A stretch of DNA of 64,000 nucleotides from the NCBI RefSeq assembly GCF_000143415.4, contig NW_003314321.1:62001-126000 (forward strand), given 5' to 3'. This stretch comes from Selaginella moellendorffii. Taxonomy: Eukaryota; Plantae; Lycopodiophyta. Position numbers and translations under genes: made by a program. How positions within the stretch are numbered: position 1 is the first letter of the stretch; the number at the start of each line of letters is the position of its first letter. The notes under the pieces were generated by a model. It worked only from the letters and a program-made list of their open reading frames with translations. It did no database searches and was not told the DNA's origin. Shown here piece after piece: positions 1 through 64,000 of the stretch.

Positions 1-120
1 CCGCAAGCACAGGCAGCCAAGCACACCAAGCTTCCAGGTTCCTAACATCCTTTGGTACCACAAGACTTGATCATGGGACCCTCTAAATCCCAAGTCTTGA
101 GTGCAACACTTGCTTCGGGA
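1..120 (-). repeat. Inverted copy of LTR-like sequence abutting truncated gag
   Basis: Bases 1-120 are a close reverse-complement match to about 5577-5693. Confidence 0.85.
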
Positions 121-3100
121 GCTGAGTAGGCTGAAGCAGATCAGAACCATTCAAAAGTATGTGAATGGATTTATGGCAAAGAGGATACTGGTCACAGATA
201 TGGGTGATATAGATGCGTTCCATGCCTTCATATCAGGCTTGGAAACCTGGGCTCGCAGCGAGGTGATGTATTGGAACCCGACCAATTACAAATAAGCTTT
301 GGATGTAGCTATCAAGGTGCATTTCAACAATAACCTGCGAAAGGGGAACACAACGGGGTCGGGGTCCATGTTTAACAAAGGGGCCAAACCAAGGGGAATA
401 TATAGCAAAGGGAAATTCAAAAAGAGTTTCTCTAAAAATGAGTCCTCGGGGTTCCATAAAGGCAAATCTGGTGGCTAGCGAGCGGCTATCAAGGTGCATT
501 TCAACGATAACCTGCGAAAGGGGAACACGACAGGGTCGGGGTCCATGTTTAGCAAAGGGGCCAAACCAAGGGGAATATATAGCAAAGGGAAATTCAAAAA
601 GAGTTTCTATAAAAATGAGTCCTCGGGGTTCTGGAAAGGCAAATCTAGTGGCTAGCGAGCGAGTACGTAGGGGAGTCAAGCAAAAAGAGACAAACCCACG
701 GATAAAAAGGGCAAATCGGTTAGTAACGTGGGAAACAACGTGTGCTACAACTGCGGTGAAGCGGGACACTTTTCGAGGGAATGTCCCTACCCAAAGAAGG
801 CCAGAGCCAATATGGTTATTAAGTCGGGTGAAATCCAAGCTGAGGTACGTGATCCAATCCCTAACTCAAAGTTACTCATTACACGAGCAACTTTGGTAGA
901 GAGTCGTTCACGACATCTACTAGCCCTCTGAGGGAAGCTCGAAAGTAGCTTTGTTAAGATCTTTATTGACACTGGTGCTTCGGATAATTTTGTGGCTGCA
1001 GACATAGTCCGGCAAGCTAGACTAACGGTGTAGCGGCTGGGCGAACCAAGGACTATAGAGTTTGTTCAAGGCAGCCAAAGCACCGATGAGGTACTTCGAC
1101 AAGTGAGAGTCGAAGTAAGAACATGGAAAGTAGACATAGATTTCACCGTGTTGGACATGGCAGGATTTGACGTGATCTTCGGGATGGATTGGTTCAATCG
1201 GTTCGTGGTAGCTCTGCATGGACAAAATAGGAACCTTGTGGTACTAGTGAATGCCTAAGGAAGAAGATCCAGGGTGGAGGCCCAAGATCTAAAGGTAGGG
1301 CAATGCAAGGCTAAAGATTCCTGTTTAAACCTGGTGTCCAACTCACTAAAGGAACCAAGGCAGCATTTTTGTACTTACTCTCAGTTAAGAGTGACAAAAA
1401 GGTGGGAAAAGAAAAAGTACCTTTAGTAATCCAGCGGGTGTTAGAACAACTCTAGGATACCATGCTAGAGGAGCTACTAGCGGGGTTGCCCCCCGCACGA
1501 TCGATAGAACATAAGATTGAGCTAGTCGAGGGTGTTGAGGTGATGGTTCGTCCCCCCTATTGTTTGAACGAAAAAAAACTCGAGGAGCTCAAGTGCCAAC
1601 TAGAGGAGTTGGTGGACAAAGGGTATGTTAGATTGAACAAGTCGCTGTATGGGGCACCGATGTTATTTGTGAAAAAGAAAGATGGATCTATGCACATGTG
1701 CATAGACTACCAGTTGCTTAACAAGTATACAAAGAAGAACAAGTACCCTTTGCCAAGGATCGAGGACCTATTTGATAGGTTGGGAAAGGCAAAATACTTC
1801 TCAAGGATTGATCTAAGGTCAAGATACTACTAAATCAAGGTAATAGAGGAAGGTGTCGAGAAGACAATCTATCGAACAAGGTATGGGAGCTTTGAGTTTC
1901 TAGTGATGCCCTTCGAGCTATGCAATGCGCCGATAATATTTTCAGCGTTGACGAACCAGATCTTTGTACCCTATCTGGATCACTTTGTGGTCATCTATAT
2001 TAACAACATCTTGATTTATAGCGAAACGCTAGAGGAGCATGCCAAACACTTGACAAAAGTGTTTGAGAAACTAAGGGAACACCAATTGTATGCTAAAGAG
2101 AGCAAATGTGACTTTTCTTAACAAGAGGTAAAGTTTCTCGGGCATGTGGTGGGCAAGGACGGGCTCAAGGTGGACCCTGAGAAGGTCCAAGCGATCTAGG
2201 ATTGGGAGCAACCATCAAATGTACACGAGTTAAGGGCATTCCTGGGGCTATGCAACTATTACCGAAAGTTTATCAAACACTATTCAAGAGTAGCCCTGCC
2301 CTTAATAGACCAAACAGGAAAAGGGAAGATGGTATGGACAGCGGAATGTGAGGCAGCATTCGCCCACCTCAAAGGGAAGTTGAGGAAGGCTCCCGTGTTG
2401 GCATTACCAGACTTTGGTAAGGATTTTGAGGTAGAAACAGATGCTTCAGACTTTGCGTTGGGCGTAATTTTGAAATAAAACAACCATCCAGTAACGTTCT
2501 TCTCGAAGAAGTTAGACAAGGCTCAAAGGAAGTGGGCTGCCCACGAGAAGGAATTGTTTGCAGTGGTCAAGGCGCTCAAGGAGTGGCAACACTACCTTGG
2601 GAGACACTTCAAGATTTACATGGAAAATGTGGCAACAAAACACTTCTTGTTACAGCCCGACCTGAGAGGGAAACAAAGTTGGTGGGCCAATGCTTTGGCC
2701 GAGTTTGATTGCAAGATTCTATACAAGCCTGGGAAGAGCAACATCATGGCAGATGCACTAAGTCAAAAAGCGAACTTGAAATTGGCAATATCCAGTGCGA
2801 CAACAACCTTTTGGGATGATGTGCGGACAGCATATAAGAATGATAGTCCAGCACAAGAAGTGTTGTTTTGGAATCTGAAGGCACGGGAAGCTCACCAGAG
2901 AGGTGAGCTGCCAACGGAAGAGAAAACGGGTTATGCGAAATACAATGGACTCATCTATTATAAGCAAACGAGGATGTATGTTCTAGAAGGGGAACTAAGG
3001 AAGGTAGCTTTAGAAGAGTGCCATGATGGACCTCTTGCGGGACATGGCAGAGTGCCCAAGACAATGGGCTTACTCAAGAAGAAGTACCACTGGCCAGATA

Positions 3101-4375
3101 TAGCTAAGGACATCCAAGACTATGTAAAGACATGCCCAACATGTCAGCAAGTCAAAGCTGTGACTAAGGCTAGTGGGGGTTTGTTACAAAGCATCCTAAT
3201 TCCAAATTGTCCGTGGAAATGTCTTACGATGGACTTCATCACGGGACTCCCCCCAAGTGAGGGGTTCGATGCAATATTCGTGATGGTGGATCGATTTTCG
3301 AAGATGGCACATTTCATACCCATCACAACAGAAGTGAATGCAGAAGGTGTGGCGAAGCTGTTCTTCAAACAAGTGGTTCGAGTGCAGGGAAGGCTAAAAG
3401 AGATTATCTCAGATCAAGATAAGATTTTCACCAGTAGGTTCTAGAGAACTTTCTTGGAACTATATTGCACTAAGTTGAAATTCAACACAGCCTATCACCC
3501 ACAGACAGATATTGGGTATCAAGTCAAGTTTAATGGCACTAACACATTTTGACAGACGGACAAATGGAAAGGGTGAATAGGTAGTTGGAGGATTATTTGC
3601 GATGCTATGTCTCAAGAGACCAGACCGATTGGGTAAATCATTTGGGACTTGTGGAAATGTGTTATAAGAACTCACCACATTTGAGTATCGGGGTGAGTCC
3701 ATGAGAAGTCATCAATGGGCGAGCTATTGAAGGCCCTATGGAACTTGGCATGGCCGAGTATCATGGAAAGTTACCCATAGTGGAGGCATTCACGGCGGAA
3801 AGACTCAACATTTGGAATCTAGTGAGGGATTCCTTGGAATGGGCTCAACAAAGGCAAACCAAGTATGCGAACCAGAAGCGCCGGGATGTAGAGTTCCAAG
3901 CTAGGGAGAAGGTGTGGTTGAACACCAAAAACCTCAGGCTACAAAGTGGGATCAGCCGGAAGTTGACCCAAAGGTAAAAATGCATGTATTCCTGTAAATG
4001 AATATATTTTGAGTTCCTTAAGCAAGTTCGCGGGGCCTTATGAGATTGAGGCACAAATCGGTAAAGTGGCTTACCGTCTCCGACTTCCTCGACATATGGG
4101 GAAGATGCACCCAGTGTTCCACGTGAACTTACTCAAGCCATACTTTGAGGATCCGCTTCACAAGGAGCAAGTAAGACCTTTACCTAAGGTTATCCAAGGG
4201 GAAGAGGAATATGAAGTCGAGGCCATCCTCAATGCGCGCAAGAGCAAGCGACAAGGATGCGAAGTGAAAGAGTTCCATGTGAAGTGAAAAGGTTTTCCAC
4301 ACTGCGAAATAACATGGGAACCAAAGGAGAACTTAGCAAACATGCGAGATTTAGTGGAGGAATTTCTACAAAGCA
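121..4375 (+). mobile_element. Decayed Ty3/gypsy (chromovirus-type) gag-pol region with many stops and frameshifts
   Basis: Domains in gypsy order: gag remnant, zinc knuckle CYNCGEAGHFSREC (~740), protease IDTGASDNF (~965), RT ([26 protein letters not shown], degenerate YINNILIYS for YxDD; 1462-2120), RNase H (ETDASDFALG), integrase (HxxxxxxH...CPTC, MDFITGLP), GPY motif and chromodomain (EYEVEAIL...VK*KGF...TWEP). Confidence 0.95.
308..661 (+). repeat. 177-bp direct tandem duplication inside gag
   Basis: Units start with gctatcaaggtgcatttc at 308 and 485; the 59-aa repeat is visible in the antisense ORF 233-838. Confidence 0.9.
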
Positions 4376-4439
4376 GAACTCTATGTACTTATGCAAAGTT
4401 CAATTAAAGTATCAATTTGTGAAGTTGAGCAATGGCATA

Positions 4440-5944
4440 TGTTAGGACCCAAAAGCGTGCCGAAGGCAAGCTAATTAGCATGGGTTATCTAAGTCGACCA
4501 GGCGTACGGAACTACACCCGACTCCCCGCGGGGATGTCAAATCCGTAAATATATTCTACGGAGGTTGGGTTCAAGTCTCAACCCCCTAGTAAAGCAAGGC
4601 GTAGTGAGGTGAGGGGTATAGCGACACCTATATTCCATTGTCATGAGCTCTTGGCCAGGGAGGCTAACTTAGGCACACCACTAAGTGGGGGGATGCCCCC
4701 GGAGACATGGTCAACAAGTCGTAGGATAAAAAGAGACATTTGATGTGGGCATCGAACTTCTTCTATGGGTGGTAGAGTTGTAAGGAACCAACTCCCCAAG
4801 GTGTCGTAGACTAAAGGATCCCCAAAAGCATGACCAAAATGACTAAGAGTTTATCGGATGGGACCAAGTCGAAGATCGAGTCCAAGACCGACTCTGAGAC
4901 CGAGTTCGAAATAGAGTCCAGGATCGAGTCCGAGGCCGAATCAGAGGCCGAGCTCGAGACCGAGTTTGAGATCGAGTTCGAGACCGAGTTCGAGACCGAG
5001 TCCGAGATCCGAGATCAGGTCTGAGACCAAGTCCGAGGTCGAGTCTGAAGTCAAGTCCGAGATTGGGTCCGAGATCGAGTCTGAGACCAAATCCAAAGTC
5101 CGGTCCGAGATCGAGTCCGAGACCGAGTCCGAGTACTAATACAGGTCAAGGGGTGAAAGCCCAAAGCATGTGTCTCCCAAGGGGGGGGGAGGGGGGGGGG
5201 AGGGGGCTGCAGGGGGTTCCAAAAGTATAGTAGGGATAGTGAGGTCTAGGAACTAGTCTTGAAGGAACTCTCCACTGGTGCTTCCAAATTGACTTGAAGT
5301 TGAGATTGGGGCCAAAGGGCCTTGGGTGGGAGTGAGCATGGAGTTGGGTGGTGCTGGAGGGGCCACCCCAGAAAGTGCTCAAGAGCAACTCCCACTCCCG
5401 AAAGGGAAACCGATTGCGGTGCTCCCGGCTCATGTGGAGTGGTGCCCCACTTGAGTACCTTGCGGCTCATTGGTCCTCACCCTTCCTAAGGGCTTGGGCC
5501 TTCCCTTTGGGATGGAAGTTGGGGGGTAGAGGTATCCATACCGGGCTGTTAGGCCACAGTGTTTCGCCTTGGTGTCCTGAAGCAAGTGTTGCACCTAAGG
5601 CTTGGGATTTAGAGGGTCCCATGAACAAATCTTGTGGTACCAAGGGATGTTAGGAACTTGGAGGCTTGGTGTGCTTGGCTACTTGTGCCTGCGGGGAGTG
5701 TAGCCAAACCTTAAGTCCAGTCTAACCCAAAGAGGGGGATTGGGAGAGATCTGGGAATCCGTGAATGAATGGCTAATGCTCCGTTGCTCGTGCAATGAGT
5801 AGCTGAAACCAAGTAGGACCAAGTAGTAGGAGCTTGTACCATAGGCGGGAACTTTGGTGAGAGAACTTAGCAAAAGCCAAGGCAGTGTTGGACAGATAGA
5901 TGAGGTAAGTTAGTAAATTGGAAAGGAAAAATTTGTGGATTACA
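4440..5944 (+). mobile_element. Putative LTR (TG...CA) with a GAGTCC/GAGACC hexamer array (~4860-5133) and a G-run
   Basis: Lies after the chromodomain, starts TGTTAG and ends TTACA. Shares the array, GGGGTGAAAGCC and TCCAAAAGTATAGTA with the other LTR-like units. Boundaries are approximate. Confidence 0.55.
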
Positions 5945-5953
5945 ATTTGTTAC

Positions 5954-6761
5954 TGTGAGACACAAAATCCCTAGGCCCCAAAGTGGAGCCGAAAGGGCAC
6001 CACGTGGTAGTGGCCGAAGTGAAAGCCAAACAAGCATAACACGTTTGAATTAAAAGTTCTGACTTGAAAAGGTTAAGAGTGGAAGTGGAACTCCCAATGA
6101 AGTGCTCGAGGAACAAGCACGAAGCAAACCGTGAGTGAGTCTCTAGAAAAGGGGACACAAGAGGACCAAAACATAACAAGTGGAAGAGTCCGAGGTGAAG
6201 TCCAAGATGGAGTCCGAAATGGAGTCTAAGATAGAGTTTGAGATGGAGTCTGAGATAGATCTGAGATGGAGTCCGAGATGGACCCAAGATGGACCCGAGG
6301 TTGAGTCCGAAACAGACTTGAGATGGAGTCTGAGATGGACCCGAGATGAACCCGAGGTGGAGTCCGAGGTGGAGTCCGAGATGGACCCGAGATGGACCCG
6401 AGATGGAGTCTGGGAGATGGAGTCCGAGATGAACCCAAGATGGAGTCTGAAATGGAGTCCGAGATGGACCTGAGATGGAGTCCGAAGTCAAGATCGAGAC
6501 CGAGACCGGGACCAAGACCGAGACCAAGGCCGAGGCCGAGACCAAGCCCAAGCCTGAGTCCGAGTCCGAGTCCGAGTCAGAGTTTGAGTTCGAGTCTGAG
6601 GGGGTGAAAGCCTAAAGCATTTGTCTCCCAAACCTTGGGGGGTTTGGTGAACTCCAAAAGTATAGTAAAGGGGAAGACTGCAGTGGAGTTAATTTGGCCA
6701 GGAAAGGCTAGTTTGGCCTGGGAAGGCTGTACCCAGGTCTTGGGTACATTGGGTCCTTACA
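5954..6761 (+). mobile_element. LTR-like unit (solo or truncated) with a hexamer array (~6185-6600)
   Basis: Starts TGTGAGAC and ends TTACA, with TTAC on both sides. Its 5' part is homologous to 46956-47180. Confidence 0.6.
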
Positions 6762-7007
6762 TTACTTGTGGACCAGCTTGGACAGACAGCAGCAATCACT
6801 TGTTAGTAGCCTTAAAAAATGCTCATATGCTTTCAGAGAATGGGGAACTCTATACCTAGGGAAAGAATCGCGACTACCAGCTCGGAATTCTTGGACTTAA
6901 GGATGAGCAACTAGATCCAGTCCCAGTACAATTTCCACAGGCTCTTCATGACAAAACTCCGGTAGAAGTGTTGAGTGTTTCTTGTGGAGCTAATCACAGG
7001 GTTTGTA
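6756..7007 (+). pseudogene. Inverted fragment of the RUG3 3' end
   Basis: Matches 12144-12406 in reverse complement (SENGELYT*GKNRDYQLGI...VSCGANH). It has a Trp-to-stop change and retains a damaged intron. Confidence 0.9.
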
Positions 7008-7089
7008 GGCATACAATTGCCACGTGGCAGGCACAAGAATCTGCCACATCAGCGACGCTTTCCCATGACGTGGCAATACATGAGGAGAA

Positions 7090-8860
7090 ATGTGGGCGCC
7101 TGCCCACGACTCTTCTTCTTCCCAGCGCGGCTGGATCGATCTCGAGGAGGTCTTGCGCGCTTCAGGTACGCTGATAGATCGATTGTCGATCGATCGCTTT
7201 CGCGAGTTCTGGGCCTGATTATTCCAGAACCAGGCGCCGCAGAAGCTGAGCAATGGCTACGCAGGTTTTATGTCGTGGCTCGCGAGCCGGAACGATGATG
7301 GCGATCTATCGCACTGGGACTTGGCGACAATCTGGCAGGCAGGTCGAGTATTGGTTTTAGTTTTTTCCTTTTGATTCATTGATGAGTGAGTCTATGACGC
7401 AGGGGATTGTTTGCGAGCCGTCCAGTTCGTGCGGGAGAACGCATGCTGGAAATTTCTCTAGACTTGGTCTGTGTTGTTTGGTCCTTTCTGCTTTTCCTCT
7501 TAATGTTGGTTCTTGTTTCGCCCAGATGATAGCTCCTAGTGATCTTCCTGACCAGCTCAGCACGGTTTTGCCCAGCACTGTTAAGCCGTGGACCAAACTT
7601 GCTCTTATTGTCCTCATGGAACGCTACAAAGGCCAGGCAAGTTTACTCTCAACATTTTCGTCTTCGCTTCGCTAAATTTTTCTCGCAACAGCTCCAGTCG
7701 TCAGCTTGGGCACCATACATCTCGTGTCTTCCTGAACCAGCGGGGCTCGACAACACGGTACTCGACTATCGAGTTTTTGTTTCTCAAAAGTTTCAAGTGC
7801 GTAGTTTCTTTGGGAGGACACCGAGCTAAGTTACTTGAGGGCGAGCCCTTTATACGGCAAGACTCGTGAGCGGCTGGAAATTATAACAACTGAGTTTGGC
7901 CAAGTGCAAAACGTAAGTACTTCGGGTAGTTTTCTATTTTGCCAGCTTTCATTCACTTAGTGTTTTTTACTGTTTTTTTCTTTTCCGAATGGTTTTATTC
8001 AAGGAGGAAACTTTTTTACTTTGATGCTTGAAGGATTTTTGTAAGTGTTTCTGACGTACTTGCCTGTGTACTGGAGCAGGCACTTGATGTTTGGCCTCAA
8101 CTATTCGGTAAAGTGTCTGTTGAAGACTTCATGCATGTATACGCCACAGGTACAGGAAGCAAGCTTGTTTCTTGCTAGTTTTGTTCGTCCTTCCTTTGCA
8201 GTTTTTTCTCGTCCACTAGCCATTGGAGAGGACTCGACATTAGTAATGGTGTGTCTCTCTTTATTTCTGTTTACTTCCTTGTGTACAATATAACGCGGCG
8301 TTAGCAGATACCAATGCTCGATTTTTTCAACCACAACGCAGCCAGCTTTGCGAAGCTCTCATTTAACGGGCTTCTCAACTACGCAGTTGTAAGATACGCC
8401 TGAAGTTCTTTCTTTTTCTTTTCCGTACCACAAGCAGGTCACAGCGGACAGAGACTGTGCTGAAAACGATCAGGTATAGGCAGTGGTCTTTGTTTTGTTT
8501 TCATGTTTCATTCGGCTTTGCAGATTTGGATAAACTGTGGTGATCTTTCAAACGCAGAGCTTGCACTTGATTATGGCTTCACTGTGCCTGAAAATCGGTA
8601 TGACGAGGTAATGAGCGTGCGAAGAGGTGTGGTGCTGAATCACTTTTCACAAACTGCAGACTGATCTGTTGACGCAATTCCCGGAAATGAACACGATAAT
8701 TAAAGATCAACTTGGCGGAAACACGCTGTAAAGCATTCCTTCTTCTTTGAAGAGACTACTTGTTTGTGCTTCTCAGGGGTCAAAAACCACTTCCAAGGTT
8801 CTCCTGTGTGCCTGGAAGTAGCACGGCGAATCGAGACGCATGAAAAATCAATCCTGGTTG
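7090..8860 (+). pseudogene. SET-domain (Rubisco LSMT-like) methyltransferase pseudogene; inverted duplicate of the 16.5-18.3 kb gene
   Basis: Near-identical to the minus-strand copy but with two 8-bp deletions (~7103, ~7310) and the changes INYG->INCG, ENPYD->ENRYD and DYAEN->DCAEN. Confidence 0.85.
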
Positions 8861-9507
8861 GGCCCTTCTCTCGAGCTTTTATCGTTTTAACGCCGTCTCG
8901 CAGGAACTAAATCAACACTCATGGAGGTCGAGAAGTAGACGACTTCTAGCTGCCGCCGTCCTAGATGGTGAGCTGAGAGTTTTGAAGAGCGTGAAGCATC
9001 GGCTGGATGGCACGCGCCAGGCATAACTTTGGGAGACAAGATCTTTTTCTGGTTTCGTGAAGGCCTTGTTTTCTCCAGGAAAGCACAGCGTTGCTTGATG
9101 TAAGCCGTGGAATATAAATCGGTAAGCGCGTGCATGCGTCGGATGAGACGGTTGGAAAACGACAGGAGGAGCGACTGCCGTATAAGATCGCCGCCCCCGG
9201 CTGCCATGCTGATCTCTCCTGCTAACACTGCTTTCTCCTTCTGGCTTTTCTTCAAGTTCTAAACAGTGAGCGATAGCGTGATCGGCTTTCCTGATTGCAA
9301 GCTCGATCCAGACGAAAGGATGGAGTTTTTAAGTCGAGCTGTTGGTCTATCGGATCGTGCGTCATCTTCGTCCTCAGGGACGCTTCGAATTTCCAAATTA
9401 AAGAAAGAAAGGACATTATTTCCATAGCTTATATAAAATGCCATTGCCTTTTTGGGTTAGGTATACTTTCCAGAACAGGAAGAGAGCATTAAAGGCAAGG
9501 AAGTGAA

Positions 9508-10092
9508 ATGTTTGAGGTGGACAAGGTTGTGCATACTCCGCAAATGGTAGCCAACGATCGCGGATTGCAAGCGTTTACCGATGGATCCTTTAAGCGCGGA
9601 GTTTTCGGAGGTTACGGAGTATTTATCCCGAGAGTTTCCATGCGACTCGCTTGTGGGAGAAGGGCAAACGACGACCTACATACGAGCTCCACTATCACGT
9701 TTGAGCTGTTGGGTTTGTTACGAGCCCTCGAAATCTGTTTGGAGATGGAATGGCGCTGGGGATTGTGGGAGCCAATCTTTGTATACACCGACAGTTATGT
9801 TTCCCTGACGCTGCTGGAGATGTATGTGCAAGACCCAATAGCCCTGGGTTGCCACCCAAACGCAGATATCATCCAGATGATTGTTTGGCTTGCAAGAACG
9901 TCACTTGTTCCAGTTCATTTTTGTAAGGTGAAGGGGCACTACGACATTGGTGGAAATCAGGTTGCAGATGAGTTAGCAAAGATTGGTGCACATCTACTTG
10001 CAGGACAATCACAGTTTATTAACACTATAGTCGAGTCACCGTATGGTCAACAGCAAAGCTATTCACGGCCTCAACAATTTGCGATTTATTAA
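9508..10092 (+). CDS. Stand-alone, intronless type 1 RNase H domain protein
   Basis: All four catalytic acidic residues plus His are present: FTDGS, TFELLG, YTDS, KVKGH...GNQVADELAK. Uninterrupted 194-aa ORF. Confidence 0.8.
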   Translation: MFEVDKVVHTPQMVANDRGLQAFTDGSFKRGVFGGYGVFIPRVSMRLACGRRANDDLHTSSTITFELLGLLRALEICLEMEWRWGLWEPIFVYTDSYVSLTLLEMYVQDPIALGCHPNADIIQMIVWLARTSLVPVHFCKVKGHYDIGGNQVADELAKIGAHLLAGQSQFINTIVESPYGQQQSYSRPQQFAIY

Positions 10093-10780
10093 AGAAAACA
10101 AACAAAAACAAAACCATTAGCCAGATTTTGTTTGTAAAATGGGGATTAAATGTTTCTAAATGCTAATTTACCTTGAGCATTAAAGTATGTTTTCACCGCC
10201 TCCTTGGTTACCCCTTTAAACTTTAGACGAGCTTTGACCACCATTGCATTCGCAGTGTGGCTCGAGCTGGACTCTCCTGCGGCAATGCTAGCATCAATGC
10301 ATTATAGCACATGTCTGTGGAGGTTTCCAGGCAATGATTTTGGGTGGTAGGGTAGCGCATTAGCTCAATTTTGCCTTCTCTCGTTTGCCATAGTTTGTAG
10401 CACTGTTTCCAGCTCAGATCAATCGATCAGAGCAGGGGCCTCGACATACACATTGAGCTGCCTAAAACTCTCAAGGAAAAGCTGCTCAATGACACCTCCT
10501 TCACTTGCTACTTTAGTGACAAAGAGAACTCTAGCTGGTCCAAGGTCTGTGTAGGGACGAGTGTGAAAATATGGCTCTGTTTTTTTGTTTACTCTGGAAA
10601 ATAAGATCTCAGTAACCAAACACTTTGGATTCCTGAGAGAAGAAAGCTAACATTATTGAACTGATGGAGTTTGCCTCCAGAACATTTTCAAGATTGAAGT
10701 GCAAGTTTCTGCTTGATACGTGGAGCAAGTTAGTGTTCATTGTTGGAACTCCGTGTTGATCAAGGATGTTGATCAGGGAA

Positions 10781-11982
10781 TCAGCACACATAAGGCTTGA
10801 GATATACTTGTGGAGAAGTATACTCTACCTCGGGATACAAAGCAGTGGCTTCAATATCATCCGGAGCCAACTCAAAGCACATAGCTCCGTTGTAAAAAAA
10901 GTGATAGATGCGTGTCCACACCTCTCTGAGCTGCAATGGAGTTTGAGCGTCTGCAAAACCAAGCAATCCCGTCAGTAGACCTCGCAAATGAAAGCTCTCA
11001 CCGTTGATGTGTAGAAGAATCTCCTCCTCGCTCATCCACCTCTTTTCAAGGGTGACCCCGGTCATTTCTTCCCACAATGCTACTTGCTCGTTCATTGTCA
11101 AGGCGTTTCCGGGAGGGCGAACGTAAAGAGCCTTGTTGAGTGTTCTGGGATCATCGACCGACTTGAGCAAGTAAGTTGCGAGGTCCGTGAATCCGCCAAA
11201 GTCAAAAGAGACAAATGCATGATCTAGAAGCAACAAAACTGGTACCTTTCTGATCTCCATCTTTGTAAATGCAAACCTTGTCTCTGGGTGGAGTGAAAGT
11301 CGGGAAACCGTCCATTTGTACGAAACTGGCGAGCATGATCCCCATGATACAGTTCGCCATGAAAAACGTATGAGGAATTCCTGCTGCTTCGATGGCTCTC
11401 CGGATAGCTACCTTGTCCCTATACATGGGGCTCTCGGGAATGGACTGGTCCTTGCAGATCCTATCCGCGTCCATCCCAAACTCGGAGGGGTAGAACTTCT
11501 GGAGAAGACAACTGTGTAAGTCGGGATTCACTTGAAAACCGTAAACTTCACCTTGATGTTTCCAGCTTCTTTCACGGCTCTGATGAGATCGTACTGGAGC
11601 TTTAGTTGATCTTCCCCAAGAGCGCAGATCACAACATCGACTTGCTGTAATATTCGCACAAGACCCTCTTGGTCTTCCAGAAAGCACTGGTTTCCAAAAA
11701 GCAGAAATGTAAGTGAACCAACACCAAGTAACTGATGATAGCTAGTACGGTGTAAATCGTTGCTCCGGCTTTTCTTAGCCCAACCAGGAACCGGACTTTA
11801 TCAACATGTTTTGACACCTGAAACTCACCCTAGAGATCAAAGAAGAAATGTAGATAACTTGAAAGTACCTGTGGACGAACTAGTATACTAGTTGGATGAC
11901 CCGATTGAATACTAGCAGTAGCGATGTACTTGCCGATGTATCCCGTAGCTCCAACGATCAGAATCTTGCTCTTGGGCTCCAT
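10781..11982 (-). CDS. NmrA-like PIP-family reductase (isoflavone / pinoresinol-lariciresinol / phenylcoumaran benzylic ether reductase-like), multi-exon
   Basis: MEPKSKILIVGATGYIG start, FYPSEFGMDADR, KVAIRRAIEAAGIPHT, DDPRTLNK, EATALYPEVEY. Confidence 0.9.
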
Positions 11983-12099
11983 ACTCACTCAAAATCAAAA
12001 CCAAATGGAAGAATCATCACAGTGGCAGCCCTTTTCATAGTGGAGCTGGCATCCAGGATTATCACCTTACCATCGCGTCTTTGTTTACGAATTCCAATG

Positions 12100-13858
12100 T
12101 TACAAGCTCTGTGTTACCTGAGCTGGTTTGGGCCTCGAAACAATACAAACCCCGTGATTAGCTCCACAAGAAACACCCAACACTTCTACCGGAGTTTTCT
12201 CATGAAGAGCCTGTGGAAATTGTACCAAAACGGGATCTAGTTGCTCATCCTTAAGTCCAGGAATTCCGAGCTGGTAGTCGCGATTCTTTCCCCACGTATA
12301 TAGATCCCCATTCTCTGAAAGCATATGAGCATTTCTTGCAAGAAAAAAAGGAAAGGCTACTAACCAGTGATTGCTGCTGTCCAAGCCGGTCCGCAAGCAA
12401 TGTAAGTGCATGTTTTATCAGCCATAGCCTCGACAATAGCCGGCTCTTTCCCGTTTTCCAAAGTCCCATGACCAAGTTGGCCATTTCCACCATATCCCCA
12501 TGTAATCACTTTCCCGTCCTCTAAGCGAAACATAGAATGTTACGTACCAACAAGAAAAAACCAAGGCAAGAACTTACGAGTGAGAGCAGCGGCATGGAAT
12601 CCACCACAAGCTACTTGCACTAGAGTCACATCTTCCAGAGCGGCTACAACCTTGGGCTTCCAGTTATTCGCTCTCGTTCCATGGCCAAGCTCATGGTTTG
12701 CATTCCCTGAACAGAATCAACACCAGTCTCCCCAGTTTTCAGGAAAAGAAAAATACCTCCCCAGGACCATAATTGGCCCGACTTAGTGAGAGCCATTGTG
12801 AAAAATCCCCCGCAATAAACCGAGGCGATGGGAACGTCTAGCGCTTGGACCTTCGTCGGCCTGCTCAATGCACCTTCGTCCATGATGTCCGGGTTTCCAT
12901 GCCCGAGCCTTCCTTCACCCTCGTCTCTTCCCCATGTGTAAAGCTCGCCTTTACAGAAGAAAGAAGAAGAAAACAATCAGACTCCCTCAAGAAAAAAGAG
13001 AACTTTGCTTACCACTTTCCGTGACTGCGGCACTGTGCGATCCCCCGGCCGAAACGTGAACTATCCTGTCTTTCCACGGGCCCTCCAACAATCTGGGAAG
13101 AAGCTCTCGCTCGTATGATCCATGGCCTAGAGCACCAAAAGCCCCGTACCCCCTGCAAGCTTTGGCATCAACACATCTCAAACGCAAGAACAAGAAAAGA
13201 AGAAATCAAAAACCAAGGATGATCTCACGTACCATGTATACACATTTCCAACCTCCGTGAGAGCGATGTTGTGCAATCCTCCAGCGCTCGCCATTTGGAC
13301 CCTCTTGATCCTGGGATTCACGTAAGGCTTGTACTGGTTAAACTCCGTGTCTATGCCCAGCCTTCCACCATCGCCCTTCCCCCACACAAAAACATCCTGC
13401 TCGGCGAAGAGCACCGAATGGAAGAGCCCGCAAGTCACTCCAACGTTTCCCAGCCGGGGCTTGGCCTTCTCCACAAAGAGCGATGGATCCACGCCACCAC
13501 CACCGCCACCACCACCGGCGGCGGCCCTCTTAAAAACGCCACACCTCTCAAGAACATCCAGCCTCACCTCCTCGGCCTGCGCGGCCACTTCCATGTCCAC
13601 CGGCATTCTCCCCTGGATTGGAGCCATCCCTGTGAATGCCGCGAGCTTGAGCGTGGAGATTAGCACCGGCAGCTTCTCCGTGTCCTCGGATCCATGTCCG
13701 ACTTGCCCGTGAGTCCCCCGCCCCCACGCCCATACCTCCAGCTCCGCCGGCTCGCCGCTGCTCACTCGATCCGCCAGATATCCTATCCGCCGCCGCTGGA
13801 GCGATCCAAATGCGAGGTGCGATGGCGCTGCTCGCCGCAGCATCGCGCTCCACGCCAT
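12100..13858 (-). CDS. RUG3: RCC1/UVR8-like repeat protein, probable RUG3 orthologue with mitochondrial-type presequence
   Basis: WGRGTHGQVG, CGLFHS, WGKGDGGRLG, GYGAFGALGH...RELLPR, WGRDEGEGRLG and CGGFFTMALT match recalled Arabidopsis RUG3 blocks. Arg/Ala-rich N-terminus. Confidence 0.85.
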
Positions 13859-13950
13859 CGAGAACCCTAAAACCCTAAACCCCCCACTCGACGATATTCG
13901 TAGAATATGCCCTTTAAAACCCTAAAACCCTTGGGGCATTTTTAGGGTTT
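13859..13950. promoter_or_regulatory. 92-bp head-to-head spacer with three telo-boxes (AAACCCTAA)
   Basis: AAACCCTAA at 13870 and 13917, and TTAGGGTTT at 13942, between the RUG3 and MPP10 start codons. Confidence 0.7.
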
Positions 13951-16148
13951 ATGGCGCTCGATGGCGCGGAGGTGGCTGCTGTGCGCGATTCTGAGGCCAG
14001 CGCGTGGCTGGATGCGTCGCCGGAGCTTGTGAGCAGTGCCAGATCTTTGTCCGAGCAGATATTCGCGCTCGCTGTCAGGTATTTTCCCAGGAATCCGCTA
14101 CGCCGGCTGCTTACGCAGGGATTCGACGCCGAGCAGATATGGCAGCAGATCGAGATCCAGGATCGGCAGCTTCTTTCGTCCGTGAGGAGGCAGATCAGGG
14201 ATTTGGAGAAGTTGGACGCTGCCGGGGATTTTTTTGGATTGGGAAATGCTGTTGCTGAGGAGCAAGAGAACGGAAAGGCGGAGGCTAGTGATGATTCTCT
14301 TAGTGAGGAGGACAAGGAAACTGAGGGAGAGGAAGTGTCTGATGAAGAGGAGGAAGAGGCGGAGGCTGGAGTGTCGAATGTTTTGGAGGACAAGTTCTTG
14401 AAGCTCAAGGATATGGATAGATTTTTGCTGGATGCTGAGGAAGAATACCAACGGGGGGACGAGGCTCCTGAAAAGGATGAAGAGGAGGATGACGAGGAGG
14501 ATGACGAGGACGATGGTGCGGATTCTGACGACGGAGATAAAGATATAAGGTAACTCGATATTGATTTTCTCTTGCTGAGACCTTTTTAGATACGAGGATT
14601 TCTATGGAATGATCAAGAGCAAGGAAAAGAGCCAAAGTAAAGATCATGACAAGGAACAAGAAGAAGAACCAGATGATGATGACGATGATGATGATGAACA
14701 AGGGGAAGACGCAGAAGAAGAGGATAATGAAGAGGACGAAGGACAACAAGAACAAGGAGGTAAAAGCGAGAGGCTGCAAGAAAAATCTTCGCATGAAAAA
14801 CAACTGGAGAAGACGCAAAAGCGTATCGAGCTGCTGGAAAAGGCTAACATGGATCCAAAAGACTGGACAATGCGTGGAGAGGTAATTCACGCATGTTTTT
14901 CCATGTTTCTGATACAAGTTCTCTTAGATTACGGCAGCCAAACGACCCAAGAACAGCGCGCTTGAAGCTGATTTGGATTTCGAGCATAACGCGCGACCTG
15001 CACCTATAATCACCGAAGAAGTCACGACTTCTCTCGAAGATCTCATTCGGCGTCGTATAATTGACGTACGCCTTTCTTCGTCGCAAAGGCTTCAACGCTT
15101 AAAACTGTATTTTGTTTCAGGGCCTGTTCGATGATGTTGAAAGGAAGCAAAAACTACCAGATGTGCCTCTTGCGCAAAAGATGGAAATCGTAAGTCGATT
15201 GTGTGTTCTAAGCGTACAAGTCTAACGTCGAAACTTCTAATTTCTTACAGGATGAAAGCAAAAGCACGAAGGGATTGGGTGAATTATACGAGGTATTTAT
15301 CAACGTGAAACTTCCTGCAATCTTTTGATCTGTTTCGTTTTTTCTTGTTTCAGGAGGAATACATGCAATCTGCAGGGCTTGCATCAGCTCCGGAAACCGA
15401 AGCAGATAAACTGAAACAAGAGGTTTTGTTCTCTTTCACTCATTGTGGCTGTTACCTACTCTCTGCTAATGCAGGCAAGAGATGTGTTTAAAAGGTTATG
15501 CATAAAACTGGATGCGCTGGCTCACTTCCATTTCGCTCCAAAACCTGTAAGGACTTCTTCGTGATATCATGTGGCTAAGGCTGGCTGTGCAGGTGATAGA
15601 AGACATGGCTGTCAAAGATGTTCCAGCGCTTGCTATGGAAGAGGTGTGTTTGCGTTTTAAAAGTGCTTGAGACTGAGCTCTATGGTTGCTCTAGGTGGCG
15701 CCTGTGTTCGTTTCGGACGCATCGATGTTAGCCCCGGAGGAGATGTTTAGCGGTAAAGGAGCAGTAAAAGACGAGAAGGAGCTCGAGAAAGGCGATAGGA
15801 AGAGGAGGCGTGCCTCAAAGAAGCGTAAATATAAAGGTGGGATGGTGTCATATCGCAGGAATATGATGTTCTTACGCAAAGTGTTTCAGCTCAACAAAAA
15901 GCCCAAGCTCTGCCTAAAAGGCCTCGAGCGGATGACAAAACTGAAGAACAGCTTTCCGCAGCTCCTAAGAAGAAGCAAACTTCCGACTTCGTGAAATCTG
16001 CCAAGGTGAGAATTCGCAAGTTTGCAGTCCTGTATTGAGCGTTGTGCTAATTCTGCAGGTTTTTGCGGAGCTTGACCGGCAAAAAACTCAGCCCGCTGCC
16101 AAAGCTAAGATTGAAAAGTCGATGCAACCTTCCTCTTTCAAGCTCTAG
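13951..16148 (+). CDS. MPP10: U3 snoRNP protein MPP10, multi-exon
   Basis: [10 protein letters not shown], long acidic tracts, WTMRGE|[40 protein letters not shown]...MLAPEE, C-terminal SSFKL*. Confidence 0.92.
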
Positions 16149-16388
16149 CCAGTGATCACCTTTGGTAAGAAGCTTTTTTCGCTAGCAATCTGCTCTAACT
16201 CCTGTTATTCTGATTAAGGCATTAAAATGTACGTGGAATGGCTCGCAATTTTCCGAGGCTTTCGTCCGGGGAGCTTTCTTCTGATCACTCCTACACTGAG
16301 TGATTAGAACGAAAGAATTCTAGGTAGCTTTGAGCAATCCAAAAGGATCTTAAACAAAAATGTAAAAGTCACAGGATGGAACAGGATG

Positions 16389-18470
16389 CCAAAGTTATGC
16401 CTGGCGTGTGCCATCCAGCCGATGCTTCACGCTCTTTAAAGCTCTCAGCTCACCAGCTAGGACGGCTGCAGCTAGAAGTTGTCTACTTCTCGACCTCCAT
16501 GAGTGTTGATTTAGTTCCTGCGAGACGGTGTTAGAAGGATAAAAGCTCGAGAGAAGGGCCCAACCAAGATTGATTTTTCATGCGTCTCGATTCGCCGTGC
16601 TACTTCCAGGCACACAGGAGAACCATGAAGTGGTTTTTGACCCCTGAGAAGCACAAACAATTAGTCTCTTCAAAGAAAAAGGAATGTTTTACAGCGTGTT
16701 TCCGCCAAGTTGATCTTTAAGTATCGTGTTCATTTCCGGGAATTGCGTCAATAGATCAGTCTGCAGTTTGTGAAAATTGATTCAGCACCACACCTCTTCG
16801 CACGCTCATTACCTCGTCATACGGATTTTCAGGCACAGCGAAGCCATAATCAAGTGCAAGCTCTGCGTTTGAAAGATCACCATAGTTTATCCAAATCTGC
16901 GAGGCCGAATGAAACATGAAAACAAAACAAAGACCACTGCCTTTACCTGATCGTTTTCAGCATAGTCTCTGTCCGCTGTAACCTGCTTGTGGTAAGGAAA
17001 AGAAAAAGAAAGAAGTTCAGGCGTATCTTACAACTGCGTAGTTGAGAAGCCCGTTAAATGAGAGCTTCGCAAAGCTGGTTGCGTTGTGGTTGAAAAAATC
17101 GAGCATTGGTATCTGCTAACGCCGCGTTATAATGTACACAAGGAAGTAAACAGAAATAAAGAGAGACATACCATTACTAATGTCGAGTCCTCTCCAATGG
17201 CTAGTGAACGAGAAAAGACTGCAAAGGAAGGACGAACAAAACTAGCAAGAAACAAGCTTGCCTCCTGTACCTGTGGCGTATACATGCTTGAAGTCTTCAA
17301 GAGACACTTTACCGAATAGTTGAGGCCAAACATCAAGTGCCTGCTCAAGTACAAAGGCAAGTACGTCAGAAACGCTTACAAAAACCCTTAAAGCATCAAA
17401 GTACAAAAGTCCTTGAAACCATTCGGAAAATAAACAAACAGTAAAAAAGAAGTGAATGAAAGCTTGCAAAATAGAAAACTACCCAAAGTACTTACGTTTT
17501 GCACTTGGCCAAACTCAGTTGTTATCATTTCCAGCCGCTCACGAGTCTTGCCGTATAAAGGGCTCGCCCTCAAGTAACTTAGCTCGGTGTCCTCCCAAAG
17601 AAACTACGCACTTGAAAATTTTGAGAAACAAAAACTCGATAGTCGAGTACCGTGTTGTCGAGCTCCGCTGGTTCAGGAAGACACGAGATGTATGGTGCCC
17701 AAGCTGACGACTGGAGCTCTTGCGAGAAAAAATTAGCAAAGCGAAGACGAAAATGTTGAGAGTAAACTTGCCTGGCCTTTGTAACGTTCCATGAGGACAA
17801 TAAGAGCAAGTTTGGTCCACGGCTTAACAGTGCTGGACAAAACCGTGCTGAGCTCGCCAGGAAGATCACTAGGAGCTATCATCTGGGCGAAACAAGAACC
17901 AACATTAAGAGGAAAAGAAGAAAGGACCAAACAACACAGACCAAGTCTAGAGAAATTTCCAGCACGCGTTCTCCCGCACGAACTGGACGGCTCGCAAACA
18001 ATCCCCTGCGTCATAGACTCACTCATCAATGAATCAAAAGGAAAAAAAAATAAAACCACGAACTCCACCGCTACTCGACCTGCCTGCCAGATTCTTGCGA
18101 TGTCCCAATGCGCACCGCCGATAGATCGCCATCATCGTTCCGGCTCGCGAGCCACGACATAAATCCTGCGTAGCCATTGCTCAGCTTCCGCGGCGCCTGG
18201 TTCTGGAATGATCAAGCCAAGAACTCGCGAAAGCGATCGACAATCGATCTATCAGCGTACCTGAAGCGCGCAAAACCTCCTCGAAATCGATCCAGCCGCG
18301 CCGGGAGGAAGAAGAATCCTGGGCGTCGCCACAGGCGCCCACATTTCTCTTCTCCAAATCCAAAATATAGGTTTTCCTACCACGTCACTGCATTGCCTTG
18401 CCACGTCATGGGAAAGCGTCGCTGATGTGGCAGATTCTCGTGCTCGCCACGTATTCAGTGCCTGCCATGT
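16389..18470. repeat. Right arm of a ~2-kb inverted segmental duplication (left arm ~7020-9032)
   Basis: Reverse-complement identity over introns, exons and flanks, also seen in mirrored ORF pairs such as 7588-7869/17539-17820. Confidence 0.95.
16560..18344 (-). CDS. SET-domain protein lysine methyltransferase (Rubisco LSMT/SETD3-like), apparently intact, multi-exon; 3' end approximate
   Basis: Spliced motifs GR|GLFASRPVRAGE, WAPYISCLP, FLWEDTEL, PMLDFFNH, INYGDLSNAELALDYGF...ENPYDE. Transit-peptide-like start MWAPVATPR. Confidence 0.8.
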
Positions 18471-18517
18471 GGCATAATCCATTTTCTTGGCGTGTAATTT
18501 AGGGCATCTCGGCCGCG

Positions 18518-19591
18518 ATGGAGAGCAAGAAGCGCAAGGCGGAGGAGGATCCGGGCGGCGATGCCGGCGGAGTGGAGCAGCCGGATCTCGATAGCGCCGA
18601 CGTTCTCAAGCTCCTGGAGCCGCTGGATCGCGGCGCCATGCACTACATCCTCCAGATTTCTTGCTTGCAGCACCCGGCTGTTCTGGAAGAGGTCCGGAGG
18701 TACGTGGACAGGGATCCCGCGCACCGCAAGCTCTTCGTGCGGGGATTGGGCTGGGACACCACCACCGAGACGCTCAAGGGCGTCTTCTCGCAATCCGGGG
18801 AGGTGGACGAGGCCGTGATCATCCGGGACAAGGCCACGCAAAAGAGCCGGGGATTCGGCTTCGTCAGTTTCAAGCATATGGATGGAGCTCTGCGCGCGCT
18901 CAAGGAGCCGAGCAAGAGGATCGATGGAAGAATGACCGCTTGCCAGTTCGCGTCAACCTCTTCTTCCTCCACTCCTTGCTCTTCGATCACTCCATCCATG
19001 AATCCTCCCCCGCCGAGGCCATTCATCGAAGACGTCTCCACCAGGAAGATCTACGTCGGGAGTGTTCCAGTGGGGACGAGCGCGGACAAGGTGCTGGCCA
19101 TCTTCTCCCAATTTGGAGAGATCGCCGAGGGGCCGCTGGGATTCGACCGCTCCACTGGAGCTTCCAAGGGATTCGCGCTCATCATCTTCAGAACCTCCGA
19201 GGGAGCGCGCAAGGCGCTGCTGGATCCTTTCAAGACGATCGATGGCCACCAAGTTCATTGCAAGCTCGCCGCCGAGGGGCTGGCCAAGCAGCAGCAAATC
19301 AAGCACGATCAAGCGTCCATGGATCATCACCACCATCAAGCCATGCGGCCTTTGATGGCTCCAGCGATCGCTCACAACACCATGAAACAAGCTCCTCATC
19401 CTCTCGTCAACTATCACTACGTCCAAGCTCCTCCGCCATCTTCGAGGGCGGGATCATACAACTATCCGGCAGCGTTTGGAGGACAAGCCGCCTCTCAGGG
19501 GCAGTATTATGGGATTCACCCCGGCTATGGAGTTTCGTATCCCGCAAGTGGAGTTCCAGTGGCGAGCGTTCCATCGGGTTACAGCAGCTAA
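18518..19591 (+). CDS. UBP1-associated protein 2 (UBA2)-like RNA-binding protein with two RRMs
   Basis: DRDPAHRKLFVRGLGWDTT, RGFGFVSF, KIYVGSVP, EGPLGFDRSTGASKGFALI. Intronless, 357 aa. Confidence 0.92.
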   Translation: MESKKRKAEEDPGGDAGGVEQPDLDSADVLKLLEPLDRGAMHYILQISCLQHPAVLEEVRRYVDRDPAHRKLFVRGLGWDTTTETLKGVFSQSGEVDEAVIIRDKATQKSRGFGFVSFKHMDGALRALKEPSKRIDGRMTACQFASTSSSSTPCSSITPSMNPPPPRPFIEDVSTRKIYVGSVPVGTSADKVLAIFSQFGEIAEGPLGFDRSTGASKGFALIIFRTSEGARKALLDPFKTIDGHQVHCKLAAEGLAKQQQIKHDQASMDHHHHQAMRPLMAPAIAHNTMKQAPHPLVNYHYVQAPPPSSRAGSYNYPAAFGGQAASQGQYYGIHPGYGVSYPASGVPVASVPSGYSS

Positions 19592-19968
19592 AATCTATAG
19601 AGAGGTACGTGATGTAGAAACAAAGATCACTTTCTCGCAATAGTTTTGGTTCTTGGTTCGGACTGACTTAAAACAAGTTGGCTCTCCCTCACAGCAATTT
19701 ATTCTTTTTAAAAAGATAGTTTTAGTTCAATTTTTTAACAATTAGTTCGTTCTTTTGTAAAAGATAAGACTTTTTAATATCAAAATGCATTTGAAGATAC
19801 GGTCTAGCTCTGATTGCTGATTGATTTCAGCAAATACCGGGATCAAGATCTCCTCTTGCTGTCATGTCGCTTCCGCTAGATCTAATCCAACACGCTATCT
19901 TCTACTAGGTCCAACTTGCGTGCTGGATCTTATCGCTCATAAGTTCATACCTGTGTGAGTTCCAGAAC

Positions 19969-21490
19969 ATGGCAGCCCTCGTGGTAACTCTTTTGATTGT
20001 GCTGCTCCCTCTCCTATTGTGGTGGCTTCGCATCTATCAGAGCAAGAAAAATGTAGCGCCAGGGCCTTTAGCGATTCCACTTTTGGGCCATCTTCACTTG
20101 CTGGGAAGGCATCCACACAAAGCCCTGTCTATTCTCTCCAAGAAGTTTGGATCTGTCATGAGCATCAATCTAGGCTCTGTTCCAACGCTTGTAATCTCTT
20201 CTCCAGATGCTGCAAAAACCATTCTCTCCACGCAGGACATCTTCTTTGCATCCAGGCCAAGGACTGCCGCTGCCAAGTTTATCTTCTTCAACGCAAGGGA
20301 TATGGTGTGGTGCGAGTATGGATCGTACTGGAGGACAATGAAGAAGGTTAGTACTCTGGAGCTCTTCACGGCCAAGAGGGTGGAGGAGTCAAAGAAGCTG
20401 AGGATGGAAGAGATTTCTCGGCTTGTGACCTCTATTGCTCGGGAGGGTGACAATGGAAGGGTTGCTATTGACATGAATGCCAAATTGTCAATGACTAACA
20501 TGAACTTGGTGAGTTTTATGGCATTCAGCCAGAGGTTTGAGGAATCCTCATTTGTGGAGCTCTTGCAAGAGGCAATTGATCTTGTGACTAGTTTTGTTCC
20601 CAGTGATTACTTCCCCTATCTCAGCTGGATGGATGATTACCTGGGCACTGTTCCAAAGATGAAAGCCGTACAGGGCAAGCTTGACAAGATATTCCAGGCA
20701 ATCATCGACGAGCACAGACGTGTAAATGGGGAGAAACAACGAGCTCCAGATCTTGTCGATGTGCTGCTCTCGCTGGATGAAGTAGATGACAATGATCGAA
20801 AGGGCTTGATCATGGTGAGTGAAAGTCCTAAGATCTTCAGAAAATATCATCTTTTCTTGCTTCTAGGATATGTTTGGTGCTGGAATTGATACCTCTTCCA
20901 TCACCACGGAGTGGGCTCTCTCAGAACTCATACGCAATCCAGCTTGCATGCTGAAAGCCCAGCGCGAGATTGACCAGGCCGTGGGGTTTGACCGAGCCGT
21001 GAACGAAGATGATCTCCTCAACCTCGGCTACGTTAGAGCGATTGCCAAGGAGACCTTCCGCTTGCACCCGCCGGTCCCGCTGCTGATCCCGCACGAGTCA
21101 ACGCAAGAGTCTCTGGTCAACGGGCTCCGCGTTCCCGCCAGAACCAGGGCCACGGTCAACGTGTGGTCAATCGGGAGGGATCCAAGGTGGTGGGAGCGTC
21201 CGGAGGTGTTTGATCCGGACAGGTTTGCTGCGAGGAGTGTGATTGATGTCAAAGGGCAGCACTTTGAGCTTCTTCCGTTTGGATCTGGGCGGAGGATGTG
21301 CCCGGCGATGGGCTTGGGATTGGCCATGGTTGAACTCTCACTTGCGAGGTTGATCCAGGGATTCGAGTGGAATTTGCCAGCAGGACTGCAAGAGCTGAAT
21401 ATGGAGGAGGAATTTGGGGTGACGCTCCGGAAGAGAGTGCATCTGAGTGCTCTTGCAATGCCCCGTTTGAAGGCAGAGCTTTACGTTTAG
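19969..21490 (+). CDS. Cytochrome P450, A-type (CYP71 clan); exons 19969-20814 and 20867-21490, 489 aa
   Basis: TM anchor plus PGP hinge, AGIDTS I-helix, ETFR, PDRF, heme motif PFGSGRRMCPA. 52-bp GT-AG intron. Confidence 0.95.
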
Positions 21491-22169
21491 AATGTAATTT
21501 CGTTTCCCATCTGTATATCTGTAACTTTGAAAGTTAATCGAGAAAATATCGAAGCTCTTGAAGATTGGCAGGACGGCTGGTTTTCACGATGAATCAAGCG
21601 CATAAATAAATAATTTTCTTATGTTTAATCATTCACTTGCAGACTAATCCTAAGATATGTCCTTCTCTATCTTCTTCAAAGTGGTGTTTGAGCTACAAAA
21701 CAAGAAGATACAGAAGAAGCAACAAGAAGAACCAGATTTCAAGCAGTCCAGGAACAAGGTTTTACGCTAATCAAATTAGTAAATTTGGGATTTGAGCCAG
21801 AAGCTAGAGTGGGAAACTTGAGACAAGCGTCTCTCCAAGCTTAACTGAATCATTTTATTGTCTGCGTATAAAACCCTCCTAAGTATGAGACTGGTGTATT
21901 GAGATAGGCTGCTTGGATGATAGTTGCCGCCGTTCACCGGCCAACATTATTGGTTGTGGTGGTTGTGGCCTCCCCCATTGCTTGAGTCTTTACGAATCTT
22001 GTCCTCACGCGTGTAATTGGGGAGTGGAGCTCCAAAGTCCAAGTTGGCGTTTCCCAGCTTGACATTTTGGAAGGTAAACTCGCCATGTTGCAAAAGGCAA
22101 AGATCAGTCATTTTCCATTTATTGGACACCTTACTCTCGTGCCATAAAAAACATTCAGCTTTCGTACCA

Positions 22170-23692
22170 ATGGAAGACATGGCAGCCCTCATTGTAGCTC
22201 TTTTGATTGTGCTACTCCCATTATTATGGTGGTGGCTTTGCAGCAAGAAAAATGTAGCCCCAGGGCCTTTGGCGATCCCACTCTTGGGCCATCTTCACTT
22301 GCTGGGAAGGCATCCACACAAATCCCTCTGTAGTCTCTCCAAGAAATATGGATCTGTCATGAGCATCGATCTAGGCTCTGTTTCAACGCTTGTAATCTCT
22401 TCTCCAGATGCTGCAAAAGCCATTCTCTCCACGCAGGACATCTTCTTTGCATCCAGGCCAAGGACTGCTGCTGCCAAGCATATCTTTTTCAACGCAAGGG
22501 ATATGGTGTGGTGCGAGTATGGATCTTACTGGAGGACAATGAAGAAGGTTTGTACTCTGGAGCTCTTCACTGCCAAGAGGGTGGAGGAGTCAAAGAAGCT
22601 GAGGGTGGAAGAGATTTCTCGTCTTGTGACCTCTATTGCTTGGGAGGGTGACAATGGAAGGGTTGGGATTGACATGAATGCCAAACTGTCAATGACCAAC
22701 ATGAACTTGGTGAGTTTCATGGCATTCAGCCGGAGGTTTGAGGAATCCTCGTTTGTGGATCTCTTGCAAGAGGCGATTGGTCTTGTGACTGGTTTTGTTC
22801 CCAGTGATTACTTCCCCTATCTCGGCTGGATGGATGATTACCTGGGCACTGTTCCAAAGATGAAAGCCGTACAGGGCAAACTTGACAAGATATTCCAGGC
22901 AATCATCGATGAGCACAGTAAATGCGGAGAAACAACGAGCTCCAGATCTTGTCGATGTGCTGCTCTCGCTGGATGAAGTAGATGACAATGATCGAAAGGG
23001 CCTGATCATGGTGAGTGAAAGTCCTAAGATCTTCAGAAAATATCGTTTCTTGCTTCTAGGATATGTTTGGTGCTGGAATTGATACCTCTTCCATCACCAC
23101 GGAGTGGGCTCTCTCGGAACTCATACGCAATCCAGCTTGCATGCTCAAAGCCCAGCGGGAGATTGACCAGGCCGTGGGGTTTGACCGAGCCGTCAACGAA
23201 GATGATCTCTCTAATCTCGGCTACGTCAGAGCGATTGCCAAGGAGACGCTACGCTTGCACCCGCCGGTCCCGCTGCTGGTTCCGCATGAGTCAACGCAAG
23301 AGTGCATGATCAACGGGTTCCGCGTTCCCGCCAGAACCAGGGCCACGGTCAACGTGTGGTCAATCGGGAGGGACCCAAGGTGGTGGGAGCGTCCGGAGGT
23401 GTTTGATCCGGACAGGTTTGCTGCAAGGAGTGCGATTGATGTCAAAGGGCAGCATTTCGAGCCGCTTCCATTTGGATCCGGGCGCAGGATGTGCCCAGGG
23501 ATGGGCTTGGGATTGGCCATGGTGGAGCTCTCCCTGGCGAGGTTGATCCAGGGATTTGAGTGGACTTTAGCACCAGGACTGCAAGAGCTGGATATGGAGG
23601 AGGAGTTTGGGGTGACGCTCCAGAGGAGAGTGCCTCTCAGAGCTCTTGCAATTCCCCGTATGAAGGCAGAGCTTTATGGAGGGATATGCTAG
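22170..23692 (+). pseudogene. Tandem CYP duplicate carrying a 5-bp frameshifting deletion
   Basis: Highly similar to 19969-21490 with the same intron. gagcacag[acgtg]taaatg has lost acgtg at ~22918, and FELLPFG is FEPLPFG. Confidence 0.8.
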
Positions 23693-23792
23693 TATATTCT
23701 AGCTGCCATCAAACGCCATAAGCAAAATTAAATCCATTAAAGTCTTTTAAAAGGTAAGCAAAAAAGCTTTTGTTTAGGGTTCTATTGCGGCA

Positions 23793-24558
23793 ATGGGCTG
23801 GAAAGAATCGGACTTGGTGGTGGATTTGGATCCTCCGGATGAAGAGTGCCCGATCTGCATCAGCTCGCTCCAAGGTGACGAGGTCGTCGTCGAGCTCTCT
23901 CGATGCAACCATCACTTCCACCGCAAATGCGTCACATCTTGGTTCCGCTCTCGCCCTAGCTGCCCAACTTGCCTCCGTCCGTACGGGATCTTCACCGGAA
24001 CCCAGCCCCGGGGATCCATGTTCGTACAGATGGAGAGCAATTGGAGCTGTGCAGGGTTTCCATTGCACGGTGTTATCACGATTAATTACCACTTCCCAAA
24101 TGGAATCCAGGTTTGCTCTTCCAACTTAATTCTTATTTATTAATTTTTTCTATTATTATTATGATTATTATTATAGGGGCCGGAGCATCCCAATCCTGGG
24201 CATCACTACAAAGGGACTGTACGAACGGCATTTTTGCCTGATAATGAAGAAGGGCGAGATATATTGAGGCTCTTGAAGATAGCATGGAAGCGAAGGCTGG
24301 TTTTCACTGTGGGGACGTCAATTACCACAGGTTTAAGTAACTGTGTAATGTAAGTGACTTTTTTTCTTACCATTTAAACTTATAATTAAAATGCAGCTGG
24401 AATGGCATCCACCACAAGACTCAGTACGAAGGCACATACGGATATGTAAGTAATTTTCTCTTGTTTACTTAGGTGATGTTTGGTAAATTTTCTTGCAGCC
24501 AGATGCGACTTATCTCAGTAGAGTAAGGCAGGAACTCGCTGCATTGGGCGTTTTTTAA
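23793..24558 (+). CDS. Deltex-type E3 ligase (RING-H2 + Deltex C-terminal domain), 199 aa; exons 23793-24110, 24177-24349, 24397-24445, 24499-24558
   Basis: CPIC...CNHHFHRKC...CPTC followed by YGIFTGTQPRGSM, GIQ|GPEHPNPG, RTAFLPDNEEG, FTVGTSITTG, WNGIHHKT, YGYPDATYLSRVRQELAALGV. All introns are GT-AG and frame-consistent. Confidence 0.9.
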
Positions 24559-24662
24559 CGTAAAACTCTAGCTGCCACGTGGACGGTTGTAATTCAAACT
24601 CAAATGCGTAGTGAAGAAAAAGAATATTCTTCAGGATCTTAGGGTTTGAGAAGGGCTTTAGT

Positions 24663-26420
24663 ATGGACGAGCGATGGCGCGCGCCCGAGTGGCTCTATCC
24701 GTGCTTGATCGCCGGATCGGGATGTGCTCTAGCGCTGCGGGCTTCGATCTCCAGGAAATATGGCGCCGCGCCTCGCCTTTCACCTACATTCGTTGCGTTC
24801 CAGAGGAGGTTTTTTCAAGTTTTCTTGTTGGCTTTAGGTAAATTTCCAATCTTTCTGCGAGCAAAGGATGAAGCAAGTAATCGATGTTTCTTTTGCAGTG
24901 GCGCATGGTTTCCAAAATGTGTATGTAGAAGCTCTGTACAAGAGCTATGGATTGCAGAGAAAGGAAATAGCTCGTCTTCTCCTGTTTGGTCACGCAGCAG
25001 CAATTTTTGTAGGGACAATTGTGGCAGTTTCAGCGGATTCCTTGTAAGCTTTTGTCGATTTTTTATTTTTCTTCCGGATTAGTTTTTGCTGCCAGAGGAC
25101 GAAAGCAAGTATGCCTTGCGTATGCGGTCTTTACGGTGATTGAGTCTGTTCTAAAGCAATCGGGACACCTCTACGCTCTTTGCCTTGCGAGGATTTTCAA
25201 CGGGTTGGCCTCGTCGGTGCTGCCTTGCGTTTTTGAGACATGGATGATCTCAGAGCATGAGAGGGTACTGTAAACTGTAAAACTCAAAACTAGATTGTCT
25301 TTAACGTCTCGTTTCAGCATGGTTTTCGTCAAGAATGGATGGTGGAAACGTTCCTGATGATGACTTTTGGCGGAGCTATCGCATTACTTGGTACCACCGC
25401 TGTTGCAAACTTTTTCGTCACCAATTTGGGTTGGAAGCTAGGAGCACCATCTGTTCTCTCCGCCGGTGCTGCAGTTATTCTTTTTCTTTTCGTTTCCAGA
25501 TCCTGGGATGAGAACTGGGGTGAGGAGAGTCAAGGAAAAATCTCCAAGCCGTTGCTCCTTCCGTTTCGTGGTCAGTGGTTTTTCGCTTGTTTGTTTTTTT
25601 TTCTTATTCGAGATATTTTTCTTACGCAGACAAAAAAGTCGTGACTTTGGGACTCGTACAAGGAGTTTTTGACGTATCAGTGGCCGTTTTTTGGCTTCTC
25701 TGGGTGCCGACGATAGTGGTATGAGTTTTGGTTTTCCTTTTTCGCTTTGTTGTAGGAGAAAAACAGTTTATTTTACAGGCCGATGGTCGAGAGATTTATG
25801 TTGGATCGATATATGTTTGCTTGATGGCCTCTGTTATGGTGGGGACTAGTATTGCTGCTTTCCTTTCATCCTTCCCGTTGCTCACACCTGAGAGATCTCT
25901 TGCTCTTGTGCTGGCTATTGCAAGTATCTGCTTATTAGTCCCGGCCTACGATTACCAGGTAGAAACTTTAATATGTTTCCATTTTCCGCAGTGGCTAAGC
26001 TTTTGGTCTGCGTTGCAGGAGATTCCAGTGTTGGTGGCGATGTTCTGTGTGTTTCACATATGCGTCGGGATAGCTACGCCTTTGCTAGCTTGCTTTCGAG
26101 CCTCGTAAGTAGTTCTCGAGATCGTCTTAGGTGGTGAAAACCTCTAGCTATGCTCTGTGTAGATATATCTCCAGTTCTCGTCGAGCAGGAGTTTATGCCA
26201 TTTACCGTGTTCCAACTGACTTGGCACTCATTCTTTTTCTAACTCAGGTAGGTGAACGGTTTCATCCCATCGATATTTCTTTTACAAGTCTTTGGTGCTT
26301 TTGCAGGGCTCAATCCGTCAGGCATGGGATAATAGCACCATCCTTTACACATGCGGTTTAGCAAATCTTGCAGCCGCGGGAGGGGTGCTTGCGCTGACAA
26401 ACTCTTGGAAGAAACTCTAG
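24663..26420 (+). CDS. MFS transporter, MFSD5/MOT2 (molybdate-anion transporter)-like, multi-exon
   Basis: FVAFQRRF...LYKSYG...EIARL, ADS|GRKQVC, FETWMISEHER|HGF..EW..ETF, multiple TM segments. Stop at 26418-26420. Confidence 0.8.
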
Positions 26421-26597
26421 AAAAACATTTGTACGGTAAGAACACTTCCAAGCTTTCTTTTTCCTAGTTTTCCTCTTCCTGCGAAATCTAAGCTCCATTT
26501 ATTCCGGGGTTTCTTATTGACAGGAACTTCTCTCTATCTACACGGTTGCTTGACGCTGGAGAAACTGGAATTTACAGTCGATGAAGCTCTCTCTCTC

Positions 26598-29500
26598 TCA
26601 ATCCTCGTTGAGCGGGACAAGGACGAGGATGATAGAGCTGTAACTTATCATAGGATAGATTTGAGCGTTGAGAAGCGGGCTGTACTGCGCGTATGCTGTT
26701 GCCAAATCGGGGATGTCGTCGGCTAGAAAGTCGTAAGGGGCGGGCTTGCTCGAGTCTACCACTGGCTGCCATTTGAAGCCTGGCCGTTCCGGGAGAGTGA
26801 CCAGCACTGGCAGATGGCTCGTGTTAAATGCAATGTAAAGCTCTCGTTTCTTCGCATCCACCTGCGAGAATGTCAATAGCTGTGTAAGGAAGTATGAGAA
26901 CTTAAGAGAGCCTACCAGCGAAAATGCGACGAAACGGCTGGTTTCGGACCAATCTGGAGTCTCTGGAACAACGCCGTGCCACTCCAGGCGCTCGGCTGTT
27001 GGGAAATCTCCAAGTCCAAGCGACTCGGATTGCCTGTGAAAGATGTTTAGTGTCTCATATGAGAATGGATGCCGCTAACTTGCCTTCTAAAGTTGAACAG
27101 ATGGCGTGAGAACCGGAAGAGACCGGTTGGATCCGTTCGCAATTTATCCCACCTGAAATAGTTTATCTACACGAAGCACATCTTTTGCACAAACTCGTTA
27201 ACACCGGGAGTGGAAACAATGGATGGAATTCTTACAGCATTGTCGTGGCAGTACGTGTTGTTGTTCCCTCCTTTTGTATGTGCGTACTCATCGCCCATTG
27301 TTACCATAGGTACACCCTGTGAAGCACCTTGGTTGGCGTTGGAAGGAAGCAGCCACTTTAGCTTACCTGAGAGACCATAAGAGCTACCAGAAAATTCCTC
27401 AGCTGCCTGTGCCTTAGGCGGCGCACACGAACGCTAACGAGCTCGCCTTCCTGCCATGGAAAACGTCCGTTATTGCAATGTTTCGCATTTGCCACCATCC
27501 CTACCTCTCCGCAATTCCAACTGTTGTTATGAGTTTCCCCATCGTTGTTGCTCTCCCCGTTCGCTATGTTGTGCTTCGAGTTGTACGACACAAGGTCAAG
27601 TAGTGTAAATCCATCATGAGCAGTTACAAAGTTGACGCTGTGCCATGGTTTTCTGCCTCCGTCCTGAAAGTAGGGAGTTTCATGGTGGGAACTATAGACT
27701 CCCAAGTACCTGATATAAGTGTGGCGAGCCACACAAGCACTGTGCGAATGCCCCAGCCAATCCATCGGTTCCTTTGATAAAAAGGCGCACAGTATCTCGA
27801 TACTGAAATGAAAAATGTGGAAACGCATGTAAGAAAATCAGGGAAATCACCTGTCCATTCCATTCAGACCAGATTCCCCAGTGAGGAAAATTTCCCACTT
27901 GATAAAGACCTCCTGAATCCCATGCTTCAGCAATTAGCTGCCGGTACAAAAAGCTGTTGAGAAAGTGTACAATGAAAATTACAAGCACGGACCTTCACTC
28001 CTCTCAGAACGGGATCGTTACTTATCATATCGATAAGTGGAGGTTCACTCAGTGGCGTGCCTGTTGTCACACAATCTCCATCCACATCCTCGCTAGCGCC
28101 AAAAACATTTGCTTTATCCCAAAGACTAGAGGAGATTTGACAAAGGTTAGATTCTGCTGAAAACATCAAGATTGGGACGTACCTACTTGCGCGGGTTAGT
28201 ATGGACGCTAGATCAAAACGAAAACCATCAATGTGCATCTCCAGCACCCAGTACCTGAAACATTTAGATTTGTTACTTTGTCATTCACGTCGTTCAAACC
28301 ATCAAATACCTCAGACAATCAACAATAAATCGCCTGACCACAGGATGGTTGCAATTGAATGTGTTCCCGCATCCAGAATAATTATAGAATTCTCCCTATA
28401 GAAACAAGTAAACCCAGTTTGTTTTATAGAAGGTGTAACTATCAACCTTGGGCGCAGTCATGTAATAGACACGGTTATCCAATCCCCGAAAAGAAATAAT
28501 CGGTCCCATTTCATTTCCTTCAGCAGTATGATTGAAAACTACATCCATAAAAACCTGTGAAGTATCTCGGTCAGTACAAAATCCACGGACAATGCATATA
28601 CCTCTATGCCAAGCTTGTGCGCCTCCCTTACAAAAGTTTTAAACTCTTTAATCGCATCACGACCACAGTTTTGTATTCCAGACGAAGCATATCTCGTCAT
28701 TGGAGAAAAGAAATTGATGGTCGAGTAGCCCCAGTAGTTCATCCTGAGAGGCAAACGAACTGCATCACTATAAGGTAATGAAGCAATGCAACAACTTACT
28801 TGTGATCACCCATCACGGGATTGTACGAATAGTATTCTAGCTCATTAAACTCGTGAATCGGCATCAGTTCTATCGCGTTGATACCCAAGTCCTGTAGCAT
28901 CCCCATGTTAGTCCTTGAAACCTTCTCAAACAACCATATACCTTCAAATGTGGCAGCTTCTCCAGGGCTCCGAGGTATGTCCCAGGAAAATCCACATTAC
29001 TTGATGGATGCTGCGTAAAACCACGCATATGAAGCTCATATACTATAAGATCCTTTTGTTTGTGACGCGGAGGCGAATCCCCTTGCCAATCAAACTGAAA
29101 CAAAACAGAAAACTTGTAAAACAATGCAAGATTTGGCAAACTCTACCTCGTCGTTTAACTGCGGAACCATCCCGGCCATCTGAGGCCAGCAGCTGTTTCC
29201 AGGTCCTAAAGCTCCGTATTTTCCCCGACTAACTACAGCCTGCAGCACCAAAAAAACTCCTGTCAAATCTATTCATCTCTTCATTCCTTACCTTAGCATA
29301 AGGATCAACAAGAATTCGAGACAAATCGTAGCAGCACCCCTCCTCCAGACTGAATTTCCCATTTAGCCGGTATCCATACAGCAAATTCGGACATACGTCT
29401 GGGAGATAGACATGCCACACATCTCCAGTCCTGTTAAAAACTGGATGAAGAGGAAACTCTTTACCAACTCGGCCCTGCAAAGAAAAAGAGTAATAACCAA

Positions 29501-29936
29501 ATGGATGGAAGCACAAGAGCAATGCCCATACCTTCTGCAAATCTTCCTCGGTGAACAAACACAAGGACACAGCGATCGCGCCACTAGAATGCACAGAGAA
29601 ATTTACACCCCCTTCCACGGGCGTGGCGCCGAAAGGAAGGGGTCTCCCCCGCTTGGGCCGCCCTGCCAATTTCTTCACATCCACGCTCTCCGACGAGCTG
29701 TAACTGGACGTGCTCGTCTCCATCGCGCGGCACGAGACGACGGGATCACCGCCATTGCAATGCCTCCACCCAGAAATCTTACCCCTGCAATGCCAATCCC
29801 TAGCCAGATTCACGCAATGCGGGGGCGCCCGATCGCTGCAAGACGCGGCCGCGGCATCGCCTCGATGACAGACCCTAGCAGCATCCGGCGAGGCACTGGG
29901 AATGGCACCTGAGACAATCGCCGGCGCCATCGCCAT
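26598..29936 (-). CDS. ISA1: Isoamylase 1 (starch debranching enzyme), plastid, multi-exon
   Basis: [90 protein letters not shown]. Confidence 0.95.
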
Positions 29937-30177
29937 AGCTCAAAAACAATGTTCCTCACATGTGGAAAAGCAAACCCTTTATACCAAACCCTGAGAAAAT
30001 ATTCCGTCACACTTAACAGAATATCCTCACCTGGTAGTTGCCACATGACATGCCAGCACTGGATAAGCTCAATGCAAAAAGAATTATGGTAAAAACGATT
30101 TCTTATTCTTTTGGGTTTTTAGCAGCGAACATTGCGAGTGTGCGCATCAAAAAACAAAAAAAAACTCTTTAGAGAAT

Positions 30178-31971
30178 TTATAGAGTTAGATCCTTAGGGT
30201 TCTCGATGATCTTCGCTAGTGTCTGCAAAAATGCTGCTACGTCCGCGCCATAGATGATCCTGTGATCCGCAGTGATGTTCACCTGTGCGAAAGATTCGAT
30301 CAAGATTGCTAAACTTTCTAAAACCTGAGATACAAACCTGCATTTGGTTCTTGATTCCAAACAGACCATCTGAAGTTGCCACAACAGTTGGAGCAGAAGC
30401 TCCCACAGCCATAATCGCTCCCTGGGAAAGTTTCGAGATGAATCAGGGATTGTTGATCTAGAAGTGCCAAGGAAGAACTTACCGTGCCGGGTGGGAGAAT
30501 CGCGTCAAACCTATCAACGCCAAACATCCCCAGGTTTGACAAAGTGAAAGTTCCTGTCGAAATCATCAAAGAAAGTTGTCAAATGTCTCAAAGTCACTAC
30601 TTTGTCAACACCAACCTGAGTTGTACTCGCTGGGCTGGAGTTGTTTCGCGCGAGCCTTGTCAACGAGCTCTTTCCACTTCCGTGATAGACTGTAGATATC
30701 CAGCTGCACCACCAACACACAAGACTAAGAACTCGAAAACGAGGAATAGAAAGATTTTTGCGTACCTTGTCGGCGTCTTGCAGAACGGGGGTGATAAGTC
30801 CGCCGTCAATCGCTACTGCAACGGCGATGTTGATGCTGGCGTTGTACGTGAAGCTCTTCCCATCCTTGCAGCTAGCGTTCATCACGGGGTGCTGTGCTAC
30901 TGCCAAAGCCACGGCCTTGGCCAAGAGAGCGGACATGGTCACTCCCTTGGATTTGATCTACAAAACAACAGTCACAAAAAGCATCGAGTCGAAACTATGG
31001 CTTACCTTCTTGTAGAGCGCGTCGAGAGCGTCGGTGGTGATCGTGTATCCCACTCTGAAAGTAGGAACTGAGAGGCTCTCCACCATATTCTTGCAGACTG
31101 CCGCTTGCATGCCAGTGAAAGGAACGGTCGATCCCAGCGGAACTGGGGCTGGAGCAGCCGCTGGAGCCGACGAAACTGGAGAAGGAGCGGCGGTCACCGG
31201 AGCGGCAGTGACAGCAGCTGCTGTAACAGGAGCTTTTCCAGTGGATGCTTCGACATCAGCTCCAGTGATCCTGCCCGAGGGACCAGTTCCAGCGACAGCA
31301 GCCAGATCCACCTTGAGTTCCTTGGCAAGCTTTTTCGCGTATGGCGTAGCCACTATCCTCGTTCCTCCTTGCGACGCAGGATGAGATGAAACCACAGGAG
31401 TAGCAGCAGCCACAGCAGGAGCTGGAGCTGCCGAGGGTGGCGGCGGCGGCGGCGGTGGCGACGAGACTGGAGCAGCGGGAGCAATGGAATCAATCGCTGC
31501 TGGAGGCGGAGCAGGAGGAGGAGCACTTCCAGACGACGCTGCAAACTTCGCCTTTGCTTCGGCAACTTCGTCCAAGCTCTCGGCGAGAATTCCAATCGCA
31601 GCGCCCACGGGAGCCACTTCTCCCTCTCCCACAACGATGGAGGCCAAGTAGCCATCGTAGAACGTCTCCACGTCCATGTCGGCCTTGTCCGATTCCACCA
31701 CCACAACGCTCTCGCCTTTGCTCAGCTTGTCGCCCTCGGCCTTCATCCACGACACAATCTTCCCCTCGGTCATGGTGGAGCTGAGCGCCGGCATGAAGAT
31801 CTCTCGGATTTTGGCCTGGACGCGCAAGCTCCTGCGAGATCTCCTCGACGGCCTGGCCGACGGAGCCGCTGCTGCCGCGGATGGGACGCCATCTCCCAGG
31901 AATCGAGATTTTCGCGAAATCTCTTCGAAAGAAGGCGCTGCCACGGACGCTGCTCCCGCAATTGCGGCCAT
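30178..31971 (-). CDS. LTA2: Plastid pyruvate dehydrogenase E2 (dihydrolipoamide acetyltransferase)
   Basis: IREIFMPALSSTMTEGK, lipoyl motif VESDKADM, ATPYAKKLA E3-binding domain, GTFTLSNLGMFGVDRFDAILPPG, TADHRIIYGAD. Confidence 0.95.
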
Positions 31972-32491
31972 GGTTGGAACTTGGATCGATCTACGCACAG
32001 CCAACATGCATTGCTCGCAAAAGGCCACAAGAAATGGAAGAATGGAGCTTACCTGTGGAAGAATGGACGCCAAGAACACGCTTTGCTTAGCTTGCTCGCC
32101 TCAAACCCTATATAAGAGCGTCATGCGATTAGTAGCGCTGCTCATTCGTCCCGGAGAATCCGTCGGCCTGGCTGAATCCTGGCCGTCCAAGTTATTCCTC
32201 ATTAAACTAATTAATAATGATTTAAACCTATTTATTATACTAAGTAATTTGGTTTAAGCAAAACCTATGGATGTTCTTGTTCTTCGTTGTTTCGCGCTCT
32301 CCGCAGGGTTTGTTTGTTTCATTCTAGGGATTTCACTGAGGTGCGTCTTGATCCTTAGATCCCAGAGGGCTAGCATCGATTTCCATCAGCGGCCATGGCG
32401 GAGGGGATCTAGATCGGCGCTCAAGTCCGGTAATACGTTTCTTTCCCTTGCTGCGCATTGCGATCGTCAGGGTGTTCATAGATTTCCAGGG

Positions 32492-33632
32492 ATGGATGCA
32501 AATGCTGCTCCATTCTCCAGAGAGCTCGAGAATGCGTCGGATTTCACGGCCATTTCAAGCAATGGATTGGTCTCAATCTGTGGCTTTGGTTCCCTTCTTT
32601 CTGGTAAGTCATTCTTTCATTCCTTTTCTTTTTATCTAACTTTGAGCTGTGCGTTTAGAAAAGAGTGCTCGCTCCACGTTTCCCAGGCTTCTCAATTTCC
32701 GACCTGGAGTCGTCAAAAACTTTCGACGGATCTTTGCGCACATCGCTCCAATATTTCTGGAACGCGGCATCGCGAATGTTGAAACAAAGGTAGGAAACAC
32801 TATCTCCGTAGAATTTTTTTCGATAACGTTTTTCTTTCTTCACAACTTTTGCTGGTTATATTTGTTCCTCACAGGAAATGTCGAGCTTGAGCGTGGAGCC
32901 ATGCATTGGGGAGTCCATAGTCGTCACTGTCTTCGAAATCTCTCTGCTTGAGGTAGAATCTCGTTTCGGATTCGTCTCTGTGAGTTCGTTTTCTTTTTTT
33001 CTTATTGCAGGTTCCGGCTTTCATACAGCGGGAACACGAGTTTCGGTTTCTCGAAGTAAGTCTCAGTTGATTCAACCGGCCTTTGTTTTACGTATTTGTT
33101 TTTCTCTCTTTAGGTGGCCGTTGTCAACTCTTCTGAAGAAAATGCGATTCATCTCTGTAAGGCTGTGAGTATTCTGACGGTATCTGGAAGATCCCTGAGC
33201 TTATTTGAGCAACCAGGTGATTTGTGCCAAGTACAGCGACGAGGAATACTTGTCCATTCGCTGCCAAGGTAAGAGTTACCTGTTGGGACACCTTTGTGAA
33301 ACGAAACATGCCACACTGGATTGTAGGAAACAAGGACGTCTTCTACGAACGCTATGGAAAGCATGGAATCCAGCAGATATGGCGTGATGACATACTCCCT
33401 TGCCGACTCTATCTTCGTCATTGGTATGAGCAGTCTCTTTTCTCATTTCTTACATTTCGTTGGTTCCAGTGTTCTAGCAGCGAAAAATCTTGGGCAGGAT
33501 GCATTCGAAAGCTTCTTAGACCACACTTACCTCGGGGACCGAAGAACAAGAATACGAGAGTACTTGGACGCTCATCCGGATATAATGAAAGAACAGCCTC
33601 CGGAACATCTCCGTGATCGTTATGGAGGCTAG
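32492..33632 (+). CDS. Conserved plant protein with gamma-glutamylcyclotransferase-like fold, multi-exon
   Basis: ICGFGSLLS|EKSARSTFP, FRRIFAH...FLERGIA, QREHEFRF, ILPCRLYLRH, FLDHTYL.DR, LRDRYGG*. Confidence 0.75.
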
Positions 33633-34683
33633 GTGCGCCCGCCATTTCTCCATTCGCGTAAGATAATCCTGACTTTGTTCTTCGCAGGCTATCAGCATTT
33701 TGTACAAAGCGATGGACATGATCGGGTCCTTTTCTCTGGACTAACGTGAAGATCACAGGCCATGCGCAAAAGACCATAAGAATGGAAGATTTCGAGCTTA
33801 CCTGAAGAACTATTAACGTATCCTATAATTCACCGATTTCATCCAGCCTTTGCTTTTACTTAGCATGCAGCCAAGAACCATCCCTTGCGGGTTCCGGAGC
33901 TTAGCATGAGCAACACAGCGCGAGTCACCACTCCATTCTTGCCAACGCGCTGTCGAAAGCAACCTGTCCGACAGCGGATCTCTCCCTCTTCGAGCTCTGT
34001 GATCTCCCAGGCTCTGAAACCTCACAATTTGTGTGGGATTCCCGGGAATGATCAATTTTGGTAGCATCTCTCCCATAATTTCTCATGGCACAGCTCCAGT
34101 GCTGCGCAGAGATTGGTCATCAATCGTCAGGCGTCACAGGGTGAGAGTGGAGCCACGATAAAGAGCGATGGAGGGGCTGAATGCTAGAGAGAGAGAGAGA
34201 GAATCCAAGAGTTGACTAAAGCAAGCTCTAAAGAGAGTTGACTAGAGCACTTTCTACACAGATAACTACATTTTAAAGGTAATGATAAGTATAAGGGAAA
34301 TACAGTATCAATACTCACTGTTAAATTTATCTAAATGGTTTTGAGCCTAAACTTCCTAACATTTCGCCCTTAATTATAAGGGTAAGCGTAGCCCTAGGGC
34401 ACTATTAGAATTGCTGGAAGCTTTGGTAGAATTTTCTTGTAGAACGTTCTGAAAATACAGCTTACGTTAGATTTGACTCAGGATCGTCAAGTATGGGCCG
34501 TTAACTCTTGTGCCTACCACACGCTTTGCACGCTTCCGCAAAGTGGATTGGAATTCACGCTCAAGTCCGCAGAGGAAACACGACTTGGCTGCCGTCATTG
34601 TGGTGGGCAATTGTTAGCTCGCAGCTAGGGTTTGGAAGTTCCAAGCGCCGAGGTAGAGGGATCAGGGCTTGCAAGCAGCAGCG

Positions 34684-36035
34684 ATGGCGTGCGACAGTAG
34701 CACGATCGCCGAGGGCGTGGAGCGATGCCCATTCCTGAGGAACATTGGCGAGCCGACCTCGTTCAATTTCAGCAGCTTTGCTCCCATCAAGTTCCCCAAT
34801 CCGGTAAGCGCCTCGAGATTCTGGAAATTTAGCTCGGGATCTGAGATTTTTGCCCCTCTTCTTAAGCTGCGCGGATCGAGAGGGCCAATTTTTGAGGATG
34901 GCCCTGGTTTCGACACCGCATTTCGATTGTTCCACGGCAAGGATGGTGTGATTCCGCTCTCCCGGAACAAGGCTGACGATGGCGCCGAGACCCTGGAAGT
35001 CCCCAAGATGGGCTTCCATCCACTGGCGGCATCCGCGGCTACCATAAGTCTCTCCTCGTTTGGAGCCGGGAGATTTAATTTTGACGCGTTCATGGCCAAG
35101 CAACAGAAGAAAAAGAAGGAGCGCAAGGAGTCTGAATCGAAGCAAAACAAGGTACACTTTCTTTTCTTCCTTGGAGTGCTGTGGTGTGATTTCTTCGTTT
35201 CGATTCATCAAATTACTGTAACTTTGCATTTCATTTCCTGTCATCGTTGGCTCTGTGATAATGTTCTTCACGAATTCTTTCTTTTTTTCTTCTTCCTTCT
35301 GACGATTCAGTGAAACATTTTCAGGACCATCTTCACGAAGCTCTTGGCTCCGAGTGGCTGGCAACTGGGAACTGCCCGATCGCACGCTCTTGTCGAGCAG
35401 TAAGTGGAGTGCTACCTCTCGTCGCAAAGTGGTTCAAACCACCCTCAGGGATGAAGTACCGGTGTCCACCGGCTATCGTCGCCGCTCGAGCCGCCCTGGC
35501 GAGAACTGCGTTCGCAAAGAACTTGAGGCCGCAACCATTGCCATCCAAACTCCTGGCAATCGGCCTCCTGGGGATGGCAACCAACGTGCCGCTGGGGGTC
35601 TGGCGCGAACACACAAAGAAGTTCTCTCCGGAGTGGTTCGTCGCGGTCCATGCAGCGGTGCCATTCATTGCTATGATGAGAAAGGCCGTCAACATGCCGA
35701 AGTTCGCTATGGCTTTCACTATCGGGGCATCCATCCTGGGACAGGTGATTGGCTCTCGCGCCGAGAGGATCCGGCTAGCACAGGCGAAGCTGGCTGCAAA
35801 CGGTCCGGGGGTGGTGACAGAGATTTGCTTATCTCGTGACAACAATAGAGCTTCTTCGACGATTGCTGGAGGCAAAAGCTCTAGTCCTCCTGCTCTACTA
35901 GTTGGAGACCGAAGCTCCGGCTCTAGTTCTGGAGGGGAAGCGGGAGAACAGATTGATTCGCTCAACCATCAGTGCGCGAAGCTGGTCTGGGACGAGTTTA
36001 AGTCGCCAGTCTCAAGAACAGTCGATGCGTTTTAA
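34684..36035 (+). CDS. Conserved plant protein, NHR2A/B-like
   Basis: RCPFLRNIGEPTSF, GPIFEDGP.FD.AFRLFHG, HEALGSEWLATGNCPIA, WREHTKKFSPEWFVAVHAAVPF, GSRAER. Family assignment from recalled motifs. Confidence 0.75.
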
Positions 36036-36294
36036 AAGCTTTCGGTGCAGCCTGGTGAGAATAAAAAAGTTTCTGCTTCAAACCAAACAAGGTCTGTGCT
36101 TCGTATTTTTCTTTCTTGTTTTCACATTGTAATAATTCAAGCAAACATTGTGATTGTTTTAAAAGCTTCTGGTGTGTATTGTATTTTACCGTGTCAGTAG
36201 AAACGTGCTGATTTAACTCTTCCAAAGGGAGGTATGTTTGACTCTTCGTTTATTTCTTACCTCTTGTGCCCCGTTTCCTTTCCGGGTTTAGGCG

Positions 36295-38197
36295 ATGGAG
36301 AACGAGCAGCTCCTGCTTGAGAAGCTCGAGAGCTCGAGCTGGAGTCCCGGTGAGGCTCAGGATAAAGTTCTGGCCGAGATCCTGGAGAAGAATGCCGCCA
36401 CAGACTACTTCAACAGGCATGGATTGCGAGCAGCAACCAAGGAGGTGTTTCGGCAGAGAGCGCCGGTCATTGAGTACGAAGACATCAAGGATGAGATCAA
36501 CCGAATTGCCGACGGCGAGGCCGCTACTTTGCTCTGTGCGAATCCTATCGCGGATATGTTCACGAGGTAAGTTTATCTCTAGTTTTTGTCGATTTCGCAA
36601 AGACTTTGTGGTAGCTCTGGGACCTCCGGCGGGGCTCACAAGCTGTTCCCGAAAGTGGAGGGACACTATGCTGTGTCGAAATACTTCTTTGATCTTGCAA
36701 CCGCTCTTCTCAACAGGTATTCGTCGTCATTTTCCTCCAAAGCTTATGATTGTTTGTTCCTTCGAATCTGTAGGGACTTGCCTGGACTGAGGACCGGCAA
36801 GGCTTTGTACTTCTTATACGTGAGAAGTGGCCGCAAGACTCCTGGAGGGCTTCCAGCTTATCCAGCACTGACGGGATACTACAACAGTCTAGAGTTCCGC
36901 AACCGGCCTTTCGATCCAAGCAACGATTACACAAGCCCCCTGGAGGTGATACTTTGCACGGACAGCGTGCAAGCCTCCTACTGCCACTTGCTGTGTGGTT
37001 TGATCCACGCCCGAGACGTGACGAAGCTGGGCTGCTTCTTTGCGTCGGTGTTCGTGAGGTCGATAAGGTGCCTCGAAGCCTGGTGGCAGGAGCTTTCCAG
37101 GGACATACGAACGGGAACTTTGTCCGAGAGAGTTGTGGATCCGGCTTGCAGAGAAGCCGTGGAGAAGATCTTAAGGCCGGATCCAGAGCTTGCGAACGTG
37201 ATCGACGAGGCGTGCTCCAGTGGAAGCTTGAAAGGAATCGTCCGGAAGCTGTGGCCCAGTGCCAAAGCTATCGACACAGTCGTCACCGGTGCTATGGAGC
37301 AGTATGTTGGAGAAGTCGACTATCTCACCGACGGCCTGCCAATAGCGTCGATGATCTACGCGTCCTCGGAGTCTTTCTTTGGAGTGAATCTCAAGCCGCT
37401 TTGCGAGCCGTCCCAGATCTCCTACATGTTTCTGCCCGAGACGTCCTACTACGAGTTTCTGCCGGTGGCTCGATCGGAGGAGAAAGCTTCTCGTGAAGAG
37501 CCCGTGGAACTCGTTGATGTGGAACAAGGCCACGAGTACGAGCTTGTGATCACGACAAACGCTGGTATAGTTTCCAGTTCATTGTCCTGGCTTGTATCTT
37601 TATCTTTTCTGGCTCTTTCCATCAGGATTGTACAGATATCGCATGGGTGACGTTCTTAGAGTCGAGGGCTTCCACAACAAAGCTCCGCTCTTCAGCTTCG
37701 TCTGCCGGACGAACGTTCTACTTAGCATCGACTCGGACAAAACGGACGAGAAGGAGCTCCAGACCGCAGTCATGAACGCGTTTGCGGCATTGCGAAATGG
37801 CGTCACGAGCAAGGAGGGGGAGGCAATAAGATTGACGGACTACACCAGCTATGCCGACCTCTCCTCCAATCCTCCGCACTACGTGATTTACTGGGAGCTG
37901 TCCAGCGAGCTTCACTTGGAACCGGAAAAAGCAGGGGAGTGCTGCTACAAGATGGAGGAATCACTGAGCGTGGTGTATCACAGGGGGAGGATGGAGAGAT
38001 CCATTGGAGCTCTGGAGCTGAGGCTTGTGACACCAGGGACTTTCAATCGAATCGCTGATGATGCCGCATCCAGGGGTGGAAGTGTTTCTCAATTCAAGCT
38101 GCCAAGGTGTATCAAGAAAAATGCGACCAGGATGCTGGAAATCGTGGAGAGTGGTGTATACCAGCAGTACTTCAGTCCAAGAGCACCGAAGTATTAA
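36295..38197 (+). CDS. GH3: GH3 acyl-acid amido synthetase, 4 exons
   Basis: T|SSGTSGG, YASSE, YEF.P, ITTNA|GLYRYRMGD, LLSIDSDKTDE, HYVIYWE, QFKLPRC. Confidence 0.95.
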
Positions 38198-38369
38198 TAT
38201 TATTTTGATTGTTTGATCGTAAAAACTCTAAAAATTACAGCAAAATTTTATTATTATACTCAATTGCTAGCAACTATCGTACTATGAACTGCATAGCACA
38301 TAACTGTTGACAAAGCGTCAGTAGAATATATGATCAATAGTTTCATCACCTTAACTTAGAGAACACTAA

Positions 38370-38428
38370 CAATCTCTCTCTTTCTCTGTGTGTGTGTGTG
38401 TGAAAGAGAGGGAGAAAGAGAGAGAGAG
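38370..38428. repeat. Compound (CT)n(GT)n(GA)n microsatellite
   Basis: Read directly, between the convergent GH3 and Hint genes. Confidence 0.8.
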
Positions 38429-38497
38429 TTTAGAGCAATACATTGAAATTCAAATGTTTAAAATCCCACTTTATTTACTATTGTTTTTCTACATTTT

Positions 38498-39496
38498 TTA
38501 GTATTTTGGTTTTGAAAAAAACGTCCAGAAAACTGTAGCTCTCACAATGCCACTAATATAATTGAATATAATACCCTTATTTGTTACAAAGCTGTATATC
38601 TTCAAATAAATCTCAAAAGTTAACTTTTCATATAGAACTTGAATAGGAAACAAAATAAAATGATATATGTCAGGTAGTAAATGACTTAGTTTAAAATATC
38701 TAAATAACCCATCTAAAAACCAATCACTATGTGTTGAAACTACAATATCATTTACAATTAAATCTCCAGATAATATGAATGGATTATAAAGGCCATATTT
38801 TTTTACGACATAAATATCTAAAAATACTTAAATAAGTACAAGAAAAATAATTTTTTCTTACCTGTTATATTGTAAGGTATAATCTTTCCTGATTTTTCAT
38901 CTAATGCTAATAAAACATCAGTTAATATAACATCATTAGCATATTTATAAATAGTTGATTTTGAATCTAAAGATAAAACTATTAGTGGCCATAATAACTA
39001 TTTCAAACATACTTACTTATAACAGGTATATAATGAAATGAAGATAACTCAATGCTTTTTCTATTACTAATATCAATATGAATAAACTCTTTATAGGCTT
39101 TAAGATCTTGGTGTCCAAAAGCATATATATCAGAATAATCTATAATACCTTTTTTATTTTGAATTGCAACCTACCCATATTAACATCACCATCAAAGGCA
39201 AGAACTAAAACTCTATAAAATTACAAACCTTATCACCAATAGAAATATCCTTCACTTGTTTTTTCTTACCATTATAAAGTTTTATAATAGCATCAGCTAT
39301 TACAAAAAAAATGTATTCTTAAAACAAGAAAAGGAGTAAAATTACCTGGAAAACAACTTGGACGTACATAACAATTAAAGTTCCTGCATTCATAACCTTT
39401 TATGCAATCTTCATCTTTTGTACATGGATCAACTTGAGTTTTAATTAATGGTAAAACATTAAGAACTAGTGATAAAGAGAAAAGAAAAGCATTCAT
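38498..39496 (-). CDS. Secreted Hog-type protein: signal peptide + 4-Cys peptide + Hedgehog/intein (Hint) domain + SRR-like tail, 265 aa; exons 39496-39346, 39296-39229, 39170-39017, 38966-38862, 38817-38498
   Basis: Four GT-AG introns (49, 58, 50, 44 bp) give one 798-nt frame containing CFPADAIIKTYNGKKKQVKDISIGDKV, YSDIYAFGHQD, IELSSFHYI, YANDVILTDVL, GLYNPFILSGDLIVNDIVVSTHS and YHFILFPIQVLY. Confidence 0.9.
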
Positions 39497-39562
39497 TTTT
39501 TAAGTCTATGAAAACTGATATATAACTGGTGACTATATATAGATTGGTTGGTTTTTGTTATT

Positions 39563-41308
39563 TTATGGACTTTCTAATAAACCTGTTATTATATTTGCTA
39601 AGTCAATTTCAATGTCTTCTTGTAGAAGATGTCCACCCTGAAAATAATATATTAAAACTAATGTTGAAATATTTGCTATACCTTGTCTAAAGTGATTAGT
39701 TTAAATTGGAACTCCTCACAAAAGGTTTTGAGTGATTTATAATTTAGCCATCTGTCGTTCAAACCACCAATAAAATATATAGGTGTTTCCCAGTTTTTAG
39801 ACGTTAATAAAGATCGAACTGATAAAATTGAATCCTATAGCCAAATGTTTAGCAAGAATATGTTTATTCATTAGAGAAATGTATTACCTTTAACTCTTTT
39901 TTAAAACTTTTAATCACAGACTTTAGTGCAAATCCAGCTGATCCTGATGATAAATATGGCTTTCTATAAACCATTTTATCCTCCTCTGTTATAGCATAAT
40001 AACTTATTCTTGACATAGCACCATCACTTGCTTTAAAAGGATCCTGACATAAGCAACTTTTTATAGCTAGAAAGCTCTTGTAATTCTAGTTTACCTGGGA
40101 AAATATATCACCTAAGAATAAATTTGTAAATTCTAAGAGATTTGATGGTAAAGTACTGTGTTCTTTAGATACCTGTATAAGAAATAATAAATGAAATAAT
40201 GTTTTGTGTTTCTTGATTACTTACTGGTGGATTAATCATGATAAGTTTAACTATTTTGAAAGGATTTGCGCTAATATATTCTACGACTGGAGGTGTAAAA
40301 TGTCCCTGTCTTAAAAAGCTTTAAAAAATCCTTTTAAAAAGATTTAGTGTTTAGTTACCTGAGCAACTATAGAAATTTGGTTTGATTTTAATCGATCCAC
40401 CAAACAGCTAAGCGCATTTGTATACTCTGCAGGTTTTAAGAAAAAACAAAAACAGTCTACAAAATTAAAAACAGTCTATGTTCATTACCTTGAGTTGTAT
40501 AATTAAATCCATTACCATATAATGGTTTGTCCGAGAATCCAAAGCCTATCCATGATGATAGAACAGAAGACATAACTATATAACTTACCCAACCAATCAA
40601 CTGCTATAACGTGATAATCTTTGGCAAGTATAGAAATAACATGTCTAAAAGAATAAGCCTGAAAATCTACATATGTTAGCTCGTCCTAACTAATACACCA
40701 TCACCTGAGAACATAAACCATGTAAAAGCAGTATTGTGTGATTATTATTTGTCCCTTCTTCAACGTAAAACCATCTGAGAAATATCTAATTAATGACTGT
40801 TAAAACCATCTATGCTAACCTCACCGATACTCATTTGAAGATATTTGAGATTGTGCACCCAATTTCATACCAAACAAAGGTTCTTTCACTGTGTTTGATG
40901 ATCCTTGAGGAGAGTATGCATACATCTGCAGTATGTAAAAATATTTGAAAATTAGCTTAAGCTTAACTATGAAAACAGAATTAACTTACAAAATCACCAC
41001 GTGCCCACCAGTCATCTGTTTTATCTCTTTCATCCGAATATTTTCCTACATTATTGTAAGAGAATTTATCCCTGAAAAAGAAGAACAAGAACAAGAACAA
41101 GAAGAGACTTACCACCATAGAAAGAAAAGCCATCTCCTTTAGATTGAGGTGCAATCTCCTAAAAGGAGGGTTTTCTCTTCTATTTGAAGACTGGAAGTCT
41201 ACAGACTTACCCCATCATCTGCATATAGAGCATTCACTCTTGAGAAAGAGAAAGATTTCCTCTTCAATTTCTTCTTCACCGTAGATGGGTTGAGAATCTG
41301 TGCGCCAT
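39563..41308 (-). CDS. Alpha/beta-hydrolase, plant haloalkane-dehalogenase-like family, multi-exon
   Basis: WFYVEEG, ILLLHGLCSQ|AYSFR, AVDWL|GFGFSDKP, IVAQ|GHF, QDPFKASD, GGHLLQED. Start codon less certain. Confidence 0.8.
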
Positions 41309-41720
41309 GGAAGGAACCCAATTGCACAGCCAGGCTCCCCATACTCATATCTAAAATCTACAGCGCATAGAGTTCACACAAGCACATATAAGAATCTAAG
41401 ATTTAGTTTATAGAATCAAAGTTTTACATTTCTAATGCTAAATTCCAGAGTTGGGACTTGAAATGTTTCTTGGAGATCATCAGAGACTTAAATAGAGTAG
41501 AAAAATCACAGTGGGTCTCATTTTCGTTTTGCAGACACTGTGCCTCATCACTTGATCTTCTCCATTGTGATATCCATCAGAGACTTAAATAGAAAAACAA
41601 TCATCCTTGATTTTCATCCTCATTTTCTCATCACCTGGCGTCACAGAAAGAAGAGCACTGGCGGCTACTCACACCCTAAAGGCTAAAACCTATGCCCAAG
41701 CCCTAAATTAGGTTGATTTT

Positions 41721-43918
41721 ATGTGGGCAAATATTCTTCCCAGGAGCTCGTCCTCTCGCGATGAAATGGGGGCGATCTCGGGCGCTGCCGCCAATGCAGC
41801 GCGATCCAAGCTGCCGCCGCTGCTGGATTTGCGCCTGGATCGGAAGGTATACAGGCCAGGTGATGCTGTCACCGCTACGGTCGAGATTTCCAACCCTGCC
41901 AGCGCTTCCGATGGCGGCGACTTGATTTTGGTGGAAGAATTTGCCGTGGAGGTGAGAGGGACGGAGAAACTGGATCCGCAATGGATCGTCACTCCAAAGC
42001 CTCCCGGATTGAAGCAAAAGAGAGGTTCGTGCCTGGCGAATTTCCAATTTTTTTAAAGCTCTTCACAGGCGAACGGATCTTTCTGGAATCTTGCGGACCT
42101 TTGGTTAGTGGCGTCTTCGTCGAGGGCGGATTGACGAGATCATGTAAGTTTTGGTTTCCCTGTGGTGAAGCGATTAAAAATGTCGACTGTCTTTTAAGTC
42201 GTAAATTTGCTTAGATCTTGTACGCACGGTTCTACCAAAGCTTCTTCCTCCGTCCTTCAGAGGCACAGCAGTACGATACTTTTACCATCTCACCGCAACT
42301 ATTCGGTGGAAATTTGTTGCCACTGAAAATGGTAGTTCATCGGTACAAGCTGCTCTTCCGCTGGTATGTAATGTTTTATTGTCCTAATATGAGAACGCTG
42401 GAACCATATGTAGGAGAAGCGCATTCCCATAACCGTTTGGACGATGCCTAACAACAGTGGACTTTCAGCTGAGCTCAACGAAAGCCATAAAAATGGCGGT
42501 CAGTTCTTTTTGGACTTGTCAAGCAATCTCGTTAAAACAAGTGTCTCAATGCACAGGCATTGTTCCATCGTCTCTTGTGGAGGCAGAATTGCAGTGGAAA
42601 GAAAATAGCGCCTACTCAGAATGGGTGAGTTGACTACAATGCCCACTAGTTGAAGTCTTGGCAAATGCAACGTTTTTATCTGGCAGACGGGGACGGCTAG
42701 TACTTTCTCAGGTTTAGAAGACGATATATCTAGTCAAGGATCCGAAAGTGTTTCCCATAGCCCGAAGGGAAGTCTGGAGAACAACTTTGATCGGCTGGTG
42801 CTCCAGTCTCCTGCATTGACTCCAAGGACGCAGCCGAGAAGCGAAGAGTCAAATCGACCAGCATTGAAGAAGCAGATATTGATGGCATCTTTTTCAGACG
42901 AAATCCCGAGTAAGTTACTGGAAGTTTGTTGTCGTGTTTTGTTTTGAGATCTATCTTTGCAGAACATTCTCAAAGGACACTGGACACATCGCTCTCTGGG
43001 AATTGGAGCCCATGGAATCGGTTCCCGATGGATGGTTTTCCAAGTGAGCAAGAGGATGACTCGAGAACCGACTCCTCCCCAGGTGAATCTATTTTCGGAG
43101 GCGTCAAACTAGAAGTTGAGCTGTTTCTTTCAGGCCACGTGAAGGGGAAAGCCTACAACATCAGGCTTGGCAATCAGGTTCTTGTGCGTATTTCACCCAA
43201 GAATCCTGATGCGGTTCATTACTTTGGAGACACTGTAAGTGCACACTTTCTCTCTCTCGTTTTTGACGTTACTCGTTGCAGATTGCTGGAGTTATCAGCT
43301 TTCCAGAAGAAAGTGATTCTCGAAAGTGCTTAGAGGTGAGAGAGATAATGATTGTGAAGTATCCAGCTGTAACAAGAGGAGAATGCAGGTTTCAGTGGTG
43401 CTGGAGATTCGCGAAGTACTCAACGTTTTGCATTTGCATCCTTCCCGGAAGAACTCGCAAGTCATATCCAAGGTACTGTTTGACTTTCCTTTCTTGTTCC
43501 TTCTCACGCTAGACAATCAACGCTAAACGATGCACAGATTCAATCCGAGTATCACGAAGTTGTCGCGGATGTTTCACAAACGCACTTCCTTTTCTCCATC
43601 CCTCTAGATGGCCCGGCTTCCTTCTCAACTCCTCACGTCACGGTACAGTGGGTTCTTCGTTTCGAGTTCGTGGCCACTCCAGGGAATGTTGAGTGGTCGA
43701 AGTACGCACATCCTCTCGAGATCAAAGACAGGGAGACGGGAGAGTGGACGCTGCCCATCACTGTTCATGCTCCACTGCCCCGGACGCACGGAGTAAGGAA
43801 GGACAGGCCAGTAGCTTCACTGAGAGATTTTTGGCTTCAATCCCCCAAGGCATCGGACTGGGTTGGCACTCCGCTGGGCTCACCGATTTTAGCCGGCCCG
43901 TCCAACGGTCACTTCTGA
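41721..43918 (+). CDS. RGP1: RGP1 (Ric1-Rgp1 RAB6 GEF subunit)-like, multi-exon
   Basis: LDRKVYRPGD, LPKLLPPSFRGTAVRYFY, YNIR...FGDT, FLFSIPLDGPASFSTPHVTVQWVLRFEF, WTLPITVH. Confidence 0.8.
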
Positions 43919-46900
43919 GGAAATAGAGAATGTCTATTTCTTTTTTCTCCAGAGAATGTGTCCTCGTCTAAGAGTTCGTGGTGTGTCACCAAATAGCCTT
44001 TGTTGAAGCTCTTGGCATTTAGTAACTGGTATCTTGTCCTTCAAGTAGATCGCCCGACGCTAACATGTTTCCCAAGGATATTTACTTGTAAAAAATTATT
44101 TTGTAAAAATAGAGTCTTTCTTGTGTAAGAAAAAACTCACTTTAATTCATTATTCTTCTAAAACATCTAAGAATGACAAGTTTTCTGAGGCACATGTATA
44201 TATATACTGTAGGATAAATATGCTAATTATAATACTCTGGACCGAATCAAAATATGTGATCAATTTTTGAAACAAACAATATCTCGAAAAGTCTTTCCAA
44301 TGACATCATCCAACCCATGCTAATATAAGATAAGACTAAAAATAAAAATTTGGTCAAGTTTTTCAGTTTGCAGTTTTTCTCACGGTTCACCACAGCTCCA
44401 AAACTTGACATTTAACGTTCTGACTAGCACCCAACACTAGAACCTGGCTGCTAGTGCTTGCTGAATGATTGTGTTATTGTCCAGGAAGGTTTTCGTTAGT
44501 TCTGGTTGCTGATGTGGCCTATAGGGATCGTTTATAAGAGGAATAGAAGGGCACTCTCCACTCCCATAGCTACACTTGAGCTTCACCTCTGTGCTGGCAT
44601 GATTGACATTTGGCCTGATAGTGCCAAGGGATTGGGAAGGAGAACTTATGCATTGGTGATTTCATCTTGGCTTTGTATGCTTTGACCTCAAACAAAGGCG
44701 AGTGGATTTCTTTCTTTCTTTCTCTTTCTGGTGTGCTTGGAGACAAGCTCTAGCTTATTACTGCTTGAGATGAAAGCTAACAAAAGTAGTGCTACAGTAA
44801 CTTAGTCATGGAATAAGGGAGGCATGTTTAATGCAAAACAAGATTGAGTAGTAACCTGGCTTTTCATCTAGTGAGTGGGCATAAGTTGAATATTTGCAAA
44901 CTTCACATTTGGTCCTGCAAAGCAGGATACAATGCTTAAATCACATCTGAAGAAACTATATGTCTTTACATTGGGTTTGCATAGAAGAACACTTCGATGC
45001 TTTATAGAAGTTTTATCTATACATGACTTAAGACATTTGGCTCATTTAATGTTTACAATATCTCTTGTAGAGACTAGAAAAAGTCTTAAACAAATATAAG
45101 AGGATGATATAGCTGATCTAGGAAACTTATCATGTAATTACAATTGCTCAACCATGATTTTTTACTTGCTTTTCTGCTAATAACAATTTTTTTCAAATGT
45201 TAGATTAAAAAATAGATAGCGAATAAATAAATATTGCAAATGTAGATATTATTATTTTATAGTTGTATCATATAGTAAATATATATTAAAACCACAGAAA
45301 ACCAATATAAAATCTTTAGATTGAGCTATTTGAAAAGCATTAAATATGTATAGATGTTGTCTTTTAATTGTATAAACATAAATTCTTTATTTAATTTTGT
45401 TTTACTTACTATTGAGCTATGCTATAAGAGGACAAAAAGAGACTATCTGGATAAATAGTTTTTAAATATGTGATTTACTTGTTTAGTTTCATTATTCACA
45501 TCTCAAGTGTAAAAGGAAAAATAGTAAATTATCTCATATATATCTTGATATATACTTTTTCTACTTCCTCAGCTATGACAATCAAAACATAATTGTAAAT
45601 TATGAGGGAAGGTACAACTCCAAAGAGAAGGTGTATCTGGGGTTAGTGACATGGCAAAAAGATTGTAGTATACTGTAAAATATATCAATTTAAAACACAT
45701 GTGTTCTTGAATTTTTTAAACACATATGTGTGACTAATAAAATAATCTTTTGGATCTAACTTTTTGTCAAGGTATAGGCATGCATTGGTGATTTGGCAAA
45801 GTTGAGATTAGTGCTAAGTATGCAATTTTGTAGCACTATGTAAAATTAGATTCCATATCAGTTTATTTGGTATGTTAGTACAGTTTAGGCATTGGTTAAG
45901 GGCTTGTAGTAAAGTGTGAACTGGATTTGAGTGCCTTTTAGAAGCCATTACCATGCACTTGAGGCATTTTATATAAAGAGGGTAATAAAAAGCACTTTAT
46001 GAGTGAGTGATTTTGCAATAAATAAAGAAGATTTTGCTTATAATTAAGAGAAGGCTACAAAATAAGAGATTTTAACTTTATTTAGAATGGATTGGTGCAT
46101 ATTGCACTATTAAAGCTCAGAAGAGGTGCATCCTCTCAAGAGTGTTGTTGCAAGTGCTTTTTAAAGAGCTTCTCTTACAACACTGAGAACTTTATGATAT
46201 ATAAGATTATGTATGTTAATGGCAAATTAAAAGATGTTGGATATAAAGTCAGCTACTACATTAATCTATATTTGCCCAAAACAAGTTTTGTGAAGGAGAT
46301 TAAAGTTGATTCTTTATGTGTTTTTCAATGTGGAGTTATCCATGGAGCTTTGGTGAATTTACAATAAATTTCCCCCACCGCATAAAATTCAGTCTTGATG
46401 CAACATATAGCAAGCTAGAGCCTTGGCACAGGTATTTAGATGGAATCATTAATACCACTATGTGTTTGAAATTTCTAAATAATACCACACACTTTGTGTT
46501 ATTTATCTACATAGGGAGCCACTATATCACAAGCATACTCATGTTAATGAACAAGAGAGGATTAACTCTTTATAAATGCTATTGTTAGGCAGTTTTACAA
46601 TTTTGCTAGCCAAAACACATATGTAAAGACTACATGGGGGAGTTCAACAGGGCCTAACGTGAGAAGGCCATAATGTAATATTTATATATGATTCTTAAAT
46701 TCATAACTAGGTGAAATTAAATCTTTCTTTATGTAATAATAATGTATTTGTGGTGGATCAAACACTTTTAGAGTGATATGTGGTGCAAGATGGCTTGTTA
46801 CTTGAAAATGATGACTCTGACTATATATTGCCATTCCCTTATTGACATAAAGACTTATGGCTTGCTTGAAGTCCCTTATGTTGAATTTATACAACACCTT

Positions 46901-46955
46901 CACAAATATGTGAACTTGCATATAATGCACAATCTAACAAGGATATATGTATGAG

Positions 46956-49179
46956 TGTAAAACAGAAATCCTAAGCCCCAAAGTGGAGCTAAAAGTGTGT
47001 TGAGTGGCACTGGTTGAAGTAGAAGTCCAACGAGCATAACATATTTAAACTAAAAGCTTTGGTTTAGAAAGTTGAGAGTGGGAGAAAAACTCCCAAAGAA
47101 ATGTTCAATAAATAAGTATAAAGCGATCAATAAGTAAGTTTCTTAAAAGGGATATAAGAAGGACTAACACATGACAAGTGTTGTGACACGTGAAAGTGTC
47201 GGGACTGAGTCTGAGACCAAGTCCAAGACGGAGTTCAAGACCAAGTCTAAGATCAAATCTGAGATCAAGTTCGAGATCGAAACCGATATAGAGACCAAGA
47301 CTAGGTCAAAGATGGAGTCCAAGGCCAAGTCTGAGTCTGAGATTGAAACCAAGACCAAGACTAAAACTAAGACTGAGTCCAAACCTAAATCCAAGTCCCC
47401 TGGTGAAAGCCCAAGTGATCTCTTACCAAACCTAGAGGGTTTAATAAATCCTTATAAAATAATAAAGGGAAGATTCAATGGAACCAATTTGGTTAGGGAA
47501 GGTTATTGTTACTGAGTGGATGTTACTATATGGTGGGTAATGATATGAACATTGAAAAGTCCAAAGCTAAAGTAAACATAGATGAACAAGTGAAGTGACA
47601 TTGTGAAGAGTTCAAAAGTTAACTTTAGCTCTCCCAAAAGATCGAATAGTCAATACTCCTAATTCAAGTGTGAGTGGCATTCTTGGGGTAGTCTAATAAT
47701 ATTTTATAAATATGTTCTGCATAATGAGTTTATGAACTAGCGATTTCCGTAGAGGAGGTTATATGCTTGTGTTAAGTAAAATACAGAGCTTGTATCCATG
47801 GCCAGTTACCTATTTAGATACCTTGTATGGCTCATTGGAACTTTACTCTAGCTACATGGGTAAGGCACCCCAGTGGCAAAAGGTGGGGGGAGTACCTATG
47901 AAGCTTTTATTAAGCTATAGTGTTTTAAAATATTGTCCCAAAATTTTAAACTGTGGAAAGGAAGAAGAGTGGTCCCTTTACTTCATGACTAAGAGTATAA
48001 TCACATGGTGATGAAGTCCCAAAAGTTAATGGGATTTAGTAGCTGAGCCATCATGCTTTATCCTAATGGCAGTGTTGGTGAGCATTACCATAAATGAAGG
48101 GGATTTGATGAAGATTGAAGAAGGGATATTGAGGGAGGGTGTTCTTTATATCTAAGGGCATCCTAAGGATGTTAAAGTGTGGACAGATGACCTAGTTTTG
48201 GAAAGATAGGACTGTGGTATAGGTGGTTTTAAACTACCAATGAGATACAAAAGAACAGACATAACCTTAATATAACAAGTTGAGATATCGATGGTATCTT
48301 TGGGTGTTTGAAGTAGAATCAAACATGTAGAACACTTAAATTAAGTGCAAAGTCGGGGTGGTTTTAAGATTACCTTTGAGGGTTAGCAAATTTCCCAACT
48401 TGGAATAAGGACTTATAAAGGTTGTGAATAATACTCCTCTAAGTGGTTAAAGGCATCGTTGAGTGACTAAAGTAGAGTAGAAAGATTAATCACTTACAAT
48501 GAACATAGAACAAGTGATTTAGAGCCAAGATTCAAGAGATCAAGATGTCCTTATCCTTGGTGGTGGCTAGATGTTGCAAATATGACTTTAGGTATCGAAA
48601 GTTATTTGTCAGCTAGTCCTTATGGACACTCTTACCTTATTGCCATGATGGCAAGAGTTTGGTATTGTTGGTTTTCTTTATCAGCCCCTCTTGTTCAAGT
48701 GTTAGTAAACTGGGCTTAGCACCTATAGTTAGCCAAATTGTTGCGAATGTGACTTCAGGTATCGAAAGTTACCTGTTGACTAGTCCTTACGGACACTCTT
48801 ACCTTACTGCCACGACGGCAGAAGGTCGGTATTGCTAGACCCTTCATTAGTCCCTCTTGTGCTAGTGGAGTTAATTGGGCATTTTGAGTATACTTAGATC
48901 GGACGAACATAAGGACGGAATTCCTACATGTTATTAGCTAAACATACTTAGCCTAGTAAGGAGTTCCTGTCTCGTTATATCTTGCACTGATTAGTGACAA
49001 GAACCCTCGCGTATTGAGATTAGTCCCTCAATATCGTTGGATGATAGCTTACTGTGTCTACCAAACACCCTCGCTATCATGCCCTTTGTGTTAGTCTCAT
49101 TTTGGTCTTAAATGCTAATTATGGAAAGTGTCTAGATTTGCTCATTTGGCATATCTACGGAATGTAGCACTCCTCCACA
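46956..49179 (+). mobile_element. Decayed LTR-like unit with hexamer array (~47205-47397) followed by degenerate retroelement sequence
   Basis: 46956-47500 is colinear with 5954-6710 (aaatcc.taRgccccaaagtggag..., array, GGTGAAAGCCC). No intact ORFs downstream. Confidence 0.65.
48572..48865 (+). repeat. Diverged two-copy tandem repeat, 167-bp period
   Basis: tgttgcRaatRtgactt.aggtatcgaaagtta... starts at 48572 and 48739. Confidence 0.75.
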
Positions 49180-49279
49180 NNNNNNNNNNNNNNNNNNNNN
49201 NNNNNNNNNNNNNNNNNNNNNNNNNNNNNNNNNNNNNNNNNNNNNNNNNNNNNNNNNNNNNNNNNNNNNNNNNNNNNNN
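49180..49279. other. Assembly gap (100 N)
   Basis: Run of n. Confidence 1.
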
Positions 49280-52200
49280 GGGGGCTTGTGTGGGGGGTTC
49301 CAAATGTATAGTAGGCATAGTGGGTAGGTTGGGCATAACTGACTAACCTGAGGCATAATTTAGCTCCTGCTTGCGTGCTTGTCCTTGTTCTGCGTCCGGC
49401 TTGGGTCTAAGCCTAAGTTCCATTCCATGCTAGCTGGTGGAGTACCCATGTCCTTGCGTTAGGCCACCGGTATGCCGAAATAGCACCAAACTTCGTTTAA
49501 CTCCGTTTTGTGTGCTGGTCCTAGCATTGGGATGCTAGTTACTCCAGGACTGTTCCAAGTTGCTCCGAGCTCTTGTCCCTTCGCTCCTTGGGCTGTATGC
49601 TCGGGAGTTGCTCCGTGGTCCGGTTCCATGACTCCTTGGCTCCATGCTTGGAAGTTTGGCACCGTTCCTTCCTTCAGTGGCCCAAGGCCCTGAACCTCGG
49701 GTTCCATACCACTGTCTTTTGGACATGTGGCATATGACACGTGGCATGTGTCACATGGCATAAAGAGGGTTTAGGTTCCACTTCGTGGTGTTATTCTATG
49801 GTAAATCACGATAGGATAAAGGGTCAAAACCACGTGTGTTACATTTAGTATTAGAGAATACATCTCAGTGAGTACTATACAATGAGATTGGGCAACTAGT
49901 CTCGTTGCATACGCAGAGATGAAAATGATGATCTGAGTGGGTACATGTTTGGTGCAAAGGCTTCGCATTCTTTCCTTGGGTATGGTTTTTGTTACCTTTT
50001 TGTACTGTGATAATGTGAGCTTGCTCTTGGGCTCATAGAATGGATTTGAGGTGTACCATTTTGCATGAGTTTGCGCTTGGGCTCGTGAGTGAGGCACATT
50101 AGCAACTCGAGGTTACACTTTGAGTTGGCAAGATTAATGTTAGCCTACTATTGGTTCCATGAGTTGTTCTAATGGTTCCATGAGTTATTCCATGTACCGT
50201 GGGTAAAAGTAAACCTTCCTTGGGTTTGCTATGAGTGGCAAATAGGCTGGTCCGTAGCTATTTAGCACGTCACTAGTGGATCCTTCCTAAGCATGATACA
50301 AGTGGATCAACCAATATTATAGGGATTAGTCTATTGATTCAGGTAGTCACTACCGTGCTCTCTCATAAAAATTTTCTTGGATTGGGCTGAAGGCAGTGCG
50401 AAAACAAGCTTGAGGTTTAGTTAAAGATGAGACCGAAAAAAGAGTCATCAAAGATAGAGGATCAAACACGTAAATCATTTTCTCTCCTTGGAGATATGAT
50501 TTGCAACAAGAATGACTCATTGCTCGTGTTCATATTATGCAATCAAGAATCCCTACCTTGATGCATCTTGGAGATGATGGTCTTACAAATGGTGAGTTGT
50601 GGGATGGATAATGGTGAAGTGCTAAACCATTTTGTCTAGGTTTACTATTGAAAGACTTGGGTTGCAATGCTCAATTCTTTTCCAAAGAACCTTGCTATTG
50701 CTTTTTAAGTAGTTTGGTGTTGGATTAATGTTAAGTTTAGTCGGAAAGAGAGTGGCATGAGTTTGTATGTGTTGTGAACAAAAGTTAGTGGTGTTAAGTG
50801 TTGTAAATTGCTATCGGTGGGGTGTGGCATTTATGTTGCATTTTGTCAAATCAAGTTAACACTTGATAATCACATAAACCTTTGAAGTAGTGATATGGGC
50901 ATTGCTCGTGGTGTTGTTCAATTGATGATCAACTCATTGTGATTATTGTATCATATCCATGTGATAATGAGCAATGTGTTTATGAAGTTTCTTGGTCAAA
51001 AGATAATCAACCCCAAAGTGGTTGATGGTAAAGCTAGTCTACTTACATATAATAGCATTGTAGTAGCTTTGACTAGATTTTCGATGGTGGTCCATTATGC
51101 TAAGTTGGAGTTGGTACGTTAGTTCCTTGAGTTTGCCCATTAAGGTGTTGGAAAGGGTATAGCATTCATTTGCTATAACTTGTTGGTTTATCCGTTAACA
51201 CTTGGAGTAGATTGTTGAATGGAGAAGGTGTGTAGTTGAAGCATTAACATCATTAGCACTTGTGTTAGTGGAAGTGGCATTGTTATTTCAAATGATGAGG
51301 ATTTTCCTTAGAGCTTAATTTTCTATATCATTTTTCTTGTTAGTGTTTGGGCTTCATATTAGATCTTGAAGGAGGTTGAAAAAAAGTGTTAGTGCAATGT
51401 GGATATCCGAAGATATGGTCTTCGTGATCAAGCCTTAGATGTTCATTTTGCACTTTACGGATATCAGTGTTGGATATCGGAAAAATGGGCAAAGATGTTC
51501 GAGGTTTAAGCATACTATGGGTAATGAGAATTGGTGTTAAAGTGAACCTATGTGAAGTTGTAAATAGGAGGAAGTTGGTTGAGTCTTGAAAGTTTGCATT
51601 TCTAGACTGAGAATCATTTTTTCTCTAGGATGAAATATTTTCCACAAATTTTCTTAGGCTTTTTTAATAGCTGATCTATTGATCACTTTGCTCGAAAACC
51701 ATTCTGTTTTTGTAAGTTAGTACAAATTAGTGAAAGGGTTGGAGTTTAACTTTGCTTAGATCTTAGTAGGTTGTTTGTATGATGCGACCTAAAAGGGATG
51801 CTAAAGTTTGGGGCTAAAATAATTAAGTTGGATAGAGTTTGGAATTGGTGTAGAAAAGTGGCCATTGCATTTTTCTAGAAAGGTGACCCTTGTGCTTTTT
51901 TTTTGTAGCGTTATGCTTGGTGGCAAGTTGCACTTTGCATTTTGTTAAACTCTATGAGAGTAGTGAACTCTCACTGATCTTAACTTAGTCTTAGTGGCTT
52001 TACACCTTGGCTTAAGATAGTGATGTCCAACTTAGTTGCTTGAGGTTGAGATGTTGGTACCCGTACTATACCTTTGTCTATGAGGAGGTTGTGTACCGAT
52101 ATGAGTCCATCTCATGGTCTTCTTTAGTTTTGACTGAGTGTTGATCATGCATAGCTAGTGTCTTCAAGGTATGTTCAGAGCTATTGGCTAAATGCATTAG

Positions 52201-54387
52201 TGAACTTATTGTGGTTGAGTTGGATTCGAGTGGTCATTTATTTTGTGCTTGCCTATGAACTTTTATCTCATACCTGGGGTATCACGTTCATGTTGGACAA
52301 GTATATGACTCGATGGCATGAGTTTAGTGTTTGGGTCTCGTGAAAGCAAGTTGAAGAGTGATTGTTGGTTGCTTTGCAACTAGTGGTTGCTTATAGACTT
52401 TATCAAAGACTATGACACTTGCTTCACTCAATGAAGATTTATTAGTGATGAGTTTACTTTACCAGATAGTGTTGCGAAGGATCATGTCATTAGTCATACA
52501 TGGGTTTTCTATGTTGGCATATTGACTTTACCTTTGTTGATATCATTTAGTTGCGTTTAGTTCGTAGTGTTGGATTTCATTAAGTCTTGAATGTGGTGAT
52601 TCATTCCTTGATGAAGTGTTATCTATAGCTGAGTATTGTTAAAGAACTAGTCTCGGATACTAAGTATAGTATCTTCAACTTTGGTTAACTTAGTTGCTAA
52701 AGAGTTTTGGGTGGTGATTCACTCATGCTTTCTTCTAGCTTTGTTGTGGTGTTGATGGTATTAAAATGATGTCTTGTTGTTGACATTGTTGATGTTGAGA
52801 TTTGAGTGAAATGAGATGTCTCTTCAAAAGATTGATGTTAAGTTTCATTAGTCTTAATGAAAATAGTGTTGATGATTTGGTTATGGCTTAGTGTTATTGG
52901 CATTCGTGCATTTGTTAGCAACTATGTTGACGTTCAAACGAATTGAGTGGCAAGTTTGAGTTAGTTGTGTTTTAGACGAGATTATTTAGTAGGGGGTTGA
53001 GTTTTGAGTTTTTCCTTGAAAAGTGATTTAATCATGGACTATGCTAACTCTATGAGTGGAAGAGTTAGTGATTGATGTTGGAATGTTTGAATCCTTATTA
53101 GATTTGAGTTGGAATATATGAATCATGGATGATTTTTCTTATGTTTGTTATGAAGTGAGTTATGTTTTGCTATAGATGGATTCATGGAGGATCGTTTGGT
53201 GATCACTTGTTGAGCATAGCTTTGTTATGCTTAGCTTTTGGATTGATATAGACATGCTTTTCATTAGGTTTGGCATTATGAAGTTTAGCTTATGGATGTG
53301 TTGAGGAAGATATTGTGGGTTGCACCATGATTTCTTCAATAGCATTGAATTTAGTTCATGCAAGACTTGTGGTCATTATTAAGCAAGATTTGGCTATAGG
53401 CTTCTTCAAGTTTTTGATTCCTTGAGTTTTCATGCTTGTGGACCATTTGCTAAAAGTTGTTGGGGAAGGCATTTTGGCTTTTTCGCTTCGATGTTGAAGT
53501 TGGCTCTTGCATCTAGCAATCCTTGGTGATGATTGACTATTATCTAGGATAATTGATTGTCCTTGTCAAAAGGTTTTGCTTGATTATTGTTAATATAAAA
53601 TGATTCACTGTTTTTTGGGATGGTGAATTTCTTCTTTGATGATGATTATGCATATCTTTTATTGATGGGATGATTAATGATCTTTCATGATAGTTAGTGG
53701 TTCTCCTTGGTGACTTATGGCTCTTCGCAATACCATATGTTCTTTGTGGTTTGCTTTGGATTGGTCTCTTGGGTTTGAGACATCAGTAAGATGTTGTTGA
53801 CACTTACTTAAGCAACTTGAGTTTTTTTGTATTGTTGACCAGGATTTATTCAGATTGGCTAGTGCGATGGTTAGCATGAATGCTATGTAGGGGGTTCCAA
53901 ATGTATAGTAGGGATAGTGGGTAAGTTTTGTTTTGCGTCCGGCCTGGGTCTAAGCCCAAGTTCCATTCCATGCTAGCTGGTGGAGTACCCATGTCCTTGC
54001 ATTAGGCCACCGGTATGCCGAAATAGCACCAGACTCCGTTTGGCTCAGTTTTGCGTGCTAGTCCTAGCATTGGGATGCTAGTTGCTCCAGGACTGTTCTA
54101 AGTCACTCCAGGCTCTTGTCCCTTCACTCCTTGGGCTATATGCTTGGGAGTTGCTCCATGGTCCGGTTTAGTGACTCCTTGGCTCCATGCTTGGGAGTTT
54201 AGCATCGTTTCTTCGTTCAATGGCCCAAGGCCTTGAACCTCGGGTTCCACACCACTATCCTTTGGACATGTGGCATATGACATGTGGCATGTGTCACGTG
54301 GCATAAAGAGGGTTGGGGTTCCACTTCGTGGGTGTTATCCTATGGTAAATCACCATAGGATAAAGGGTCAAAATCACGTGTGCTACA
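49280..54387 (+). mobile_element. LTR retrotransposon relic with paired LTRs (<=49280-49843 and 53886-54387) and heavily decayed internal region
   Basis: ~500-bp direct repeats ending tgtg(t/c)TACA. PBS-like tagtattagag after the 5' LTR, two transitions from tRNA-iMet TGGTATCAGAG. Only faint pol-like remnants. Confidence 0.8.
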
Positions 54388-56769
54388 CTAGGGTTTGGAC
54401 AAACTTTCATGTCTCCTATTGCAAATTGTAATGGTGAAAAACTAGAGGTTCTCAAGCAAAATACACTAATGAAATTTTATAAAGATCCAATGGTTCAAGA
54501 GTTTTGATTGATGACAAAGGTTTAGGGTTTAAAAGGTGGCCTAGGGCTAGATATGAGTTTGGAAGATTGGGGCTTTTGCCTTCAAGGAAGAAGTATAGAT
54601 TTTATATTTTGGAGTTTTGGGTTTGAAGAGCCAAACTTTATCAAAGGAAAGGACACTTTATTATGTATTTTGACAAGAACCCTTATATTACATGTAAAGG
54701 ATATTATTCTTCACTTCTAAATTGGTCCTTTATAACTACATGTAGAACTTCTCCACCTTTAGATTGTTCACACAGGTTCAATTGGCAATGGAACACATTG
54801 ACAATATACTGAAGTTCCAATTTGTATAATATGGTTGTGTTGGCTGATTCCTTTCTTGCCTTGGTCGTGGCTTCACCACGATGAAAGCACTTGGAACACT
54901 ACCAATTGATATTTAAGGTATTAATTGATGTTTGAAGTGCTTTGAAGGGCATAACAAATTACATCAGACTAGTTTGCTATGGAAATCTAGCTTTAGCCCA
55001 GATTTGTAGTTCACCTTTGGTCATGAACTTTAGATAGATAGGGACAAAGGTATATCTATATTGGTATAAGGTTGTGGAATTGGCATAGCAATAATACACT
55101 TGCATGGCTTGATGGGAAGTTGGAAACAATGATCCCAGTTGAAGGGGATTAGCCACAGCAATGAGGAGTGGATTCCATAGCATCAACAATATCACTGTTA
55201 GTGGAGATTGTATGCTCCTCTTGATTTCACAACATCATGGGATTCAGGAGTATACATCTTCAAGGACTCTTTGTAGCCTATGAAATTGTATGTGCTACAC
55301 AGATGGAGAACAAGTGAGTATGGTGTATCTCAATTGATTTCAAGATAACTCAAGTTGTTTATGGAGTTTAAGTTATATGTTCCCTCTCAAGTTCAAGTTC
55401 AGCTCAAGTCCATCATATTGGTACAATGATGGCACACTCACACTAGAGAAATACGAGGCTAGAAATGATGGATAAGATATAAAGCTTACAACCAATAATG
55501 ATTTCGAGGTGCAGATTTGTAGACTATGAATCTGCATGGCACAAAATTAGACTATAGTTTCATAATCCTCCCTCTTATTACCCACTCTCTTTGAATTACT
55601 CTGTACCAATGTTTTAGCATGTCAAAACTAACATCTCTATAGTTTTTTAGAGGATAAATATGACGGGCCCCATTGACAAGGACACATGGATATTGCAGAT
55701 GACATGAATTTTATTTACAACTTCTAATACATGTTTAGTGTAGTGTACATGTGCCTTTCACCTTTGCATGTACAAAAGGTTTTGAGTTTGAACACAAGGT
55801 CATGTTGCACCTCACAGTCATGCTAGAGGTTGGACACATGTCTCATAACACCCTTCCCATGCATTTGTATTTGGAGCATACTGCTAGTACAGTAAAGAGA
55901 GGCATGTCTTGCATGTTATATATAAAAGAGAGTTTTCATAGTTATATGTCATTATATTTATTGTTGCATAAACTTGTAAAATTATTGTATAATAAACCCT
56001 ACAAAAGTGTTAAATCCCACAAAAGTGTTTTAATCATCTTATCTAATATTATATCTTGCCTAGACCACTCCACCTCAACCACTCAATGCTTATCAAAGAG
56101 GCCATATGAGAGTTAGATGGATGTCTTCAACATCCATGGCTTAGAGTTGGGCGAGATTCCTTAAAATATTCCACTGTTGGAATATTCTAGGGGTGTGAAG
56201 TGCAAGGATATATTCCCCTTCTTCCTCATTTTCTAGGCAATGAGTTCACATAAAAGATATATTCAAGCAGAATTTCAAAGTATAATAAAAAAGTGTTCTC
56301 TCCACTGTTGAGAGGCTTCCCTCTTAACATATTCACTCCCTTAATAGTAATATCTAAAATCAAGGGCTTCTTCACACGACCTGCAGCTGCTAGGGTGAAG
56401 CACTATCTCACATATGCAGCTCTACAAGCTAGCTAGAAGAATGCAATTGCAATTTTGGTTCTCCAACCAAGGATGACTTGGGCAAATGCTTTGAGGTGTC
56501 TGCAAAACATTGAGGCTATATGGAGCACGAGAGTGGAAATGTTATAGGCTATATACACTTCAAAAGCTCCAAATGATGCCTAGGTGGCAAAACTATATGC
56601 AAAAGGGAAAAACTCTAGGGTATTTGGGCATGCCAAGCCCAGACTTGCCAAGAATCAATATGCTTGTTGCTTGGAGATGGGCCACTGACTCAAGTTCCAT
56701 TGCTCCAAAACCTAACCTGTTACAGCAAGGCTAATGAGGAGTTTTACAATGCAAAGGCAATTATAGCAC

Positions 56770-56930
56770 TAAATAGGTGGCTCCTAGACTCTAGTTGTAC
56801 TAATCTTTTGGACAATAAGAAGAATATTTTTGAGTGTTATCAACTAAGCATTGGCAAACCTAGTCTTCATTTAAGCGACAATACCTTTATCCCAGTGGAA
56901 GGCATTGGCTCTCACTTGATCGTCACCAAG
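56770..56930 (+). mobile_element. Ty1/copia protease fragment
   Basis: WLLDSSCTN...F..Y...LSDNTFIPVEGIG resembles the copia W.lDSGas.H...laDg....v.G.G motif. Confidence 0.55.
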
Positions 56931-56961
56931 ATATGTGATCAAACTGCAGCGGTTACTGCTG

Positions 56962-57420
56962 TAGCATTCGATGCAAATCAGCATTTGATTAGAGTTGCAT
57001 GCATTGACATTACTACTGAGAAGCTTATCAGCAAGCTCAGCAGAGCTGTTGTTCAAGAAGAAGTGTCTACACGGAGCTTCCATTCTTTAGAGAATGTAAA
57101 GCCTCTCCCTCTCACCCAACCAGAGAACTTGTCGCTGACATTACCAGCAGGTCTCGAATGGAACTATTATCAACTGTGGTTTTTCCCATTTGCCTGCAAA
57201 GAGATTTTTTTGACACTGACCACATATTTCATGTGTGGCGATTATTGGCAGTTGGTGGCATTGCTGGTATTTGCGTGGGAGTGGCAGTTCTTGCTTTTGC
57301 TGTAGTTTTCTTGTAAGTGCTCCTCGCCTACCACGAGTGAAACTCCCATCGGGGCTGAACAAGACTGGTCCGGATCTGCCAAAATCGCCACAGAAAAGAA
57401 AATTGGTCACCAAACATAAC
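56962..57420 (+). pseudogene. 3' fragment of a paralogue of the dCache/VWA gene
   Basis: AFDANQHLIRVACIDI...KPLPLT versus AFDANQQLIGVACIDV...KPLPLA at 59342-59495. A TM-like segment (GGIAGICVGVAVLAFAVVFL*) follows. Confidence 0.75.
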
Positions 57421-57726
57421 TGGTTGAAAGAGAGTCTTGCTTCGTTTGCTTCCTGTACAACAGAAACTTGGCCGAGCCTGCGAGTAAACTTATTAGCAAC
57501 AATGACTTCGTCCCTTTAAAAAGTCAATGGACGTCTGTTGAAGTCAATTGAAGCTCCAACCCGAAGTTGCCTCGTCTCCTATGAGGATGGGTGATCTTGG
57601 CAATACGTAAGTCCACACGGTTTAGGCTAGCTTTGATCTGGTCACATAAAAATCAACAAGATGTTGGTTCGCTTGCTTCCAGGAGCTTGAGAAAATCAAC
57701 GCCACCACTTTTGCAGGTTTGAGCGA

Positions 57727-59896
57727 ATGGAGGACTATCTCTTGCTTAGATCCACCTTTTTATTAGTCTTGTCTTTGCTGCTAGCAAACGCTCAAGATAA
57801 CATCGAAACGGTGCTGGACGAGACCGACTTCCAGGTCCAGGCAATCGCGAATCAAGCAATCTTAAATCGAGCCAGTACTTGTGGTAAGCTCTTGAAGCTC
57901 AGGCTCAAACAACTTTGTAGAGCATTGTCACAGGAAGTCTAGCGGATTGCTCACTCAACACTTGCACAAGGCGCCCTTGCTGGCCGCAATCCAAGGATGA
58001 GATCCAAAAGCTCTCTTGCTTTGGAGTATTCCACAATGGAGACTGCACGTCTCAGGCAAATGGAACTTGCCAGAGCTTAAGCGTTTCAAGTCAAAGAACA
58101 TATCTCAGGTATTTAGTTTGTCAATTTACAGCTTTGACTTGAGATGTTGATATGATCATCCAGAGTCCCACCCGATGCTCCGGAGAAAGATCGAGATTTT
58201 CAGACGGTCTTGTGTGCTCAGAAATCTCTAGATAAGAAGCTACAACAGGCCTGGGATAACACGAGGAAGTTCTCCCTTGGCTGGGCATTCTTTGGAGGGA
58301 TTGAAGGATACTTGTATGTTTACCCAGGCCGGGTAAGTGCACACTAAGCATTTCTTCCCTGCAAGCGAGAGCTTATAAATGTGTTCATATTGACAGGACT
58401 ATGTCGACAGTTGGCAGTGTGATATTTACGATCCAAGGCTCAGGCCATGGTTTCTCAATGCTTTGGCGGTCCAAAAATCGCTCTACATTCTCTTGGAAAC
58501 CTCCACTTCCATGAGCAATCCCACTGGAGTTTTATCCTCCCAAACCCGCTTTAATGTTGCAAATAACATCATTAAAAAGCTGCTAAACACCCTCACGAAT
58601 GGAGATCAAGTGGCTGTGTCAACAATTGGTGGTGAGAAAATCGGAGCTCCAGTTAAGTTTTTCATCAGAGACAAGGATAACTTCTGATCATGAGGTTCTG
58701 AAATCCAGGTTTCCGTAGTTCTTGGCGTCCAGGAAACCTCTTTGGATCTGGCTGGAATCTCATCCCTCAAAGATTCCATAAGCAACACAAGTGTTACAAA
58801 CTCAGCCAGTAACATAAAGAATGGGCTGCAAGCAGCACTTGATTTCTTCAACACCAGCTCCAACTTAAATGTAAGATGCTTTTCGTGTGATAATCACAAG
58901 AAATCACATTGGTTTCTTCAACTTTCCAAATCCCAGGTCATAATCCTCTTCACAGATGGACAGTTTGTCACCCCTGGCAATTTCAACTTCACCCAATTGA
59001 GCCCAGTTTTGGCACAGCTGAACGCAAGAGGTGTTGTAGTGTTTGTCTACAGAATCGGGTCCTTCACAACCAACGATGCCACTTTCCAGCAAATGCAGAG
59101 CAGCCTCAACATGAGCTACGAGGTCATCAACGACGACAAAAACCCGCTGCTCAAGGTCCACAGCTATTTCGACTACATTGCATGGGTTCGCTTTGTTGCT
59201 GTCAACAAGAAACCAGTTTGGGCGAGTTTGTATACCGATTCTGCTGGCCTTGGCAATGTGACAACTTCCATCTTTCCAGGTTTGTATAGTACTATTATTT
59301 ATTACTCTGCTTCTTCTTAGTAATTATTTTAATTTCATGCAGCTTTTGATGCAAATCAACAGTTGATTGGAGTTGCATGTATAGATGTTCTTGCTGATGG
59401 GCTAATCGCGGAGCTTGGCCAGCCTACAGTTGAGAAAGCTATATCTAAACGATACTTTGATCCTTCACAGCAAAAGCCTCTTCCTCTCGCTTTGACAGTT
59501 ACGTACAAATTTTTGGAACTTTTGTTTTGTTTTTCAGTTGAGAGAAATTTGATTTTGCAGCTCGCCAATGCGACTATCAGCTGTGACTTCCATGGCAGCC
59601 TGGCTCCAATCTGTCCAAGAGGCGACTTTTCCACGTCCATGAGGGAGTTTATATGTTGTGGAGCTTGTGCTGTTACAGCCAGTGCTTCTCCTCCTCATCC
59701 CGCAAAGAAGCTAACGAGAAAAGTAAGTGCTGGTATTGCTGTGGGTGGAATGGTCACCACTTGTGCCATCTTCGTTTCTGCCGCGTTTTTGTGTCGCAAG
59801 TGCCACAAAGCTCCAGCAACTGGAAGTGATAATGACCAACCTCAAGAACCGGACTGGGTGGTTCCAATGAGATCTCCTCAAAAAGAAAACTTGTAA
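57727..59896 (+). CDS. alpha2delta/CACHD1-like type I membrane protein: signal peptide, Cys-rich N-terminus, dCache_1 with inserted VWA, single TM, short tail; multi-exon
   Basis: WAFFGGIEGYLYVYPG, YDPRLRPWF, ILLETSTSM, IILFTDG, WASLYTDSAGLG, LIGVACIDV, TM GIAVGGMVTTCAIFVSAAFLCRK. Confidence 0.88.
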
Positions 59897-60119
59897 TCTT
59901 ACTCCTCAGACCCTTCCAAAACTATATAATTGCTTATTGCTATTTTATAATGGGATTTTGATTAATTCTCTTAATCATGTATATAAATTTATATATTAAA
60001 AAGTAATAAAATCAATATACAATCCAAATTACAATCATTCCAGATGTCAATCACTAAAGAAGTATTTTAGTTAATACTTCTAAAATTATCATAATGGAGT
60101 TAAATTTCCCTAGATCCAT

Positions 60120-60121
<2 letters not shown>

Positions 60122-60170
<49 letters not shown>
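60122..60170. repeat. (AT)n microsatellite
   Basis: Read directly. Confidence 0.95.
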
Positions 60171-60174
<4 letters not shown>

Positions 60175-61250
60175 TATACAGACATTACACTATCCTTTCA
60201 TTTAGAGGATGGAAAGTTGATGATGATAAGTTATATAAAACATCTAAAACTTTTACTAGGTGATTATAGACTACTACAAGAATTTGAAGCACCTATAAAA
60301 CCATCAAATATAATTGTTTATAATCATGAATAAAACAAAACTTAAAGCCATGGCACAAATATCAATTGACCAAGGAATCTTAATGAACTAATTATAACTC
60401 CAAGTGCAATTGCTAAATACTCAAATCAACCTCAAAGACTTAATTTTAAACTAAAATAAAGGATTTCAAAAGCCACTACAATTTATAAAGCATTATTTTA
60501 ACAAAGAATATATCACATTTCTAAGTTTGCCCATCAATGATCCTTTGAGATCATTATTAATTTAGACTCGTAACCATTAGCAAAATTTACCTTTACATCT
60601 TTCCTTTAATAAGCTCTATTTCGTTAAAGTGGGAATTGTCATTATCCCACTTGTAAAATAAGGTTTCCAAACCTTTATATAGTATATAAATATAACAAAA
60701 TTCAACTGCATTGAGGCACATGCCATTTTATTTTAAACAAGGAAATGTTTACTCAATCACTTCTCCTCCCCCTGCCACTACTTCACCTCTCTCTTCTCCT
60801 TGTCATTGTCGTCCAATTTCTTTCCATCCTTTTAATATTGGCTTAGTTGCTCCGAGTCTAGGTGGAGCCCAAGTCCCCATTCAATCTTTACTTTCCCCTT
60901 ATTAATAAAACAACTTCGTAGACTTCCAAAAACATGCTGTAACATTTCTAGTATAATGCAAATCCTCTCAAAGAATTGTCTTTTAATATTAATACAATGG
61001 CATGGAACCCCATGCCATAATAAGTTACATTTTTAAATAAATACATGCCATCTCAGACTGTTATTTTTTGCCTCCAACGCCTATACAATAATCTTGGAAT
61101 TTCATCACTCTCCACACTATCAGGATTTAAACCCAATAGTAATGCCATCTCTTCTCTAATACGTCCACGCTCATGTTCAGTGGTCGAAGAACCCATCCGG
61201 TTGAGCAGATTATGGAGATGCGGATAGTGCTTGGTTAGACAATATACATG

Positions 61251-63890
61251 CTATAAATGATGACTGGTGTTTGTCCGATCAAATGGCTTCTGATATACCG
61301 TTCCATCTGCCATTTGGTTGATTTCTGCAGCCACTTCCTGGACTGGCCGGTTCTCTATCACCATCGCTCCAAGCCGTTTTGCAAGGTCCCCCAGAACATA
61401 CGGTTTCTTCTGCCTAGTTTCCATACTACAAGAGATGGGGTGCACTGCATATGTATGCGTGTTCGCTGCAGTTTTAATCGGTGAGTCATCGATGATGAGG
61501 ATTTCACTTGACCTAGCAATCCGGTTCATCACTACAGCCTCTGGCTTGACGAAGATGGGCTTGCTACCCCTCACATGGACCATAGTCAAGCAATCCTCCT
61601 GCGTTAGGAGAAAGTCAAATGGTAATATTACTCGTGTCTGATCGTGCATCATCTGTAGCAACGTTAATGCATTGTGGCGCATCATGGATGTCCAAACTCC
61701 CAATTGCAAATTGAACCCGGCCCTCTGTTTTAAGTGTCGCATGGTCATTATTAGATCCCGCAGTTTCTCCCGTGTGATTAATGTGAATCTGTCTCTTTTG
61801 ACCAACTTGCGACTACAGGCTTTGGAGGGTGCAGTGACATTCGAGGACGAGCCACGCTCATGGGAGAAAAGGACACCGTTTAGATCAAAAACGATATAGT
61901 ACCTTCGCCGTGACTCTGAAATGAAATGCGTCAGCATAAAAAATGGTACAAGTCAATTTTACCATCTACAATATTAGTGAATGGTGCTCTCGATGGTCGT
62001 TGAGAGGGTTCTGGTCGAGGAAACGTGAAGGGCGGAAATACTCTCCTCTGCAATGTGGGTTCAATCGCATCCGATGGCGTATGGGCACATGCCATTTCAG
62101 CTGTAGACTCTGGTACAACTGGCTCAACAGTGGCATGGGGTGGTTCCGATGGCGTGTGATCACACGCCATTTCAGCTGGTGCCTCCGTTGGCAAAGTGGA
62201 CATGACCGAACAGGCAGCAGGGGTGGTGTAGGGAGGTTCCAATGGCGCGTAGTCAGACGATTGGGCACACGTTGAGTCCGTTGGAAATGAGGATACGACT
62301 GGCTCGGCGGCTGGGGCGGCCTCATGCGGGTCCAATGGCACCTGGTCACCGTCAGTTGGATACGTGGACAAGATTGACTTAGTGGTATGGGCAGCATCAA
62401 GTGGAGCGTGGTCAGCTTGCTTGGCGTTGATATGGATAGTAGCCTCCACCAGCTCTGATGACTCTTGCAGGCAAGTAGAGTTCACTGGCGGATCCATATG
62501 CATGTCCAAATATCTCCCTTCGATTGAGATGGTATCCTCCCTACTGGCTACTAAAAACAAACTCATTAGCACATTGAATCGACTATACTGTATTTACCAT
62601 CAACTGCTATTGAGGAACTAGGACCGATATCACTTGGGCGCACTGCTGATTCTGAAGGATTGGACATACGTTTCGACCCTTGCTTGGCACTATCCTTCCT
62701 TGACACTAAAGGCTAGAGTTTGTATCTTAATTCAACTGAATAATCTCTACTTACCATTTGCTCTGCGACCTACATGGACAATGTTAGAAATGGTAAAAGG
62801 TTAGGAATGGATGTACTATTATTTACCTGATGGTTTGTCTTGTATGACCTTCCTCCGCTGCTCTTTGGCCACCTCAGGCTGGCCATCGTCGTCATCATCG
62901 TCGTCGTCGTTATTGTGATCGTCACCATTGTGAGGACCATCCAAGTCCTCTTCGTCCTCCTCTTCTTCGTCCTCCTCTTCTTTGTCCTCCTCTTCGTCCT
63001 TCTGCTCTTCCTGCTCATTATCTTTCTCTGGCTCCTCATCCCCCTCCTGCATTTCTTCCATAGGCTGCTTAGGCTGGATGGCTTGTTTTTCCAGGACCAT
63101 CTTGGGAAAATCATCTGGCCGAGTCTCCATCTCAAAATACAAGACATCCATAGCCTGTTTCAGTGCTTGACCTAGGACCGTATCCTCACCCGACTGTCTT
63201 AACATGGTTTCTGCACGTTCTTGCACCCTTCGAAGACAACGAGATGAGAAAAACGTGGCCCTGACTTGAAAAGCATCCCTCATCCTTTGTACCTCTCCAT
63301 TGAGATTGGGGAAGGGGAGTCCGCCATAGGAATCTGAGTCAGGAGGTGGTGACTGGCTCCTTTCACTCAGCCCTTGATCTGCAATGAATGGTATGAGCAC
63401 ACACGCCATAACCGCGAGGCATTACTTATCATCTTTTCGTTGCCCTTCTTCCTTTTCGAATCAAACGCCTCTGATCCCGACAACTGTTCAACGTGCTTTC
63501 GCTTTTTATGACCACTGTCAGTTTGAGCTTGGCTGGTGCTTGCCTGTTTTGCCTTTGAAGAAGTGTCTCCTGCAAGGAATGGCATGAGACCACACGCCAT
63601 TGCAAATATAATTTGTACCTCCTTTTTTCCTATTGCTTGTCTGTTTGTCCTTCTTCGACGCGCCACCAGTGCGCTTTTCAGTCCTCGTGTCTGAATATTC
63701 ACAACGATCTATAATCAAAATGGCGTGAGGCCTCACATGACCTTACCTTGTGCAGGTTGTGAGCTTGGCCCAACATGGGTATCTTCAACAGTAGCTGTTA
63801 ACGCCGTTTCAGCATCTGGGGGTGGCCACGCTCCTGCATACAGAGCTTGTGAGATAACATTTAAACTTAAAGTGCGTACTCACCAGGTTC
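61251..63890 (-). CDS. Multi-exon gene with acidic and Pro/His-repeat N-terminal region and C-terminal NIF/FCP1-like HAD domain; 5' end not resolved and may lie beyond the window
   Basis: YIVFDLNGVL, GVWTSMMRHN, LTQEDC, KPIFVK, LIIDDSPIK in ORF 61251-61937. Upstream same-strand ORFs are separated by short GT-AG introns. Confidence 0.7.
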
Positions 63891-64000
63891 GCAGAGAAGA
63901 TACTGTTTTTCTTTGGCAATTGTAATTATATGCTCCATTGAAGTCATTTCTTCAATGGAGTTTGTCACCGCAACACACAGGACACCCTTGAGTAGTGCGG

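What the first reader, a model, noticed from the sequence alone, without database searches (positions are those of the whole stretch)
38498..39496. Hidden Hedgehog-like autoprocessing precursor: secreted 4-Cys peptide fused to a complete Hint/SRR (Hog) module
Seen: five short exons in AT-rich DNA splice into a 265-aa ORF. It has a ~20-aa signal peptide, then QVDPCTKDEDCIKGYECRNFNCYVRPS (27 aa, C-x5-C-x5-C-x4-C), then CFP at residue 48. Counting from that Cys, it aligns without gaps to the recalled Drosophila Hh Hint sequence: C1-F2, S22-I-G-D25, Y38-S39, F44, His46 (Asp46 in Hh), F55 and S69-x-x-H72 (TxxH in Hh). GLYNP...GDLIVNDIVVSTHS follows (Hh: GxYAPLT..GT.VV..V.ASCY), then an amphipathic YHFILFPIQVLY region like the sterol-recognition region. 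Known: Hint domains cleave before Cys1 by N-S acyl shift, and in Hh transfer the N-fragment to cholesterol. Inference: the plant may release a small disulfide-rich peptide that is C-terminally sterol/lipid-modified, as a signal or defence molecule. Caveats: Ser replaces the usual Gly before Cys1, Thr69 is Ser and the SCY Cys is Thr. I recall that Hog genes have been noted outside animals, including seed-free plants, but I know of no functional description.
Basis: partly seen in the sequence, partly recalled or inferred. Interest (0 to 1): 0.95.

Follow-up and report, generated by a model that had tools for sequence, protein, structure and literature searches.

The report
Unannotated silent Selaginella Hog gene copy
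This is a real, intact but unannotated and apparently silent extra copy of a spikemoss gene family, known since 2008, that joins a small secreted cysteine peptide to a Hedgehog-type self-cleaving domain; what the family does is still untested.

Summary
On the minus strand, five exons (39496-38498) joined by four GT..AG introns of 44-58 nt give a 265-aa ORF. It reads: hydrophobic leader, 27-aa four-Cys peptide, Cys48-Phe-Pro, Hint domain, helical tail.

The window is Selaginella moellendorffii scaffold GL377625.1. The protein scores 157 bits against that species' annotated 265-aa 'warthog protein 6', which has the same layout, and three of the four introns sit at identical positions and phases.

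A profile of the plant family matches Drosophila Hedgehog-C (6TYY, 1AT0) at E about 1e-25 to 1e-27. A model of the paralogue superposes on them (TM 0.87). Ser-1, His46, Ser69 and the missing Cys143 are family-wide traits, not defects of this copy.

So this is a new member of a known kind: Bürglin reported Selaginella and moss Hog genes in 2008, and this scan holds 29 other notes on Hog genes in the same genome.

This copy differs in four ways:
- It is absent from both protein collections.
- It lies in a 25-30% GC, CpG-poor island.
- It is the family's longest branch.
- It lacks the usual hydrophobic C-terminal tail.

It had zero RNA-seq reads while both neighbours were expressed. Cleavage and any sterol adduct remain inference.

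The parts
39346..39496 (-). Exon 1: start codon, hydrophobic leader (aa 1-20, 39437-39496), four-Cys cargo (aa 21-47, 39356-39436), Cys48-Phe-Pro (Cys codon 39353-39355). It ends in phase 1.
   Evidence: Hydropathy peak at residues 1-19. The intron after CFP is at the same position and phase as in the P0151 gene.
39297..39345 (-). Intron 1, 49 nt, GT..AG, 20% GC
   Evidence: The position is shared with L001:8001-8969. No RNA reads confirm it.
39229..39296 (-). Exon 2: Hint N-terminal strand up to the IGDK motif
   Evidence: Pfam Hint profile 17-38; alignment.
39171..39228 (-). Intron 2, 58 nt, GT..AG, phase 0 after GDK
   Evidence: Same position and phase as intron 2 of the P0151 gene, which uses a GC donor.
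39017..39170 (-). Exon 3: Hint core with the FGHQD motif (His46) and SSFH (Ser69, His72)
   Evidence: Pfam Hint profile 43-87; residue check.
38967..39016 (-). Intron 3, 50 nt, GT..AG. It has no counterpart in the P0151 gene. Left unspliced it would shift the frame into a stop.
   Evidence: The alignment shows no gap at this junction.
38862..38966 (-). Exon 4: middle of the Hint domain
   Evidence: No Pfam hit for this 34-aa piece alone.
38818..38861 (-). Intron 4, 44 nt, GT..AG, phase 1
   Evidence: Same position and phase as intron 3 of the P0151 gene.
38498..38817 (-). Exon 5: end of Hint (GLYNP, VSTHSDWFLD), the plant-specific conserved helical tail, a degenerate C-terminus, and the stop codon
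   Evidence: Pfam Hint profile 132-162. The exhaustive search gave 265 relatives, with conservation reaching residue 77 of this piece. No strong hydrophobic tail.
39519..39541 (-). Two TATA-like strings 45 and 28 nt upstream of the ATG, inside the 66-nt spacer that is also the 3' UTR of the upstream gene
   Evidence: A transcript contig of the upstream gene reaches 39490. These are consensus matches only, not shown to act as a promoter.
38470..38475 (-). AATAAA 23 nt after the stop codon
   Evidence: a consensus match only.

Best explanation
This is an intact, previously unannotated and strongly diverged paralogue of the short-cargo Hog gene family of Selaginella moellendorffii. The encoded precursor has a leader peptide, a 27-aa two-disulfide-type peptide, a Hedgehog-type Hint domain and a plant-specific helical tail. 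By homology, the protein would enter the ER. The Hint domain would then convert the Ser47-Cys48 peptide bond into a thioester, using Cys1 helped by Ser69 and His72. A nucleophile would resolve the thioester and release the small Cys peptide. His46, which is the family's native residue, would be the general base. The nucleophile could be water, a sterol or something else, and this is unknown. The copy has drifted to 25% GC under purifying selection and was transcriptionally silent in every sample examined. It is therefore either narrowly expressed or on its way out. Shown here: the gene structure, the homology, the Hint fold of a paralogue, retention of the catalytic residues and the lack of reads. 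Inferred: secretion, cleavage and any adduct.
For: Gene model and open frame. The window is S. moellendorffii GL377625.1. The spliced protein scores 157 bits against P0151, 'warthog protein 6', which is 265 aa long with the same leader, four-Cys peptide and CFPGDA layout; the cargo motif DC..G[FY].C is shared. Three of the four introns have the same position and phase as in the P0151 gene. The family profile matches 6TYY at 4e-27 and 1AT0 at 6.5e-25. The AF2 model of P0151 (pLDDT 83) superposes on 6TYY and 1AT0 with TM 0.87 and rmsd 1.9 A, ahead of BIL domains and inteins. Cys1, His46, Ser69 and His72 are all present and typical of the family. The copy keeps 22 of the 24 columns that are at least 90% conserved, but only 18 of 103 variable ones. 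Its 10 departures at columns that are at least 80% conserved are mostly conservative and AT-directed, such as V>I, T>I and R>Q. GC1, GC2 and GC3 are 0.36, 0.27 and 0.14, a coding-type gradient. D46H Hedgehog-C keeps its structure and activity (PMC9163320, PMC12054796). Both neighbouring genes are spliced and expressed in the species' RNA, so the AT-rich block is native DNA.
Against: No RNA read lay on 38359-39454 in three stranded RNA-seq runs, while the neighbours had depths of 2-13 and 60-125. No assembled transcript held the gene in about 20 other runs. The ATG lies 66 nt behind the stop of the upstream gene, inside that gene's 3' UTR. This copy is the longest branch of the family (1.28 against a median of 0.45) and has the lowest retention of moderately conserved columns, 30 of 40. 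It lacks the hydrophobic C-terminal segment and the preceding KYGG-type motif of its paralogues. Cys143, which animal Hedgehog requires, is Thr here. The window's own protein could not be folded or scanned whole, because a spliced sequence has no reference. Fold evidence therefore comes from a paralogue that is 38-42% identical.
Confidence: 0.72

Rival explanations
1. The gene is a silenced relic. It is no longer used, sits in a methylated AT-drifting block, and is intact only because it has not yet been hit by a disabling mutation.
For: Zero reads. It is unannotated. The island has CpG observed/expected of 0-0.5 against 0.7-1.2 in the flanks. It is the longest branch and has lost the C-terminal tail. 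There is no room for a separate promoter. Another follow-up in this genome found a decayed Hog copy.
Against: The shift to 43% FYMINK residues and 14% GC3 must have taken a long time. Throughout it, 265 codons stayed open (P about 2e-11 at this composition), four splice-site pairs stayed canonical and 22 of 24 near-invariant residues stayed in place. The equally AT-rich neighbouring gene is expressed.
Confidence: 0.22
2. It is a full Hedgehog-like sterol transferase. The helical tail binds a phytosterol and the cargo leaves as a sterol ester.
For: The Hint core is closest to Hedgehog-C. His at position 46 supports cholesterolysis in engineered Hedgehog-C with wider sterol tolerance (PMC9163320). 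The conserved tail is helical and starts where the SRR would. Bürglin reports SRR motif K in moss Hog domains (PMC2362128).
Against: The tail has no detectable sequence match to the animal SRR. Cys143, which forms the branched intermediate and is essential in Sonic Hedgehog, is absent and variable across the family (PMC12054796). No plant Hog biochemistry turned up in four literature searches. In nematode Hog proteins the adduct is likewise unknown (PMC2362128).
Confidence: 0.15
3. The AT-rich block is foreign DNA: a contaminant, an assembly chimera or a recent horizontal transfer from an AT-rich eukaryote with tiny introns.
For: GC falls abruptly from about 50% to 25-30% at 38250-41750. Introns are 44-58 nt.
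Against: Tiny introns are normal here: the GC-rich GH3 gene has a 61-nt intron. The adjacent AT-rich gene is spliced at 10 junctions by reads from this species and begins in normal-GC DNA. Three intron positions are shared with a Selaginella paralogue. The best tree places the protein beside the Selaginella short-cargo clade, with weak support of 63/20.
Confidence: 0.02

Closest known systems
S. moellendorffii 'warthog protein 6' (P0151, 265 aa) and SELMODRAFT_446381 (P0013, 275 aa)
   Same: Same species, same length class and same layout: leader, four-Cys peptide with DC..G[FY].C, CFP-type Hint and helical tail. Three intron positions are shared. phmmer scores are 157 and 149 bits.
   Different: Only 38-42% identical, whereas the annotated paralogues are 54-56% identical to P0013. 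GC is 25% against 45%. There is one extra intron. The C-terminal hydrophobic segment is missing. The window's copy is unannotated and without reads.
Plant Hog genes of Bürglin 2008 (pSm, pSl, pPp Hog; PMC2362128)
   Same: Secreted Hog-domain proteins of Selaginella and Physcomitrella in which the motif J cysteine is replaced by Ser, Thr or Asp. Here it is Thr.
   Different: That paper reports one sequence per species. The four-Cys short-cargo subtype and this locus are not mentioned in the passages read.
Drosophila and vertebrate Hedgehog C-terminal domain (PDB 1AT0; D46H mutant 6TYY)
   Same: Hint fold, Cys1, xxH motif, and position-by-position alignment without gaps up to residue 72.
   Different: His replaces Asp46 and Thr replaces Cys143. 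There is no recognisable SRR and no Hedge signalling domain. The cargo is only 27 aa.
Nematode Hedgehog-related proteins (warthog, groundhog, quahog)
   Same: Varied secreted N-terminal cargos are fused to a Hog domain whose tail (ARR) differs from the SRR and whose adduct is unknown (PMC2362128).
   Different: The RefSeq name 'warthog' is only an automatic label. No Wart domain is present, and the plant sequences form their own group.
Small Cys-rich secreted plant peptides (late nodulin/NCR type) and the Dickkopf N-terminal region
   Same: A leader plus a short four-Cys module. There are weak Pfam hits: Nodulin_late at E 0.006 and Dickkopf_N at E 0.003. P0151 also hits Nodulin_late at E 0.002.
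   Different: All scores are below the curated cut-offs, so this is resemblance only, not membership.

Membership tests
Hog / Hedgehog-type Hint domain (Pfam PF01079) | Sequence match to the Hint module | tested here: met
   Three exon pieces hit PF01079 collinearly, summing to about 47 bits against a cut-off of 29.7, although each alone is below it. The spliced protein scores 157 bits against P0151, which itself scores 93 bits on PF01079.
Hog / Hedgehog-type Hint domain (Pfam PF01079) | Hint fold closest to Hedgehog-C rather than to inteins or BIL domains | tested here: inconclusive
   Met for paralogue P0151: 6TYY and 1AT0 at TM 0.87 and E 1e-13, against BIL2 at 6e-10. The window's own spliced protein could not be submitted.
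Hog / Hedgehog-type Hint domain (Pfam PF01079) | Nucleophilic Cys1 after a small residue | tested here: met
   Ser47|Cys48. Cys is present in 73 of 73 family members. At -1, Gly occurs in 26, Ser in 17 and Ala in 6.
Hog / Hedgehog-type Hint domain (Pfam PF01079) | TxxH motif (Thr69, His72) | tested here: met
   The sequence is SSFH. Ser69 occurs in 48 of 112 family members, and His72 is present.
Animal Hedgehog autoprocessing (cholesterolysis) | Asp46 general base | tested here: not met
   It is His here and in 100 of 102 relatives. Engineered D46H Hedgehog-C is active (PMC9163320, PMC12054796).
Animal Hedgehog autoprocessing (cholesterolysis) | Cys143 of the SCY motif (branched thioester) | tested here: not met
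   It is Thr here. Across the family the counts are A 45, S 40, V 36, C 23 and T 19.
Animal Hedgehog autoprocessing (cholesterolysis) | Sterol-recognition region after the Hint core | tested here: inconclusive
   A conserved helical tail exists. The Pfam and PDB profile matches end at the Hint core.
Animal Hedgehog autoprocessing (cholesterolysis) | Cys1-dependent self-cleavage with sterol transfer | not testable with these tools
   This needs biochemistry.
Seed-free land-plant Hog family (Selaginella, Diphasiastrum, Ceratodon, Adiantum) | The plant motif block FGHxD ... xHS[DE]WFLD ... LP..YQ..L.P.R.LY | tested here: met
   It is present with three AT-directed departures: T>I at residue 174, Q>H at 212 and R>Q at 219.
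Seed-free land-plant Hog family (Selaginella, Diphasiastrum, Ceratodon, Adiantum) | Shared intron positions with a Selaginella paralogue | tested here: met
   Three of three P0151 introns are matched in position and phase.
Seed-free land-plant Hog family (Selaginella, Diphasiastrum, Ceratodon, Adiantum) | Hydrophobic C-terminal segment | tested here: not met
   All four paralogues tested (three from Selaginella, one from Ceratodon) have a 15-aa window with Kyte-Doolittle above 1.8 at the C-terminus. The window's protein has none, and about 9 residues are deleted before it.
Seed-free land-plant Hog family (Selaginella, Diphasiastrum, Ceratodon, Adiantum) | Transcription | tested here: not met
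   Zero reads in X3-X5 and no contig in X1. Only a few samples were examined, so absence is not proven.

The most novel reading that the evidence does not exclude
[quoted passage not shown] This locus would encode a narrowly expressed four-Cys member. It would be the first protein sterolation system outside animals, and a natural counterpart of the engineered D46H Hedgehog enzyme.
Probability: 0.1. Interest if true: 0.8.

Novelty: new member of a known kind. Interest (0 to 1): 0.33.

Why it matters
Nobody has tested what plant Hog proteins do. The family pairs a Hedgehog-like self-cleaving domain with tiny secreted peptides (four-Cys, Pro-rich or only a few residues). It naturally carries the His46 base that chemists engineered into Hedgehog-C. 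That makes it a good system for asking whether peptide sterolation or lipidation exists in plants. This particular locus adds little to that question. It shows that the Selaginella annotation misses at least one intact member. It also gives an example of a gene that kept its frame, splice sites and catalytic residues while drifting to 14% GC3. The expressed, annotated paralogues such as P0151 are the better objects for experiments.

Tried and rejected
Pfam, PDB and structure prediction were run on exon pieces, on the family alignment and on paralogue P0151. Whole-protein comparisons were done only in the sandbox.
- A first exon-finder for the P0151 gene failed because its intron 2 has a GC donor. 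The gene was then read by eye.
- Three single-exon ORFs near the gene were looked up to obtain the official gene calls over the locus, and none was on record. A GH3-exon homology search for the same purpose missed the full-length protein because of the length limit. 'Unannotated' therefore rests on absence from both protein searches.
- Rebuilding the neighbouring gene's full coding sequence from the read junctions failed, because at least one intron was not listed.
- Zhao et al. 2019 (PMC7106946) is not held, so the D46H facts come from PMC9163320 and PMC12054796.
- Foreign origin of the AT-rich block was considered and rejected, as described under the rival explanations.
- Placement with the two four-Cys paralogues alone is neither supported nor rejected (AU p = 0.18).

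Full report
**What is there.** Reading the minus strand of 38400-39600 and splicing five exons gives 798 nt. The exons are 39496-39346, 39296-39229, 39170-39017, 38966-38862 and 38817-38498. The product is a 265-aa protein followed by a stop. The four introns are 49, 58, 50 and 44 nt long, and all are GT..AG.

- Residues 1-20 are a hydrophobic leader.
- Residues 21-47 are a 27-aa segment with the pattern C-x5-C-x5-C-x4-C.
- Cys48-Phe-Pro follows. Counting from Cys48, the sequence has S22-I-G-D25, Y38-S39, F44, H46, F55, S69 and H72.
- The protein has only five cysteines: the four in the cargo and Cys48.

At this composition (25% GC) a 265-codon open frame has a chance of about 2e-11. The other five frames of the stretch carry 16-35 stops each.

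**Is it a Hint/Hog protein?**
- The exon pieces hit Pfam Hint PF01079 in collinear order, at profile positions 17-38, 43-87 and 132-162. Each piece is below the cut-off, and together they sum to about 47 bits.
- An exhaustive HMMER search with the last exon found 265 relatives. Similarity runs about 45 residues past the Hint core.
- In the sandbox, the whole spliced protein scores 149-157 bits against annotated Hint proteins. The alignment crosses all four exon junctions without junction gaps.
- A profile of 26 family members plus the window's exon pieces matches Drosophila Hedgehog-C. The E-value is 4e-27 for 6TYY (the D46H mutant) and 6.5e-25 for 1AT0. Inteins are only marginal.
- An AlphaFold model of the closest same-architecture paralogue, P0151, has mean pLDDT 83 and a Hint core above 95. 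It superposes on 6TYY and 1AT0 with TM 0.87 and rmsd 1.9 A, ahead of BIL domains and inteins.
- The window's own protein could not be folded, because a spliced sequence has no reference. It is 38-42% identical to P0151.

**Whose gene is it?** A 357-aa ORF of the window is exactly a gene of Selaginella moellendorffii GCA_000143415.2, scaffold GL377625.1. The window is therefore about 62001-126000 of that scaffold.

S. moellendorffii has at least 14 annotated Hint proteins, which RefSeq names 'warthog protein 4' or 'warthog protein 6'. P0151 (265 aa) and P0013 (275 aa) have the same layout as the window's protein and share the cargo motif DC..G[FY].C. The P0151 locus carries three tandem copies.

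The three introns of the P0151 gene lie at exactly the positions and phases of introns 1, 2 and 4 of the window's gene. These fall after CFP in phase 1, after GDK in phase 0, and after the IT dipeptide (NIT in the window's protein, PIT in P0151) in phase 1. Intron 3 is an extra intron of this copy.

Relatives also occur in Diphasiastrum, Ceratodon and Adiantum. Bürglin (2008, PMC2362128) had already reported Hog genes in S. moellendorffii, S. lepidophylla and Physcomitrella. He described signal peptides and a motif J cysteine replaced by Ser, Thr or Asp.

This scan holds 29 first-stage notes on Hog genes in the same genome. Two follow-ups reached similar verdicts on other copies: one known expressed gene and one decayed copy.

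**The 'caveats' are family traits.** The counts across the retrieved family are:
- Cys1: 73 of 73.
- Position -1: Gly 26, Ser 17, Ala 6.
- Position 46: His in 100 of 102.
- Position 69: Thr 62, Ser 48.
- His72: 110 of 113.
- The Cys143 equivalent is variable: A 45, S 40, V 36, C 23, T 19.
- The next residue is a near-invariant His, in 158 of 166.

In animal Hedgehog, D46H keeps both structure and activity and widens sterol tolerance (PMC9163320). Cys143 is required there and forms a branched thioester (PMC12054796). If the plant enzymes cleave, they must do so without that intermediate.

The tail after the Hint core is conserved among plants and predicted helical. It has no detectable match to the animal SRR. 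PF01079 coverage stops at position 162 of 213, and the PDB alignments end at Cys143.

**What is special about this copy.**
- It is not in either protein collection. The exhaustive search found nothing better than about 55% identity over a short stretch to its largest exon. The word-based search listed no hit on a 1,246,421-bp contig. It is therefore unannotated.
- It lies in a block of 25-33% GC at about 38250-41000. CpG observed/expected there is 0-0.67, mostly below 0.5, against 0.6-1.3 in the flanks.
- GC1, GC2 and GC3 are 0.36, 0.27 and 0.14, against 0.52, 0.43 and 0.47 for the P0151 gene. FYMINK residues make up 43% of the protein, against 22-28% in paralogues.
- It is the longest branch of the tree, 1.28 against a median of 0.45. 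It sits only weakly beside the Selaginella short-cargo clade (support 63/20). Its composition violates the tree model.
- It keeps 22 of the 24 columns that are at least 90% conserved, but only 18 of 103 variable ones. Its 10 departures at columns at least 80% conserved are mostly conservative and AT-directed, such as V>I, L>I, T>I, Q>H and R>Q. That pattern indicates AT-biased mutation filtered by purifying selection.
- It lacks the hydrophobic C-terminal segment and the motif before it that the paralogues carry.

**Expression.** Three stranded RNA-seq runs of the species were laid on 37400-41500, with about 12% of each run read.
- The GH3 gene on the plus strand reaches depth 60-125.
- The AT-rich gene directly upstream on the minus strand (39563 to about 41345) reaches depth 2-13. 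Ten introns of 43-64 nt are confirmed there.
- Bins 38359-39454 have zero reads in all three runs.
- Reads map normally in the equally AT-rich neighbour, so this is not a mapping artefact.

About 20 indexed runs of the species hold next to none of the stretch's words. The 0.04 share in two of them comes from the neighbour's 3' UTR, whose contig ends at 39490.

The Hog ATG at 39496 lies 66 nt behind the neighbour's stop, inside that UTR. Two TATA-like strings and a downstream AATAAA exist, but such matches are cheap in AT-rich DNA. So few samples cannot prove that the gene is silent.

**Verdict.** This is a genuine Hog precursor gene with a four-Cys mini-cargo, but it belongs to a family published in 2008 and annotated in this genome. 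The sterol-adduct idea is untested, and the absence of Cys143 and of a recognisable SRR weakens it. This copy is silent in the data at hand.

The most likely reading (about 0.7) is a constrained, narrowly expressed, divergent paralogue that self-cleaves at Ser47|Cys48. The main rival (about 0.2) is a silenced relic. No functional study of plant Hog proteins turned up in four literature searches. The family-level question therefore stays open and is worth testing on the expressed paralogues.

Noticed in passing
window 38250-41750; also 44500-47000 and 60000-61000: There are sharp AT-rich blocks of 25-33% GC in a window that is otherwise about 47% GC. The first block is strongly CpG-depleted (observed/expected 0-0.5) and holds two genes. 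The upstream gene starts in about 44% GC DNA and runs into the block. The pattern fits long-term cytosine methylation and deamination. The other two blocks were not examined.
   Followed up: partly
window 39563-41345, minus strand: A gene with at least 11 tiny introns (43-64 nt) is expressed at low level. By eye it looks like an alpha/beta hydrolase (an LLLHG-type motif and a GGHLLQED ending). No family search was run. Its mRNA 3' end reaches 39490 and overlaps the Hog start codon.
   Followed up: partly
window 36586-38197, plus strand: A GH3-family gene (Pfam PF03321 relatives) is well expressed and has a 61-nt intron at 37564-37624. Nine sites show roughly half of the reads with another base (for example 37443, 37487, 37710), consistent with two haplotypes. 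A minor acceptor one base further on (37626) appears in 3 reads of one run.
   Followed up: no
window 38362-38431: A (GA)n/(GT)n-type microsatellite lies between the convergent 3' ends of the GH3 and Hog genes. The reads tool skipped it as a repeat.
   Followed up: no
L001:566-1534, 6019-6990, 8001-8969: Three tandem copies of the 'warthog protein 6' gene lie on S. moellendorffii scaffold GL377597.1. They are 95-100% identical in the last exon. Their second intron uses a GC..AG donor.
   Followed up: partly
family alignment: In the plant family the residue after the Cys143-equivalent position is a near-invariant His (158 of 166), inside an xHS[DE]WFLD block. This second conserved His has no counterpart in animal Hedgehog-C, which has Tyr there. 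Its role is unknown.
   Followed up: no
P0031 (309 aa, Logan transcript of unknown organism): A relative carries a hevein-type chitin-binding domain (Chitin_bind_1, E 6e-9, above cut-off) directly in front of the CFPG Hint start. P0006 of Ceratodon carries repeated Cys-rich modules with weak STIG1-like hits. The cargos of this family are thus very varied.
   Followed up: no
C-termini of P0151, P0013, P0020, P0006: The paralogues end in a hydrophobic stretch of about 15-19 aa that runs almost to the last residue and is preceded by small residues (KYGG-type). It looks like a membrane or GPI-type signal on the Hog fragment. No predictor was available.
   Followed up: no

What the first reader, a model, noticed from the sequence alone, without database searches (positions are those of the whole stretch)
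57727..59896. alpha2delta-like plant receptor with an intact dCache_1 amino-acid-binding motif
Seen after splicing: Y-DPRL-R-P-W, then the VWA insert, then W..LY.D and, 30 residues after that Tyr, the Asp of VACID. There is one dCache domain, one TM and a ~35-aa tail with no kinase. The MIDAS reads ETSTS instead of DxSxS. Known: YxxxxRxW...Y...D is the amino-acid-sensing motif shared by bacterial chemoreceptors and animal alpha2delta/CACHD1, where VWA is inserted at the same place. Inference: a compact extracellular amino-acid/GABA sensor or channel auxiliary subunit in a seed-free plant.
Basis: partly seen in the sequence, partly recalled or inferred. Interest (0 to 1): 0.72.

Follow-up and report, generated by a model that had tools for sequence, protein, structure and literature searches.

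The report
Spikemoss alpha2delta-like Cache-VWA membrane protein
This is a real, intact gene of the spikemoss Selaginella moellendorffii for a cell-surface protein built like the ligand-binding front half of the animal calcium-channel subunit alpha2delta, with the amino-acid-binding residues kept. The protein class was already reported in non-flowering plants in 2022, and its function in plants is still untested.

Summary
An 8-exon gene (57727-59896, + strand) encodes a 583-aa type I membrane protein. It has a signal peptide, a long helix, a Cys-rich stretch, one Cache (PDC) module split by a VWA domain, a Cys-rich stalk, one TM helix and a 34-aa tail without a kinase. The motif residues are Y178, R183, W185, Y405 and D435, and the MIDAS start reads ETSTS.

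RNA reads show all seven introns. A family profile matches solved alpha2delta-1 at E 1.7e-47, residue for residue on the gabapentin/leucine-binding motif. A model of an 86%-identical paralogue matches alpha2delta-1 at Z 29.

It is not new as a class. Gumerov et al. 2022 (PMC8915833) reported single dCache_1AA-plus-VWA proteins in Streptophyta, including kinase fusions, and found none in angiosperms. This scan also found the family twice before on other DNA of this genome.

- Relatives occur in liverworts, mosses, a fern and gymnosperms, so the family is not confined to seed-free plants.
- A channel-subunit role is unlikely, because land plants lack four-domain Cav channels.
- The Glu at the MIDAS site is private to this haplotype; the allele, the paralogues, all relatives and all RNA reads have Asp.
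- RefSeq's model of this locus (XP_024544745.1) is a truncated chimera.
- Ligand binding remains untested.

The parts
57727..59896 (+). Whole coding gene: 8 exons (57727-57883, 57934-58108, 58164-58332, 58397-58651, 58709-58870, 58937-59279, 59343-59497, 59561-59896 including the stop), encoding 583 aa
   Evidence: Hand splice model, all introns GT..AG, single open frame. All 7 junctions are seen in RNA reads or contigs. Colinear with full-length paralogues.
57727..57792 (+). Signal peptide, residues 1-22, ending ..LLANA before QDN
   Evidence: Hydrophobic N-terminus. Read from the sequence; no predictor was run.
57793..58332 (+). N-terminal ectodomain (exons 1-3): long helix, a Cys-rich stretch with family-conserved cysteines, and the first strands of the Cache module
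   Evidence: AF2 model of paralogue P0001: helix up to residue 49, low-confidence Cys-rich part 50-120, strands 153-157 and 162-165. Conserved Cys columns.
58427..58450 (+). N-terminal half of the amino-acid motif: Y178-D-P-R-L-R183-P-W185, followed by F186 where bacteria and alpha2delta have Tyr
   Evidence: Sequence. Aligned to the alpha2delta-1 segment Y238..R243..W245. R and W are invariant in the relatives that cover these positions, apart from two short fragment rows that are probably misaligned (P0018, P0071).
58475..59203 (+). VWA domain (about residues 194-395, spanning exons 4-6 and two introns), inserted into the Cache module
   Evidence: Pfam VWA_2 and VWA pass their cut-offs on paralogues P0001 and P0032. 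Exon pieces of the window copy are weak. VWA structures match at Z 18-20 over model residues 191-390.
58496..58510 (+). MIDAS start E201-T-S203-T-S205. Glu (GAA) stands where allele P0031, the paralogues and all aligned relatives have Asp
   Evidence: Sequence. Asp is invariant in the 20 rows that cover this column, apart from one fragment row that is probably misaligned (P0027, Ile). RNA reads show A>C at 58498 in 80/80 and 48/48 reads.
59231..59233 (+). Y405 of W..LY.D, the first residue of the C-terminal half of the motif (amino-group contact in PctA and alpha2delta-1)
   Evidence: Invariant in all 42 aligned rows. Aligned with Y452 of alpha2delta-1.
59384..59386 (+). D435 of VACID, the last motif residue, 30 residues after Y405
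   Evidence: Sequence. Aligned with D493 of alpha2delta-1. Asp in most relatives, Thr in Ceratodon, Asn in Riccia.
59387..59722 (+). Helical linker and Cys-rich juxtamembrane stalk (C..C..CC..C pattern shared by relatives). No second PDC module is predicted
   Evidence: pLDDT below 50 for residues 464-539 of the model. Conserved CC pattern in the relatives' C-terminal parts.
59723..59791 (+). Transmembrane helix, about residues 527-549
   Evidence: Hydropathy scan. Helix 539-555 in the P0001 model.
59792..59896 (+). Cytoplasmic tail of 34 residues plus the stop codon. No kinase. An acidic-Trp patch (EPDW) is shared with the Selaginella paralogues
   Evidence: Translation. Tails compared.
56630..57313 (+). 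Silent 3' remnant of a paralogue (Cache C-half, linker, TM-like stretch), wrongly joined to this gene in RefSeq model XP_024544745.1
   Evidence: tblastn. Essentially no RNA depth over 56500-57642 (zero in X1, X3 and X21; at most 0.35 in X22). P0033 maps 100% to 56630-56728 and to exons 1-5, then to 59040-59096 in another frame.

Best explanation
**What it is.** The locus encodes a kinase-less member of the eukaryotic family of a single Cache module with a VWA insertion and the amino-acid motif (dCache_1AA, Gumerov et al. 2022). It belongs to a Selaginella-specific expansion of that family.

**Shown here.**
- The gene is intact and spliced as modelled.
- The locus, or its 97.6%-identical allele, is transcribed.
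- The ectodomain is homologous in sequence and fold to the first Cache module plus VWA of alpha2delta-1 and CACHD1.
- The residues that hold the carboxyl group (R183, W185, with Y178) and the amino group (Y405, D435) of an amino-acid ligand in PctA and alpha2delta-1 sit at the aligned positions. They are conserved from liverworts to gymnosperms.

**Inferred.**
- The protein sits in the plasma membrane with the Cache-VWA part in the apoplast.
- It binds a small amino-acid-like ligand in the Cache pocket. The pocket is probably narrower than in alpha2delta-1, because Leu161 stands where alpha2delta-1 has Ala217.
- It passes the signal on through a partner protein: either by the metal-site face of the VWA domain or by its short tail.
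- A moss relative does the same job with a fused Ser/Thr kinase.

**Confidence.** About 0.9 for family identity. About 0.5 for amino-acid-type ligand sensing. The overall figure reflects the mechanism.
For: **Gene model and expression.**
- Gene model.
- All seven introns are seen in RNA, from a stranded library consistent with + strand transcripts.

**Homology.**
- Paralogues and the allele are colinear over their full length.
- The family profile hits alpha2delta-1 at E 1.7e-47 (profile 107-455 to residues 160-502), CACHD1 at 1.4e-22, PctA at 8e-6, and other bacterial Cache sensors.
- In that alignment the motif residues lie on Y238/R243/W245, Y452 and D493 of alpha2delta-1.
- AF2 model of P0001: pTM 0.72, core pLDDT 80-95, with a five-stranded sheet made from strands on both sides of the VWA.
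- Foldseek E 2e-21. VIA Z 29 over about 415 residues to alpha2delta-1 and Z 24 to CACHD1, against Z 18-20 for plain VWA domains.
- The nearest Atlas clusters are alpha2delta-1 and -3 and a diatom VWA family.

**Conservation.** R, W and the second Tyr are conserved in every full-length relative. Asp is kept in most.

**Receptor context.**
- The same ectodomain is fused to a protein kinase in Physcomitrium patens XP_024368104.
- The land-plant sequences form one clade, and the five Selaginella copies form another within it.

**Literature.** The published class description matches (PMC8915833).
Against: - No binding data exist for any plant member.
- Model coordinates could not be read, so convergence of the five residues in one pocket rests on homology to solved structures and not on measured distances.
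- The residue after Trp is Phe rather than Tyr.
- Two plant relatives have lost the motif Asp (Thr in Ceratodon, Asn in Riccia), so ligand binding is not universal in the family. In PctA, D173N abolishes binding.
- The window copy carries Glu at the otherwise invariant first MIDAS Asp. No RNA read shows that codon.
- Most reads laid on exons 1-5 come from paralogue P0030, and those on exons 6-8 come from a P0031-type allele. Expression of this exact haplotype rests on a few X1 contigs.
- The model is of an 86%-identical paralogue, not of the window protein itself.
Confidence: 0.6

Rival explanations
1. It is an alpha2delta-like auxiliary subunit. It binds an ion channel through its VWA metal site and controls the channel's trafficking or gating, as alpha2delta does for Cav1 and Cav2.
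For: The best sequence and structure matches are alpha2delta-1. NCBI names paralogue P0032 'voltage-dependent calcium channel subunit alpha-2/delta-4'. The MIDAS residues are conserved in relatives.
Against: - Land plants lack four-domain Cav/Nav channels (PMC5824947, PMC6509283).
- The protein has one Cache module, not two nested dCache_1 domains.
- It has a TM helix and a tail rather than a delta peptide with a lipid anchor.
- The window copy has Glu at the first MIDAS position.
- CACHD1, an equally close relative, works with Frizzled and LRP6 rather than only with channels (entry titles 8s7c and 9eq6).
Confidence: 0.07
2. It is a ligand-independent adhesion or scaffold protein. The VWA domain binds a wall or membrane protein, and the Cache motif is kept only because it stabilises the fold.
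For: VWA is the only domain that passes Pfam cut-offs. The MIDAS Asp and the TDG Asp are as conserved as the Cache motif. Two relatives have replaced the motif Asp.
Against: R, W and the second Tyr are conserved in every full-length relative across roughly 450 My of land-plant divergence (the time depth is general knowledge). These are exactly the ligand-contact positions shown by mutation in PctA and alpha2delta-1. The kinase fusion in moss points to a receptor role.
Confidence: 0.2
3. This particular copy is a decaying or silent duplicate. The family's function is carried by the allele and by paralogues P0001, P0030 and P0032.
For: - Glu replaces the invariant MIDAS Asp only here.
- None of 128 RNA reads over the codon shows GAA.
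- Reads over exons 6-8 in X21 and X22 carry the P0031-type residues.
- A dead paralogue fragment lies directly upstream.
Against: - The frame is fully open and all splice sites are intact.
- Only 13 residues differ from the allele, and Asp to Glu is conservative.
- X1 contigs match the window haplotype at 59186 and 59244 and carry the spliced 59497/59561 junction.
- The RNA samples may simply be another genotype.
Confidence: 0.1

Closest known systems
Eukaryotic single-dCache_1AA proteins with a VWA insertion (Gumerov et al. 2022, PNAS, PMC8915833), reported in Archaeplastida/Streptophyta but not in angiosperms
   Same: One Cache domain split by a VWA at the same point. The motif Y-x4-R-x-W ... 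Y-x29-D is present. It is a membrane-anchored extracellular protein in a non-flowering plant.
   Different: Nothing essential differs; this is a member. Here no second (membrane-proximal) PDC module is predicted, the residue after Trp is Phe, and this haplotype has Glu at the first MIDAS position.
Animal Cav auxiliary subunit alpha2delta-1 (e.g. PDB 6jp5, 7vfs, 8fd7)
   Same: The first Cache module plus VWA are homologous (E 1.7e-47; Z 29). The gabapentin/leucine-contact residues are aligned and kept.
   Different: It is about half the size, with one Cache module instead of two nested dCache_1 domains. It has a TM helix with a 34-aa tail instead of a cleaved, lipid-anchored delta. Leu stands at the Ala217 selectivity position. 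No Cav partner exists in land plants.
CACHD1 (PDB 8s7c, 9eq6), an alpha2delta-like type I membrane protein
   Same: Cache-VWA core (E 1.4e-22; Z 24). Single-pass TM with a cytoplasmic tail. The MIDAS of the window copy also departs from the canonical motif (that CACHD1's MIDAS is non-canonical is my recollection, not checked here).
   Different: CACHD1 has two dCache_1 domains and keeps the motif in the second one. Here the motif is in the VWA-bearing module, as in alpha2delta.
Physcomitrium patens Cache-VWA receptor kinase XP_024368104 (P0047)
   Same: Same ectodomain family, same Cys-rich stalk and a single TM. It falls within the same land-plant clade.
   Different: The moss protein carries a Ser/Thr kinase domain. 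The Selaginella protein ends 34 residues after the membrane.
Bacterial dCache_1AA chemoreceptors such as PctA (PDB 5ltx, 5t65)
   Same: Same motif and PDC fold. The profile hits the PctA motif region at E 8e-6.
   Different: The bacterial domain has two PDC modules, no VWA insert and a cytoplasmic signalling domain.

Membership tests
Eukaryotic single-dCache_1AA + VWA family (Gumerov 2022) | Cache/PDC module homologous to the dCache_1 distal module | tested here: met
   Profile hits alpha2delta-1 (1.7e-47), CACHD1, PctA (8e-6), a diguanylate cyclase sensor (2e-8) and Tlp3. Five-stranded sheet in the model. Z 29. Pfam dCache_1 and MCP-like_PDC_1 are only sub-threshold or borderline on relatives.
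Eukaryotic single-dCache_1AA + VWA family (Gumerov 2022) | VWA domain inserted inside the Cache module, between the two halves of the motif | tested here: met
   Motif N-half at residues 178-185, VWA at about 194-395, motif C-half at 405/435.
Eukaryotic single-dCache_1AA + VWA family (Gumerov 2022) | AA_motif: Y-x4-R-x-W(-Y) ... Y-x(27-34)-D | tested here: met
   Y178, R183, W185, Y405 and D435, with 29 residues between the last two. The optional Tyr after Trp is Phe186 (definition).
Eukaryotic single-dCache_1AA + VWA family (Gumerov 2022) | Complete double-Cache (distal plus membrane-proximal PDC module) | tested here: inconclusive
   No second module in the AF2 model. Residues 464-539 have pLDDT below 50 with a shallow alignment. 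The profile's C-terminal part has no match in alpha2delta.
Eukaryotic single-dCache_1AA + VWA family (Gumerov 2022) | Binds amino acids through the motif | not testable with these tools
   Needs protein and a binding assay. Coordinates of the model are not available for docking.
Cav alpha2delta subunits | Two nested dCache_1 domains (about 1000-1100 aa) | tested here: not met
   583 aa. Only the first-Cache-plus-VWA part of alpha2delta-1 (residues 160-502) is matched.
Cav alpha2delta subunits | Canonical MIDAS DxSxS..T..D | tested here: not met
   The window copy reads ExSxS, with Ser at the aligned Thr position and the Asp of TDG kept. Paralogues read DxSxS.
Cav alpha2delta subunits | A Cav alpha1 partner in the same organism | not tested
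   The literature says embryophytes lack four-domain channels (PMC5824947, PMC6509283). The Selaginella genome was not searched here.
Cav alpha2delta subunits | Cleavage into alpha2 and delta, with a lipid anchor | tested here: not met
   There is a clear TM helix followed by a basic stretch and a 34-aa tail. Cleavage itself is not testable.
CACHD1 | Two dCache_1 domains with the motif in the second one | tested here: not met
   Single module. The motif lies in the VWA-bearing module.
Plant receptor-like kinases | Cytoplasmic protein kinase domain | tested here: not met
   The frame stops 34 residues after the TM. The kinase is present in moss relative P0047.
Pfam VWA (PF00092 / PF13519) | Score above the gathering cut-off | tested here: inconclusive
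Exon 4 scores 23.5 bits against a cut-off of 27, and exon 6 scores 15.4 against 23.8. The 86%-identical P0001 passes both (45.4 and 44.1 bits).

The most novel reading that the evidence does not exclude
In a lineage that has lost Cav channels, the kinase-less Cache-VWA proteins act as apoplastic amino-acid or GABA-type sensors. They gate or traffic a different partner (for example a GLR-type channel or a receptor kinase) through the VWA metal site. That would be a plant counterpart of the alpha2delta/CACHD1 principle and a previously unknown route of amino-acid perception in non-flowering plants.
Probability: 0.12. Interest if true: 0.75.

Novelty: new member of a known kind. Interest (0 to 1): 0.3.

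Why it matters
No plant member of this ancient sensor family has been studied experimentally. How non-flowering plants use an alpha2delta-type amino-acid pocket without Cav channels, and why flowering plants lost it, are open questions. This report adds three things.

- **A corrected gene model.** The 583-aa model replaces a RefSeq model at this locus that is a truncated chimera.
- **A natural variant.** One haplotype carries Asp-to-Glu at the VWA metal site.
- **A hint on ligand size.** The pocket position that blocks gabapentinoids in alpha2delta-3 and -4 is Leu here and Phe in most plant relatives, which points to small ligands.

The class itself and its presence in Streptophyta are already published, so the finding is confirmatory and not a discovery.

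Tried and rejected
1. **Pfam on single exons.** Only weak VWA hits came back. The spliced protein has no reference and was not typed in, so whole-protein scans and the fold used paralogue P0001 (86% identical).
2. **Word-index protein searches.** These returned only 8-9 hits each, mostly Selaginella or Cryptomeria/Ginkgo. They missed relatives that the exhaustive search with exon 6 had found, so they say little about absence. No angiosperm hit appeared in any search, but that is not proof.
3. **The look-up of encoding contigs for P0031 and P0001.** Nothing was on record, so the allelic locus and dN/dS could not be examined.
4. **Supplementary tables of Gumerov 2022.** They are not held, so I could not check whether this very gene is in their dataset.
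5. **Literature on plant members.** Searches for Selaginella with alpha2delta, or for a Cache-VWA receptor kinase, found nothing.
6. **A second full paralogue in the window.** I looked for one and rejected it. Only the 3' remnant at 56630-57313 is present. Weak non-colinear matches near 42.7 kb are taken as chance.
7. **Most laid RNA reads as evidence for this exact copy.** Rejected after codon-by-codon comparison showed that they carry paralogue or allele residues.
Full report
**1. What is in the sequence.** Reading 57000-60600 and translating the three + frames shows coding blocks separated by short introns. Joining them at GT..AG sites gives one open frame of 1752 nt, or 583 codons. The exons are 57727-57883, 57934-58108, 58164-58332, 58397-58651, 58709-58870, 58937-59279, 59343-59497 and 59561-59896.

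The product has these features:
- a hydrophobic N-terminal signal;
- 18 cysteines and 7 N-glycosylation sequons;
- a hydrophobic helix at about residues 527-549, followed by basic residues;
- a 34-residue tail.

- Y178-DPRL-R183-P-W185 at 58427-58450;
- E201-T-S-T-S at 58496-58510;
- W401..L-Y405-T-D;
- D435 of VACID at 59384-59386, exactly 30 residues after Y405.

**2. Is the gene model real?** Raw stranded RNA reads (X21, X22) and transcript contigs (X1, X3) were laid on 56500-60300. They show all seven junctions at the predicted places.
- 57883/57934, 58332/58397, 58651/58709 and 58870/58937 are supported by 10-63 reads per run.
- 59279/59343 is supported by 6 reads in each of the two raw runs.
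- 59497/59561 is supported by 5 reads and by contigs in two runs.
- The reference form of 58108/58164 is supported by 5 reads in X21.
- Depth is confined to 57643-59928.
- First mates lie on the minus strand. In most stranded libraries this means + strand RNA.

The protein is colinear end to end with S. moellendorffii proteins. These are P0001 (LOC9633548, 86%), P0030 (LOC9663133), P0031 (SELMODRAFT_402207, 97.6% over aligned residues with 13 differences) and P0032 (53%).

**3. Which genome, and what the public annotation says.** RefSeq protein XP_024544745.1 (P0033, LOC9644222, 472 aa) maps at 100% to the window, so the window is the S. moellendorffii reference. However, that model:
- starts in an upstream fragment (56630-57313);
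- runs through exons 1-5;
- then jumps to 59040-59096 in another frame.

It therefore lacks the second half of the VWA, Y405, D435 and the TM helix. The upstream fragment is the 3' third of a dead paralogue: a Cache C-half, a linker and a TM-like stretch. It has essentially no RNA depth: none in X1, X3 or X21, and at most 0.35 in X22.

**4. Whose transcripts are these?** Most reads are only 95-99% alike. Translating the listed differences gives the following.
- Over exons 1-5 the majority of reads carry the residues of paralogue P0030 (N31, Q39, K64, P93, K145, G173, L177, T189, Q228). They also carry its three-letter-longer form of the start of exon 3.
- Over exons 6-8 the X21 and X22 reads carry P0031-type residues (V390L, A409V, P569L).
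- X1 contigs keep the window letters at 59186 and 59244 and carry the spliced 59497/59561 junction.

So the locus or its allele is transcribed and spliced as modelled. Expression of exactly this haplotype rests on thin evidence.

**5. The Glu at the metal site.** Codon 201 is GAA in the window. At 58498 all 80 (X21) and 48 (X22) reads, and the X1 contig, read C, which gives Asp. Asp stands there in P0031, in every paralogue and in every relative that confidently covers the column, from liverwort to gymnosperm. The one other residue in that column is an Ile in a probably misaligned fragment row (P0027). ETSTS is therefore a private variant of this haplotype, or an assembly error, and not a trait of the protein class. 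Paralogues read DxSxS. Ser lies at the aligned MIDAS Thr position, and the Asp of TDG is kept.

**6. Homology.**
- Pfam on single exons gives only weak VWA hits.
- On the paralogues, VWA_2 and VWA pass their cut-offs. Cache models are sub-threshold or borderline.
- A profile of 11 family members against all solved structures hits alpha2delta-1 at E 1.7e-47 over profile positions 107-455, equal to alpha2delta-1 residues 160-502.
- The same profile hits CACHD1 at 1.4e-22, PctA at 8e-6 and several other bacterial Cache sensors.
- In the printed alignment the family's YDPRxRPW lies on alpha2delta-1 Y238..R243..W245. W..Y.D lies on Y452, and GVxxxD lies on D493.
- These are the residues that Gumerov et al. 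define as the AA_motif and that were tested by mutation in PctA and alpha2delta-1 (PMC8915833).

**7. Fold.** AlphaFold2 was run on P0001 with a 42-row alignment. The window protein itself has no reference and was not typed in. The model has pTM 0.72 and mean pLDDT 71.6, with the core at 80-95.
- A PDC-type sheet is built from strands 153-157 and 162-165 before the VWA, and 402-408, 415-424 and 430-439 after it.
- Residues 464-539 have pLDDT below 50, and no second PDC module appears.
- Foldseek puts alpha2delta-1 first (E 2e-21) and CACHD1 next.
- VIA-align gives Z 29 over about 415 residues for alpha2delta-1 and Z 24 for CACHD1, against Z 18-20 for plain VWA domains.
- The Atlas gives alpha2delta-1 and -3 clusters and a diatom family.

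That the five residues form one pocket is therefore inferred from residue-level homology to solved structures, not measured.

**8. Distribution and family structure.** The exhaustive search with exon 6 found 29 representatives. Named relatives come from:
- Marchantia, Riccia, Ceratodon and Physcomitrium;
- Psilotum;
- Cryptomeria and Ginkgo.

No angiosperm appeared, although the searches are not exhaustive for that purpose. In Physcomitrium the same ectodomain is fused to a protein kinase (XP_024368104, 966 aa).

R, W and the second Tyr are conserved in every full-length relative. The first position is Tyr or Phe. The final Asp is Thr in Ceratodon and Asn in Riccia. A tree places all land-plant sequences in one clade (100/97) and the five Selaginella copies in one clade (100/100), with the window gene next to P0031. 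A Cys-rich stalk with a CC pair before the TM helix is shared across the family.

**9. What is already known.** Gumerov et al. 2022 state the following:
- dCache_1AA proteins occur in Archaeplastida but not in angiosperms;
- all eukaryotic ones carry the VWA insertion;
- single-dCache forms exist;
- in some Streptophyta the domain sits in a Ser/Thr kinase.

NCBI already names paralogue P0032 as an alpha-2/delta-4-like protein. This scan reported the family twice on other DNA of this genome (s1-424067, s1-422245). No experimental work on plant members was found.

**10. How it most likely works.**

*Shown:* it is an intact, spliced gene encoding a secreted-type ectodomain homologous to the ligand-binding Cache module plus VWA of alpha2delta, with conserved ligand-anchor residues.

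*Inferred:* it is a cell-surface sensor of a small amino-acid-like ligand. It signals through a partner, because it has no kinase.

- The VWA metal-site residues are as conserved as the Cache motif. That fits metal-dependent partner binding, as in alpha2delta (PMC9901441).
- The selectivity position Ala217 of alpha2delta-1 is Phe in the non-binding alpha2delta-3 and -4. It aligns with Leu161 here and with Phe in most plant relatives. Gabapentin or bulky amino acids are therefore less likely ligands than small ones.
- A Cav-subunit role is unlikely, because embryophytes lack four-domain channels.

**11. Verdict.** This is a member of a published class, with a corrected gene model and a haplotype-specific metal-site variant as small additions.

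Noticed in passing
window 56630-57313 (+): Dead 3' fragment of a paralogue (Cache C-half, linker, TM-like stretch) directly upstream of the gene, with essentially no RNA depth. RefSeq XP_024544745.1 fuses it to exons 1-5 of the real gene and then mis-splices to 59040.
   Followed up: yes
window 58496-58498: GAA (Glu) at the first MIDAS position. All 128 RNA reads, the allele P0031, the paralogues and all plant relatives have Asp. This is either a haplotype-private variant or an assembly error.
   Followed up: partly
window 57727-58651 versus 58937-59896: RNA reads laid at 95% likeness are a mixture. Over exons 1-5 they mostly carry paralogue P0030 (LOC9663133) residues. Over exons 6-8 they mostly carry the P0031-type allele. 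Depth here therefore overstates expression of this exact copy.
   Followed up: yes
window 60122-60170: A (TA)n microsatellite of about 50 bases lies in the AT-rich stretch downstream of the gene. The reads tool skipped it as a repeat.
   Followed up: no
window 57717-57765: Three X21 reads skip 47 bases (TT..TT ends) across the start codon region. This is not a canonical intron and is unexplained.
   Followed up: no
P0047 / P0048 (Physcomitrium patens XP_024368104, XP_024368103): The moss relative with the same Cache-VWA ectodomain carries a protein kinase. NCBI names it 'receptor-like protein kinase THESEUS 1'. That name reflects only the kinase, not the ectodomain.
   Followed up: partly
window 42717-42931 (-): Two weak, non-colinear tblastn matches to the protein (E about 1-2), one containing SRLRPW. 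They are probably chance.
   Followed up: no
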